A stretch of 62,990 nt of DNA, counting the filler, from Choristocarpus tenellus KU-1152 (lineage: Eukaryota; Protista; Phaeophyceae), in assembly GCA_964200185.2 (NCBI GenBank). It is 12 parts of 12 records of this genome, joined end to end, with 100 filler letters (N's around TTAATTAATTAA, not from the genome) between each part and the next. Parts side by side here need not be neighbours in the genome. Positions count along the whole stretch, not along the records: positions 7,801 to 12,318 come from CAXNAD020014194.1; 11 more parts are not named here. One strand, 5' to 3'. The notes under the pieces are model-generated. The model worked only from the letters and a program-made list of their open reading frames with translations, was not told the origin of the DNA and did no database searches. Position 1 is the first letter of the stretch, and every line of letters begins with the position of its first letter. The position numbers and the translations under genes are program-made. This document shows positions 1-62,990 of this stretch, piece by piece.

Positions 1-1899
1 CCCCAGATACTTTGACCTTGATGTCAATATTCCATAGGTTACCAACTACAGCAGCAGGCAAGTGACAGAAACGTTGTGAGGGGAATGAGTGGATTTGAGG
101 GAGGGTCGTATTGCTCACATACATCCTGGACGCTTGTGAGATCAAGGTAATAGGGTCTGGAACAAGCTCTCAAGGAGGACTCCATCGCCAGGTACACGAA
201 ACTCTCAAGTCGTGTATCCTGCCAACACCCTTGCCACCCCCACCAACACATTTGTCCCGCCAGACCTTGCTTTTTATTGTCTTGAATTCAAAATGAATCC
301 CTGTTCCATAACCTGCCTCCTGGCCCTGACCATAGGTACTGGCTATTGGCAACGAACATACTAAATGCCCAAAGCAAGCTGAATTCGCTGCAGCAGTGAG
401 TCATGATGTACATGACCAAAATGCTCATGACCTCACAGAGTTCCTGCAGAGACTGTGGGTGGGCGTCCAACAAGGAGAGAGGGTGAGGAAGACTGTGAGC
501 CTTGCTTGGTAGAGGCATTGAGTAACCTCCAGATGAAGGCTAGTGAGCTTTCAACCATAAACAGTATCGATAGGGCTCAGTAACGGCTACAAAGAGAAGA
601 GCAAGAGTGTGTAGTTGAGGCCTTCGCACAGGACACATAGGACGATGAGCTAGTACTAGACGTAGCTTGTTGTGTTGCAATCACTACGAATAAAGGCTGA
701 TTAGGAAGTTAATGCATCAGAAGGCTAGAGTATAACACATGGTGGTGGTGGTGATCGAGGTGGAGGGGCAGCAAGCCTTCTTCCGCCTCCCTTTTTTGAA
801 TCGCTACCTCTTTTCTTGATTTGGAGGCAAAGTCTACACATATAGAGGATTAGATCAAGCTGCACATTATATATATATTCTTGCACCATGGCCTAAATGG
901 AGGTTGTAGAGTGCTTCCACTTCGAGACGACAGAGATAACACGCAATTCCTTTACTGAGGAGAGGTGCTGTGCGGTATGTTGTTTCTGTTCTGTGTGCCA
1001 GCAATTTTAACTCGACGCATACAACGTTTCAGGGACAGAGCGCCATATATCTGAACGAAAAACACAAACCAACATTTTTACTGCACATATTTAAAAAACA
1101 GTTTTTTTTTGTGAGTCGTTACAGGCGTTTATTTTGTTGTTCAATTTATGTCATGTATTTGAAGTTTGAAATAGTGACTAGGGTTAACGGCCACTTCTCC
1201 CAATAAGGCATGTCAAACAAAAACTCAACTTTTTTGGATTGACCTAGCATGCCTTAAAATAGTACCCCTACTTTACCATTTTGAAGATATTATGAAAATA
1301 GTTATTACTTCCAAGTTTTTGAGAGATGTTTTTTTGATGTTGGAAGAAAGAACAAAATTATAACATTTACTATAGTATTATTAAATATTAATAGTAGTAG
1401 AATATATGTCATAGCAAAATAGGAAACCGATAAACGTTTTTCACTTTTGTGACAGCATTTACTTCCAGGAATTTTTCAAACATATGAACAGTTTTCATTA
1501 GTTTTTCTCCTAACACATCTATAAAATATCAGAGTTAAATATATATATTACTATTCAATTAGTAATACAACACTAAAATAGAAGAACGTTTTTACAAAAA
1601 CTTCAATCAATACAATCATTCCATACGAAAAAGAAAAGTAAAATTATAAACATACACATTTTTATCCCCACGGCATTTTGTACAACATAGTAGTATTACA
1701 TCAAACGTTAGAGACTTAAAGTAATACAACCACATACACAGAATTTTGATAGCTCAGTCCAAAAATAAAAACATTAACCAACATTTTAAATAAAAGTTTA
1801 TGAAGTAATCTGAGTATTGTGAGCGGAAGAATTCTGGTTGACTGAGGGCACAGGACAAGTGAGGGTAGAGGAAAGAAAAAGAAGGAAGCAAGAAGGGAA

Positions 1900-2140
1900 C
1901 GAATAGTTAAGGAATGACCCGAAATAATTGCAAGTAATAGGAATAATTGCGTGTATTGAACAAGAAGCATTCCAGTCACCTTTGCTCCAACTGGGCTTCT
2001 TGCACCCTGGCCATTGGGAATTTACACAACATTTCTCCTTGTATTTTCCTAGTAAAGTGTTTGGAGGTGATATCCGAGAGCGGTGTGTTGTGGATGGAAT
2101 GTCGAAGATGAGTGGGACCGTAAGTTGTGTATTGACTTGT
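1900..2140 (-). pseudogene. Decayed chromodomain-like remnant, possibly a Ty3/gypsy chromovirus integrase C-terminus
   Basis: Frameshifted minus-strand translation DITSKHFTRKIQGE...QWPGCKKPSW resembles the chromodomain I..H...R......W.G....SW core; interrupted. Confidence 0.3.
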
Positions 2141-2300
2141 GGTTCTTGAAATCCCCAACATTAATTATTTATCTTCTTCTATTTCACTCCTCATATAGCA
2201 CACATACACAGTAATCAATATTTTCTCTTAGAATGTAAAGATGACAAATCCATTATAGGCAGTTATAGTGATATTCTCGTGACGCCATTGATTGTCTCAT

Positions 2301-2365
2301 GGTGTATTCTGTGGTGGAGTGGTTCACTTAGGCTAGGGTGGTGAAGAGAATCACTGGGAAAGATG
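2301..2365 (+). repeat. Dispersed repeat (possible LTR 5' end); second copy at 12255-12318
   Basis: gtgtattctgtggtggagtggttcacttaggctagggtggtgaagagaatcactgggaaagatg vs gtgtgattctgtggcggcgcggttcactcaggcaagggtggcgaagagaatcaccgggcaagacg (second copy runs into a contig end). Confidence 0.6.
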
Positions 2366-3974
2366 CACCAGACGGACCAAGACGAACTATAACCGAGAGG
2401 ACAAGGTTAAGGTTTGATAAGTGTAAGACTGCAGAAAACAAGGACTAAGGAAGTTGGGGGAGGATCACGGTTCGGATGGGTGTTCAGAAAATAAACCTTT
2501 CAGAGATGAGAGATCAGCCTCCAGAAAAACGTGCTCATGAAGAAACGTCACGGGAAGTCACAGAAACCTATCGTTCCAAAGATCTTCCACACAGTTGAAC
2601 CGAAGTTCTCAATAAATAACCTTGATCGTTTTGTCGGTATATTGCATATGGCAATAACGGTATGATAACAGGCAACCCTGCTTTCCAGAAGTGACCTGCT
2701 ATTTTCCGGTTAGTGAGGTACCTTAACCTCACACTCACTCCACTCCTTATCATCAGCTGATGTCACACCTTTAACTCCATACCACATCAACATCACCCCA
2801 TCACCCTCTTACGACACCAACTTCACACCACCACCTTAACACCACACCAACAGCTCCACAACACCAACTCGTTACCACCCCAATCATGCCACCCCTCCAT
2901 AAATACACTCTCCATATCACCTCAGTCAATTTCCACCTAGTATTCCCTCACCAAATAGTGCTTCCCACTTTCTGTGTGTCCGGTGACACACCAGTAATGC
3001 GGCCAATCAATGTCTGAGTATCCACACACACACTGGTGGGGGCAATTGCGATGAATCTATTCTTCTAAACCTATGAGCAAATATTTCCGCATATCCACTC
3101 ACACCAATGACACCACTTTCCGTGTACCCACTTCCAAACCAATGCAAACAATTTCCATGTATCCACTCCCACACACCAATCCTTCCAAAATACTGATGCG
3201 CACAGGGGAACATCCCTTTCTTCCAGAGGTATCACAGACTCGGGGAACCCCGACTGAAATATTTCTCACCTCATTTTCGAACCATTTTCGGAACTATTTT
3301 GAGCTTCACTATCTAACCATTTCACACTATTTTTCGAACCATTTTGACACGTTTTTGGGGATGTTTTTGGAGATCAGTTTAAGCGCTTCGTGTCAAGCTT
3401 CGGGGGATATATTTGTGAATGATTTTAGCACTTTGTACTCTGTGTTTGGTTATGTTTTTTGAGACATTTTCTATTATTTTGGGGATGTTTTATGGTATAA
3501 TTATGTATGTCTTTGGGAACGTTTTCACCACTTTGGTACATTATCTATCTAGTTTCCCCCAAAACTTTGACTTGGTCCTTGTCCTTGTATCCTCTCCACC
3601 CTCCTCCTGATTTGCGTCTCAACATTTGTACTGATCACTTCTCTGATTCCCAGATCTGGACATGAGGCGTCCAATCTTCAACCTTTTCTCCACCCTCCAA
3701 TGTCGTCTTTTTTCTCCATCATCAATGAATATCTTGTGTTTCATTAGTCCACTGTTACGAAATCTCCTCTACACAATGTTGGGTTACCAAGTAGGCTCTC
3801 ATCTACTATATATGTATTTGTTTTGCTCAAGAATTCTGGATTATTATTATTTTTTTCTCTTATTCCTTGTTTGCAATTCAATCATTTCCCCATTCCTTTC
3901 CTTCCCCAAGTATCCCCTAGTCTGGCCAGCCCAGTTCAACCTCTTCGCCCCTGGTTTCCTATTTATTCCCCAAC

Positions 3975-4211
3975 TCTGATGACCAACCAGTGCGAACTCC
4001 TTTCGTCACTGATTCCTAGTCACCCCCCACATTTGATGACCAACCAGTGCGACCCCTTTGTCACTGATTTCCAGTCACCCCCCCCACCCTTCAACCCCAC
4101 AACAGTTACCACTCCACTCAACCCACACCACTCAACACCACTCCACAATCATCCAAGAACACCCCTTCACGATCCACTTCATACTGTGCCTTTGAGCTAG
4201 AAGACATCTAC
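3975..4211 (+). repeat. Dispersed repeat with an internal ~57-bp tandem unit (copy 1; copy 2 at 62405-62787)
   Basis: Unit tgatgaccaaccagtgcgacccctttgtcactgatttccagtcaccccccacatt x2 here, followed by the shared tail ...ccactccacaatcatccaagaacacccc...aagacatctac. Confidence 0.85.
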
Positions 4212-4220
4212 TGTTACAGG

Positions 4221-4320
4221 NNNNNNNNNNNNNNNNNNNNNNNNNNNNNNNNNNNNNNNNNNNNTTAATTAATTAANNNNNNNNNNNNNNNNNNNNNNNN
4301 NNNNNNNNNNNNNNNNNNNN
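4221..4320. other. Artificial contig-joining spacer (N44-TTAATTAATTAA-N44); first of 11 identical spacers
   Basis: Identical 100-nt spacers with a six-frame stop linker also at 7701-7800, 12319-12418, 15860-15959, 19799-19898, 25237-25336, 31669-31768, 50064-50163, 52778-52877, 56070-56169, 59511-59610. Confidence 0.98.
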
Positions 4321-7300
4321 GGGGACCTAAGGAGGCAGGAGTGGCAATGGGTAGCTTCATGGGTGCTATGGGGTGAGTAAGGGAGTAAGGGGATTGATAA
4401 AGTGTAGGTGTATGTTTTTGAAGTAAGGGGCAAGGTGTCTGATTAGAATGGTTAAGTTTTAGGTTTCTTTGTCTTTCATGCGGCTCTTGTTCATTATTGA
4501 TGTTGCATCGTCTGTACCTCTCAAGCCTTGGATTTGTATTTTGCTGCTGCTGGCTTTTTTTTTTGTTTTTTGTGTGTCTGTGTCTGTGTCTGTGTTTATT
4601 TGCATTTCAGTCCTCTCAAGATCCGAGAGGAGGCCGACTCTTGCTCCATGGATATTGGTATGCTAGAGACCGGTTCCATAGTGAAGGTGGTGGAGGTGAG
4701 CTGTGTTTGTGAGGAGTATCTGCACTGTGCCCCTTTATTATTTATTGTTATTGTTGCTCAATAACAATATCTGATTGGTTGAGTCTCTTTTTTTAAAACC
4801 CCTAGAACATAAATTCAGTAAGATTCTTCTTCAACTGTCCATTTGCCATGAACCGTAGAGTATACAACCATAAATTATTTTCCTGAGGGTATTTCCCTGA
4901 GGGCGCGATCCAACAAGCCCAGAATAATAGCATTGACATTGCTTTCACTATGGAGTGATGCTGCAGGGTGAGTAAGTATGAGGTTTGGTGGAGAAGGTGG
5001 TTAACTAGTGATGGGGTGGATGGCCTCTGCTCTACACATGAGAACTTATGCACATAGTAGAGCATGGCAGGTGGTTAGTTACACCTAAGTTTGATGTAGT
5101 ATGATAGAGAACGACCATATTTTGGGAAGATCACACTTGTGGAATGAATGATGCGGTGGAAGTTGTGAAGCTGATACCTGAACTGGGTGAATTATTGAAG
5201 TATCCTTATTTACCTCCCCCCCCTCCATCTGGCGTCCTTCCCTCCCCTGAAATGAAATTGCAGTCGTCTGGTTTGTGGGTGAGGGTGTCTTACCATGGTA
5301 GAGAGGATGGGTGGGTTCTCACTGCCAACAAGCGAGGTCCAGTTCTTGTACTAGAGCCAAAGGCAACGGTGGCTGAGGCTGCTTGGGAGGAGCAGGAGAA
5401 AACACATGCTGCATCTGCTGCTGATTCTGAAGGTCAGTTGGGGGAGGTGGCTGAGGATCGACCAATCAAAGGCAGCGGGGATGCCTCGGGGGCAGGGGCA
5501 TTGGATGCAGCTTCGGGCTCATCCTCTGAGCATGATAACAGACCCATTGGGGGTGGTGGGAGTCTGGGTACTAGTGGAGACTCTGGAGGAGTAGAGCCGG
5601 GGAGCTTCATGACGGCGGTGGGGTGAGATGGTTGTTGGTGATGGGGGTGGTAAATGTTGCCATTTGAGTGTTTTTCTTTCTTTCTTTCTTCTTTCTTTCT
5701 TTGGTGTGTTGTGGGATGTTAGTAATGCTACTATTTTATTGTTTTAATTGTATTATGTATACATTTTTATTTTTATTTTTGAAAGTTGTTTGGAATATTG
5801 ATTTTAGTACGTAATTTTTTTTTTTTGGTATATTCTGTTTTTTTGTTTTTTTTTCCGAAGTGCTGTGATCTCAGTCTCGGTCTCGGCTTTTTTTAAATCT
5901 TACTCCACGCTTATGTAGGATCACAGATTGTACCTTAAATTGTCAACAGATCTTCCTCGATTTTTGATGTCTTTATTTTTGCTTTGTGGCTGCTACTGCC
6001 ATGTGACTGTGGCTCCGTGGCTCTGTGGGTGTGATATGGACTGCAGTCCCTTAAAGGTTCAGGAGGAGGCGGACTCTTGCTCCATGGACATTGGCATCGT
6101 AGAGACAGGTTCCATTGTTAAGATCGTTGAGGTGAGAGTGAACTTCTAGCACGTGATAAATTTTTTTCAGAAAAAAAAAAAAAAGACTTGGTTCTTGAAA
6201 AGGGACAAAAAAGGAGCAGGAAGTCTGGCTGAAAAGGAGCAGGAATATCCAGTTTTTTTTTTCTTTTTAATGTAAAGTTTTTTGGTGCGATTTTTTTGTT
6301 GTGTGTGTGTGTGTGTATGTGTGTGTGAATCAAATAGTTAAATCTGGAGGGGTTTTTTTTGGTATCTACAAGAAGAAGGTGGTACTGTGAAATAGACTTA
6401 CAGATAATGCGGTCATGTGAACATTTTTTTTATATTAACTTTTTTTTTGTATTATGACAGATCGCTTGCATTTTTTCAGGGGACCTTTTGAGTTCCCCTA
6501 TGTGCATACTTAAATATATATATATTGGTCAGGGTATCTTTGGGGTAATTTTGTTGGGCTTGGTTTTTGTGAATTAGTGATGTAAGATGACGATATTATT
6601 CTGATCATGCTGCCTACCTACCTACCCACTTGGTGGGTGGGATGACATGACTATTAGGTGATGCATGTGTATGTACATAGATGCATACATGCATGCTATT
6701 AAGACACGTGTATCTCTTTCCTCCCACCTAAACGATGATCGAGAATGGTCGTTGCTACAGGAAGAAAGTATTTTGACTATTTGATTTTTTTTTTTTAATC
6801 TTGAAGTGAGCTTTTTTTGTTTTATTTCTCAAGTGACAAGTGATCTTTTTTTTGTGAAACCACCTGAAAAATGAAAGTTTGTCTGTCCCCTGCCAAGGAA
6901 GTATGTTTGTGAGGATAGGAAGGTAAGGTGGGTTATAGCTTATGTACGCCTAGCGCATTTTATCGTGCGTTTTATCACGCGTTTTATCGTGCGTTCTATC
7001 ATGCGTTTTATCACGCGTTCTATCGTGCGTTTTATCAAGTGTTTTATCACGCGTTCTATTGTGCGTTTTATCGTGCGTTTTATCACGCGTTCTATCGTGC
7101 GTTTTATCGCGCGTTTTATTGTGCGTTGTGCACTGCAAGCTTTCGTGAGTTTTGAAGGTCAAGAAGAATGGGTTAGAAAAAGGGATGAGTGTTGAATAGG
7201 TGCCAGACCTCTTCACCTCGCGTTTGTGTGTGTGTGTATTATTTTTTCTTCTTCACTCTCTTATTATTTTTTCTTTATTCTTTTTCCCTTTTTTATTTAT

Positions 7301-7682
7301 GTATTTTTTTATTTTTTATTTTTTTTTCCCCCATAGTCAACCGGACTGTGGGTAAGAGTAGCGTACCATGGCAGAGAAGACGGATGGGTCCTCACAGCCA
7401 ACAAGCGTGGGCCCGTGCTGATTCCGGAGATGAAGGTGGCCCTGGCGGAGGGAGTCTGGGAAGAGCAGGAGGCGGCTTACAGTAGTGCATCGGCTGCACA
7501 GGAAGGTCAAGGGGTGGAAGAGGTTGGGGATCGACCAATCAAGGGGAGTGGTAGTACCTCGGGGGGAGGGGTGGATGCGCTTTCTGGAGGGGGGGGGGCT
7601 GAAGATCGACCAATCAGTGGAGGGGGAGGGGGGGGGGGGAATTGGTCGGGGTGGAAGTGGACGGTTTCATGAGTGCTATGGG
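4321..7682 (+). CDS. Internal fragment of a protein with tandem bacterial-type SH3 (SH3b/SH3_3-like) domains and Gly/Ser-rich DRPI-motif linkers
   Basis: GT-AG exons <4321-4372, 4611-4695, 5264-5622, 6047-6131, 7337-7682 with consistent phases (2,0,2,0,2). Module: FMxAMGPLKIREEADSCSMDIGMLETGSIVKVVE|SSGLWVRVSYHGREDGWVLTANKRGPVLV; copy 2 PLKVQEEADSCSMDIGIVETGSIVKIVE|STGLWVRVAYHGREDGWVLTANKRGPVLI. The last exon needs a 1-nt correction in the poly-G run near 7622-7639. Confidence 0.85.
6954..7128 (+). repeat. 12-bp intronic minisatellite (gcgtt[t/c]tatc[a/g][t/c]), about 14 copies
   Basis: Directly visible tandem array inside the 6132-7336 intron. Confidence 0.95.
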
Positions 7683-7968
7683 GTAAGTTTTTTTTTTTAT
7701 NNNNNNNNNNNNNNNNNNNNNNNNNNNNNNNNNNNNNNNNNNNNTTAATTAATTAANNNNNNNNNNNNNNNNNNNNNNNNNNNNNNNNNNNNNNNNNNNN
7801 ACCCCCCCCCCCCCAGATACTTTGACCCTGCCCAAAGGAGAACAACTAGTACTCTGGAGTAGTATATTATCCGAAAAAGAGGTTACATGTACCTGTGCTA
7901 AAACGCTGCAAAAGGACATTAACGGGAAATTATTATTTTCAATGCAGTGAATGACAATGCTGCATCAC

Positions 7969-10895
7969 CTTTTCAAGAACACCATTACCGTTGAAGGCAA
8001 ACTCGGTAATGACATTTGATCCATATTTCGCATTGAGAGAGTCCTGAAATGCGGCAAAGGTTTCCATATCCTCTCCGGACATCCGTTCCTCCTGATGAGG
8101 GCAGCGAGTGTACAAGGTGCATACAGCCAACACAAGAAGAAGAAGAAAGTGCAACAATGTCATCAGTCAACACTTCTCGGCGAGGAGTTGTATCATATCT
8201 TAGCAGTTCAACGACCTGTGTGGGCCCCAAAGTGCATCCATCCCCTAACAGGTGATGGTCGCCTCTCTCTCTTCATGACTGACGTACAAGATGTGAGCAC
8301 AGCAAAGCCATAAGCGGATACCATAGTTTGAAGTATATCATCCTTCACGAGTGATGTACTATCTCACCACTCCCTCATTGTGATCTCCATCATACACCCA
8401 CTGGGCTGTGCCGAGGAAAAGGTCATCCACCACAGGGCCCAGGTAGTAGCGCCTTTCACCCTGGAGCAGAATGCATTCAGAGTCGGAGTTCGGGTTTAGT
8501 TACATTCAATCGCAGCAAATAGACAATTCAATATTGAAGATCTTGCCTTTGTCAAAGCGGTAGGGTATCTCGAGGGTATGTCGTCAACAAAAGGTGTAAA
8601 ACAAGACAACCTGAAGGACTTGCTAATTTTCGCATAAAACCTCTTCACTCCTGTCCACACGGCTGAGAGCTGTTGCTTACAGTCGTCTGTTCACCTGGAA
8701 AGCACCCCTGGTGGCCCACTCAGCAAAAAAGTTTGCCCAAGCCCACGAGCCCATGTCAAACCAAGCAAAGCTGTAAAAAATGTGAAGCTCTTCAGGACCG
8801 TCATTCCCAATCCATTGAACAGCAGACACAGACGGTTGGTCCTCCGAGCCTTTCAAGAAAGAACCTGAAGCATCCGCGTATCTTGGGGGAAATTGAGAAT
8901 TGATTCAAAGAGAAAGGAAACGCAGAGGGGTAGAAAGGATTTCCGTCTTGTTAGTTGCATCTCCAATCTTAAGACCAAGCCTCAGCTCTTTCGAGGCCAC
9001 TAAAGTGTTGCAGTTGCAGTTGTTGGTGCTAATTGCCCGGGAAACATCTTACCAAAAAAATGGGACACAGGAAGTAAGTTTGGATATTTTGCATCATTAT
9101 GACCTTCAACACCTTGAAAATGCAATCTCAATCAGACACAACAAGTTAATTTGAGGGAGGAAAAGGAGTGGAACTCAATCCTCATCCATTTAGTGATATA
9201 GCATCACTTCGTGCCTTTGCTGGGTAAGAGTCATGCTGGCAAAATCAGGGCAGGCCACACGCAACAGCACTTGCAACTGCCACTTACGCGACCAAAATAG
9301 TGGCTTCTCCTTCGACGGTGGAGTTGGACGGTGATTGCCCCACTACTGGTCTGGTAAACATGTTGTTGGTCCGGGGGTTGGTCCGCATGTCGTCCTTGCA
9401 AACTTTGCAGATAGCATTGCCCTCCGCTGCAAACAACATGTGTAGCATTAAAGTGTTGTTACATTCGAGAAGGTTTCCATTAGCGAAAAAGGTATATTGC
9501 AGAGGACGCACAGCACAAGTTAGAATTGGTGTATGTCAGCAAAGAACCCTTTAAGGGCAATATAATCAAGTTTTTCAACACGGCCTTGCTGCCATTGATT
9601 TTTTCGTTCGTAACTTGCATTCAGTAGTTGTTATATATGTGGTCACTCACCACGGTCAAGCCTGCCAACTTATTGCCATTACATTGAACTAAGCTCTAGG
9701 CCTTACAGGAACCACACGTCGACATACCAATCTTCACTTCTTGTTCTCTAAGATTGAAATTTTGTGCATCCTTTCTTTCACAACAAAGGCCTCATTTCAA
9801 TCATTGCGCTGTTGTTGTCACTTACGAGTCAGCCTCAGACCCTCAGCGGTAGGCACTTCAGCAGAGAAAAGTGGCCCAGCGAAGTCCGGTAAGACCTTTA
9901 ATCTACCTCGCGCTTCTTCATCGTTGATAGTGTCCGCACTATCGAAGTAGACGACCCGAACCTAGGCATAGAACCATCCATGGCAGAAGCGTTTCCACAC
10001 ATTAGGGAGAAAAAAATCCATCGTACGTTCGACATACTCAGAAGTTTATTGTAGTTGTGAATCTCTAAACGGTATGAGATAAAGTCACAACATCGCAAGG
10101 ATACCTTACCGAAAATTTTCTGGCATACGCCTGAAGCTCTGTCTTCTGCTCGGCTGTGGGCACGATACCCACGTAGATCGAGTCGCACTTTCCTGACCCG
10201 TCCGCGTTCGTCAAGTCTAAGGTGCCAGTAGGGTTTACCAATACCTCCTTCGCGTCAGAGACCAGAGGGGAGATGAGGCAGGATAAGTTCTTCGCAGGTG
10301 GTGGAGAATGTACGATGTAGTGAAGATCGGGTATTGCACCCCGAACTGAGTGGTGACTACAAACAACGCCCTTGCACAATGACGACTGTTGTTTAACTGG
10401 TCGCTGCAAAACAAGAAGACACAGTCTTGCACAGGAAGCCATCGCAAACCTGAGAGGCAGACCAGAAGCCCTTGTACCACTGAGACATGACGTAAGGCTC
10501 CGCCACACCCCCGACGTCTGGGATCTGCCAGGATATTCGAAGGAATGGGAGTAGATTCGACGTGGGAAGGTAAGAACGGCATGTGGTCGATACCTCAGAA
10601 CGGTAGTCACGATGCCGACTTTCGTCTGAGAGACTCCCACGCAGAATGCGACCAATTTAGCTAGGTGCTGCTCTCTTTTTCTACATGCGTTTCAGTTGAC
10701 GGGTGGGAATGTTGATGCTTCTGCGCACCCTTGCGCAACTTCGACTTGCCGACCGAAGTTCAGTGGACTCTTATTCTTTCTTACAACATTTTGGCTGAGA
10801 TTTCGATAGGCCACTATTGTCGTTCGCCTCAACACATGGACTACCCTCACCAGGTCGCTCGCTGCCAAGATGCATGGCTGCAGATCCACGGACAC
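7969..10895 (-). CDS. Agd3-like polysaccharide deacetylase (CBM87-like N-terminal region + start of CE18-like domain); partial, 3' end cut by contig start
   Basis: Phase-consistent GT-AG exons: 10895-10851 (VSVDLQPCILAASDL), 10524-10450, 10247-10110 (EVLVNPTG...ELQAYARKFS), 9961-9826 (VRVVYFD...), 9426-9288, 8881-8695 (...EELHIFYSFAWFDMGSWAWANFFAEWATRGAFQ), 8460-8368 (GERRYYLGPVVDDLFLG...), 8091-7969 (...FQDSLNAKYGSNVITEFAFNGNGVLEK). Possible upstream exon 11261-11227. WxTRGxFxGxRRxYLxxxxDDxFL and E-x-x-x-NGNG match Agd3/CE18-family motifs. Confidence 0.8.
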
Positions 10896-11487
10896 CTGTC
10901 CGAGCGCAGGAGACAACAACGTTGCAGTGGTTGCATTATTATACTTTCACTGATGTTGTGGAGGTAAGATTTATACTGTACGTAAAAGGGGATGACTCAA
11001 TAGATAAGATCAGAAGTATATACAACTTTTAAAAGAGGGTTGTCGTTTCGAAGACACACTATTTCTGTTTTTATGACATATTATGTCCCTCCAACATTTT
11101 GTAGATGTGTGATGGGGAAAAAACAGGTGAGGTGATATATATGGAAGTACATATTATACTCATATATACTCGATAATTGTGTATCATTTGCGTATTTGGT
11201 ACCCTGCTTACTACTGCAGAAAGTACCTTTGCCGAGGTGTGGCCTATAGCATTTTGGAGATCTGTGAAATAGTTGGAAAAAAAACTAGATTGAAAATGCA
11301 TTATACGGATATTTAAAATACTATGGCGAAAAAATCGCTCTTCCTTCCCTTCTCGCCCACCTTTGTTACCCTATTGTTCGGGTGACATGGTACAACTGTT
11401 AGTGCGAACTTTTGGGCTCGTAGGGAACAATAAATGCGTTACTTGTACTATGATAGTACGGGTCATCGGTTCAGTATTAAGTGTGGG

Positions 11488-11555
11488 TATAGTTTTCATT
11501 GGTTTCCCCCCTGACACATCTATCTGCAAAATGTGAGAGGGCATATTAAAAATAA
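11488..11555 (+). mobile_element. Solo 3'-tail fragment of the CRE-like non-LTR element (hairpin + AAT-rich tail)
   Basis: tagttttcattggtttcccccctgacacatctatctgcaaaatgtgagagggcatattaaaaat; other copies at 19715-19778 (-), 22098-22135 (+), 22150-22200 (-), 56237-56300 (+), 56617-56668 (+), degenerate 20110-20160 (-). Confidence 0.7.
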
Positions 11556-12451
11556 AGAAGTGTGTATTGATTGTGTTATCGATATGATGGCGGGATAACA
11601 AAACAGTATTATATGACCTTACCGAATTGGCAAGACCCACGCATTTTTTTCTTCTCATTTTTCCCATTTTTCTTTTTTCATTACTTGTTTTTTCTTCGGT
11701 ACTACTTACTACCTTCTTTCCACTACTTTCCACCATTGGTCTGTGATCCCAATCACTACTGTGATAATAATGTACCATAACTTCTGTACAACTAAATAAA
11801 TCACCACAAAATAGTCATTATTTTCCATTCTTCGCTACTAGGGTAAATATATCACAAACTGCATCACTCAATATGCCACTTCAATATTCTGAGGGCTTCG
11901 TATAGACCATAATACTCTCTAAACAAATTGGAAAATATACAAAGCATATTTCACATTCTTGTATCCCTTTTCATGGATCGATTGATTAAAATACGATACT
12001 GGATATGGTATGTTCATAGTGTGCATGTGTGATGAGCTCTGTTCATTTGGTGTTCAGATTGTAGATGAACCAAAAGATTAAAATACTAGTAGATGTGATA
12101 ATACAATGCGCTTCTATTATTTTTCTATTCTGTTTCTACTACGACTTCGGCGATGGTAACGACCAGATGATCAGATGACATACCCACATACGTACGTGTG
12201 GCCCGAACGTCTTTATTTTTGGGGTTTGATTGATACTACAATAAGTGTGAATCGTGTGATTCTGTGGCGGCGCGGTTCACTCAGGCAAGGGTGGCGAAGA
12301 GAATCACCGGGCAAGACGNNNNNNNNNNNNNNNNNNNNNNNNNNNNNNNNNNNNNNNNNNNNTTAATTAATTAANNNNNNNNNNNNNNNNNNNNNNNNNN
12401 NNNNNNNNNNNNNNNNNNCACCCCCCCCTCCCTTCCTTAATGACCTCCAAG

Positions 12452-14717
12452 GTATGCAAGTAGGGCTAGGGATATCAAGAATATTCCGCATCGAGTCATG
12501 GAGGCTAGTGCCAGACTAAAGTTGGCAGGAGAAAGAGATGACAGGGGTGACGAGGGGCGATCTCTTAGGGGAACAGTGGAGGAGATTGAGCACCTGCGTG
12601 CAAGGCTAAAGGAGACCTCCACAGTGAGTTCTTCCCGTGCGCTCTACTTTAGGAGGCAACAAATTTGGTGTTTGAAAAATGTTTTGGGGCTGTAAGGTGG
12701 TGGGAGACCATGCCTGTTTGTTCCTTGTATACCAATGCGTGCGTGCAATCTGGAGTAGCATTTGTGTGATGAACAGCGTTCGTGTGTAAAGTTGTGTAAG
12801 TGGACGGAAGTGTCTCAATGCTCTGATAGTTGCCGCCAACCCCTTCGCACGCTCTTCTTGCTCAATCCTCATTGTTGAAACGAAGAGCAAGCTAGCCAGA
12901 GTCCTAATACTAATGCATATTTCTCCATGTATCCTGTGATCACCTCCTCGATGTCATAGCATAGGAGCGCCCTTACAGCAGCCCCCTCCTCATTGCTCCC
13001 CATTGTTCCACCTGACTAGCTATGGTCACCCTCAATACAAACTTGCGGCTGTATCTGGGACAAGGGTAGTGACTCCCATTCTCCATCTTGTGCCGCTCTA
13101 TGGCCCAACTGTTGCTCTTTCCCGCCTTCCATCAGCTGTTCGTATGGCGAATCTCTGATGCTAGATATAGAATCTCGGCCTCATACAACACCTGCTTTCC
13201 TTCTGAAATATATAAATATATATATTGCTCAAGGGGCAAAGAATCTACCTGCATGCATTCGCGTGTAGAGCATTTCATTAACAATATTGCACTGCGGGGA
13301 TAGGATAGTCAACACTATCTATGACATCTCCTTAGGAAGCACACTTGTCTTGGCAGCTAGAGAGCCTGCTTCATTGTGAGTGTTTCTAACTTGAGGGGGG
13401 GGGGGGTCAACTGCCAGGGGACGAGATGAACAGCACACTGTGTGTGGTGCACTACTAGCTGAAATCAAAGAAAGAATACTCTGGGTTGAGAATATGAAAG
13501 CCAGATAGTCCGGAGAGCACGGCGAGCACAAGTTCTTCGGTTTTTGTCGGTTTTTGGCTCTTGACGTCTCACACACGTCCCCCGTACGATAGGGGTTGCG
13601 AATCAAGCCCCAAAAAAGGTGTGCTTGAGACTGAATTTGAAGTTGCCTTGGGTTGGTATTAGATATCCACCACGGTCCCTTCATCTCCTCTTCTGCATGG
13701 TAGGAGTTTGAACGTCTTCGGAGTGCAGAAACAACAGGGCACTCTGAGAAGGAGGAGCTGAGGCAGCAGCTGCACGCATTGGGTGAGAAAAATGCCAAGG
13801 AGAAGAAGCGCATGGATCACCTGCTAGAGGGGGTCATTCACGGACAGAAGGGACTTCTGGAGAGGCACAAAGCCAAATATGGGGTCCTCCAGGCAAGGAT
13901 AGGATGTAGACACGTGGGCGGGAATTTTCTTGTGCTAGTTATGTGCTTGTGCTGGTAAGTTAGTTCATTCATGGATTCACTGAGCAACGTTCTTTCAGTG
14001 TGCTCCCCGTTGGAGTTGAAGTGGGGTGAGGGTTGCCAGTGAGGTGCGGGGAGAAAGAGGTGGGAGAGGTTGACTGTTGATTGATCGATCTTATTGTTTC
14101 CACATTAATCTCCGACGAAAGATCTCAAGCATGAAGAATTCAGTCGCCCCAAGCTTGAGGACATTTTGGACATTATTTATTAACTCCAATGTATGCCACT
14201 GCATTTGATAGAAGCACCGCCTCGATCAATCGCAGTCTACCTACACTCCAATCTTGGAGTCTCATCGGTAAGTAAAGTCTAGGCAGGCACTGCCATGTTG
14301 TGCTGAGCAGTTTGCAACTGCCTCGATGTGAATCTCTCTTTCCTGTACATTCCTTCCTTCCCTGTAAACCTTCCCTGCCACTCCCCTTGCTCCAAGAAAC
14401 TGTGGGCTTGACTCCAAGTTTATGATCTATTCAAGTATCCACCTACCTGTGAACTCTATCTTTGTCAACATGTTACGGTGTTATCCTCATTCTTTGTGAA
14501 CTAATTGTCCCCCATTGATCGTAGTCGTTATTTGCAGCACACATCAGAGCATAACATTGATATTTTTTGCAAGAAATTTCTCCCCTTCCTCTTGGCTGTC
14601 TCTCAGGAGACCATGGACTCTTACGGGAAGACTATTGAGATACAAAGGGACAAAATCAGAACCTTGCAGAGCGAGAGAGAGGCGGCAGCCATATCCGCTT
14701 CAGAGGCAGCTGGGAGG
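12452..14717 (+). CDS. Kinesin-like protein, internal fragment (end of motor domain + coiled-coil stalk)
   Basis: Exons 12452-12623 (YASRARDIKNIPHRV...EEIEHLRARLKETST; YAxRAxxIKNxP is the kinesin motor C-terminal signature), 13704-13892 (coiled coil, GC donor), 14607-14717 (coiled coil). Frames are consistent. Confidence 0.8.
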
Positions 14718-15959
14718 GTGAGGCAAGCGTAGTACAGCTATTGTACAGAACTACAGACGTAGGCCCTCTTCAAAGTACACACAGCAAAGAGCTAACTTAG
14801 GGCTACCTATGTGGCCACACACCCAAAAGTATCTGACACAAACCACAGCAGGCAAGTACTCAAAGCATCGCTACAATGACAGCCTTGAGGTTCAATGCCC
14901 ATACAAATTGAGTATAAAAGGGAGTTAGAGTGAAACAAGACAACGGCCACCTTTCATTTTGCAGATGATATGTACACGATATATTTGTATGTGTGTGTGT
15001 GTCACACCAGAGTAGGCACATTAACGTCTGTGTGGGTATAATAACACCACTCAACTGACCCTTGTATTGTCTACTGTGCTGAGGATAGAGGATAGTGCAT
15101 GAAAGTGGCACCTATCCTCAAAGCATAGAAGGTAATGCAAGTGATAATTGTGGAAGTAATTGGCTCTTCTTCAAGATATACACACACGCACGAAGTTTTT
15201 GCTCTAGTTGTGCTCTTTTATAAAGGTAGTATACGGCCTTCATCGGATGAGAAACACGCGGAGAGATACCCAGCACCTACCTCAAAGGCTCTATCAGAAA
15301 GCGACAGTATCATGGCAAGTTGTACAACTCTGTGCTGGACACGACTTTAAGAGGTAGACGTGACACAGTTAGATTATGAGTGGGTGTCTGTTTTCATCGA
15401 CCCACACTGAGCAAAGCAGCCCCTTACACACCCTCTCCTGTGCCCAGGGTTATATTGGTTCGACATTTGCATTGAATAAAAAAAAAGATTATTTAAGTGT
15501 TTTGCATTGCAGTGCAGCAGGGCTATTCTTTACTCCTAGGGGGGTATTATATACTGCTTCATTTTTGTCTTCAAGAGGGAACGGTCAAGGCAAGAAGGTT
15601 CATTATTTTCAAGATCTTGCATCAAAGGGGATGAACCCTTCGGAAGAGCATAGGACGATAGTTTTAGATTAATATTTTCCTTTCACCCGTCCCCGCTAAA
15701 AGATAACAACGGGGATATGAAACCAAAAAATCGGGAAACAGTAGGTGCGAACAGGAGATAACTATTGCTGTTAATACAATATATCTGTAATGTCTCAAAG
15801 TATCTGGGGGGGGGGGGGGGGGGGCCTACACCAGGGGGTTTTTTGGGGTGCTGACCAGGNNNNNNNNNNNNNNNNNNNNNNNNNNNNNNNNNNNNNNNNN
15901 NNNTTAATTAATTAANNNNNNNNNNNNNNNNNNNNNNNNNNNNNNNNNNNNNNNNNNNN

Positions 15960-16887
15960 AGGCACTGGACCAGGATCGGGAGTTGGAACAGGGGTGTGGA
16001 TGGGGGGTGGAGGAGGGAGTAAGGGTGCAGATGATGGCCGAGGTGCAAATCTGGGTTTGGGGACAACAGTGGGGTCATCTTTGGTGCAGGAATCAGGGTT
16101 TGTCTCTGGGGCTGTGGCAGGTGGGGGGTTATCCAAGGGTGTGGGGTACGAGGAAGGGGGTGGCAGGGCTTCTGCTGGTGTTCCACAAGGGGGCAAGAAA
16201 ACAGAGGGATCTGTGAAGGGAACTACTGGGAAAGGTGCAGGTAAGGCAAAGGGCAAGACCAAGGCTAAACCAACACAGAAAGGAGATGGAAAGGCCCCAG
16301 AGCCCAAGGCAAAAGGGGGTTCTGGTCGACAGCGGAAACAAGCAAGCTCAAAAGCTGCAACAAAGGGCAAGGTGACTGGGGCCTCAGGGAATGTGACTGG
16401 TTCAGGAAAGCAGTCCTTTTGGGGTAACACACCTCACAGTTCTCAGGTAGAGACAGCAGGGGCAATCAGGTGGGATGAATTAGCTGGTATATCAACAAGT
16501 GCAGGAGTTTTAGGATTATCCCCTGCGTCATCTGCAATCCCTCCTATGGTTCGAACAATGGCCAAGGGTCAGCAGGTAAAGAGGGAGGTGCAGTTAGGTG
16601 GGGAGGGGCATGAAGGCATTGTGTTGGGGGACAATGTGCCAGTTGGTGCAGAGGACTGGGATGTTGATGCGGGAAGGCTGTTGTCAGTTGAAGAAGACCT
16701 TTGGCAACACCATGAGGTGGGTGAGGAAGTTGGAACAGACACTGCTCAGGTGAGGCTGGCAGTGCATGTAGGATCCGAAACCAAAGCATCCTCGGGGTCA
16801 GTGGAAGCAGGTAAAGGGCCTGGGCAGGGGGCACAGTTGAGGGTTGACTTGGGAAGCGCAACTCTGCAGGCAAGGCCGTTATTATGA
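15960..16887 (+). CDS. Long low-complexity Gly/Lys-rich coding exon of an unidentified gene (5' truncated)
   Basis: Open from the contig start for more than 300 codons; ends at TGA 16885-16887 or at a candidate GC donor CAG|GCAAGG at 16870. No domain recognised. Confidence 0.5.
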
Positions 16888-17149
16888 CCCACAGCAAGGG
16901 AGAAGGGCAGACTTGACTACAATTGTTACTACAGAATTATTTAAAATTATCACACATTTTGTTTGATCTTCTTAAATCTTTGCTCAGAGGTAACACAATG
17001 GAAGTCAAATATCAGATGGATTAGGAAGAAAATTGCATACACAAGGGGTTAAGGGGTTCAACCCTAAGGTGAACCACCGGTTCTGGAAGGCACCAGCATC
17101 AGTACATACCAAAGTCCAACTTGTGGAAAGTATTCAGGTCAAGGTCAAA

Positions 17150-18960
17150 CTAGCCATTCACTCACTCAAATGAAAGTCAGAAGAACATGACAATGAAGTT
17201 GAGTAGGAAAAAAGACATGCAGGAGCATGCTGCAGCTGATGCCAAAATCATAGCCAGGGTGTCGCGTCTGTGGTGAGTCTTGTTTGATGCCAATTTTGTG
17301 AATATTTTGGTCCCCATTGACAATTCCATTGACAATTTGTAGCTCGTGTACCACAGTATTCGTTTAAATTGCTCTGCAGCTTCCACTAGTAGACCAGAAA
17401 CAAAGCCACAATATAATTTGATTGAAATTACAAGTCCTACCCCTACAGTCCTTGAGCCTAAACTAACTTGCTTAAGTCTTGAGATTGACAGCATCATATA
17501 GCCTCATGTTGTTACATTGTGTTTTCCAAATACTTATGTTGGCCATTAGTCAAGTGAGAAATAAATACCGATGTTCCTTTTTCCATGGGGCAGGACCAAC
17601 CTCAAATGTACCTATCAACATTGTGGGTTCAAGAACAGCTGTGTGTGGGAAGGTAGATTAATGCTTCCCAAGGAAGGAGAAGGCAGAGGCAGCAGTTTTT
17701 TTTTCACATTTTCTTAGATCATAATATATTTCGACCCTTAGCAGTGGTGAGATATCTGATGCAAACACAGAGTCTTGACACTATGCTTAGCTAGTCTCAA
17801 CATGATAGGTAATCGATCTCTTGAACTTTTTCAATACTCAATAGATTCCAACTCTTCAATGCTTGTATAAAATCATCGAAGGTGCCACATTGGCCAACCT
17901 CTACAAATCACACTACCAATTGGCTGTTTTGATTCTATTCCAGCTCCAGTCGGCCAGCCAACCTTCTAATATATCAATCGCCACATACAGTGTCATTCAC
18001 GATAATTTTTGGACAGATCAATAGTGTTACTGTAGTAAGAGGGTTGAGCATACAAGAAGTATATCAATGGCGACATTGCTCGCCCCATCGCGCATTGGCT
18101 ACTGCTAATAATCTGAATGCAAGGTGCAAGTTGAAGCGTTAAAATCCAAATGGTATTGCCTTTTGTATTGTGCTAACACCAACATATAGTTCAGAGATGA
18201 TCATGTGCCTACAAAGTTTGGAACCACAAACAATATACGTGCCAGGTCCCTATATATTTGCATACAATCCCAAGAATCGCGCAGACTTGTGATGCAAACA
18301 ATGATGATGTAGGGTACTTTACGGTAGTCTGTTAGCAGGAAATCAAGGAATCAGGTTGACTTCGATCTTTCATGCCTCAAGGATGAAAGGTTAGTATGTC
18401 CCACTGAAGGTGGCATGGTTCCATTTGTTGAGATCGGCCAGTCTCAATCCTGGAACATACAGTAAATATTGTAATGAAAGACAGAAGTTGTGCAAGTTGT
18501 TCCAGAGAGTATTGTGGTGGGGCACTACTCAATGTAATGTCAAGCTTGATATTTGAAGGAGGCTCTAGTTTGTACTGAAATTAAGTGGAGGATCGGCAGG
18601 GCTAGAACATGAACTGTGTTAGGTATCCCCAAGCTGTAAGAAGGGACTTGTGACAGGTGTACGACAACTAGTAGTTGAGGCCATTGTGTGAGACCTTTTC
18701 TCACCTCTCAGCTAAGTAGGGGTTGGTGAGGAACACTCTTACTGAAGTTGCAACAGTGCCATGGGTATCCTTGGTCAAACCACCTGTGCTGAAATCCTCA
18801 TCTCATTGAACCTGATATTGGCAGTGATGTCACTCCCGAATATTGGTTTCTTTTCCTGGAGAGAAAGTATCCACACAACATTAGTACAATCAAAGGGAAG
18901 CAACAATGGAATGGGTGAGGTTGATCATGCGACGTGGTCCAAGCAGTTTCACTCCAAGAC
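17150..18960 (-). mobile_element. Heavily decayed Ty1/copia LTR-retrotransposon pol remnant
   Basis: Fragmentary motifs in copia order on the minus strand: post-integrase ...ITANIRFNE (cf. SRDVxFxE) ~18810, RT-like RLLAVANA ~18100 and WN motif ~17940, RNaseH-end-like IFTKLA...H ~17290; many stops and frameshifts. Confidence 0.5.
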
Positions 18961-20109
18961 AATTTCATACTTGTGTTAGAATATATGAAGGAAGGACCAG
19001 GACATTCTCCTTCTACCAATAATTTCACCCTGGTTGCGATCTTGATCTGTAGTTATTCCCCAAAATTTGGGTTCCTCTCACGTATGTATGGATACGTAAA
19101 TGTTAAACCAAGTAATTCATGTCTGTTCATCTGTGACTGTATGATACCAGTACCGACTCTTGTTCTCATACGTAGATTTGTCCACACGCTTGCACACGTT
19201 AAAAAAATCCAAGAAATATAGAAAACTCCCCAGGACTGGCTCCTTAGGTCCCTCTCACGTACACACTAATGTACAAAACCAATCTATTGCCTTCATATAT
19301 CGGTACACTGAAAACTTCGTGTAACTTTGTTTTAATTAATGGAGATCTTGCAGACAAACCTACATAGAGCTGTTTCCTCTTTCGAACTTGTCTGAAGTTT
19401 TAGTTCTATCGTTTTACACAGTGGGTATCTACACCTTATCATCCTACTTCGCCTCGTTACCAATACTTGCTCTCTCTACATGTATGTACTGAGACGTAGG
19501 CTCATATCGTCGTACATGCTTGATTCAAAATCCCAAATCCTAAATGATAAAATCTAACCAGCACCAGATCGATACAGATACCTTCTCGTCTCTCACATAT
19601 TACATGTAAAACAACCAATTCATGTCCATCCATCCATCTCCGTATCTGTCCGTACATTTCATCAAAAATTCTGATTTTTCTCTTAGAAAGTTGTTTGAGT
19701 TTGAGTTATATTATTTTTATTATTATGTACTCTGACATTTTGCAGATGTGTCAGGGGGGAAACCAATTAAAACTATATATATACATGTCGTTATTAGCNN
19801 NNNNNNNNNNNNNNNNNNNNNNNNNNNNNNNNNNNNNNNNNNTTAATTAATTAANNNNNNNNNNNNNNNNNNNNNNNNNNNNNNNNNNNNNNNNNNNNCA
19901 AATTACCCAATCTTACTTCAAGCAGATGTTATCTTCAACATGCAAAAACAACAAAAGTAACATGAATATCCTAATGTTCAAGATAGGTCACCTTCAGGGT
20001 ATACCTTCTGTGGAATGTGGCTCGCACAATATCAGAAAATTAAATTAAGAAACCAACGTACAACTCCTTTGTACGTAAATGTTGTTACCACCTTTGAAAT
20101 ATATGTAAC

Positions 20110-20720
20110 ATTTAATATTCTGAAAATTTTCGTATGTATGTGTGAGGGGAAAAGCCAAACAAATATGACAAGGACCCCTGTCAAGGAACAGGTTTGGTTT
20201 TCATCTAAGAGATACCTTCCCAGCAACTGTTTTAATTAATAGGTATATAACAACGTTTGGTGTAAGGTTGGCAACAAATGTGAATTATACAAAACTGCTA
20301 TGCCTCTAACCTAGGTTAACCCTACAAGGGTGGGCGAGGAGTCAAGGAAGTATCCCACGAATCTGTCAAGCCCCTTCTTGCCCATCTGCCCAGCGTTTCA
20401 AGTTTGAAATGTATCACGCGTCTCGAGAGAGTCACTTGTGCAGTGACGGACAACGTCTGTCATAAGCGGGACTTGACAGCCCCTTTCCTACTATATCCTC
20501 CTGCCCCTCTCCCTCCCACTGCGTTTGTGACTAACTCGTCTAACAATAATTCTGCTTGCTTCCCGAGGAGTTCTTCCTACCGCGAAGGTGTTGACATTCA
20601 AACTACAAGGGTCCAAAACAACCCTCATAGTGGGTGCACTATGAACCAGCAGCAACTACACCATTGTTGGTGGATAGTTGTGGCAGATGAGAGGCTGCTT
20701 CAACTTCTGTAAAAGCAAAA
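20110..20720 (-). mobile_element. CRE-like RLE non-LTR retrotransposon, 5'-truncated remnant
   Basis: Decayed translation EVEAASHLPQLSTNNGVVAA...NTFAV...LGKQAELLLDELVTNAVGGRGAGGYSRKGAVKSRL*QTLSVTAQVTLSRRVIHFKL; degenerate tail at 20110-20160. Confidence 0.75.
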
Positions 20721-20889
20721 TACCATTTCTTGGGACCCTCAAAATGCAACCCTGTCTACCTCTCAAATGGTTTGGGACTACAACTGTAAATACAACGGTA
20801 TTGGTGTCAACGGTAAGACACCCTCCCGAAAAGATGTACTATTACATCCATATGTATCCATGAAGGCTGTTGACTCTACAAAGTAATGT

Positions 20890-21130
20890 GCACACTACCG
20901 TGTTTCTAACCTAGCTAGAAGCCCTACGCAGGTGGACTAGAACGTTCGGCAGCATCCCAGGAAACTGATAGGTCAATTCTTGCCCATAAGCCCGTTTTCT
21001 CTAGTGTTGAAAGGCACGACGCATCTCGAGAGAGCCGATTGTGCAGTGTAACTGACACACTATGTGCCTCAAACGAGACTTTACAACCTCTTCCTGGAAT
21101 AACACAAAGCCTATCTCCTCCCTATTGGGT
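20890..21130 (-). mobile_element. CRE-like element C-terminal remnant
   Basis: VVKSRLRHIV..SVTLHNRLSRCVVPF and the ctaacctagcta post-ORF segment match the other copies. Confidence 0.55.
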
Positions 21131-21256
21131 GACTGGCCAACCCATCCAGGAAACTCTTTGCTAGGGTTAATCAAGGCACCCAAAATTTCGAGGGATGGGA
21201 ATGTTGGAAAATATGCAATACGATACAGTAGTGTCTAACATGAAGTTCATCGCACG

Positions 21257-21512
21257 GGCCCAAAGCATTTAAGAGGGTAGGGCCGAGTAGGTTCGGGTTC
21301 ATGAATCCAATGTTGAGTTTTTCATTAACTTTGGCTGTGTTTGTTAGCAAGTGTCAGTGTCCTTGCTCCGGACACACCTTTCATAGTCGTATACATTTTA
21401 TGTAACTGTGTTGGCACAGAAAACCGAGAGAGGGCATCAAAGATCCCATGGAAAGCCAAGCCCCGAACGAATAAACAGGGAAAAACTCCTACCCTCTTAA
21501 ATGCTTTGGGTC
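21257..21512 (+). mobile_element. MITE family A, variant subfamily
   Basis: TIRs gcccaaagcatttaagagggtagg / cctaccctcttaaatgctttgggtc; internal sequence homologous to 23589-23846. Confidence 0.8.
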
Positions 21513-21554
21513 AAGATATAATAACATCAGTTTTGAAAAATGGAGATCTAACCT

Positions 21555-22135
21555 ATGGGTTCTTTTGACCCTCGTAGTCTTAACATGAACAACTTCGCAG
21601 TGGAAGGTTTCTTGGGTGAGTTGGCCACACAGGCAGTAGGGGGGAGAGGGGCAGGGGAACAAGGTAAGAAAGGGACTGTCAAGTCCCATTTGAGACAGGT
21701 AATGCCCGTTTCTACAAAAGTGACTCTCTTGAGACCAGTCATATGCTTCAATCTAGAGGAAACACGTAGATGGGCAAGAGGGGGCCCGTCAGACTCTTGG
21801 GATGCTTTCCTACCTCTTTTCCCACGTTCGTAGGGTTAAGCTAGGTTTGAGGCATAGTAGTGTACATACTGTTACAACACACTCCAGTGGATTGGAGCTA
21901 TACATCCCATGGAGGTAAGCTTCTGAACTTTGCTACGACAATACTACACCATTGTAGGTTCCAACCCTTAAGGGGTAACTTTGTATTGTTAGTTTTCTAA
22001 CAATTTTCTAGAGAGAGAGAGATTTCTTTTATGTTAACGACAACTGCTACTTTGACAGGTCCTATTGTGATATTGCATCAGCTTTTCGTTGGGACATCGT
22101 CTGGAAAATGTGAGAGGGCATAATAATATAAATTA
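21555..22135 (+). mobile_element. CRE-like RLE non-LTR remnant with 3' tail
   Basis: ORF 21555-21833 GSFDPRSLNMNNFAVE...VGGRGAGEQGKKGTVKSHLRQVMPVSTKVTLLRPV; tail ...aaaatgtgagagggcataataata at ~22104-22130. Confidence 0.75.
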
Positions 22136-22149
22136 TATATTTACAATAT

Positions 22150-23500
22150 TACCATACCCTCTCACATTTTGCATGTGTGTTAGGGTAAAAACCAATAAAC
22201 ATTATTAACATGTCAGAATAACCTCCCAAAAAGTAACAGTTGTCGTAAATGTGAAAGACATTAATCGATTTACTATTTACTACCAGGTACGCTACACCTC
22301 TCCCTTTCTTTGCCTCCAACATAGCTTAGTCCTGCAACCCAAGGTTGAGGGGCTAGGGAATCATCCAACGAACCTAACAAACCCCTCCTTGCCCATCTCC
22401 CTGGAGTCTCCAGGATATATTCATGACACATCTAGGTAGGGCTACTGTTGTTGTGCTAGACACTATATATCGTAAACGGGGTTTGATAGTCCCTTTTCTA
22501 CTGTAGCCTCCTGTCCCTCCCTCTTACCATGCGCGTAGGTAATTTATCCAGAAAACTTTCCACTTGCTTGCCGAGGCGCCCAAGACTTTCCACCGCGAAG
22601 GTGTTGAGGTTATATCTACGGGGGTCAAAAGAGCCATCGTAGTGGGTGCGCTTTTGCTCCTCAGCTGCAGCAGCAGCTACACCATTGCTGGTGGATAAGT
22701 GTGGTAGATGGGAGGCTGCCAGCACTTCTGGAAAAGTAAAATCTAGAAGGAGGCATTTGTCGCGGTGGGGAGCTGATCTGGCGCCCGCAAGTGCCCCAAC
22801 ATGGTAGACCATATCCTTGCGGAAATTCCGGTCCACTGTAAATGGGCTACCGTCCTCCATAGTGCAAGGGATACCCATATTTTGCAGAGTTGACTGAGAC
22901 ACTTCACCATCGGTGCTTGTTGGCGTTGGCGTGTCCTCCTACCCTGGGGTAGGTACATGCATGTCTGATATCTACATTTTGCCTCCTGCAACCAGTCCCT
23001 GGGCACCTGTTCCATAGGGCCTCCTCTCTCCCTCGGGATCTACTGGCAATGAGTCTAAACTCTATGAGGGGGATCTGGCATGCCGGCTCCAGAGATTGTG
23101 TTGAGGGCCATGCATTTACCCCTTGTCCACACTGGCTCCTGTGGCGTGCTAGGGTTAGCGAGGAATTTTCCTTCCCTTGTCCACTTCATTAGGTAAGGCG
23201 GCCAATTGCGTCTGGAAAGATTCAAAGCGAATCCTTTTTAGGAGGTGGGTGATCTCGTGTTGTGCCCTCCTTGTGATCCTGGCATCATGGGCTGCCAAAG
23301 TGTGGACCTCTGGGGTAGGTACAGGCTATGTTGTTCCCCCTCAGTTTACCCAACCTTGGTCAATAATTTCCGTCAAATCTTCAGAAGAGACTCCTGAAGA
23401 GAGGAGGGTGTGGATGGATGATCCCAGGGCCCTTACTGTGGGGCTCACGCAAATGACTTGTAAGAAAAACTCTCCATGAGTCCCTGGTTACCTTGCTAAA
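22150..23500 (-). mobile_element. CRE-like RLE non-LTR retrotransposon remnant (zinc-finger region + restriction-like endonuclease)
   Basis: ORF 22498-22902 ...RKDMV...LLLDFTF...AAAEEQKRTHY..SF....LNTFAVESLGRLG is the PD-(D/E)xK RLE pattern; decayed HA...GG...H zinc-knuckle region upstream (~22920-22970); tail at 22150-22200. Confidence 0.8.
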
Positions 23501-23588
23501 AGGGTGGGGAAAGTAGCCACAGTGATCCTACGAAGACTGCATGTTGGCGATGCTTCATAGAGGATAGTCCCAACCCCCCCGAACTTGT

Positions 23589-23846
23589 GAGTCAAAGTAT
23601 CTTAGAGGGTAGAGCCGTGTCCGTTTGGGGTCCAAAATCCAATATTGTGATTTTCATATTATTTTGGCTATCGTGTTTGTTAGGAAGTGTCAATATCCGT
23701 GTTCCGAACAGACCTTTCCACAACGTATACATTTTACCTACTACACATTTCGAAGTAGGAAAATGTCACAAAAAAACCCGTCGGAAGCCAATCCCCAAAT
23801 GGACAAAACAGGGCAAAATTGGTACCCTCTTGAGATACTTTCACTC
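23589..23846 (+). mobile_element. MITE family A (Sola2-like)
   Basis: 258 bp; TIRs gagtcaaagtatcttagagggta / taccctcttgagatactttcactc. Confidence 0.9.
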
Positions 23847-24159
23847 AGGAGAAGATGTCAAAGGTCAATATAGAAGGTGGTTAGGCTGAGGGGGAGTAAG
23901 CAACCGTCCGTAATTCATACGTTGGTAAGTGTGTGAAACATCACCATAAATCAAAGAACACTGAACCTATACCCTGAATTTGAATCTCATGCACTGGTGA
24001 CCTTGACTGCCGAGGCAGGGTATGATAATAGGGAGTTAACGATCCTCCTTACCCTGTTTGATTCGACCGGTGGACCTCTTGGCATCGAAAAGAAGGATGG
24101 AGGGTGCAGAACAGAAAACTAGCGAAGTGGCATGGAGTCACAGTTGATGAAAGAACAGG

Positions 24160-24417
24160 GAGTGAAAGTATCTTTGAGGGTACGAATTTCGCCCTGTTCG
24201 TCCATTTGGGGCTTGGCTTCCCACGTCGATTTTGTGACATTTTCCTACTCCGAAACATTTCGGAGTAGGTAAAATATATACGTTGTGAAAAGATGTGTCC
24301 GAAACAAGGATACTGATACTTCCTAACAAACACGATAGCCAAAATTACATGAAAATCGCAACATTGGATTTTGGTCCCCAAACGGACGCGGCTCTACCCT
24401 CTAATTTACTCTGACTC
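24160..24417 (-). mobile_element. MITE family A
   Basis: Reverse-complement copy, 258 bp. Confidence 0.9.
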
Positions 24418-24470
24418 TTTACTCACCGTGAAGGTTGTTGGAGGAGAGATCAAACTTTACGACACGTCCG

Positions 24471-24530
24471 GAGTCAAAGTATCTTCGGACAAACAGGGCA
24501 AGACTTGCACCCTCTAAGATACTTTCACTC
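24471..24530 (+). mobile_element. MITE family A, 60-bp internal-deletion derivative
   Basis: gagtcaaagtatctt...cctctaagatactttcactc; flanks tccg/tctg (4-bp TSD with one change). Confidence 0.8.
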
Positions 24531-27500
24531 TCTGGGTACGGCATATTTCTGTGATTCATAGCATATTGCGGCTCTCACTTGTCCACATTTTTCTCAATTA
24601 TTCACATTGACACTTCTAAGGTTCTGCTATGGATAAGACCTGGATCAAGGATAAGCCTAGCCACAGATGGCTGGGATGTTTTTAAGGTACAGGGTGGAGA
24701 TGTGGGGAAGGTCTCGGGACTGGGAACAGGTTTGTGTTCTTGTTCTCTCTATTTTTACTTTTACAATGTGCACTTTGCAGGTCCTGCTTATTCTACATCG
24801 CACTCGTAACAAAATAATCTGTACCTAAATTAATGTGTTTGACAGTTGTTGCCTCTCTATGGTTTGTCTGTAATGTGCAGAGTTGGACTTAGACCTGATG
24901 AAGGGAAGGTGGGGTGACAAACATCCAGCAATGACATCATTGGAGGCTTGGTGTCGAAATCACGACTGGAAGGTTTGTTAGTATAACTTCCTTAGTTTGA
25001 CCATCCATGATTTGATTAAAACGTTGGCATCATGATTGATATTAGTATGTGGTAGAATGTGACATGGAAAATTTTGATGGCACCATGATGTGATGCATGT
25101 GTTTAGTTCTCACGTTGTGAGCATCTGTGCCTGTACTTGTTGATATGTCTCCCGGCAGAGAGACCCATTGTCACACACACCTTCTAAACCGTCAGTCGCT
25201 CCCACTTAATCTGCTACTTCCGTTATCTTCTCCAGCNNNNNNNNNNNNNNNNNNNNNNNNNNNNNNNNNNNNNNNNNNNNTTAATTAATTAANNNNNNNN
25301 NNNNNNNNNNNNNNNNNNNNNNNNNNNNNNNNNNNNGAGTCAGGACTTACTTGGACCTCACACTCACCCATGCATCACCCTAATGTCGTACTTCTATTTC
25401 CTTTCTACCTTGCCTGGTAGATGGTTGTTTGAGGCTATATGTGCTGCTGAATATTCTGTGTCCTTTTGAGGGTTGCCTGTGTGTAGGCTATTCATGCATT
25501 GAAGGTAACAATTAATTTGAGAAATAAAACACACTTTTTTGGGATACTTTGCTGACGAATGTGTTTGGTTGTCAGTCAACACACACTCACACGGTACCAT
25601 GAAAAAAATAAATGGAACATAATTGACCTTTTCTTCTTACTATCTGTTGCTGGTTCTGACAGAGACAGCAATGCAAAGTGAAAGAGCACACAGCCTCATG
25701 TGGATAGTAACTGTATTGTATCGCTTCAGATTTGTTCCCCCCCCAGATTGACCCAAAATGGTTCGCGTCAACCTGCAATAGTTTCACAGCACACCCCAGA
25801 ACATACCACATACAAGTCTACTCTTTGTTGGTTTTCCTGACCAGCATGAGAAGCACCTCCTTCCTAGTTGTTTCAAACAGCCATCATGGAGTTTGTATTA
25901 TGTGTTCGGGCATTTCCCCTTCCCCCCCATCCCTCGCATCGCAGCAGTAAGAGAACAATCAAAAGGATATTTTCCCCCCAAGTTATAAATATATCATCAC
26001 AAAATGACAAGATGGAAAGTAGTGATGTATGAATAAAAATCATGTCTTAATCTTTAATTACTCCTCACTCAGCCAGAATAACATGCTTAAAAGTTCTAGT
26101 TTATGACATGTGAGACAGGGTGGGTTTGAGATGGATTTTTTTTGTTCTTTTTTTCTGTTGACTAGCATAACCGAGACAGCCCAACACCACACTTCCCGCA
26201 ATTATGCACCAATCAATTGATTACACCCTATGTCCATGACCTAAGATCACACACATCCCAAAGCTATGAGTCTTGCTATTGGCGAGATAATTTATCAACC
26301 CAGCAAAGACCAACTGCCTGGCTTACCTGGAACAACTTTACGTATGACAGTGCTATTTTGAAAGAGGTGAAGGGAGACACACATGCACACACCACACATA
26401 CACCAGCCAGAACTAAACACACGTAGCATTAAAGCTCAACCGTTTCTTTAGCAGCAAACATTTGGAAAAGCAAAAGCTTGACATAATCAGGCTTTGGTAG
26501 ATACAACCTTAGGAAGGGCGGGAAAGAGGGGGTTACGACCTGATGGTCTCTGACTGACAGTTTCAGTTAGATGTAACATTTCCACCACCTCACAGCATAA
26601 TACATCTTTTCCATAATCAATCCACTCACTCAATTCAATTCCATCTTTGAGTGTTGGACAAAAACCTTTCCTCAACGACCAGCCTACTTTTTTTTTTATA
26701 GGCAGCAGTAGTAACATGAAAGTCATCACCACCTTGCATGATCTTTTCATACAAGAGGACAGCTAAGCTCTTCATATCAAAACTATCCACAAATAACTTT
26801 CTATCACACACACACCAATGGCAACAGGGAGTGAAAGCTAGCACAAAGCAAAGCAAGCAAGCACATCGACCATATGAACATATCGCACAGTGGCCACAAT
26901 GGTTTTTGCACTGCCCCAAACACACACAAACAAAATGTGTATGTATGCTCAAGTGTTCAACATACACCCTCTCCCAACGAAAAAGCTACAGATGTCTCCT
27001 GGTAACCACATTACGGTTTACGCCTGTGTGTGTGTGTGTGTGTGCGCGCGCGCCCGCGCATTCGACAGTCATGGGTTCCACATGCATCTTGCCACCTTGA
27101 ACATCAATCAACAAAGGGAGATTGATCATGAGACCGTTTGCTTGTTGAGAACCACACACCACAATCACGGACACACTCACTCATGGGAAAATTGAAAACC
27201 CTTCCTCCCTCACAATCCCTTCAACTTAGTGTTCCCTCAAAAAGCGCCTTACTACCGCTGACAACTCCCCTCACACTTCTGCCTCAACTACGATAAAATA
27301 AGACATCATTTCAATGACCCTTTTCCGCCCTCCTCAACACCTTTCCGATCTCGTTTTTCTCTTTGCACAGAAGAGTCTCATCAAGATTAAGGGTTAGGGA
27401 GCACCGCCAAAGGTCAACATTTACACCAGCAGACAGAATACCAAGAACCTAGCCACTAACCCAATAGGAGTACTCGATTCACCCCACAACATTCTTCCCC

Positions 27501-28526
27501 CTCTTGGTGTCGACACGGCGGCTCCACGACCAGCCACAGAACAATGGGTTCCATTGCCAGGTCCTTCTAATAACGCCTTAGTCGGCATCAGAACAACCTA
27601 CACAAGAAAGAACAGAGCACGACACAATCCCTATCCCCCCAACAGAACCTCAATTCGCGACCCTAATCCCCCCTTCGTGCAGGCTGCTCTCTAAGAACCC
27701 TCACCAGAACGTAAAAGTGCCTCATTGCAACAACAACTGTCCTCATAATTCTTTGCCAATCCTTTGGACAAGTGGTCAACCTTTTTTCCTAGTCATGCCA
27801 AGATGGAGAGTGCACACGATATGATCAGAGCATATATACACCAACAGGTCGGCTTAGACGCCACGTTGAGCCATGACCCTTTTCCCCTGCAAAACTCTCC
27901 CACAACCTCACTCTGCCCATGAATTCCACATCAAGATCACATGGCAATGGCTCAGCACCAGCAGTGCAAATCCACCAATCATTTCGGGCGACTGGTCAAC
28001 CTCTGAGCTATCCCAACTCCTGCAACACAAGCAAGTATTTCCCTTCCTCCACCAATACCGCCCCCACCCAAGACTCCTTCCTTTGAAGAGCCTACACAAG
28101 TCCAAAGTGCACATCAGGCATGGATAGAGGGATCAATCGAAGTACTGGTTCAATATGCCCTAACCCTGCAAGGTATAACTTCCTGATGTCATCAAACAAT
28201 GTAAGGGTCAACATCAACCCACCAAACAAACTATCCTAATATTTAAAACCTACATTCCCTATCAAAAGATGGCCCTGATACGACAGCGGAACCCTCCCTC
28301 TGCCCCCATGGCCTTGAACCACTTTTGTGTGGCAATACTCAAAGTCCAAGGAGCTCCAGAACAAATCGTCTTATCCCCCATCCTCCTGTCTCCCAAAACA
28401 ACCACCTACGCCGAAGACGATGACTGCCTTGAGCTTGCACAGACCATGTGTCGATACAAGAGGAAGGAGGTACAGGCATGAAAAGGTATCTATGTGATGG
28501 TACAGAGGGGCAGAAGCTATACTGCC

Positions 28527-31325
28527 TCAGTTCTTCTTGGGGGCCTGTTGGTACCACCATGTAGTGACCAGACAATCAACACACACAACGTAGACATGTA
28601 GCAAGGACAGCCGATGGAGGGAGGGGGAGGGGGAGGGGGTGGTTAAGATGAATGCAATTGAAGACACGAACCCAACACCATCAGGTCATTACACTAGCTT
28701 CCATTAAATTTACCCACGTACAGATGCATAATATCATACCAACATTCACAAGCGAGATCGTTTAGAAGAAAAAACAAATATCGAAACACTAGTAACATTA
28801 AAAAAAACACCATATATAGCAGTACCCAGAAACTTCTACCTAAACTAATAATAATAATAATAAAAAACACACACACACAAACACACCTCAATCCCCCAAG
28901 TGAAGTTAAAACGTACCCCGATCAACAAGAACTTCTTCCTTAAAATCCCACCTGGTTGTACTTGGTTTTGTCCTTTTTCTTTTTCTTCTTCGCATCTCCG
29001 GCAGACGCCTCCTTCGCCGCTGCTGCTGCCAACGCCTTCGCCCCAGTCGGAGGGCCAACAGACTTCTTCTTTCCCTGAAGGTCAGTGGGGATGGAGGGGG
29101 ATTTATGAACAAGGTCAAAAAGGGACTACTTCTACAACAAATGCTCCCCCTGTCCCATGTAAATCTGTTTTTTTTTAATGCATGTACCTCTTCGGGATGA
29201 CCTACCGATTTCAAAAAACAAACAAACTGATTTTTGTGTCGTTGGATTCCTCATAACAATTTTTACGTAAGAGATGAGTTGTATTAAAAAAAATATATAG
29301 AAAGGTCTGGACCGTTTTGAAACAGAGGCTACTCATCTTCTGTTTTGGAACGTAATACTCCCTGTACCATGAGTCTGTTCCTTCATGCATGCAACTCTCT
29401 GGGATGACCTCCGATTTCAAAACGGATTTTTTTTCATTAGAATACTTTTTTCATTTTTTTTTTAGTAAATTAATAATAAAATATAATTAATAGTCAACGC
29501 CTCCTTGTGGGCCCATGCCCGCCTCGCCTAACCTCTGTTTCATATTTCCAGAACAATTTCAGGATGTATGTTTTTCAAGTACTACTCATCTTACGTAAAA
29601 TTTTTCTGAGGAATACACCGCAAAAAAAAACATTATTAAAAAATAAATAAATCAGTAGGTTATTCCCGAAGAGTTACATGTATAAAAAAAACAAACAGAT
29701 TTACATGGGACAGAGGGAGCATACATATGCTTTAAAGTCACACTATTCCTAGAGCCAATTCTGTCCAATACTTTGTGAGACACATTTAACCACATCGGGC
29801 AAAAACGTTCTGGAGACATTTCAACATCCCTGACACCCAGTCGTGTCCTCTGGTCCAGGAATGCGAAGCCTATAGGTAGAGTCCAACAAAGCAAGTAATA
29901 GAAATGTTCTTTCAACTCAAGCGCTGCACCTGCAAAGGCCTGCCTGCAAGGGCCAACGAGGGCTCGTGACAACGGTCTAATGTGTCTGTCCTGTCTCTCT
30001 CGGGTCCAGAACCTTTTGGGGTCACCCTTACCTTTCATAAAGCTGAAAACATTACCCTGTACATTTGATCTTCAACTTCAACGCCTGAACACTTCAAACC
30101 AGTACCACCACCCCTTTGGCAAACCACGTACATCACATTTGATGTCACAAGTAGGTTGAATTGAATCCCTCCCTCTAGTGAATTATGTTCGTGAGGATCT
30201 AATTGGACAAACCACCAACCCTGATCTGTACACGCACACCACCGGGGTGTTGGAAAACTTGTCTCACAAACCAACCCTCTCTCAGAAAAAAAAATAAAAA
30301 CGGACCAAAATGCACATAGAACTCAGATATTACAATAGGAAAGGCCAACCGATTTGTCAGAGATTCCAAAGAGTGGGAACATACACGCCAAGTTTATGAG
30401 GGGTAAAATAGAATTGAGGATGGATTCACACTATTGGCTGAAGAGGAGCTCATCAATCGTACTCTGTATGTAATACTAACCCTAACCCTAACTCGAATGC
30501 GATATTATGCATGGCATTCATTCCCCTTGCCTAAGAGTTACACAACATCACATTCCAAAAAACTGTATTTCCTTGCCACTACACCATACCCTAACCCCCC
30601 CCGCCTCACCCTTGAATTCCACCACTATTGATATTTTCATTTTTCAACACATTATTTCCTTCCAATCTTTCTCTTTTTCCTCACTCACTCACTCACTCAC
30701 TCCAACCCAACACCACAGAGACTATTCCATTGGTGCAAATGCTAACGTTCACACAACAGCAGTGTCCCCATACACCCTAACCCTGACCAATCACACGGAA
30801 CTCCCATCCATCACCTATTCCATTGGCCCAATCAATATCGCTTTGTAAATTGCATTTCTCACTGTAACACCCCTAAACCTATAATTCTACTTGATACACA
30901 GTTACACAGTAGTCCTCTAAGCAGACTATTATCGTTTACACAATTCTCGATTTTCCAACCCTTTCCCTAACAACAATTTTTTTACACAAAAATCTTCCGA
31001 TTTTCCAATATTTTCACGGGAATGGGGGGGGGGGGGTGTAGGAACATTCCCACAACACCGAAAAATTTCATGTTTTAAAATTTTATTTTTCATCTTTGGA
31101 AACACACCATGCCATGCCATGCCCGTAAGGTAAGCCGAGAGTGTGATCATCGTTCTGCAGGACTTAGAGATCCCTAACCCTAGCACACACCTTGGTCCTC
31201 AGGGCTGCTGAAATGGGTTTCACAACCACAACCTGTTCCTCGCCCCCTTTCCCCTCACCACCCTTATCCTTATCCTTATCCTTGTCCCCTCTAGAGGCTG
31301 GTGCACTCCCAGAGGCTCCTCCCGC
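28527..31325 (-). CDS. 3' end of a Lys-rich uncharacterised protein
   Basis: Three phase-0 GT-AG exons: 31325-31191 (AGGASG...KPISAALRTK), 29074-28952 (GKKKSVGPPTGAKALAAAAAKEASAGDAKKKKKKDKTKYNQ), 28544-28527 (APKKN*). Confidence 0.7.
29141..29722. mobile_element. Long-TIR MITE with Stowaway/Tc1-mariner-like termini, intronic
   Basis: ~70-bp imperfect inverted repeats atgctccccctgtcccatgtaaatctg...gatttc and atcagtagg...cagatttacatgggacagagggagcat; partial internal copy at ~29356-29425. Confidence 0.7.
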
Positions 31326-32062
31326 CTGGCTCATCAGAAGAGGCATACACACACACACACAAATCATCAGAAGAGGCATACACACACACACGAATCATCA
31401 GAAGAAGCATACACACGTACACCAAAGATCCGTCAAAAACGTGGGGGATGGAGAGTAGGGATAAAACCTGCAGGGCATGAATGAAACCTGTCTTCGGAAA
31501 AAAAAAATCTCTATACATTGGATAAACAATGCAATATTTTTTTTTTTTCTTACAAACTGTAAAAAAGTTAAAATATATATATATTCTAACGAGAGGTACA
31601 AACCAACTGCAGGAGAGCAGGGGGGAGGTGGGTTGGGGGAAAACAGGGGTTTGGTAGTTTGGTGGAAANNNNNNNNNNNNNNNNNNNNNNNNNNNNNNNN
31701 NNNNNNNNNNNNTTAATTAATTAANNNNNNNNNNNNNNNNNNNNNNNNNNNNNNNNNNNNNNNNNNNNGGTTGAGGATGTGGCTGGTATAGGTACAGCAG
31801 TACAGACAGCACCTTTTCACGAGGGTATTGTATTTTTTATAATAAAAAAAAGGATCTACACTACTTGAAAAAAAAATGCTACATTTCCTTATTATTATTA
31901 TTCTTTTAAAAAAGCTCCCGTTATTCAGTAAGCGCTCCGGAGTTACCGTTCTTAAAAAAACAAAATACCATCCCTTCCAAAAATCCAAAATATGGTTTTC
32001 CTCCTTTTTTTTCCCTCCCCCTCCCCCTCCCCCTCCCCCTTCCTCTTTTCCTTATCCTTCCT

Positions 32063-32347
32063 TCACCCCAGCAGGCCCTTCCTCTTGATTCTGTTTGAAA
32101 AATAGAAGAGCACCCCGTCCAGCATGCTCGACACCGCGAACGCTCCCCCGGCCACAGCGCAGAGCCTGATGAGCAGGTGGGAAAGCGGCAGCGAGGGCGA
32201 GGGCCTTACCTCTACCATGAAAGGAGACACATCGTACACAAAGAACACACCTAGCAAGAGGTGGGGGACGAGAGAGGGTGGAGAGGAAAAAGGTCTGATG
32301 GGAACAAACGTCTTCGTAGTAGTTTCTTTTTTTGTTAACAAGATAGG

Positions 32348-32401
<54 letters not shown>

Positions 32402-35400
32402 GGTTATTGCAGTCAATTTTACAGGGGCCTTATGATAGAACGTAAAAAATAAAATGACACAAAACCATTACAAAAAACGAGACAAATGTGATGCTACATT
32501 TTTTTCATGTAAAAAATAAATAAATATATATATATATATTTACCTGTATCTTTGAGATTTGACCATCTGTTGTGAGTCACTTGCAGTTGCATATGTACAT
32601 GGAATATTCCAAGGCCACGAACACGATTTCATTTGGGTATCTTTTTGTGAGGTGTAGCTCTCTTTGTGCGGGGAAAGCTTCCCGGGGAGATGGGATGGTC
32701 TTGGCATTCTTCAACAGATGGAAAAAAAATCCCTCTCTTTTATTTTCCTCTCTCTCTCTAACCCCTCACCCAACATTTTATCCCTTAATGTACAACTTAA
32801 TTTTTTTTAAAATATATATATAGCAGTCAGTGCTTGTCCCCCTTCCAAGGTCGACAAACCCAATCACAAAAAAATAAAGCCGGTTAGTTACAAGACGGTG
32901 CGTGTGTCAACAAATGGAGACCCCTTCCAAGGTCGACAAACCGATCACAAAAAAATAAAGCCGGTGAGTTAGTGTATACGAGCAAGACGGTGGGTGTGTC
33001 AACAGATGTAGACTGCCCGTTTCCCTCATCCTCCAAAACTCCCATCGTGCTTGACGCGGTTTGCTAGCAACACGGTAGCTGATTGGTCAATGACCTTACC
33101 TGGAAGTAATAACCGCTGCTGATTGGCTGGCTCCGACTCAGTCGCTTCCCCATGAGCCTCATGGTGGATTGGTTCTGGATGGTCTTGGTGATACTCTGTG
33201 AATCCAAAAATTGAGCGAAACCTCTGCGTGTAAGCAAATTGGCAATGACTCATGTTCGTTGCCATCAACTGCCCCCCTGCTGTGTCACCATCCTTGGTTA
33301 TAGTTCTGTCCTCCTCCATCCCGGCTGGGTACACTGTAGGCACCAGCTTGATGAAGTACTGAAACAGACCAGTACCTACCTCTGCAAGGAGTGGGTTGTG
33401 GGTTGTGGGTTGTGGGTTGTGGGTTGTGGGTTGTGGGGTGAAGGACCGCAGAGATTGGAGAAGGAGGAGGACAAAACTGCAAGCCTTCCATGTGGAAGCA
33501 CGGGATGCCTAACAGGTGACAGGGTTACTGGTTTGAATTGACGCCTTGCAAATAATCTCGAAAACTGTCAACCACCAGCAGGGGGAGGGGCGTGCGGTAC
33601 TTGCATCTTCTCAACATTAACTCAACATTACAATCCGCACATGTAGTAGCGTCAGTAATCATCTCGGTTAAGACACATTTCCATGAGATTCAGGAGGGTG
33701 GACCAGTAATACAAGGTTCCTTTGAGTCATCAAGTCAGCATGGTTGAAGCATTGGGTACAACAAATACCACAGCACTATACGTCAAAGACAGAGCACTGG
33801 TGTGGTGAAACACGTGGTTCTGTAACCGCTATGTATACAATTAAGGCTTTGGGGGGAGGGTTGGCGGTGGGGGGGGTGGGACTCCAACCAAGTATCGCGC
33901 TCTCCCGAATACCGCTAAGTGTCTGTAACAGTAGCAGTTGAAGATGCAGTAGGATCGTCCAGGTCAGACTGTTGCGCCTTGGACATTGGTAGCCAAAGTT
34001 GTAAGGCACAACAGGTAGATCTGCCGCAAGGTTGAAGGGTTGCAAGACCATACAAGCGTAACACATGGACCCCAAAACAGACAGGTCTCCTGACAGGCCG
34101 TAAGAGCGAGACTCATGGCCAAGTAGTGTGGTGTTGTGCAATGCTGCACACAAGCATGATTCTGCGAGGTCCCTTCACAGGAATATGACACACAAGAGTT
34201 ACCTTCAGTGCTCTTTAGCCTGTAGCTCTTGCCCAGAGCCATGGATGGGAAGAGGTTGTGTTAGCAAGAGGTTCAGGAATCACACACTCTAATTTCCATA
34301 GGAAAGGGATTTGTACAAAGGTGTTGTGCATACACGGATGCCCATACCTCGATCAATGACCCTCTCCAAACCGTCAAGGGGGTTGCTCCATCCCATTCCT
34401 GGGTAAGGATCGCCAAAGGAGAGTTGGTGTATGCTGTGGCTGACATTAAATGTCTTGGCCTCCTCTGCATTGTATTGGTGAATGTGGCGTCCCATTCGCA
34501 TCATACCTTCCCCCGCCGCCACATGGAAATTGCCTGCCACCTTGGGTGGGTGAGAGTTGCGATAGCTTGTGAGTGGCGAGAGCTTGGGGGTGCCACAGAG
34601 TGTACCCTGATTGCTATGGAACATTTCCATGTCCCTTCACAGATTGCAACTCTGAGTGAATGGAGAGAAAATCAGTTAAAACTGCATCTACTCAGTCTGA
34701 TCCATTGTGATGTGAGCACTGCATGTGCTCTTTGGGTACTTGATGGTATTTTTCACCGAAGGGTAAGGCCTTGAGGCCTTGTAAGGGGAATGGTGATCTC
34801 ATTTAGCCTGTAGTATGTACTATTACGACATCAGTAATGGATGGCAGTCCACAAATGCTGCCTGTCTTCTTTCATTTTGCAGATACAGCCAATCCCACAG
34901 AAACAAGTATCCTCAAACTATATCTTCTTCCCCGCAGGACTCAAGTCCTCACTCCTACTACAGTGTGACACAATACATACGTATGTATATATTGGAGTAT
35001 GCCGAGAAGGTGAAGTGGCTTCAAATGAAGAGTACCATACATTGCACATCACATCACATCACAGCAGAGACAGAGCGACTGACATCTCTTAAGGCAAAAG
35101 AAATCCCCATGTGGACAGGGACTTCACATTTCAGCGACCATCCTGCCCCCACCACAGGCAGAGGCCATGGTTTGCAAGTGCTATCATAATAAGTCTTCCC
35201 TAATCGCTACAACATCATTAGATATCTTCAAAACAGACTATCCAAACTGGTTACCTTGTTCACTAGCATGAACCCTGAAAGTCGACATCCCTCGCCCTCC
35301 TCAAGTGGGGTCTCAAGGTGGTTTTCTCGAATACACTGTAATCCCGTAGACCAGGCCACATTCCACACGGTATCAATGGAGAGAGGGACGAGGGAATCAA

Positions 35401-36999
35401 CACTTCATAGCTTCTATAGAAGAGGAAAATATCCGCACTTGGCATCTACCTTCAATACTATGTGTGCTTGGTACTTTTCGGATGAGTGAGGGGGGTATCG
35501 CAGGCAAAAAATCTCCTCCTACAACAACCTCTGGTAATAAGAGAAAAAAAACATGTACTGCAACACTGCGTTGTTGGTGACATGAAATAAATGAGGGCGG
35601 TGCCTCCTTGTGGTATAACAAGTTCTTAGTCACCCTACAATATATGGTGGGACATGTGGTATAACAAGTTCTTAGTCACCCTACAATATATGGTGGGACA
35701 TGTGGTGTGTTCCGCATCAAAATTCCCTACCTTGCAACGAATTCTCCTTGCAGTACAGTCAATAAACTTGCATAGCACCTATTAAGTGTAGGCTATCTAT
35801 CACCTGCTCAGCTGTTCGACGGATTTCATGTGCCGTCCACCCCTTCTTGATGTACAGCGCCGAGAGCTCCTTGCAAGTGTTGCAGCAGCCATCTCCTGCC
35901 CCATAGCAGCTACCGCAGTAGTCCGAAGGCACCTCAAGGCTCGGGTCACCTTTGCTTGGCTAGAGGAGGGGAGGATCAAGGTGGAGAGTGTTGGGGTGCC
36001 TCTTCTTTAAGTTGCACACGAGTCGTGAGCGTTGGGGCGTTGATGTGCATTCTCAACGCAGCCAGTGCGCACATAATGGACCTTTGCTTTTTTTTATTCC
36101 TGTGAGTTGTTCACAATCTCCTCCTGCTAGAATTCAAGGATAACTCCTTTCTACTGTGCAATGACGTGGGAGTCGGGCATACCTCATCATTATAGAGGGA
36201 AAAAGGAAAGCTGTCGAGCATGTTATGGTGTTAGACTGCGGGAGGAAGATACCTACTAGAGGATGGAAATAATTCTTACAACTTCTCTAAAAGCATCTCC
36301 GACAGCAATCCCCGACGATGTCAGCCGTTGCTTGAGCATGCCATGTTCGATGTCCATTTGGTTCTCTCCAGCCACATCCATCGCATCCAAGTGCAGGTCG
36401 AGGCAGGAAATGGCGTGAAATGTCTGCATGAGTACGACAGAGCACAGCTGTAAGCGGGATTTTCATTTAAAAAGTATCCTTTGATGTAGACAAGAGCATC
36501 CCACGAGACTTGAATACAACGTTTCAGGTAATGAGGAGAAACACAAGGTTTGGTAGTTCTGGACCTAAACTATTTCGTACCCCTTTGCAGCAATTTTTTG
36601 TGTTTTTTGTGCATATAGGATGCGAAAAGATAATGGGCCAGCACAAATCCCACGTACAATGTTGAGGTTAATGCGGAGCTTCTGGCCCATGGTCGGGTCT
36701 ATGACGAGATGTTCTCGGTCTGGTATTTTCTCCAGGTAAGCAGACACCTCTCCCCACACCATGAGCAGCATGAGAATCCAGAAGCCAACGGTGACAGCGG
36801 CTCCACTCTCGGTCTTGACACCAAGGTCCTCATCGACCCTGGCATAAACATCGAACATCTTCACCTTGCGGACGAGGGCACTGTCTTCGGAATCAGACTG
36901 CGCGACCGATTGACGGCTACCATATCCCCCCGTTTGTCGCCGTCGGAAACCGTCACGATCCTCTCGTTCAATAAAATTGGAGTATCCATTTCCCTCCAT
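32063..36999 (-). CDS. ERGIC3: ER-Golgi intermediate compartment protein 3 (Erv46 family), 461 aa, 7 exons
   Basis: Exons 36999-36658, 36423-36280, 35959-35804, 35335-35255, 34540-34348, 33381-33100, 32250-32063 (1386 nt, all GT-AG, in frame). Motifs FDVYARV, DAMDVAGE, YCGSCYGA..CCNTC, EGCRLSG..VNKVAGNFH, FQYFIKLVPT, LPGVFFVYDVSP, LCAVAGG; two TM segments. Confidence 0.96.
32838..33013 (+). repeat. ~82-bp imperfect direct duplication (intronic)
   Basis: ccccttccaaggtcgacaaacc..atcacaaaaaaataaagccggt...caagacggtg.gtgtgtcaaca occurs twice. Confidence 0.9.
33393..33437 (+). repeat. (GTGGGTT)n microsatellite next to an ERGIC3 acceptor site
   Basis: About 6 copies; (GA)n also at 32358-32398. Confidence 0.9.
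35609..35706 (+). repeat. Perfect 46-bp tandem duplication (intronic)
   Basis: tgtggtataacaagttcttagtcaccctacaatatatggtgggaca x2 + tgtggt. Confidence 0.95.
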
Positions 37000-37187
37000 G
37001 TGTCACATCCACCTTAGAACACAATAGAGCACCTGGGGTGTGACGGTATGCTGCACTCAGGTTACAAGTTACTTGGACATATAGATCCTGGGAGTTGTCA
37101 ACAAACCTGCGAGGCGTTTTTGAAACGGTTTGTGGGTACTACTTACTTTTCTGTGTGTTATATATACGTAGGAACATTAATACTACA
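37000..37187. promoter_or_regulatory. Putative bidirectional promoter region
   Basis: About 190 bp between the ERGIC3 ATG (36999, -) and the first plausible ATG of the + strand gene (37188). Confidence 0.4.
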
Positions 37188-40100
37188 ATGTTACTACTAC
37201 ATCGTAAACCCCTCGTCGACATTGGAAACACTACAAAATGGGAGGATGCTAGTCTCATGTTGACCTATGCAGACACTCAAGTCTGGTAAACAAATCTCGT
37301 AGCCACTCTACCCCAGGTATATCGATATTCCCTCATTTCAGGAACACCTACGAAGCAGTGACCGTGCTTTATTCTCCTACCAGACCACTAGGCCAAAGGA
37401 GACCTTTCGACAATGGTGTCAGTCGTCGAGAATCATATAGAGGGTTGTCTTCTATCCTACCACGATGTTTGGAGACGGCAAGGCCTGGTGAGCAGTCTTA
37501 CTCTCTACTAGAACCTCGTGAATTGTGGTCAATCCTTCAACACACTCTTTGACTCATATACTTCTTAGTTAAAAGGTCAACCATTTATTCGTCCTCTCAT
37601 CCTGTTGCGAGCTTGTAAGGAGTTCTTCCAGTATTGGCAAGAGCAAGATGGGCCATTGAGCCTGTTCAATCCCTACACAGGGGAAGTCATCTACGATTTG
37701 GATAGATGGGGTGCACCGATATCAGGAGCGCGAAAGTTCTCATGGTGGATAGAGCCAACACTGGGTGTACCCGAGGCAATACACGAGATTCCAATGAAAG
37801 AAGAGGTAAGCAAGAGTAAGGTGGGCGCAAATATATTTTTTATGAGGTTCCACTCATCTATATCGTACACTTCGCCCTTGGCCCTCTCATCCCGTTGCAT
37901 CTTGGGCATCGGGAACAGCAGTCCATTTTATCTTGTTCTTCTGTCCACGAGTCTGCAACCAATGTATGTGACTATCTCCACGGTTCATTTCAGTTGCTCC
38001 ATGATAATCAAGGACGCTTGAAAGACATGACGTACAAGACCAGGTGGAGTGCTTCAATAGTAATCCAGCGAATCGTTCGTGCAGGCCTGGCCAGGTGGAT
38101 GGTAGCGCGGGTTGTGTCGAGAGTGTGGAAAAAGGAGTACGACCCCGACAGTGGCTACTTTGCTTTCACACACATCATCACTGGCGAATTTCAGCACCAC
38201 AAGCCTTGGGGAATGGGCACCGCAGACCTGTGGAGTTCTTTCAGAGATAAAATCAACGAACATTTGCTAGGGCTGATACTTGGCACAGATGTGAGTCGTA
38301 TTGGTGCAGACAGGTTTTGATACCCAAACCTCCTTAAGCTGTTAGAGATCAAACCAGACATCAAACTTGTGTAGCCCCAATAAGCGTACCCTCTGAATGG
38401 CAGGTACAGCCTCACATACAAATCTAAAAGACCATGAAGTTTTTTGGTCACTTCACCTGCTTTATTATCTAGGTTGGGCTTGATTGCAGGTGTTGGAGTA
38501 TGTTACAATAGTAGTGTTTTACCTTTCCCATTACCCTCTTTGAAGCTGCAAAACTCGATACATTTATGGATATTTACAGGACTCTGTTGAGAAAGAGGAT
38601 GACGAGGATCCGAGATCATGGGAAGAATCAAAAAAGCAAAGGCACCGCCTCTACAAGATGTACAGGGATGGTGTGAGTGACACAAATTTGTGTATTCCAC
38701 ACTTTAATGCAAACATCCTGGAAGATGCATACCACAATGACCCTGTTCAAGGATTGATACCCTAAGGAAAGTCGCCACCACTGTTCCAAATCAATTACGT
38801 GCAGCAGAAACTGCATAAAAGCTGCCTTGAATATATTCACTACTTCGGTTAGTAATTGAATCGGGTGACTCTTGATGTATAAACCAATGGCTTCAGATAA
38901 AGTGTATTTTTGATACTTTTGTTCAGGAAGCATGACCAGACCTTCCCTCGTTTGATCAGGTGGATTATGAGTCAAACCAACTGAGAGGTAGGCTGAACTG
39001 CATTTTGAGGATCCTGAGATAGCGTCCATAAGATATCATTTTTTTATAATTCCAGAAAGAGCCTTTGCTGAATTGTGGTGTGATTTTTTGTGTGTAAAGG
39101 GGGAAATCTCAATTTTGTGTACACTATTGTGCACATAAAAAAAATGGAATAGAGTGATTGCACAGGTTAAGAAAAATGGCTTAGAATGCAAAATGGTCCA
39201 AATCTGCCTACCTGTCAATTGGTTTGGCTTTCAAGTTGAGGAAACACAATGAAGATGCTCCAACCCCATCTTCAAGCGTATAGTATTATCTATGCCTATA
39301 TGTTGAAGCACACACACACACATGCATTTGTGATTAATCACTTTATCCAGCAATAAGTTTTCACTTTGGCTTCTAACAGAACTGATTGTACACTGATGAT
39401 GTATTTTATTTGTGAATAGAGATTCAAGGAGGGGCCATACTGCTGTGTTTGTGGCCCAGGAAAAGCTAGGGAGACAAGGGTGACCAATGTTTTCATCTAC
39501 CCCAAGATTTACCATGCCATTGCACCTTTCCGACAACCCAGTGATCGTCAGTACGCATCCACCCGGATAGGCAGTTACATCACTTGCATGGACGGCCTGA
39601 GGGAGAAGCAGGCAAGAAGAGTATTGCCATAATATGAACAATGTGGAATATTGTGAATAAGAGTGAACGTATCTTGAGAGGGTACGAGTTTTGCCCTATT
39701 TGTCCATATGGGGCTTGGCTTCCCACAGTTTTTTAAACGACATTTTCCTACTCCGAAATATCTCGTAGAAGGTAAAATGTATACATTGTGAAAAGGTGTG
39801 TCCGGAACAAGGATATTGACATCTCCTAACAAAAACGATAGCCAAAATTACATCAAAATTGCAATATTGGATTTTGGCCCACAAACGGACGCGGCTCTAC
39901 CCTCTAAGATACTTTGACTCTAAAGTGAAGTTACCTTGCAATAGGATACAGGCTACATTTTTCTTTATTGCAGGGTGATATTTGACCCCGGGCTATTGTG
40001 GCCTGTGATGCCAACGTGCTCCAAGAGTGGAAATAGTTTATCAAGACCTGTGGCATTAGACTCAGCAAAAGGGCTCCTGGCACACATGTCTCTGCTGCTG

Positions 40101-43100
40101 TTTATGCTATTTGCTATAGATGTTTAATTCCATCGCCTGGGACCATTGTAGTCATGGAACTTTTTAGAAGAAGAGATGCAGAGCTAGGTAGATTTTATTT
40201 GCACCTGTGACAGTAAGTTATGACTAATCCCAATATCTACGCTCCATACTTATTACTTATTGCAAACATCACATGCTTATTCCACATTCTTGGCCATTTA
40301 CCACTCAGTCAACCTCATCTTGCGGGAAAAGCAACATGCATAAACTCACACACACATATATATACGTATTGGATTCATAGCAATACTTGTAACACAGTAT
40401 AGAATGAACAGTAGCAATGAGAATAAGATTGTTCTACAAAGAGAGCTTGTTCTACACCAACAGAACGGCCTGAATTCCACATCCAGCCAATCAATCAAGA
40501 CAGGAAAACACACACACACGTACACATCCATTTAAAAAAAAATGTCTTACAACTTTCCTGTGCCATGTTTCTCACGGCATTACTGACCTAAGAAATATCT
40601 ACTCTCCTGTCAAAAAATAAATAAATATCTATAATTACCGATGAGCGGTACTTCTCTTATGCTGTTGGGACCACTTTGGATGGCAGATAGCAGTAGATCC
40701 CTACTTCCTTGTGCGAAATGCCAAGGAGCAGGGTACGATGGCGGTGATATCCTTGATGGACAAGCATAGCAACAACATAACCATGGCAGGCATTGGCTTG
40801 CAGTGCATGGCGGGATCCCTGATCGAGGGTGAGAGGAGGATGTTTGTAGTGTCAGGACCCTTGTGTTGCAGGACCGCATGTGCTTGCCATGATGGTCCAA
40901 TGTCAGAAGTAGTTGTGTAGAAGTTGCGGAGTGTATGTTCAGAGCTATTACCGTTTGTCTTCAGAATTTTCTTCTCAACCCTTTCTGTGCATTTTCGAGG
41001 CCTAGAAGATACATGGATGATCTTGAAGTTCTGTAGAGTTTTTTTTTCTATCACATGTTTTTGAAGTTGCATTCGTGTACGCAAAGTCCATAGTGAGTGT
41101 CTCGGAGACAGAAGGCATTCTTGGCCTCTAGTGTTACATAATTATATATAAATATATCGTCTCAAATCTGTACCACCAGTGTGTGTGTTACCCTGTTCAA
41201 TAACAGCCTCTGCTCTCTGATATCCAAATCGTTAAGCAATCGAGCACTACTTGAATACTTCAGTATCTATATTGTGTAGTATATTGACAGGAGAAAAAAT
41301 ACGCTACGTAGTACTCTGGAGCCTATAATGATGTCTGACTAACCACTACATAGAGTCTGTAGCTTCACTTTGCAGGGAAGATACTTACATGAAATAGAGC
41401 CACATTCTACAGAACATAGGTAGAATTTCGACTATGACAACCTTTTCAGCCCCACTACGTTGGTTATTTTGACAATTGTTGTTGCGAAAAATTGCTGCTA
41501 TAACAATTGTTTCCTTTAATATCAGCAATACATGATTAATGCTCTTTCTGCATCCCTCCCGTTACGGTCCCTGCCCAACTGTCCCCTCCCCCCCCCAGAG
41601 GACGAAGCTGGGGCTCTGACCAAAGGCCAGCAAAAGTACATCTCCAAGTCGTTAGAACTACTCCGCATTCACAGCAACGTGGAGTGGATACAAGCTGAAG
41701 CCTGCTCAGCCTTGGCGTCCATGTCAAGCGCCCTATCAGTCAGGAGAGAGCTAGAAAAGGAACATCCTGATTGGCTGGAAGATGTGACAATGACCCTGAT
41801 GCAAATCAAAACCGTGACCCAGGTGGTGAAGAGCATAGACTCCGCCGGAAAGGAAACTTGGTGAGTCAACACCAAGTTTACAGTTACACCTAGATATTTG
41901 CGCTGCGGTCAGACTCACTGCCGCCCTTGGTGCTGGTGGGGGCTGGGCATCGCCAGGGGACAGGGTGTGTGTGATTGGAGACATAGCATGAACATGTATG
42001 TCCGTTTTTGTTCATGTGTCTCGATGTTGCAATTGTAGATTATTAGAGACAAATCATCCTACCTCAAAGTATAGGGGGGGTTGCAATTGTTCACAAGGGA
42101 CCTCTCATACCGCTTTTCTGAATTTGGCAAAATTTGAAACTTGTGTGCGGGATTGACACAAGTTGAAAAAAATAATTCGTTTTTGTGATCTGAACACACC
42201 ATCTACATCTACAGACTCTTCATGGGGGCTATTTGGATTTGGGCCATGGAAATGGTGTGGGTGTCAGACACAACACTTTTAACGCCACTTATGTAGAAAT
42301 TGACCAAAATCCATCACCCCCTATGATGCTTGATACTTCAGTCCTAAATTCTTTCTATCCTTCTACCTCTCTCTGTTCCTGTTTTCGATTTTTGCGTATT
42401 CTTGATTTCTTTCCACCTTATCTCTCCCTCTCTCCACTTTGTAATATCTCCTTAAAAAAAATGAATGAAGACCCAAAATATCTTGGGGGGGGGGGGGGCC
42501 TACACCAGGGTGCCCATCTGGGTTCGGAAGAGCCAAAAATCGTGACATGAAAAAATTGATCCCAACTGGACAGCCGCCACTCCCTCCTAGATAATTTGAG
42601 CCTGAATCGTGATAGTAATGTGTTCTAACACCATTCAGAGCATATTTTTTCTTTTGAACAGCGTCACCTTTGTTACCCTCCATACCAGACAGCTGCAGTC
42701 AGGCAAGAACCAAGTGAATGTAACAACCACACTGTTAGAGCACTGTAGATAAAGTACAAATTGAGAGAGTCAAAGTAAACGAGAGGGTATCCACTCTTTG
42801 GACGTTTTTTGCCTTATAAGCCAGCTTCTCGTTTTTTTTGGAATCCCACTCATAATTCTATGGGTGAAGTTGTGAGTTCGACTGGAGAGGGATGGTTTCT
42901 CTATTGTTCGAAAAAATTTCGACACGATTCGGAAAACATCATGTTCAAATTTGTAAACAATGCCAATTTTTGCACATACTTTGGTGTTGTCGTTGAGATG
43001 AAACTCTTGGTACCTCTCGGCTGCTTTGACTCTGAGGCGTTACTATACCACCACAACATTATTTCGAGTTTAAGAATAAGGCTCAAAGTATCTGGGAAGG

Positions 43101-46100
43101 GGTGGCGGCTGTCCTTTTGGGGTCAATTTTTCATATCGCAATTTTTGGGTGATTTGGTTGCCATACGTCGGATGGATAATGCAAATGCACTTTTCCTAAT
43201 TTTGGTCCAAATGGACACCCTTGTGTAGACTCCCCCCCACCCCCCCCCCCCACCTCCCCTCCTAACGATGGTTTTTTTTTCTTTCCCTCCATTCTCTCTT
43301 ACGTAACAGGTAGGTGGAACCTTCATACATTTGGCAGTCCTTTGTTTGGCAGGGAACGAATATTGGTGGTCATTTCGTTTAGCACCAAGATCAAGCTCTG
43401 CTGGGCGGATTGCGGCCAACGGGAGATGCTACCCTAACCCTAACCCTAACCCTAACTCAGAATTTTCGCTGGGAATTAAACTAATCCCACTTCACACACA
43501 TACCCTTTCAACTAGTGGATCAAGTAAGAGATGTAGTAGTACAAGGATAGCCATATTTGGTATTGATAGCATACATGCTTTGACTGGCTGCTGATTATCA
43601 ACTTTGTAAAATTCCAACGCTCGTGGGCAAGGGTGTTTGGAAGGCGTGGAGGGGTCAGTTTTGGTTGGCTCCAGACTGTAATTGTTTTTGTAGATTGAGT
43701 GGAAACAGAGCGAAAGTATCTTAGAGGGTAGAGCCGCGTCCATTTGGGGACACAATCCAATGTTCCCATTTTGATGTAATTTTGGCCATCGTGTTTGTTA
43801 GGAAGTGTCAACATCCTTGTTCCGGATACACATTTCATGACATACACATTTTACCTACTCCGAGATATTTGGGAGCAGGAAAATGTCATAAAAAAACCCA
43901 GGGGAAGCCAAGCCCCAAATGGACAAACAGGGCAAAACTTGTACCCTCTAAGATACTTTCACTCAACATGTGTGCTTTGATTTTCTTGTGTGTGAACGAT
44001 AGAAAAGATGTGGTAGATTCTTAGAAGTCTGGATTGGTTTACATGGGTTGAAGAAGGCATACTTTGTAGATTGGAGTTGGCAGTGTAAATGATCTTTAGA
44101 AAACACACACACTCACACACACACACACACACATCTATCTCAGTTTGTATGTATGTATGAATAGAGCGGGAGATCGACACGCAGATGTCGTAACACTTGA
44201 ACATCGCTAAACCATATCCATTCATCAGAGACTGGGTAAGGATACTGGTGACACGGCTCGGTAGCAAACTTACAATTTGTTTTATTCTTTTTTCTAGTTT
44301 GAGAGTGTGAGTAGCTGGTTATCACTTCCAAGTGCAGCACAGAACAACAATGCCAAGAAGAAGTGTTTTTTTTTTTCGTTTTTTGATGTTCGATGGGATT
44401 GGATAGTCAAGTAGGATTCAACAGAAGAGCCCAAAGCGTTGTACAACAGTCGTTTCTTATAAACCATGGCACGTCTTCACTCAGAAGCCAGCTAGTCCAG
44501 ATCGTGTGCGATTTCAAAGGTATCACATAGTTTAGTTTGTTTACTAGGGTAGAAGAAAAAATAAATACACTCTGGAGCATAACAGTGCGCACAAAAAATC
44601 GGGTGAGAGTATTCTTGCCTCAAAACGCCTTGATTGTGAAGGATGAGTGTAACAGTGCTAAACCGTAGTGGTTGCATCCTTTCAGCATTCCCTTCCTCGA
44701 CCACAACACCCATTGGATTGTTGCCATTTGCCGTGTCATCTTGACCCTCCTCTCCCCTTGCACGAAAACCCAGGCACAACTCCCAAGTGGCCTCACCGCT
44801 GTCCCACCAAATAGCACTTTATGGCTGCAGAATCTTAGCCAATATGGCGTGTGACGGTGGGTCAGCAGGTTTTGTCACTCGGAAACGAATCGCTCTTTCC
44901 AAGCTGATTTCTTGTTTGCAGGTCTGGTTTAGGGTTCGGGTTCAGAGGTTAGGGCGAAGGGTATCCTTTAATCATACTAATACATGATCGATCAACCAAT
45001 GGCAGTAGTAGGGTAAGGGGTTAGGGTAGGGGGTTAGGGTTAGGGTGTGGGTGAGGACCAACGATCCCAGGAAGTGATTGGTGTAGTCAGGACAGCTGTG
45101 CAAGAAGTAGGAATAGTTGTGCTCCTGAGGGTCAAGCTGTAGACAAGGGGGGACCCTCAACAAGATCAATCCAACAGCACATGCCCCTCATTAGCTTCAG
45201 ATGGCTTGTATACCTTCCTGTGTCTCCACCACTGGTGAAGGCTGTTAGACAAGTGCCACCTCTGAAAAAGCTCAATACTTTGACCTTGATTATTGCCACC
45301 TGAGGTAGGAGATACCCGCGAAAAGGTCGCGTGCAACTCTGTCACGTCGGTGATCCATGTAACGACATTAATTCCTGACGATCCTGACCTGGCCATGACC
45401 GTAGCAACCACACTGTACAACTTTGTGAACCGAAGAGGTGAGAGTGTAAAATAATAATAAGAGAGTAGTGACGAGGATTGCAACAGTGTTTTCGCAACTA
45501 CTGCAAGAAAAATAGGAGTATAATAATAACAGCGATCGAACCGATATCACAACACAGTAGTAGTGGAAACTGCACCACGAACCAATCGAATCGTCTCAGC
45601 GGATATTTGTAGGCTCTTGTCTTTGGTGTATATGTATTTACGTATATATATAGAGAGAGAGATGTTGACTAATTGTTTTGATTTTTCGTATCGTATCTCA
45701 CGACCTGAAAGTCAAAATATTATTTTTACCGCATTAATTTTAAGTATTGATCTTGAGGTGACATTAGCCTATTGTAGTACACCATTCAAGCCTAAACTCC
45801 CTGTTCAAACAGTCAGCAAGTCAATGCGAGGGCATGGATGGGTGGGAAAAACTAAACACGGAGATCCATGATAAGAGTCACTCTGGATGAATGTGTTCAA
45901 TGACTACAACTGATATGTTTTTCCCATCGTGTGAATGTGATGAACAACGGAGAAAAAAAAACTATCACGTGCCAAGTGGATGTGTTTTAAACGGAGAGGT
46001 TGAACCAAACATACTGGGTGGAAGTGCATCCTACCCCAAAGACTGTGTACACCACATGGAAGTGGGTGTAGCTGGCTGACTTGAGATTCACTTGTCTCTG

Positions 46101-48435
46101 GGTGTGCAAAAGGGCAGCCCAATTGATGGCAGGCTTTGCTTTGTAGCTAACAGAGTTTATTTTGCCGCCTAATTAATAATTTAAAAGAAAGTACAATTGC
46201 AGAACAGTAACTTCTGAGTCAAAGTAAAAGAGATTTACCCAGGGTTCAACTCTAAGGATGCCGGCAAATATGTGCAAAATTCAATTTTTTTCAAATGCGC
46301 GTAGGATATTTTCCGAGTTGTGTCGAAAAGCTTCAAATAGTGCAGAAATCGACCGGGGAAAATCAAACTTAGCACCTCATCCATAGAAATATGAGTGAAA
46401 CGGCAAGAGATTGAAAAATTGGCATATATATAATGCAAAACGCCCAAAAACTGGGTACCTCCCTTTTACTTTGACTCTTCTGTAATCTGAAAAATGGAGC
46501 TTAGAGACGACTACATGCTGTGCCTGACAAAGTAGTGATTTGCAGGGCCCACAAATGCACAAGTTGTTGCCATTAGCTCTCTTCTGCTTCAGGGCTAGGG
46601 CTAAGCTAACCCTAGTCAAAAATGATGATATGATACCAGTTTCCTGAGCTTGTATTGGATGCAGAAATTTTCAAAACTCCAGATGAGGAAGTTAGCCTTG
46701 CCTCATATCGTGGGCTACTCTACCTCTCAAGTCTTTCAAGAGACAATGTATGGACTGACTCATCGCCCAACTCACACTATTCCAGAATGAGATATGAGAA
46801 CTGTTATTCACACCTCATGTTCCAAACCAATGGATCTACTTCGACTCCTATAGTGAACGAACAGCACATCTCTATCAAATCAAGGCACTACAGGCTCAGC
46901 GCTTCTATTTCGAAAGCAATGTCGTATCACACAAGCAATCAATCATAACTGTTGAGGAGCACCTCCAACGTGTGTTCCGCTAGCATGTGAGTAGCCTTCT
47001 AAGGTTTCTCCATGTTTGTTGTGGACCAACTTCATCCACCCTTAACATTTATCTCTGACACATGTATGATCACCAACACAGCTCCTTGACACACCTTTCG
47101 ATTCCATTCCCAAAAGAAACTGCACACACAGTGGTGGTAGAAGCTGGTGCTGTTGAAGCGTTGGAGCTTGTCCTCAGCAATCTACATCCAGCCAAACACA
47201 AAGAGAGAGAGCTTGTACAGAGGGCACTGATAGCTCTGATGCCTCAGGGATGGCGAGGTGTCAACCACGGGCAAGATGCGGAGGTTTGTACAGAAGGGAG
47301 AAAGCACTCCTGTCTGAATATGTCTTCAAAACTGATCCGAAGAGAGTTGCGGTTTGGATCATTCCTTGTCAGGTCTTTCACTCCTTGGAAGCAATTTTCG
47401 CGCATTCAGTTTGGTTGGAGTAGTTTTTCTTACTGTAATATTGTTCTAATTGATTAAATGTTCTTCTATCCGTCACAACAAAAGAGTCGTGTCAAGTTGA
47501 AGACAGGACGTGTGTTACAAAAAGCGACACTTACACTAATAAAATTGTCTATATGCCCCCATTGGTCCAATAGGATACATTCATGGTTGTAGTCTTCCCT
47601 GCCTCCCATTATGGTATTTTTTTTTGTACTCATTGACATTTTTTAGTATATACTACAATGTTCAAGGCATGTATGGATTTGGACATTGCTAAGTAAAAGT
47701 AGGGAAGCCAGCGAAATAGCACTACTGCTACCACAAGTATCCATGCTGAGATAATATCACAACTCATAAGAAACGTTGTAATTCACTGCCAGTGAGAGCA
47801 GGGTTGCGGCATGTTTCGCGACAATTTAGGAAAATATCTATACTCCAGGACGTATTTACTCCATATCTTCTTGCTCAAGAAGTTCAACTCATGCTTGCAA
47901 CATATGCCGGATAAAATGTGCATTTGATGTTGTCTTGGGATGGGGTACGTTCTCTATGGAAGGCATCTGTGATCAGTTCAGATATTCATTCCTCTGGCAG
48001 TAATGGAACCACCCTCTCATTCTCAGGACTGGCTCACTAAACTAACTGTTGTGCATCAGTCGCTTTTTTAAAGAAGCTATTTTTATTACCTTTGTATGTT
48101 TGGAAAGAAACATCTACAAGCCGAAAATATTTGTCTTTTTCAATGGAATAAGCGGTAAGAAACTCTTAGTCAGTGGTATGGATTTCCCCTGCTCAGTAAA
48201 TCTTGACATCACAAATTGAGCATTACATTACACATTTCATTGAGTATGATGGATATCTAACCATATCCTACCTGTAGAAAGGTGAACACTCTGTTGACTT
48301 CCCTTTATCCCCCCACAGGCAAACACAGTTTACGAAGATATCAACAGAGAAGAGGGCACCAGCGCATCTCAAACGGAGTCCAGCATATTTTTCTCTTCAA
48401 CCGATGACAATACTTCGCAAACAGCAGTGACATGA
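37188..48435 (+). CDS. IQ-motif + WW-like + Armadillo-repeat protein (multi-exon, partly resolved)
   Basis: Well-supported exons: ~37620-37805, 37994-38290 (SIVIQRIVRAGLARW IQ motif; WKKEYDPDSGYFAFTHIITGEFQHHKP WW-like), 40687-40828, 41599-41860, 44774-44856, 47117-47283 (joins as RILANMACD-ETAHTVVVEAGAVEAL, ARM), terminal 48319-48435. The 5' exons (37188-37286, from 37342) and the 38470-40200 region are uncertain. Confidence 0.75.
38969..39230 (+). mobile_element. MITE family C (GAGTCAAACCAA termini)
   Basis: 262 bp; homologous to 60557-60809 (shared attccagaaagagcctttgctga). Confidence 0.8.
39661..39920 (-). mobile_element. MITE family A
   Basis: 260-bp reverse copy, gagtgaacgtatcttgagagggta...taccctctaagatactttgactc. 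Confidence 0.9.
42470..42602 (+). mobile_element. MITE family D (G-run termini) with 4-bp TSD TGAA
   Basis: tgaa|gacccaaaatatcttggggg...ctagataatttgagcc|tgaa; related copies at 43080-43255 (-) and 49420-49592; fragments at 1-18, 7801-7828, 15792-15859, 49933-49960, 59472-59510. Confidence 0.8.
42767..43032 (+). mobile_element. MITE family B (GAGTCAAAGTAAA termini)
   Basis: 266 bp; inverted homolog of 46216-46477. Confidence 0.8.
43080..43255 (-). mobile_element. MITE family D
   Basis: Reverse complement of 49420-49592 (e.g. ggatggataatgcaaatgcacttttcct). Confidence 0.8.
43431..43457 (+). repeat. Interstitial telomere-like (CCCTAA)4
   Basis: accctaaccctaaccctaaccctaac; similar TTAGGG tracts at ~45012-45046, 55696-55720, 30476-30492. 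Confidence 0.7.
43708..43964 (+). mobile_element. MITE family A with 4-bp TSD AACA
   Basis: aaca|gagcgaaagtatcttagagggta...taccctctaagatactttcactc|aaca, 257 bp. Confidence 0.92.
46216..46477 (-). mobile_element. MITE family B with 4-bp TSD TTCT
   Basis: ttct|gagtcaaagtaaaag...cttttactttgactc|ttct, 262 bp. Confidence 0.88.
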
Positions 48436-49419
48436 CTTTATGGCACAGATAATAATATGGCAAGCATTCTTGAATATGTTCTACACCTTCCCATGTATGG
48501 ACAAACGTGTCCCCCTTGTTCATGGATGATCAAGACTGTGGCTACAACTGCGCAGTGTGCTGCTCCTGTTTCCATCCTACGACCACCAAAGGGGGGGTGG
48601 ATATCTACTGTGGCAACATATAACTGATTGACACACAAAAATAATAGGTAGGGCTGAACCAGTCCTGTGGGGCAACATGCATTGGGTCATACACTGGTAG
48701 TACTACTCTTTCATACTACATAATATTTCTTGCATGCTCTAGATCAGATTAATACAAGTTGGGCACAGCAAAGGAGGAGGAGTAGACATGTATCTCAAAG
48801 CCAAAGGATCCTCGAGGTAACTGCATATCAGGAGTCTGTGGATTAAAAGGTGTGTTCAGATCAAGGAAATAATATTTTCTGACTGCATGGTCCCATACAT
48901 AGCATCAAATCCAGAAGGCAGTCACAGAGACTCCTTACAATCAATGGTACCCTGTATAGGATAACTTGGCTGTCATCCCTTTTCTATCCTGTCTATTGAG
49001 TGGGGGAGCGGTGAGAACTCCATTTCATCCAATTGTACTACTCTAGAGCAAGTGCAACCTACAGTAGTCTTGTAAAGCTGTGATCACCTACTCCGAGAAA
49101 GATGAAGTACAGCACTATAGCTAGAGGGGGGGGAGGTTATCTACAACTAACCATCTCTTTGGGGGTGTGGGTCCCTTGGGTTGGGATGAAGAACAGTGTT
49201 CAAAACATTGCATACACATGAAATTGGAAAATCGAACCACATTGCCTTCGGTTCTGCGACATTCATAACCACTAGGAGAATGTTGTTCTACAATTGTACT
49301 ACTACAATTGTACTACTACTAGTACTACTACTACTACTGCCACTGTTGTGGATATAGGAAATCCTAGGTGGATGGTTTGGGGTTGGTTATGCTAGTAGTG
49401 TTGCTATCGCGCACATTTC

Positions 49420-49592
49420 ATCTGGGGGGGAGTGGGTGGGGGGTCTACACCAGGGTGTCCGTTTGGGTCATAACCAGGAAAAGTGCATTTACATTATCCA
49501 TCTGACGTACGCAACCAAATCACCCAAAAATTGCAACAAAGAATAATTGACCCCAAATGGACAGCCGCCACCCCCCCAGATACTTTGAGCCC
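49420..49592 (+). mobile_element. MITE family D
   Basis: atctggggggg...ctacaccagggtgtcc...cccccccagatactttgagccc. Confidence 0.8.
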
Positions 49593-49964
49593 AACCAAGC
49601 CTGCGAATCTCGTAAGATGGTCTACGGTGGATAACACATATTTTGCACCATCTGACGTGGTCTTACAATCAACTAGGTTAATATCAAGCCGTTGAAACGG
49701 ATGTGTAACGGGCGCATGTCCTGTAGGTAGCGGGGTAGGAGTGTGAGAGGTCTCCCGTCTTTGACATGACTGGCAAGTTTCAAACCACCTCCTAAAGTCT
49801 TTATGTAAGGTCGGGCACCAAAAACCATCTCTAACGCTGTCAAGCGTGTTCTTGAAAGCAAAATGGCCTTCAACTTTATGGTCATGTAGGGCATGTCAAA
49901 TTAAACCCTGGACTTCTGTTGGGGCTACTAACGACCCAAAGTACCTGGGGGGGCGGGGCGATCT

Positions 49965-50063
49965 GAGCCAAAGTATCTTGGAGGGTAGGGCCACGTCCAT
50001 TTGGGGGCCAAAATCCAATGTTGCGATTTTGACGTAATTTTGGTTCTCGTGTTTGTTAGGAAG
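49965..50063 (+). mobile_element. MITE family A, truncated by contig end
   Basis: gagccaaagtatcttggagggtagggcc...tgttaggaag. Confidence 0.85.
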
Positions 50064-52906
50064 NNNNNNNNNNNNNNNNNNNNNNNNNNNNNNNNNNNNN
50101 NNNNNNNTTAATTAATTAANNNNNNNNNNNNNNNNNNNNNNNNNNNNNNNNNNNNNNNNNNNNCTCTGCATCTTATTCCAACTGGGTGCCATTTCCCGGA
50201 GGCTTTGTTTTATCATTATCTTCTACAACCACACCCGGGGGGGGGGGGCTAGGGTCAGGATGGAAGGTCAAGCAAGAAGTTACTTGCAGCCATGGCAAAG
50301 GTGTTTTGGCAGTTGACAAGATGTGGTGCTGATAGTATCAAAGACAATCCTTGTGGGGTGGAGAAAACGAAGGGTAGGGGGGTACCAGGGGGGGGTGGGG
50401 GGGTTATGTTGGGGGATGGTTAAGGTGCAGTAATGAAACTGCATGAAACTGATTGGGCAAGAAATATAACCACGATAGGAACTAGCTAGAGTTGAAAGAA
50501 AAAGTTTGACCTTTGTTTGTTTCAGTAGTGTTGAAACTTGTGCGATTCACTGGTTCTCAATGGGAAGAGGCCTCCCAAGGTCTGAAGAATAGTAGTCTCT
50601 TTGCCACAGGAAGATGTGCGTATCCACCTGATTGAGGAGGTTTGGGTGTGGGGGGGAGGGGGGGGGTGGTATTAAATGGTTTTCAACACATTATTAGACA
50701 TAGTAATGTTGTAAGTGGTGTCATTTCTCTGTGGGTGGAGTTTGCTGTACATTGTGATGTGCATCATACTCGCTGAGTTTGCTCTGTCCTTGACTAGGTA
50801 GGGCAAAGGGGATGGAATGTGCAGTAGGTGCTGCTATAGTCAGAAAAAGCAAACAGTGTCGTTTGATTATGTGAGGAGTGCCAGGTGGATGGCTTCTCGT
50901 ATCTTGTCACTGATTTGGGTTGTTTGTGGGTTGCGTTTGGTTGTGGTTGATCGTCTCTAGTTATCCAACCACTTTCGTGTGTCCATAGCAAAGAGGGAAT
51001 GGGGGTTGTTATTGCATAGTACAGGCTGTGATCAGAGTTCTTTTCTCCCTTCCCCCCCCCCCCCCATCCTAATGATGTAATGTGTGGTTGGTTTTGTTTT
51101 GATTCCATTTCCTCTGTTCTTTTGGCTATCTGTGTGTGGTCTTAATTGACCACCAAGCAGTCGACTGAAGCATGTTCAGGGTTGTGGTATTGAATTGCAA
51201 GCAGGTGTTTGTGAATTGCATTAAAAGCCTTAAATGTTTGTGTCTCCCTTGAAATCCCCCCCTCCCCTTCCCTTCCCTTCTAGTACTCCCATTTCCTGGC
51301 CTTTTCCTGGCCTCTGATTGTTCCCTTTCTTGTGGTGCTCATTTCCTCCACTGCTGTTGCTGTTGCTATTCCTCTTTGGAGTGTGACTGACCATTGCTTG
51401 ATAGTAGAACCCTTCGTAAGTAATCAATTATTTATTTTGTTGTGAATTAACCCGATCATCAGGAACAATGTCGAGGAGGATGTAAGGAAGGTGGTTGAGC
51501 AGTGTTGTTAGTGTTGAGTAGTGGGTGACACATAGGCCACTGGGATTGCCAGTCACCACATGGGCAGCAAGTGACTGCTGTTGTTGTTGTTGTGGGTGGT
51601 TACATGTTTGCTTGCTGGTTTGTTGGTTGTGCTTTCCTTGCTTGATCTACTTTTCATTGTCTTCCTTCGATGGTGATGGTGATGTTGATGTTGGAGTTGA
51701 TTCCTCTTTCCCAGGTGCCATTTTTGTTTTGGTTGTGTGTTGTCCTTGCTCTGCGTTTCATGCATGATGGCTCATTGCTTACACAGTATCAATACAAGGT
51801 GTGCTGGTGATGAGCCTAATATCCTATACATACAATACTCAAGATTGAGTTGCCAAATTAACGTGGTTCTAAGTGGTATGAGTAATAAATAGGAATAGGC
51901 TTAACTATGCAATTGAGTTCTGCCCAGAAACTGTTCCACTATTTTCAGAAGAAGTTGTTGGGAATGAAGATATAGATCAAATACAAGTTTCAGGAGAATC
52001 AATTTGTGTAGACTATGATTCCAGAGGATATAGCTAATCCTAGATAAAAAATAGGTAGTAGTATTGGCTTTGCCTATCCACATGATAATAATAGGAAGAT
52101 GATGGTGCAGGAGGTAGCAGCTATGTCTGGTTTGTGATGTGATAAAACCTGCAAGGTGACTCACCACAGGTGATCGCTCTGCAACATACAAGTCATTGTC
52201 AATTCCCCTACTTGTGTTACTAATTTTGTTCCTCCTCCACATGTGTGTATTGTAATTTGAGGGTGACAATGATTATAATTGCAACAACAGCAACCACCGT
52301 TTGTTTTGTCCCACACAACTGCTTATTCTAGTACTGTTGATTTGGAGTTGAGTTGAGTGAGTAGGATGAAAGAAGCAGCTCATTGCTCTACAGTGACCAC
52401 TATTAATAGAGCTCTATAATAATAATAATTGTCATTTGTTGAGCTATTTCGAGTACTTTTTGTTTATCATTTATTTCCTTCTTCATGCGCATGCATCCAT
52501 GGGTTGAAATAACTTGAGTGTCACAATGATTGTATCCACTTCCAACGAAAACGAGTTCAGTGCCAGTTTTAGCATGTATGAGGGGGGTTCTGTCGACTGG
52601 CTACCTCCTTGTGCATACACCATGCATCCCTAAACAGCCTCTTGGCAAAATTGAGGACGGAGCATTTTATGGAGGATGAGTTTGACCCAAAATGGTGCGC
52701 GGAAAGTGCCCATATGTTTTTTTCTGTAAATAACAGCCGATTTCAAAAATTGAGGATGGGCTTGACCCAAAATTTACNNNNNNNNNNNNNNNNNNNNNNN
52801 NNNNNNNNNNNNNNNNNNNNNTTAATTAATTAANNNNNNNNNNNNNNNNNNNNNNNNNNNNNNNNNNNNNNNNNNNNCCCCCCCCCCCCCCCCCTTGAAC
52901 TAACAC

Positions 52907-53034
52907 CTGCAGATGTGCTGCACGTGCTTGAACCTCTTGAGTACCGGCTCTGAAGACACCATGACGTCATCTAAACCAGAGCCCTCAAGAGCAGCTGCGA
53001 TGTACTCAGCTGTAATACTGTTCTCCCTCATGTC
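52907..53034 (-). CDS. Orphan internal exon of an unidentified gene
   Basis: cag|GAC...AG|gt, open: DMRENSITAEYIAAALEGSGLDDVMVSSEPVLKRFKHVQHIC. Confidence 0.45.
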
Positions 53035-53039
53035 CTGGA

Positions 53040-53457
53040 TAAGGTACAACACCAAGAAAGGTATTACGGCATGTAAGGCACAATACTAAAAAGGTACAAC
53101 AAAATAAGGTACAACACCAAGAAAGGTATTACAGTATAAGGCACAATAACATAAGGTACAACACCAAAAAGGTACAGCAAAATAGGCATTGCAGCATGTA
53201 AGGCACGATACAAAAAAATGTACAGTAACACAAGGTACAACACCAAAAAGGTACAACAAAATAAGGCACAATACTAAAAAAGATACAACATAAGCCACAC
53301 CACCAAAAACGGCATTACAGCATATAAGGCACAATACTAAAAAAGGTACAGCAACATAAAAGGTACACCACCAAAAACGCACTACAGCATGTAAGCCACA
53401 ATACTAAAAAATGTACTACAGCAACATAATAAGGTACAAAACCAAAAAAGGTACACC
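53040..53457 (+). repeat. Degenerate A-rich minisatellite (taaggtacaacaccaaaaaggtacagcaaaa-like unit)
   Basis: More than 10 degenerate copies. Confidence 0.9.
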
Positions 53458-53987
53458 AATTTTGAGACAAAATATATATTTTTTTAGAGGGTCGTGACGT
53501 AAGCAGCAGGGACCGGAGGGCCTGTTCCGGGGAGCAGGGGAAGACAGAATAAATAAAATAAATAAATAAAAAGTGACCCACCCGCCAACGCTTCTTTCTT
53601 CTATATTCTACGACCCAAATGCATAGAACAGAATACTTACTTCCTCTTCACCGGGGTGGCCGCAAAAAAAATGAAAACAATAGGAGTGTATAAATATAAA
53701 TTAAAAAATAATAATATATATACACGCACTTCCTTGAGACTTAAAAATTATATGTTCTTTCATCAAGAACAAAAAATATATAAAAAAACGATAAATAAAC
53801 AAAAACGAAACCAAACATCGATCGATGTCTTTTCTCTTTTAAGGACCTTGCGACGGAGAGAGACCCCCTTTCAAAGCACTTTCTATTTGTTTTTCACAAA
53901 CCCGGTACGCAGAAACAATAAATAAAAATTGACAATGGAGGGTGTACCTTTGCTGTGTGGAGAAACCAACACGTGTGCGGTTTTATG

Positions 53988-54250
53988 TGTGTAGTTCCAT
54001 ATCACATCAAAGAATCAAAATAAATAAACAAAATAAAAATAGTATGTAGTTCCATATCACATCACAGAATTAAAATAAACTAACACAATATAACATAGTA
54101 TGTAGTTCCGCATCACATCAAAGAATTAAAATAAATTAACACAATATAACATAGTATGTAGTTCCGCATCACATCAAAGAATTAAAATAAATAACATAAT
54201 AAAAAATAAGACGTAGTTCCGCATCACATCAAAGAATCAAAATAAAATAG
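53988..54250 (+). repeat. ~53-56-bp tandem repeat, 5 copies
   Basis: tgtagttcc[a/g][t/c]atcacatcaaagaattaaaataaa... repeated. Confidence 0.92.
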
Positions 54251-56169
54251 TACAGTAACAGTCAACGCGTATCGAATAGCTCTAAGACATTTATTTTATT
54301 TTATTTTTAATTTCTTCTAACTTTAAAGCACGGCAGTGCCCCCGATAAAAAGCAACTAAAACATAATAAAAACGATCAAACAACTCTTCGATGATAAGCA
54401 AAAAAAAAAACCTTCGGTGGTCTCTTCCCGTTTTCACAAAAACAAAACAAAAAAAAGCTCCGATATACACCCCCCTTTTTCAAAAATCAGAGTCTATAGT
54501 ACACGTACGGGTCACATCATCCCCCATCAAATCCCATCTAAAAAAAAACAAAAAAACTCAGATCTCTCTTTCGTGAGCGCGTTTGAAACCTCTCGTTTGA
54601 AATTTTGACACCGAAAAAAACCCAATAAAATTTCAAAAAATATATAAATATATATACATTCCACAACATAAATGCACCCCCCACCTCCCCCTCTCCACCT
54701 TCCCTCCAAGCGGGCTTGAAAAAAAAAGAAGCCTCAAACAACAATAACAACAGCAACTTCAAGATACAACATTTCTCTCTCTCTCTCCCTCCCTCCCTCC
54801 CTCTCCTCCCTTCTTTCTTCCATCCAACCACACAACCGCCCAACTCGCCTTGTCACTGGCTAGCAACTCCTCTCCAAGTCTTTTGTCCTCCACGGGGTTT
54901 GAGGACCTCGGACGTGTACCAGCCAACGCCTCCGTTAGAACACCGTCCCCATCGTGCTTGAAGAGGCGTTCTGGAGTGCACCCTACAAATGCCTTCGATG
55001 CATCCGGCTGCTCGGACGCAAAAGAGTTCGATCACGTACGAGTAGCAAAAAACACAGAGAAAAATAAAATATTAAAAGAATCAACAACAACAACAACAAC
55101 AATAATAATAATAAAATAACAATAATAATAAAAATAACAACAATAATAAATTAGAAGCGAGCAAACGTTATAATTATTTTTAAATAAAATAAAATAAAAT
55201 AAGTACAATACAAAAACACGAATCACGTCAGTAAAAAAAGGCGTAACGCACTCGCATATAAATATATATATTTTTGGAACGTTTGAGAAAAAAGAAAAGA
55301 AAAAATGGAGCGAGTCGAAAAACGAAAAATAAATATTGAATTAGATAAAAAAAAAATCTGCATTTGCTACCTGTATCTATGCATGTGCAATAAGTAAATA
55401 AATAGCACCCATGCACGCACGCACGCACACACACACACACACACTGTTTGTTTTTTTCACTGATGAGTAGTTAGTACTAGTACACAGATGAAGGCTACAT
55501 CGAAGAGCAACAGAGCATTTTTTATTTATTTTATTTCTCAATAATACACAAAAAATATATGCTGACTGTGAGCAGAGAGAGAGAGTTGAAGCAAGGTTAC
55601 TTAAAAAAATAAAATAAAATAAAAATTAATAAATATATATATATATATATAGCAGGAGATGTCTATTTGATGTCTTACGGGGAGAGAGAGCTACGGTTAG
55701 GGTTAGGGTTAAAGGTTAGAGGGTCGCCTTTGGCCCTGTTTGACTCTTGAAGGCCTTCTTGAATTATGTTCTTGAATTATGTTCTTGAATTATGCGTACA
55801 GGCACAATGTGCACCATACAGGGTTAGGGCTAGGCTTAGCACCATATATTGTACACCATGCCCCACGCCTGATATTGCAGTACAAGAAGGCCCCTCTCGG
55901 GAGGGGGCACGGGCGCAGAAGGAGATTAAAACTGTAAACAAATTTAAACACATTTTAAAGTACGATGCCCCCTCTGCAGTGATAAAATACAGTAAAAGAA
56001 AAAGTAATCAAAACACACGAACCACTCGAGACAGTGATTAAAACTAAACACACCTTCATCCCCCCCCTCNNNNNNNNNNNNNNNNNNNNNNNNNNNNNNN
56101 NNNNNNNNNNNNNTTAATTAATTAANNNNNNNNNNNNNNNNNNNNNNNNNNNNNNNNNNNNNNNNNNNN

Positions 56170-56300
56170 CTCCGTGCCCATCTCCCTGGTGACTCCAGCT
56201 TGAAACGCATGAAACGTCGAGACAATACCACTTGCGTATATAGTTTTCATTGGTTTCCCCCCTGACACATCTATCTGCAAAATATCAGAGGACATAATAA
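56170..56300. mobile_element. CRE-like element fragment: antisense ORF end joined to a sense 3' tail
   Basis: 56172-56236 minus strand reads QVVLSRRFMRFKLESPGRWA; 56237-56300 is the plus-strand tail. Confidence 0.65.
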
Positions 56301-57119
56301 TTGTATATGTATTATTTATTGAATTTGAACGGTTATTCGTTGGTTTTTCCGCTTACACGTCTCCAAAATGTTAGAGATATAACAATAAGTACAGTATAAT
56401 GAAAATACATTGTACAGACAGGAAAAAAAGCGGTGAGTATTTTGCGTTATTTCAAGAAAAGCACGCTTGCAAAAACTAAAAATCTGGAACTACTATTAAC
56501 TACAATATATGTTGAAGTAACTGTTGTGGTTTTCACACTTACAGTGTTTTATAGTGTTTTCACATTTATGATATCATATTTAAATAATAATAATAGGCTA
56601 ATAATGATATATGTGTAGGTTTCATTGGTTTTCCCATCTGCAAAATGTCAGAGGGAATAATAATATATATATGTTCGAACAGTAGAGTCAGTGTGACAAA
56701 TATTGTCTCTTATAAATTGAAAATGAATCTATAATTGCAACATGATGGACGAAAAAAGATGGACTAATCCCTATTTCATCCAACTCATCTCCTTGCTTGG
56801 TACTCACTTCTATTAACAACAGCAACAGAGGGGAGGAGTGAAAGGAGAGTTGCTGGTATTGTGACGAGGAAGGAGATAGAAAATCTGAGGTGGTAGGTAA
56901 GCTAGACTGCGTCAATACAAGTCTCAAAAATGTTTGTTATGAGGGTGAGTTGAGTGTGGAAATGTCCAAACACAAAGAAAGTAAGTTGATCACCTTTCCT
57001 ACGTGCTTTCACGTCTAGTGTATGTCCTTACATACTCCCCTACTACTTAATATTTTCTTCCTCCTTGCTCAATTCTTTTGTACTCAGTGCACGCACAGTT
57101 GAGATCAAACAGAACTGCA

Positions 57120-58412
57120 ATGAAGGCCGCGATAGCAAATGCATATGGAGATATCGATCAAATGCTGAGTGTGTCACCAGAGTGGCCTCGCCCAGAGCTG
57201 AAGCATGGGAGCGGGGAGATGCTCATCCGTGTGCAGGCTTGTTCCATCAGTCCAGCAGATCTACATCTACTTAGTGGAAGAGTGGATTTGGTTATGAGTC
57301 CACCATCGTTTCCATATGTCCCTGGAATGGACGTGTGCGGCATTGTAGAAGAGATCGACGAGAATGAAAAGAAGTTCAAGGTGAGGTATATAGTCTTATC
57401 ATTCAGAGTGATAAATCTGAATTCAATAAGATAACAGTAACGGCCCCTTTCGATGAAATCAGAGGGAGTGAGGTTCCCGCAATTTAGATGGTGAGGAAGG
57501 TAATCCCCACAATCACTGCAAGAAGCTCAAAGGCAGGCCTCAATATAATGGAATATATCTATCCTGTTGATTGTTCTTCATCTATACCTGATATTAATTT
57601 TTGAGGACCAAACATTGTTGGTGCAGGTTGGAGACTGCGTCGTCGCATCAAATGGGGCGATGCCAGTTGGAGGGTTAGCCGAGTTCGCCGTCGTGAAGAC
57701 CGCTAACGCGGAAGTGAAGCCGTCAAACATAAGTATTCTTGAGGGAGCCGCGCTGGTGGATGCTGGCACTTGTGCAATGCTGGCAGTGAAAGCTGCTGGT
57801 GTGAAAGAGGGCGACCGTGCTCTCGTCCTTGGCGGGAGTGGCGGGATTGGAACAGTACTTGTGCAGTTAGTCAGGGATGCAGGAGCATCGTTCATTGCAT
57901 CCACATCCACCGATGATGCGCTTTTGAAGTCGCTGGGAGTCGACCAAGTAATCAACTACCGTGAGCAGAACTGGTGGGAAGTTCCTGAATTCCAAGCTAA
58001 TCCCTTCGATGTGATTATTGACTGCATCGGTATCGACGCAAGCAATGTGTGGAAAAGGTCAAAAAGTAAGGTCGCGCTGAAGTCTCGATGGAATGGTGGC
58101 CGGTTTGTCACTTTGGCTATCACGGACACCCCAGTAGCACACAGCATGTGGCAAGCTATGCAACTCTTCGTCCCAGCCCTCTGGAAGCAGACATGGACAT
58201 TCTTCGTCCCTTGGATGCCAAGGTACAAGTTTTTGGTATTGATGGCCAAACCAGGTGACTTGTCCAGGGCACTTAATCTTGTGGATGCAGGACGGCTCAA
58301 GCCGGTATTGGACCCATCTTCTCCATTTCCATTTACCACCGAAGGAGTGAAGTCAGCTTTTCACCTTCTGGAAAGTAAGCATGCACATGGCAAAGTTGTT
58401 ATAGAGATGTGA
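57120..58412 (+). CDS. MDR-superfamily NADPH:quinone oxidoreductase (zinc-independent; RTN4IP1/ceQORH/AST1-like), ~348 aa, 2 exons
   Basis: Exons 57120-57380 and 57627-58412 (phase 0). Motifs MKAA...YG, LIRVQACSISPAD, PYVPGMDVCG, GGLAEF, VLGGSGGIG (Rossmann), DVIIDCIG, HAHGKVVI. A short upstream exon is possible (acceptor ~57098). Confidence 0.94.
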
Positions 58413-60556
58413 TGGAGATGAGGCAAGATGCTGTAAGAATTTTCGTAGCCATGCGATAGGTGCTACTATTTTCGTACCCATTCCGTAAACGCTGTGCATA
58501 TGTTGTTTTAACTCGATCGTGTGTCATAGGAAGTAATTTCTGCTGAATAGTTACCAAGTGGTAAGCAAGGTAATTGTATTGTTGAAGCCTCTCCCCTCCT
58601 GATCTTTGATGAAGGGATGTAGGAAGTAAAAACTCTTATCATGTCCCTGTCGAACCAGCCGAGTCAGCTTCACTGCTTGACTTACGGCCAAATGAATGAA
58701 GATTGCCGTTCGAATCCTAGAAAGTAACCAAAAATTGAGGTCATCGCATAGATATGCAAAGACCAAGGCCAAGGAGGGTGGGAATGAGGCTGCAGCGAGT
58801 CCCTGACTGTAATCTTCAGGGTTCATTCAAATAGATGTAATTTTTTTGTTTTGTTTACATTGTTTTTGCTACAAGGCCCAGGAGTAGTAATGTTACATGA
58901 TGCTATGAGTAGCTTCTGATATGATTTTCAAGATGAATGTGTTCAGAAACGTGAAACCCTTGTGATTGCATCCTGCCCTGGCCTGTCAATTTGACAATTT
59001 CTTCCCCATTGAAAAGGGGGCATATGTATATACTCCTGCCAGTTTATGTACATGTAAGAGATAGATTGGTGTGTGGAGATATAACAATAATACAAGACTC
59101 CACACCTCGACAATTGCTCCAAGTAATGTGACATGAATATTGCTCTGCCCCAATATTGTACCATCGTACATACGACACTGTGTGCTTTGCAATTTGCCTT
59201 GACTGTGCACATGAGATCCCAGCGTGAAAGTACTTTCTCTAGAGCTTTTACTCTGCTATAGTGAGTGAAACCATTCGAGAGGGGTGTCATTGTTGAATCT
59301 TTTGAGTTTTAAGGTCTTGTTATTTGAAGCTTGGGCAATACACACCACCTGAGATGCAGGTATTCCCCCTCAAGAGGACGTGAATGTACCGGATGTGATC
59401 ATCTCTGAAAAACTTTGTGCGGAAAGGACACTACACTGGGCACAAAACACATACATCTACCACGTAGCAAAGGCTCAGAGTATCTGGGGGGTTGGGGGGC
59501 GGCGAGCGGANNNNNNNNNNNNNNNNNNNNNNNNNNNNNNNNNNNNNNNNNNNNTTAATTAATTAANNNNNNNNNNNNNNNNNNNNNNNNNNNNNNNNNN
59601 NNNNNNNNNNTATATATAAATGACAGGTTTTACTACAGAAGGTGCCCATGTCCACATTATGAAACTTCACTCTCACTTACACAAATGCATTCCTCTTACT
59701 GTGCTGCATCGGATTTTGCGAACGGGAATGCACCAATCATTCTATGCCCTATGATGACGTCCTTGTGAAAGATTGAGTGCGAGAGTATCGAGGCGACCAT
59801 GCAAAAGTAGAGACTCTGCTTGCAGGGTCAGTTGCAAGCATAGGGGATGAGTAACTCCTAAAGGCATTGGTGTTTAGGATCACAGTTATGGGATGGTGTG
59901 CAGGGCAACAAACCAACAAAGGGGTGGTATGAGTGTGTGGAAAATGGCACAAAGAGCTCTATAGATGGGTGACATTCTAAGGAAGCTGCGATTGCTGGTG
60001 TATGAGGACGTATGCACACCTGTCAATTTCTGCTGAGTGCTGCTTTTCTCATAGTCTCTCTCTTTTCAGTGTTGGTCGTGTATCTTTCTTTTCTTTCTTT
60101 CCTTGGCGGACATACGATTAGTGGCGATTGGACAGAATGGACCTGGGGTGATCCTGAGCAATTATTATTTTCCCATTTATTTTCCCGTAGGACCTAGCAG
60201 TGTGTGACGGCTCTATTGATGACGTCCTACCCCCAAATATTTGGGTGTTGTTAGTGCATTACACCTGGGTTTTCTCTTTTGAACCCTCTGTCCATAGACT
60301 GAGTCATCTCTCTTTTTCGATTTTTTGTATAGTTGAACTGTTTTTTTCTTATTTTATCGCAGATAAAGTATTGGTATTTTATCCAAGTAGTATGTATGTC
60401 GTCTTCACAAACTTTTTGTAGATGCTGTCATTAAGGTAACAAGAAGGAAAATAATCTATACAGCAAAGCACACCACACAACATCAACAACTCTGACTGTA
60501 TTGCTTCCAGCAAAGAAGGCGTATGTATATTGTTTTCTACTACCTACCTTTTCAAA

Positions 60557-60809
60557 GAGTCAAACCAATGGAGAGGTAGGAGGGGTCGCATTTTAAGAAT
60601 CCCGAGAAAGAAGGGCAAAGATATGTCATTTATGGTACAATTCCAGAAAGAGCCTTTGCTGAGTTGTGATGTCACTTTGTGTGCGAAAAGGAGGAATATC
60701 GAATTTGCGTACACGATTAATTGTGGAAATAAAGCAATGAAATAGAGTATATTGCAAAGTCTAGAACGCAAAAGGGTCTAACTTGCCAACCTCTCAATTG
60801 ATTTGACTC
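60557..60809 (+). mobile_element. MITE family C
   Basis: gagtcaaaccaatggagaggt...acctctcaattgatttgactc, 253 bp. Confidence 0.85.
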
Positions 60810-62404
60810 GAACACGGGTCTGAAACTCGTTAGACTAATGTGAAGACAACTAAGAAATACGTACGTATATATATATATATATATATTGAGGATGTGTCTG
60901 CCTCACAAAAATATGATTTCCAACACCTGGGTGGTTGACCCCCTTTGCTCAGAAGAGGACCATTGTGCATTCCGGAGGTACATCTAAGAAAGATAATGCT
61001 GAGTGAGCGGATGGAATGTCCTCGTGGCTGAGTGCCTGTTCCCTACATATTGCTTGCCTCCTCCCTCAAATCTCGTGCTGGATCCACCTTCACACTGCTT
61101 GGCAAAGCACCCTTGCCCTCCTGCTCTTCTTGGCTCGATGTTCTTGTGGTATACTGACAGACAGGATAGTACATTTGCACTACCTATGCGATGGAGGTCA
61201 GGTAACCATCAGAAGATGTCTAGAGTCGAAGGGGTCCGATTCAAGCAGGGAACAGAGTCTTTTTGCACTTGGTGAGGACATTCCAACGTATTGCTTTTCC
61301 CTAATAAAACTTTCAAACATGAGTTTGGGACCCTGCCAACTAATGCAAAGGAATAATAACAACATTAACCAGATATATGCTCGTCTTTGGGAGATAAAGA
61401 TCAAGCTCGGAAAGCAGCCCTAAAAGTAGAAAAATAAGGGGATGATCCGGTAGTTTGCACTGAGCGTGGGCAGCACGCGGCTCTTGTAGAATCACCTGGT
61501 TTTAGTGTCGGAAAATATGTAATTTGTACCACCTATCACTAGGAGATACGAAGTGGTGGGTATATACGATTTTGGTCGTTTTGCTTCCCTCCCCTTCCAC
61601 CTAGAGTGCGTATTTTCATTCTGTCCCTCTTCCTCTTATCTGAAGCCTTACGCCAGACCGCTATGAGCCGGACCAGCCTGGTGCAACAGATCAGCTACTC
61701 AGCCCCTCTAATAAATACCTGTGGGTTGCCCCAAGTAGGATTTATTATGCACTGGCCCGGCCTGGGTAAATTGCATATTTCCCAGGCTAGCCTGGCCCTT
61801 TAAAAAGTGAATATTTTCCAGACCAGCCTGGGGTTGTGTTTCGATCTATTCTTCACTTTATGAATTTCGAATGATACAAAGATCCGACGTAAAACCCTCC
61901 AGTCTGGTCTGTCCAACCTGAAACCAGACCTCTGGTTAGAACTGGAGACCCGGGCCGGCTAATACTGGGACATGACCTGGTCCCTTAAAATACATCTTTT
62001 CCGAGTCAGCCCGTGGCCTGGCCCCTTTGTAGTCTTGAAAGGTCCTGGATTAGCCCCTTCAAAATCTATCTTGGTTGAGTTAGGCTGGGACCCCTGTTAA
62101 CTAAAATTCCTTTGGACCTTTAATTAAACGTTCTTACTGAGTCGACTCATAGCCCGACCAAGTCACAGTTACCCTGTTTGGTGTACAGTCCTGTTTTTTA
62201 TCTCTATAGTTTCTTGAGATCTGGCCATGTGGAATTCAATTTTTTTTCGAGAAGATGGATCTAAAATATAAATATAAAATGTCTGTCGTCGATAGCATTC
62301 GAACCCGAAAACTATATTTTGTTTTGACGAATCTGGGTTATTATTATTATTTTATTCTATGTTTGCATTCCACCCATTCCCCTCCTCCCCATTGTACCAC
62401 CACT

Positions 62405-62787
62405 TGCAATCAATCAGTGCGAACCCCTTCGCCACTGATTTCCAGTCGCCTCCCCCCCCTTCGATGACCAACCAATGTGAACCCCCTCCCCCACTGATTT
62501 CCAGTAACCCCCCACATCTGATGACCAACCAGTGCAACCCCTTTGTCACTGATTTCCAGTCACCCCCCACATTTGATGACCAACCAGTGCGACCTCTTCG
62601 CAACTGATTTCCAGTCACTACCCCACCCTTCAACCCCACTCAACCCCACACCAGTTACTATTCCACTCAACTTCATACCAGTTACCACTCCACTCAACCC
62701 ACACCATTCAGCACCACTCCACAATCATCCAAGAATACCCCTTCATCATCCACTGCATACCGTGGCTTTGAACTCTAAGACATCTAC
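62405..62787 (+). repeat. Dispersed repeat with ~57-bp tandem unit (copy 2, ~4 units)
   Basis: Homologous to 3975-4211. Confidence 0.85.
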
Positions 62788-62990
62788 GAGTCAAAGTATC
62801 TTAGAGGGTAGGGCCGGGTCCATTCGGGGGCCGAAATCCAATGTTGCGATTTCCATGTAATCTTATCCTTCGTATTTGTTAGGAAGTGTCAGTATCCTTG
62901 TTCCGGACACACCATTTCATAACATATACATATTACCTACTCCAAAACATTTCGGAGTAGGAAAAATATCACAAAAACCCCATGGGAAGC
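62788..62990 (+). mobile_element. MITE family A inserted into the dispersed repeat, cut by window end
   Basis: gagtcaaagtatcttagagggtaggg begins right after aagacatctac; the copy at 4201-4220 has no MITE at this point. Confidence 0.88.

Follow-up and report, generated by a model that had tools for sequence, protein, structure and literature searches.

The window analysed here is the whole stretch of 62,990 nucleotides, and the gene considered lies on the minus strand of one piece of it, at 7801-12318 (CAXNAD020014194.1, from Choristocarpus tenellus). Eight exons can be placed there. Exon 1 (10851-10895) encodes the mature N-terminus with a DLQPC motif and opens a predicted CBM87-like domain, which runs through exons 2 (10450-10524), 3 (10110-10247), 4 (9826-9961) and 5 (9288-9426) and ends in exon 6 (8695-8881); a predicted CE18 barrel begins in exon 7 (8368-8460) and continues in exon 8 (7969-8091). 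All seven introns are of the GT..AG type and 148-406 nt in size, the end phases of exons 1 to 8 are 0, 0, 0, 1, 2, 0, 0 and 0, the frames are compatible across all junctions, and the 312 codons contain no stop. No internal repeats of note were seen. Downstream (3′) of exon 8 the gene is interrupted by the end of the piece, where a run of at least 14 G/C letters (7801-7816) is probably the reason for the contig break. The piece carries the 5′ 40% of the gene, which is one paralog of an intron-rich brown-algal family.

The spliced model was handled exon by exon, and database relatives served as proxies for the full-length search, folding and tree. Searched singly, the exons match consecutive, abutting segments of the C. 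tenellus protein P0080 (residues 3-306), with identities of 93, 95, 80, 59, 65, 73, 79 and 73% for exons 1 to 8, and the same collinearity is seen in many other relatives. Because each exon alone matches abutting stretches of one protein, the exon model is beyond chance. The intron positions are common to the gene in the piece and to genes of Choristocarpus, Discosporangium, Scytosiphon and Ectocarpus; the intron-rich gene is therefore at least as old as the common ancestor of those genera. The coordinates, the collinear matches and the shared introns together confirm the eight in-frame, stop-free minus-strand GT-AG exons of the initial annotation.

Three public sequencing runs (X1, X2 and X3) of one organism and study contain the stretch. 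Introns are covered like exons in X1 and X2, whereas depth in X3 is almost confined to exons and repeats, and for this reason we read X3 as RNA, a run type inferred from coverage. A 1498-nt contig of X3, about 85% alike, lacks introns 1, 2 and 6 (326, 202 and 234 nt) exactly, so that both junctions of exon 2 are visible in it, and lacks intron 7 roughly; across introns 3-5 it has 359 letters against 365 exon letters expected. At that likeness the contig is read as the spliced product of a close paralog. This paralog matches none of the loci L003, L008 and L009. A second X3 contig matches exon 8 without a difference and then continues with 26 unmatched letters beyond the donor, as would be expected from the spliced product of this copy or of a near-identical one.

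The initial annotation had exon 1 open at 10895 behind an AG acceptor, which most likely does not hold, as the exon continues into the remnant of a signal peptide (10896-10949, minus strand; in-frame reading ...ATLLSPALGQ). The AG at 10897-10896 probably closes a Gln codon: similarity at the DNA level to the gene in C. tenellus L009 runs past it to about 10918 (82% identity over 10846-10918), and three relatives (C. tenellus L009, Discosporangium L008 and Scytosiphon L013) each have their ATG, signal peptide and DLxPC motif within a single exon 1. A new coding exon further upstream was also considered, and tblastn of the relatives finds none. The upstream signal peptide that had been anticipated is therefore found in part: its second half is in frame, but an in-frame TGA stands at 10949-10947, 17 codons upstream of 10895, and the nearest ATG (10936-10934) is out of frame, whereas the relatives have both a complete signal peptide and an in-frame ATG. 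An X2 contig over 10723-11193 shows one 1-letter gap, its position within the contig not being listed. At L009:5433-5537, where the C. tenellus gene P0080 is modelled as 5′-partial, an in-frame ATG and a full signal peptide lie just upstream; the L003 locus of the same species has unannotated upstream exons that resemble exons 2-3 of the piece.

This copy may thus be impaired at its start codon or 5′ end, and the missing start may reflect damage to a duplicate, an allelic difference or an error in the assembly. That it is a decaying duplicate, with paralogs such as the commoner one in X3 carrying the function, is a serious possibility that we put somewhat below an even chance; it is compatible with the main reading given below. 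The in-frame TGA and the sole nearby ATG, out of frame at the relatives' start site, speak for decay, as do a Pro in place of a conserved Leu/Tyr at 8795, the low depth of the X3 contig relative to the paralog and the lack of any X3 contig over exons 4-5. Against this, 312 codons are kept without stop or frameshift, the splice sites are intact, and changes relative to C. tenellus L009 are biased to third codon positions (59, compared with 27 and 20 at the other two). The X3 contig identical to exon 8 departs from the genome at the donor, and the gap in the X2 contig indicates that alleles or the assembly may differ. The letters at 8781 and 8795 differ from the family consensus and from the sequencing-run contigs alike.

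Outside the gene, a high-copy repeat at 11487-11563 (strand unassigned) recurs with 80-89% identity in two C. tenellus loci, is very abundant in the sequencing runs and is absent from the Discosporangium, Scytosiphon and Ectocarpus loci compared. Together with 11068-11124 it makes up two pieces, in opposite orientations, of a short repeat of Choristocarpus that lies upstream of the gene; the paralogs in L003 and L009 likewise have several clustered copies on their upstream side. A further repeat at 12246-12318 is of extremely high copy number, with a summed contig depth above 200,000 in X1 and no match in Rfam. The shared repeat at 11487-11563 points to C. tenellus or a close relative as the host, GC content and intron sizes of the piece are consistent with this, and the piece differs from all three C. 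tenellus loci fetched. P0122 on L024, considered as a continuation of the gene, is a different paralog.

These observations bear on whether the contig comes from a fungal or bacterial contaminant, which we regard as highly improbable. Agd3 has mostly been described in fungi and bacteria (PMC7229062), but the introns are common to four brown-algal genera, the repeat is shared with C. tenellus, the fungal Agd3 P0125 matches the piece weakly, and GTDB genomes searched with the patterns of the clade contain no relative. Collinear C. tenellus matches, shared introns and the shared repeat contradict contamination, and, with C. tenellus paralogs as the closest relatives, they uphold the earlier view of a resident nuclear gene in a brown-algal host.

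The protein search with exon 6 retrieved at least 54 proteins, at least 32 of them at E<=1e-10, and the named ones looked up are all brown algal; no named ochrophytes outside the brown algae are among the matches listed. Full-length members occur in Choristocarpus, Discosporangium, Sphacelaria, Ectocarpus, Scytosiphon, Pylaiella, Hapterophycus, Cladosiphon and Undaria, with several in most species; those with PF25115 include C. tenellus CAM9244706.1 and CAM9308757.1 and Ectocarpus CBN75521.1 (UniRef100_D8LD68) and CBJ25803.1. More distant matches come from fungi (Agd3) and Physarum, along with unnamed proteins. When single exons were searched against PDB, plasmids, viral and metagenome contigs and the Atlas, the outcome was blank or noise, and searches of NCBIfam and Rfam gave nothing. 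Brown algae have many such paralogs, of which this gene is one, and the single copy seen here is not special. Members of the family combine a signal peptide, a CBM87-like domain, a CE18 barrel, a small beta domain and often a Pro/Thr-rich tail; some have an added WSC or GH114-associated domain, the latter in Cladosiphon. The Scytosiphon L013 and Ectocarpus L014 copies both adjoin the condensin gene Cnd2 and are therefore syntenic orthologs. In the slime mould Physarum there are three Agd3-like proteins (P0130, P0135 and P0139), two of them with a GH114-associated domain, and its slime may involve related chemistry.

An Agd3-like deacetylase of family CE18, as proposed in the initial annotation, is supported at several levels. 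Exon 8 alone matches the Pfam family Agd3_CE (PF25115) with E 1.6e-5 and 24.5 bits over 41 aa, under the whole-protein cut-off of 27.6 bits, and full-length relatives exceed that cut-off with 93-170 bits. When a profile of 21 relatives was compared with the PDB, Agd3 (6NWZ) was the sole significant match (E 4e-54). In this alignment, with Agd3 residues numbered as in PMC7229062, D377/D378 correspond to DD (VVDDLFL, exon 7), H510/H514 to HTxxH, R613 to PR and M666/H668 to YMFHQ. These catalytic motifs are conserved in nearly all full-length relatives, both algal and viral; the piece holds the first (8427-8422), and motifs 2-4 lie beyond its end. As aligned, the Asp-Asp pair would be the catalytic, metal-binding pair that had been suggested for it. 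The AlphaFold model of the relative P0059 (pLDDT 79.5) also has 6NWZ as its best match (E 1e-39, TM 0.78 by target, 774 columns), followed by human NDST1 (E 1e-11) and PelA. A model of P0080 residues 1-233, the region of exons 1-6 (pLDDT 86.7), again matches 6NWZ best (E 1e-7, TM 0.66), with human NDST1 second. The assignment of the family to CE18, with all three Agd3 domains recognized by fold in relatives, is thus supported.

The proposed CBM87 module stands in fold and falls short in formal assignment. The P0080 model shows an alpha/beta/alpha fold N-terminal to the CE domain, but exons 2-6 do not match Pfam CBM87_Agd3, and relatives match Pfam CBM87 weakly (19 of 26 at E<=1, the best at 2.2e-6), below the cut-off. 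Of the residues lining the cleft, Agd3 W292 aligns to the Phe of an FTRP motif in exon 5, and W344 to the Phe of a WFD motif in exon 6 (8763-8755), with the Trp adjacent. The N-terminal domain, assigned mainly from modelled folds, is best described as CBM87-like and not formally CBM87.

The family extends beyond algae. Giant-virus (Nucleocytoviricota) copies are found on nine metagenome contigs (L004-L007, L010-L012 and L022-L023). The viral genes P0059 and P0145 are intronless and lie between genes for VLTF3, A22 resolvase, D5 helicase and a hybrid histidine kinase, a neighbourhood that may resemble that of phaeoviruses; the neighbouring D5 helicase groups with Nucleocytoviricota, and the contigs are present in IMG/VR. 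A second set of contigs (L001, L002, L015 and L016) is gene-dense, with an ORF cover of 84-94%. They have a common neighbour gene of no assigned family, and L002 and L015 also carry a Spherulin4 (Sph3-like) gene in the vicinity of the Agd3-like gene. A protein of 525-545 aa without a Pfam family is encoded beside or near the Agd3-like gene at L001:2759-4396, L002:4503-6080 and L016:4384-5961 (37-44% identity), in three contigs that have little else in common, and is a possible partner of the enzyme. A short GT-AG intron interrupts the Agd3-like gene at L002:10490-12244, as does a long insertion that starts with GTGAGT and holds an HNH/His-Me homing-endonuclease gene on the opposite strand. Between L015 and L002 the neighbours are 100% identical, whereas the Agd3-like genes are 77% identical and the endonucleases differ, which suggests homing or gene replacement.

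A tree with fungal, bacterial and stramenopile homologs had been proposed as a check. Built with no confirmed bacterial sequence included, it unites the algal, viral and gene-dense copies in one clade (100/100), which a long branch separates from fungal Agd3. The non-algal copies are scattered over two or more positions among the algal paralogs, and 0 bootstrap trees have the algae on one side; an AU test, however, from which 18 rows were dropped as fragmentary, redundant or long-branched, does not reject algal monophyly (p = 0.119), and with that value we do not treat viral acquisition from algae as an established fact. Introns shared on both sides of the viral branches lead us to lean towards host-to-virus capture, and the family would have been exchanged between brown algae and giant viruses.

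Agd3 is a mould enzyme that makes a biofilm sugar sticky, and a fungal GH114 member cuts the Agd3 product. By analogy with Agd3, the Asp/His/His set of the algal enzyme would bind a divalent metal, the adjacent Asp, positioned by the Arg, would activate water, and a His would protonate the leaving amine, while the aromatic cleft of the N-terminal domain would extend the groove and feed a long polymer into the active site. An N-acetyl-hexosamine would thereby become a positively charged amino sugar. We consider it on balance probable that this is a secreted Agd3-like enzyme deacetylating a polymer rich in alpha-1,4-GalNAc that the alga makes for its own matrix or adhesive, and that it belongs to a family exchanged with giant viruses. 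The cationic product could act as a cross-linker of anionic alginate and fucans or attach to surfaces, and the deacetylated polymer would be trimmed by algal GH114 enzymes. Brown-algal genomes have an average of 5 GH114 genes (PMC11468063), the family having been amplified in that lineage (PMC11468063; bioRxiv 2024.02.19.579948). Such a polymer is the most likely substrate because of this GH114 expansion, the GH114-associated fusion in Cladosiphon, the Spherulin4 neighbour and the inactivity of Agd3 on chitin (PMC7229062).

Other substrates have to be weighed, since identity to Agd3 is about 21%, and at such a level NDST1 and PelA have the same architecture but different polymer substrates. 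The same fold could serve another hexosamine glycan, either glycoprotein chains that contain GlcNAc or, as in NDST, a polymer that is later sulfated. The second rank of NDST1 for both models, the long branch to fungal Agd3, the divergent N-domain and a weak Sulfotransfer_2 gene about 9 kb from the viral copy in L004 and L005 all point this way; however, Agd3 scores far better than NDST1 for the P0059 model, and the co-expansion of GH114, together with the links to a GH114-associated domain and to Spherulin4, speaks for alpha-1,4-galactosamine chemistry, so we regard this alternative as unlikely. Alternatively, the secreted deacetylase and a GH114 hydrolase might break up foreign bacterial or fungal biofilms of the Pel/GAG type on the thallus. 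Ega3-type GH114 requires a deacetylated substrate (PMC7229062; PMC11468063), and the pair would therefore form a degradation route; the enzyme is moreover secreted and multi-copy, and no Gtb3/PelF synthase or epimerase partner is seen near any algal or viral locus. Retention of the gene by giant viruses would fit remodelling of the host surface better than surface hygiene, though, and the WSC and Pro/Thr tails suggest residence in the wall, which makes this second alternative quite improbable. Of the GAG/Pel partner genes looked for beside the gene (synthase, epimerase, GH114 and GH135), none is seen in the piece or at the algal loci that were fetched; a Spherulin4 gene is near the gene in L002 and L015 only.

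Brown-algal walls are described as consisting of alginate, fucans and cellulose, and we know of none of these with an N-acetyl group to remove. A wider hypothesis, which we put forward tentatively, is that brown algae make an as yet undescribed cationic alpha-1,4-galactosamine polymer, GAG- or Pel-like, in their matrix or glue; an ancient Agd3-like family and the expanded GH114 enzymes would process it, and giant viruses of algae would have acquired the deacetylase, or else introduced it, as a means of remodelling the surface. Among titles and abstracts, we found no paper on a galactosamine polymer in brown-algal walls. No paper on Agd3 in brown algae or giant viruses was found either, in a search with incomplete coverage of subscription journals, and the brown-algal CAZyme papers (PMC11468063; bioRxiv 2024.02.19.579948) do not mention a deacetylase. 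An Ectocarpus member bears the automatic UniRef label 'Agd3 deacetylase domain-containing protein'. The enzyme family is thus known and the gene seems to be a further member of it, while the algal and viral clade seems undiscussed in the literature. Taken with the reported and unexplained expansion of GH114, the deacetylase family yields a testable prediction, namely an amino-sugar polymer in the matrix or adhesive of seaweeds, or else an anti-biofilm enzyme pair. It also adds brown algae, a slime mould and giant viruses to the fungi and bacteria in which CE18 was known.

Among known systems, A. fumigatus Agd3 (CE18 plus CBM87; 6NWZ; PF25115, PF25116 and PF25117; PMC7229062) shares with the algal family the three-domain fold, the four catalytic motifs, a secretion signal and perhaps aromatic residues at the binding cleft. 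The algal family differs in its identity of about 21%, an N-domain below the CBM87 cut-off, a C-domain that does not match Agd3_C, conserved extra cysteines, up to 20 exons and multiple copies, with no GAG cluster seen at the loci fetched. Human NDST1 and the Pseudomonas PelA deacetylase have a related two-domain deacetylase architecture; however, identities are 8-13%, structural scores are much weaker, and the algal family carries neither a sulfotransferase nor a hydrolase domain. The brown-algal PF25115 proteins belong to the same clade and have the same exon layout, the copy in the piece differing in its want of an in-frame start codon. The giant-virus copies, with 40-60% identity per exon, have the full motif set and a signal peptide, and unlike the gene described here they are intronless.
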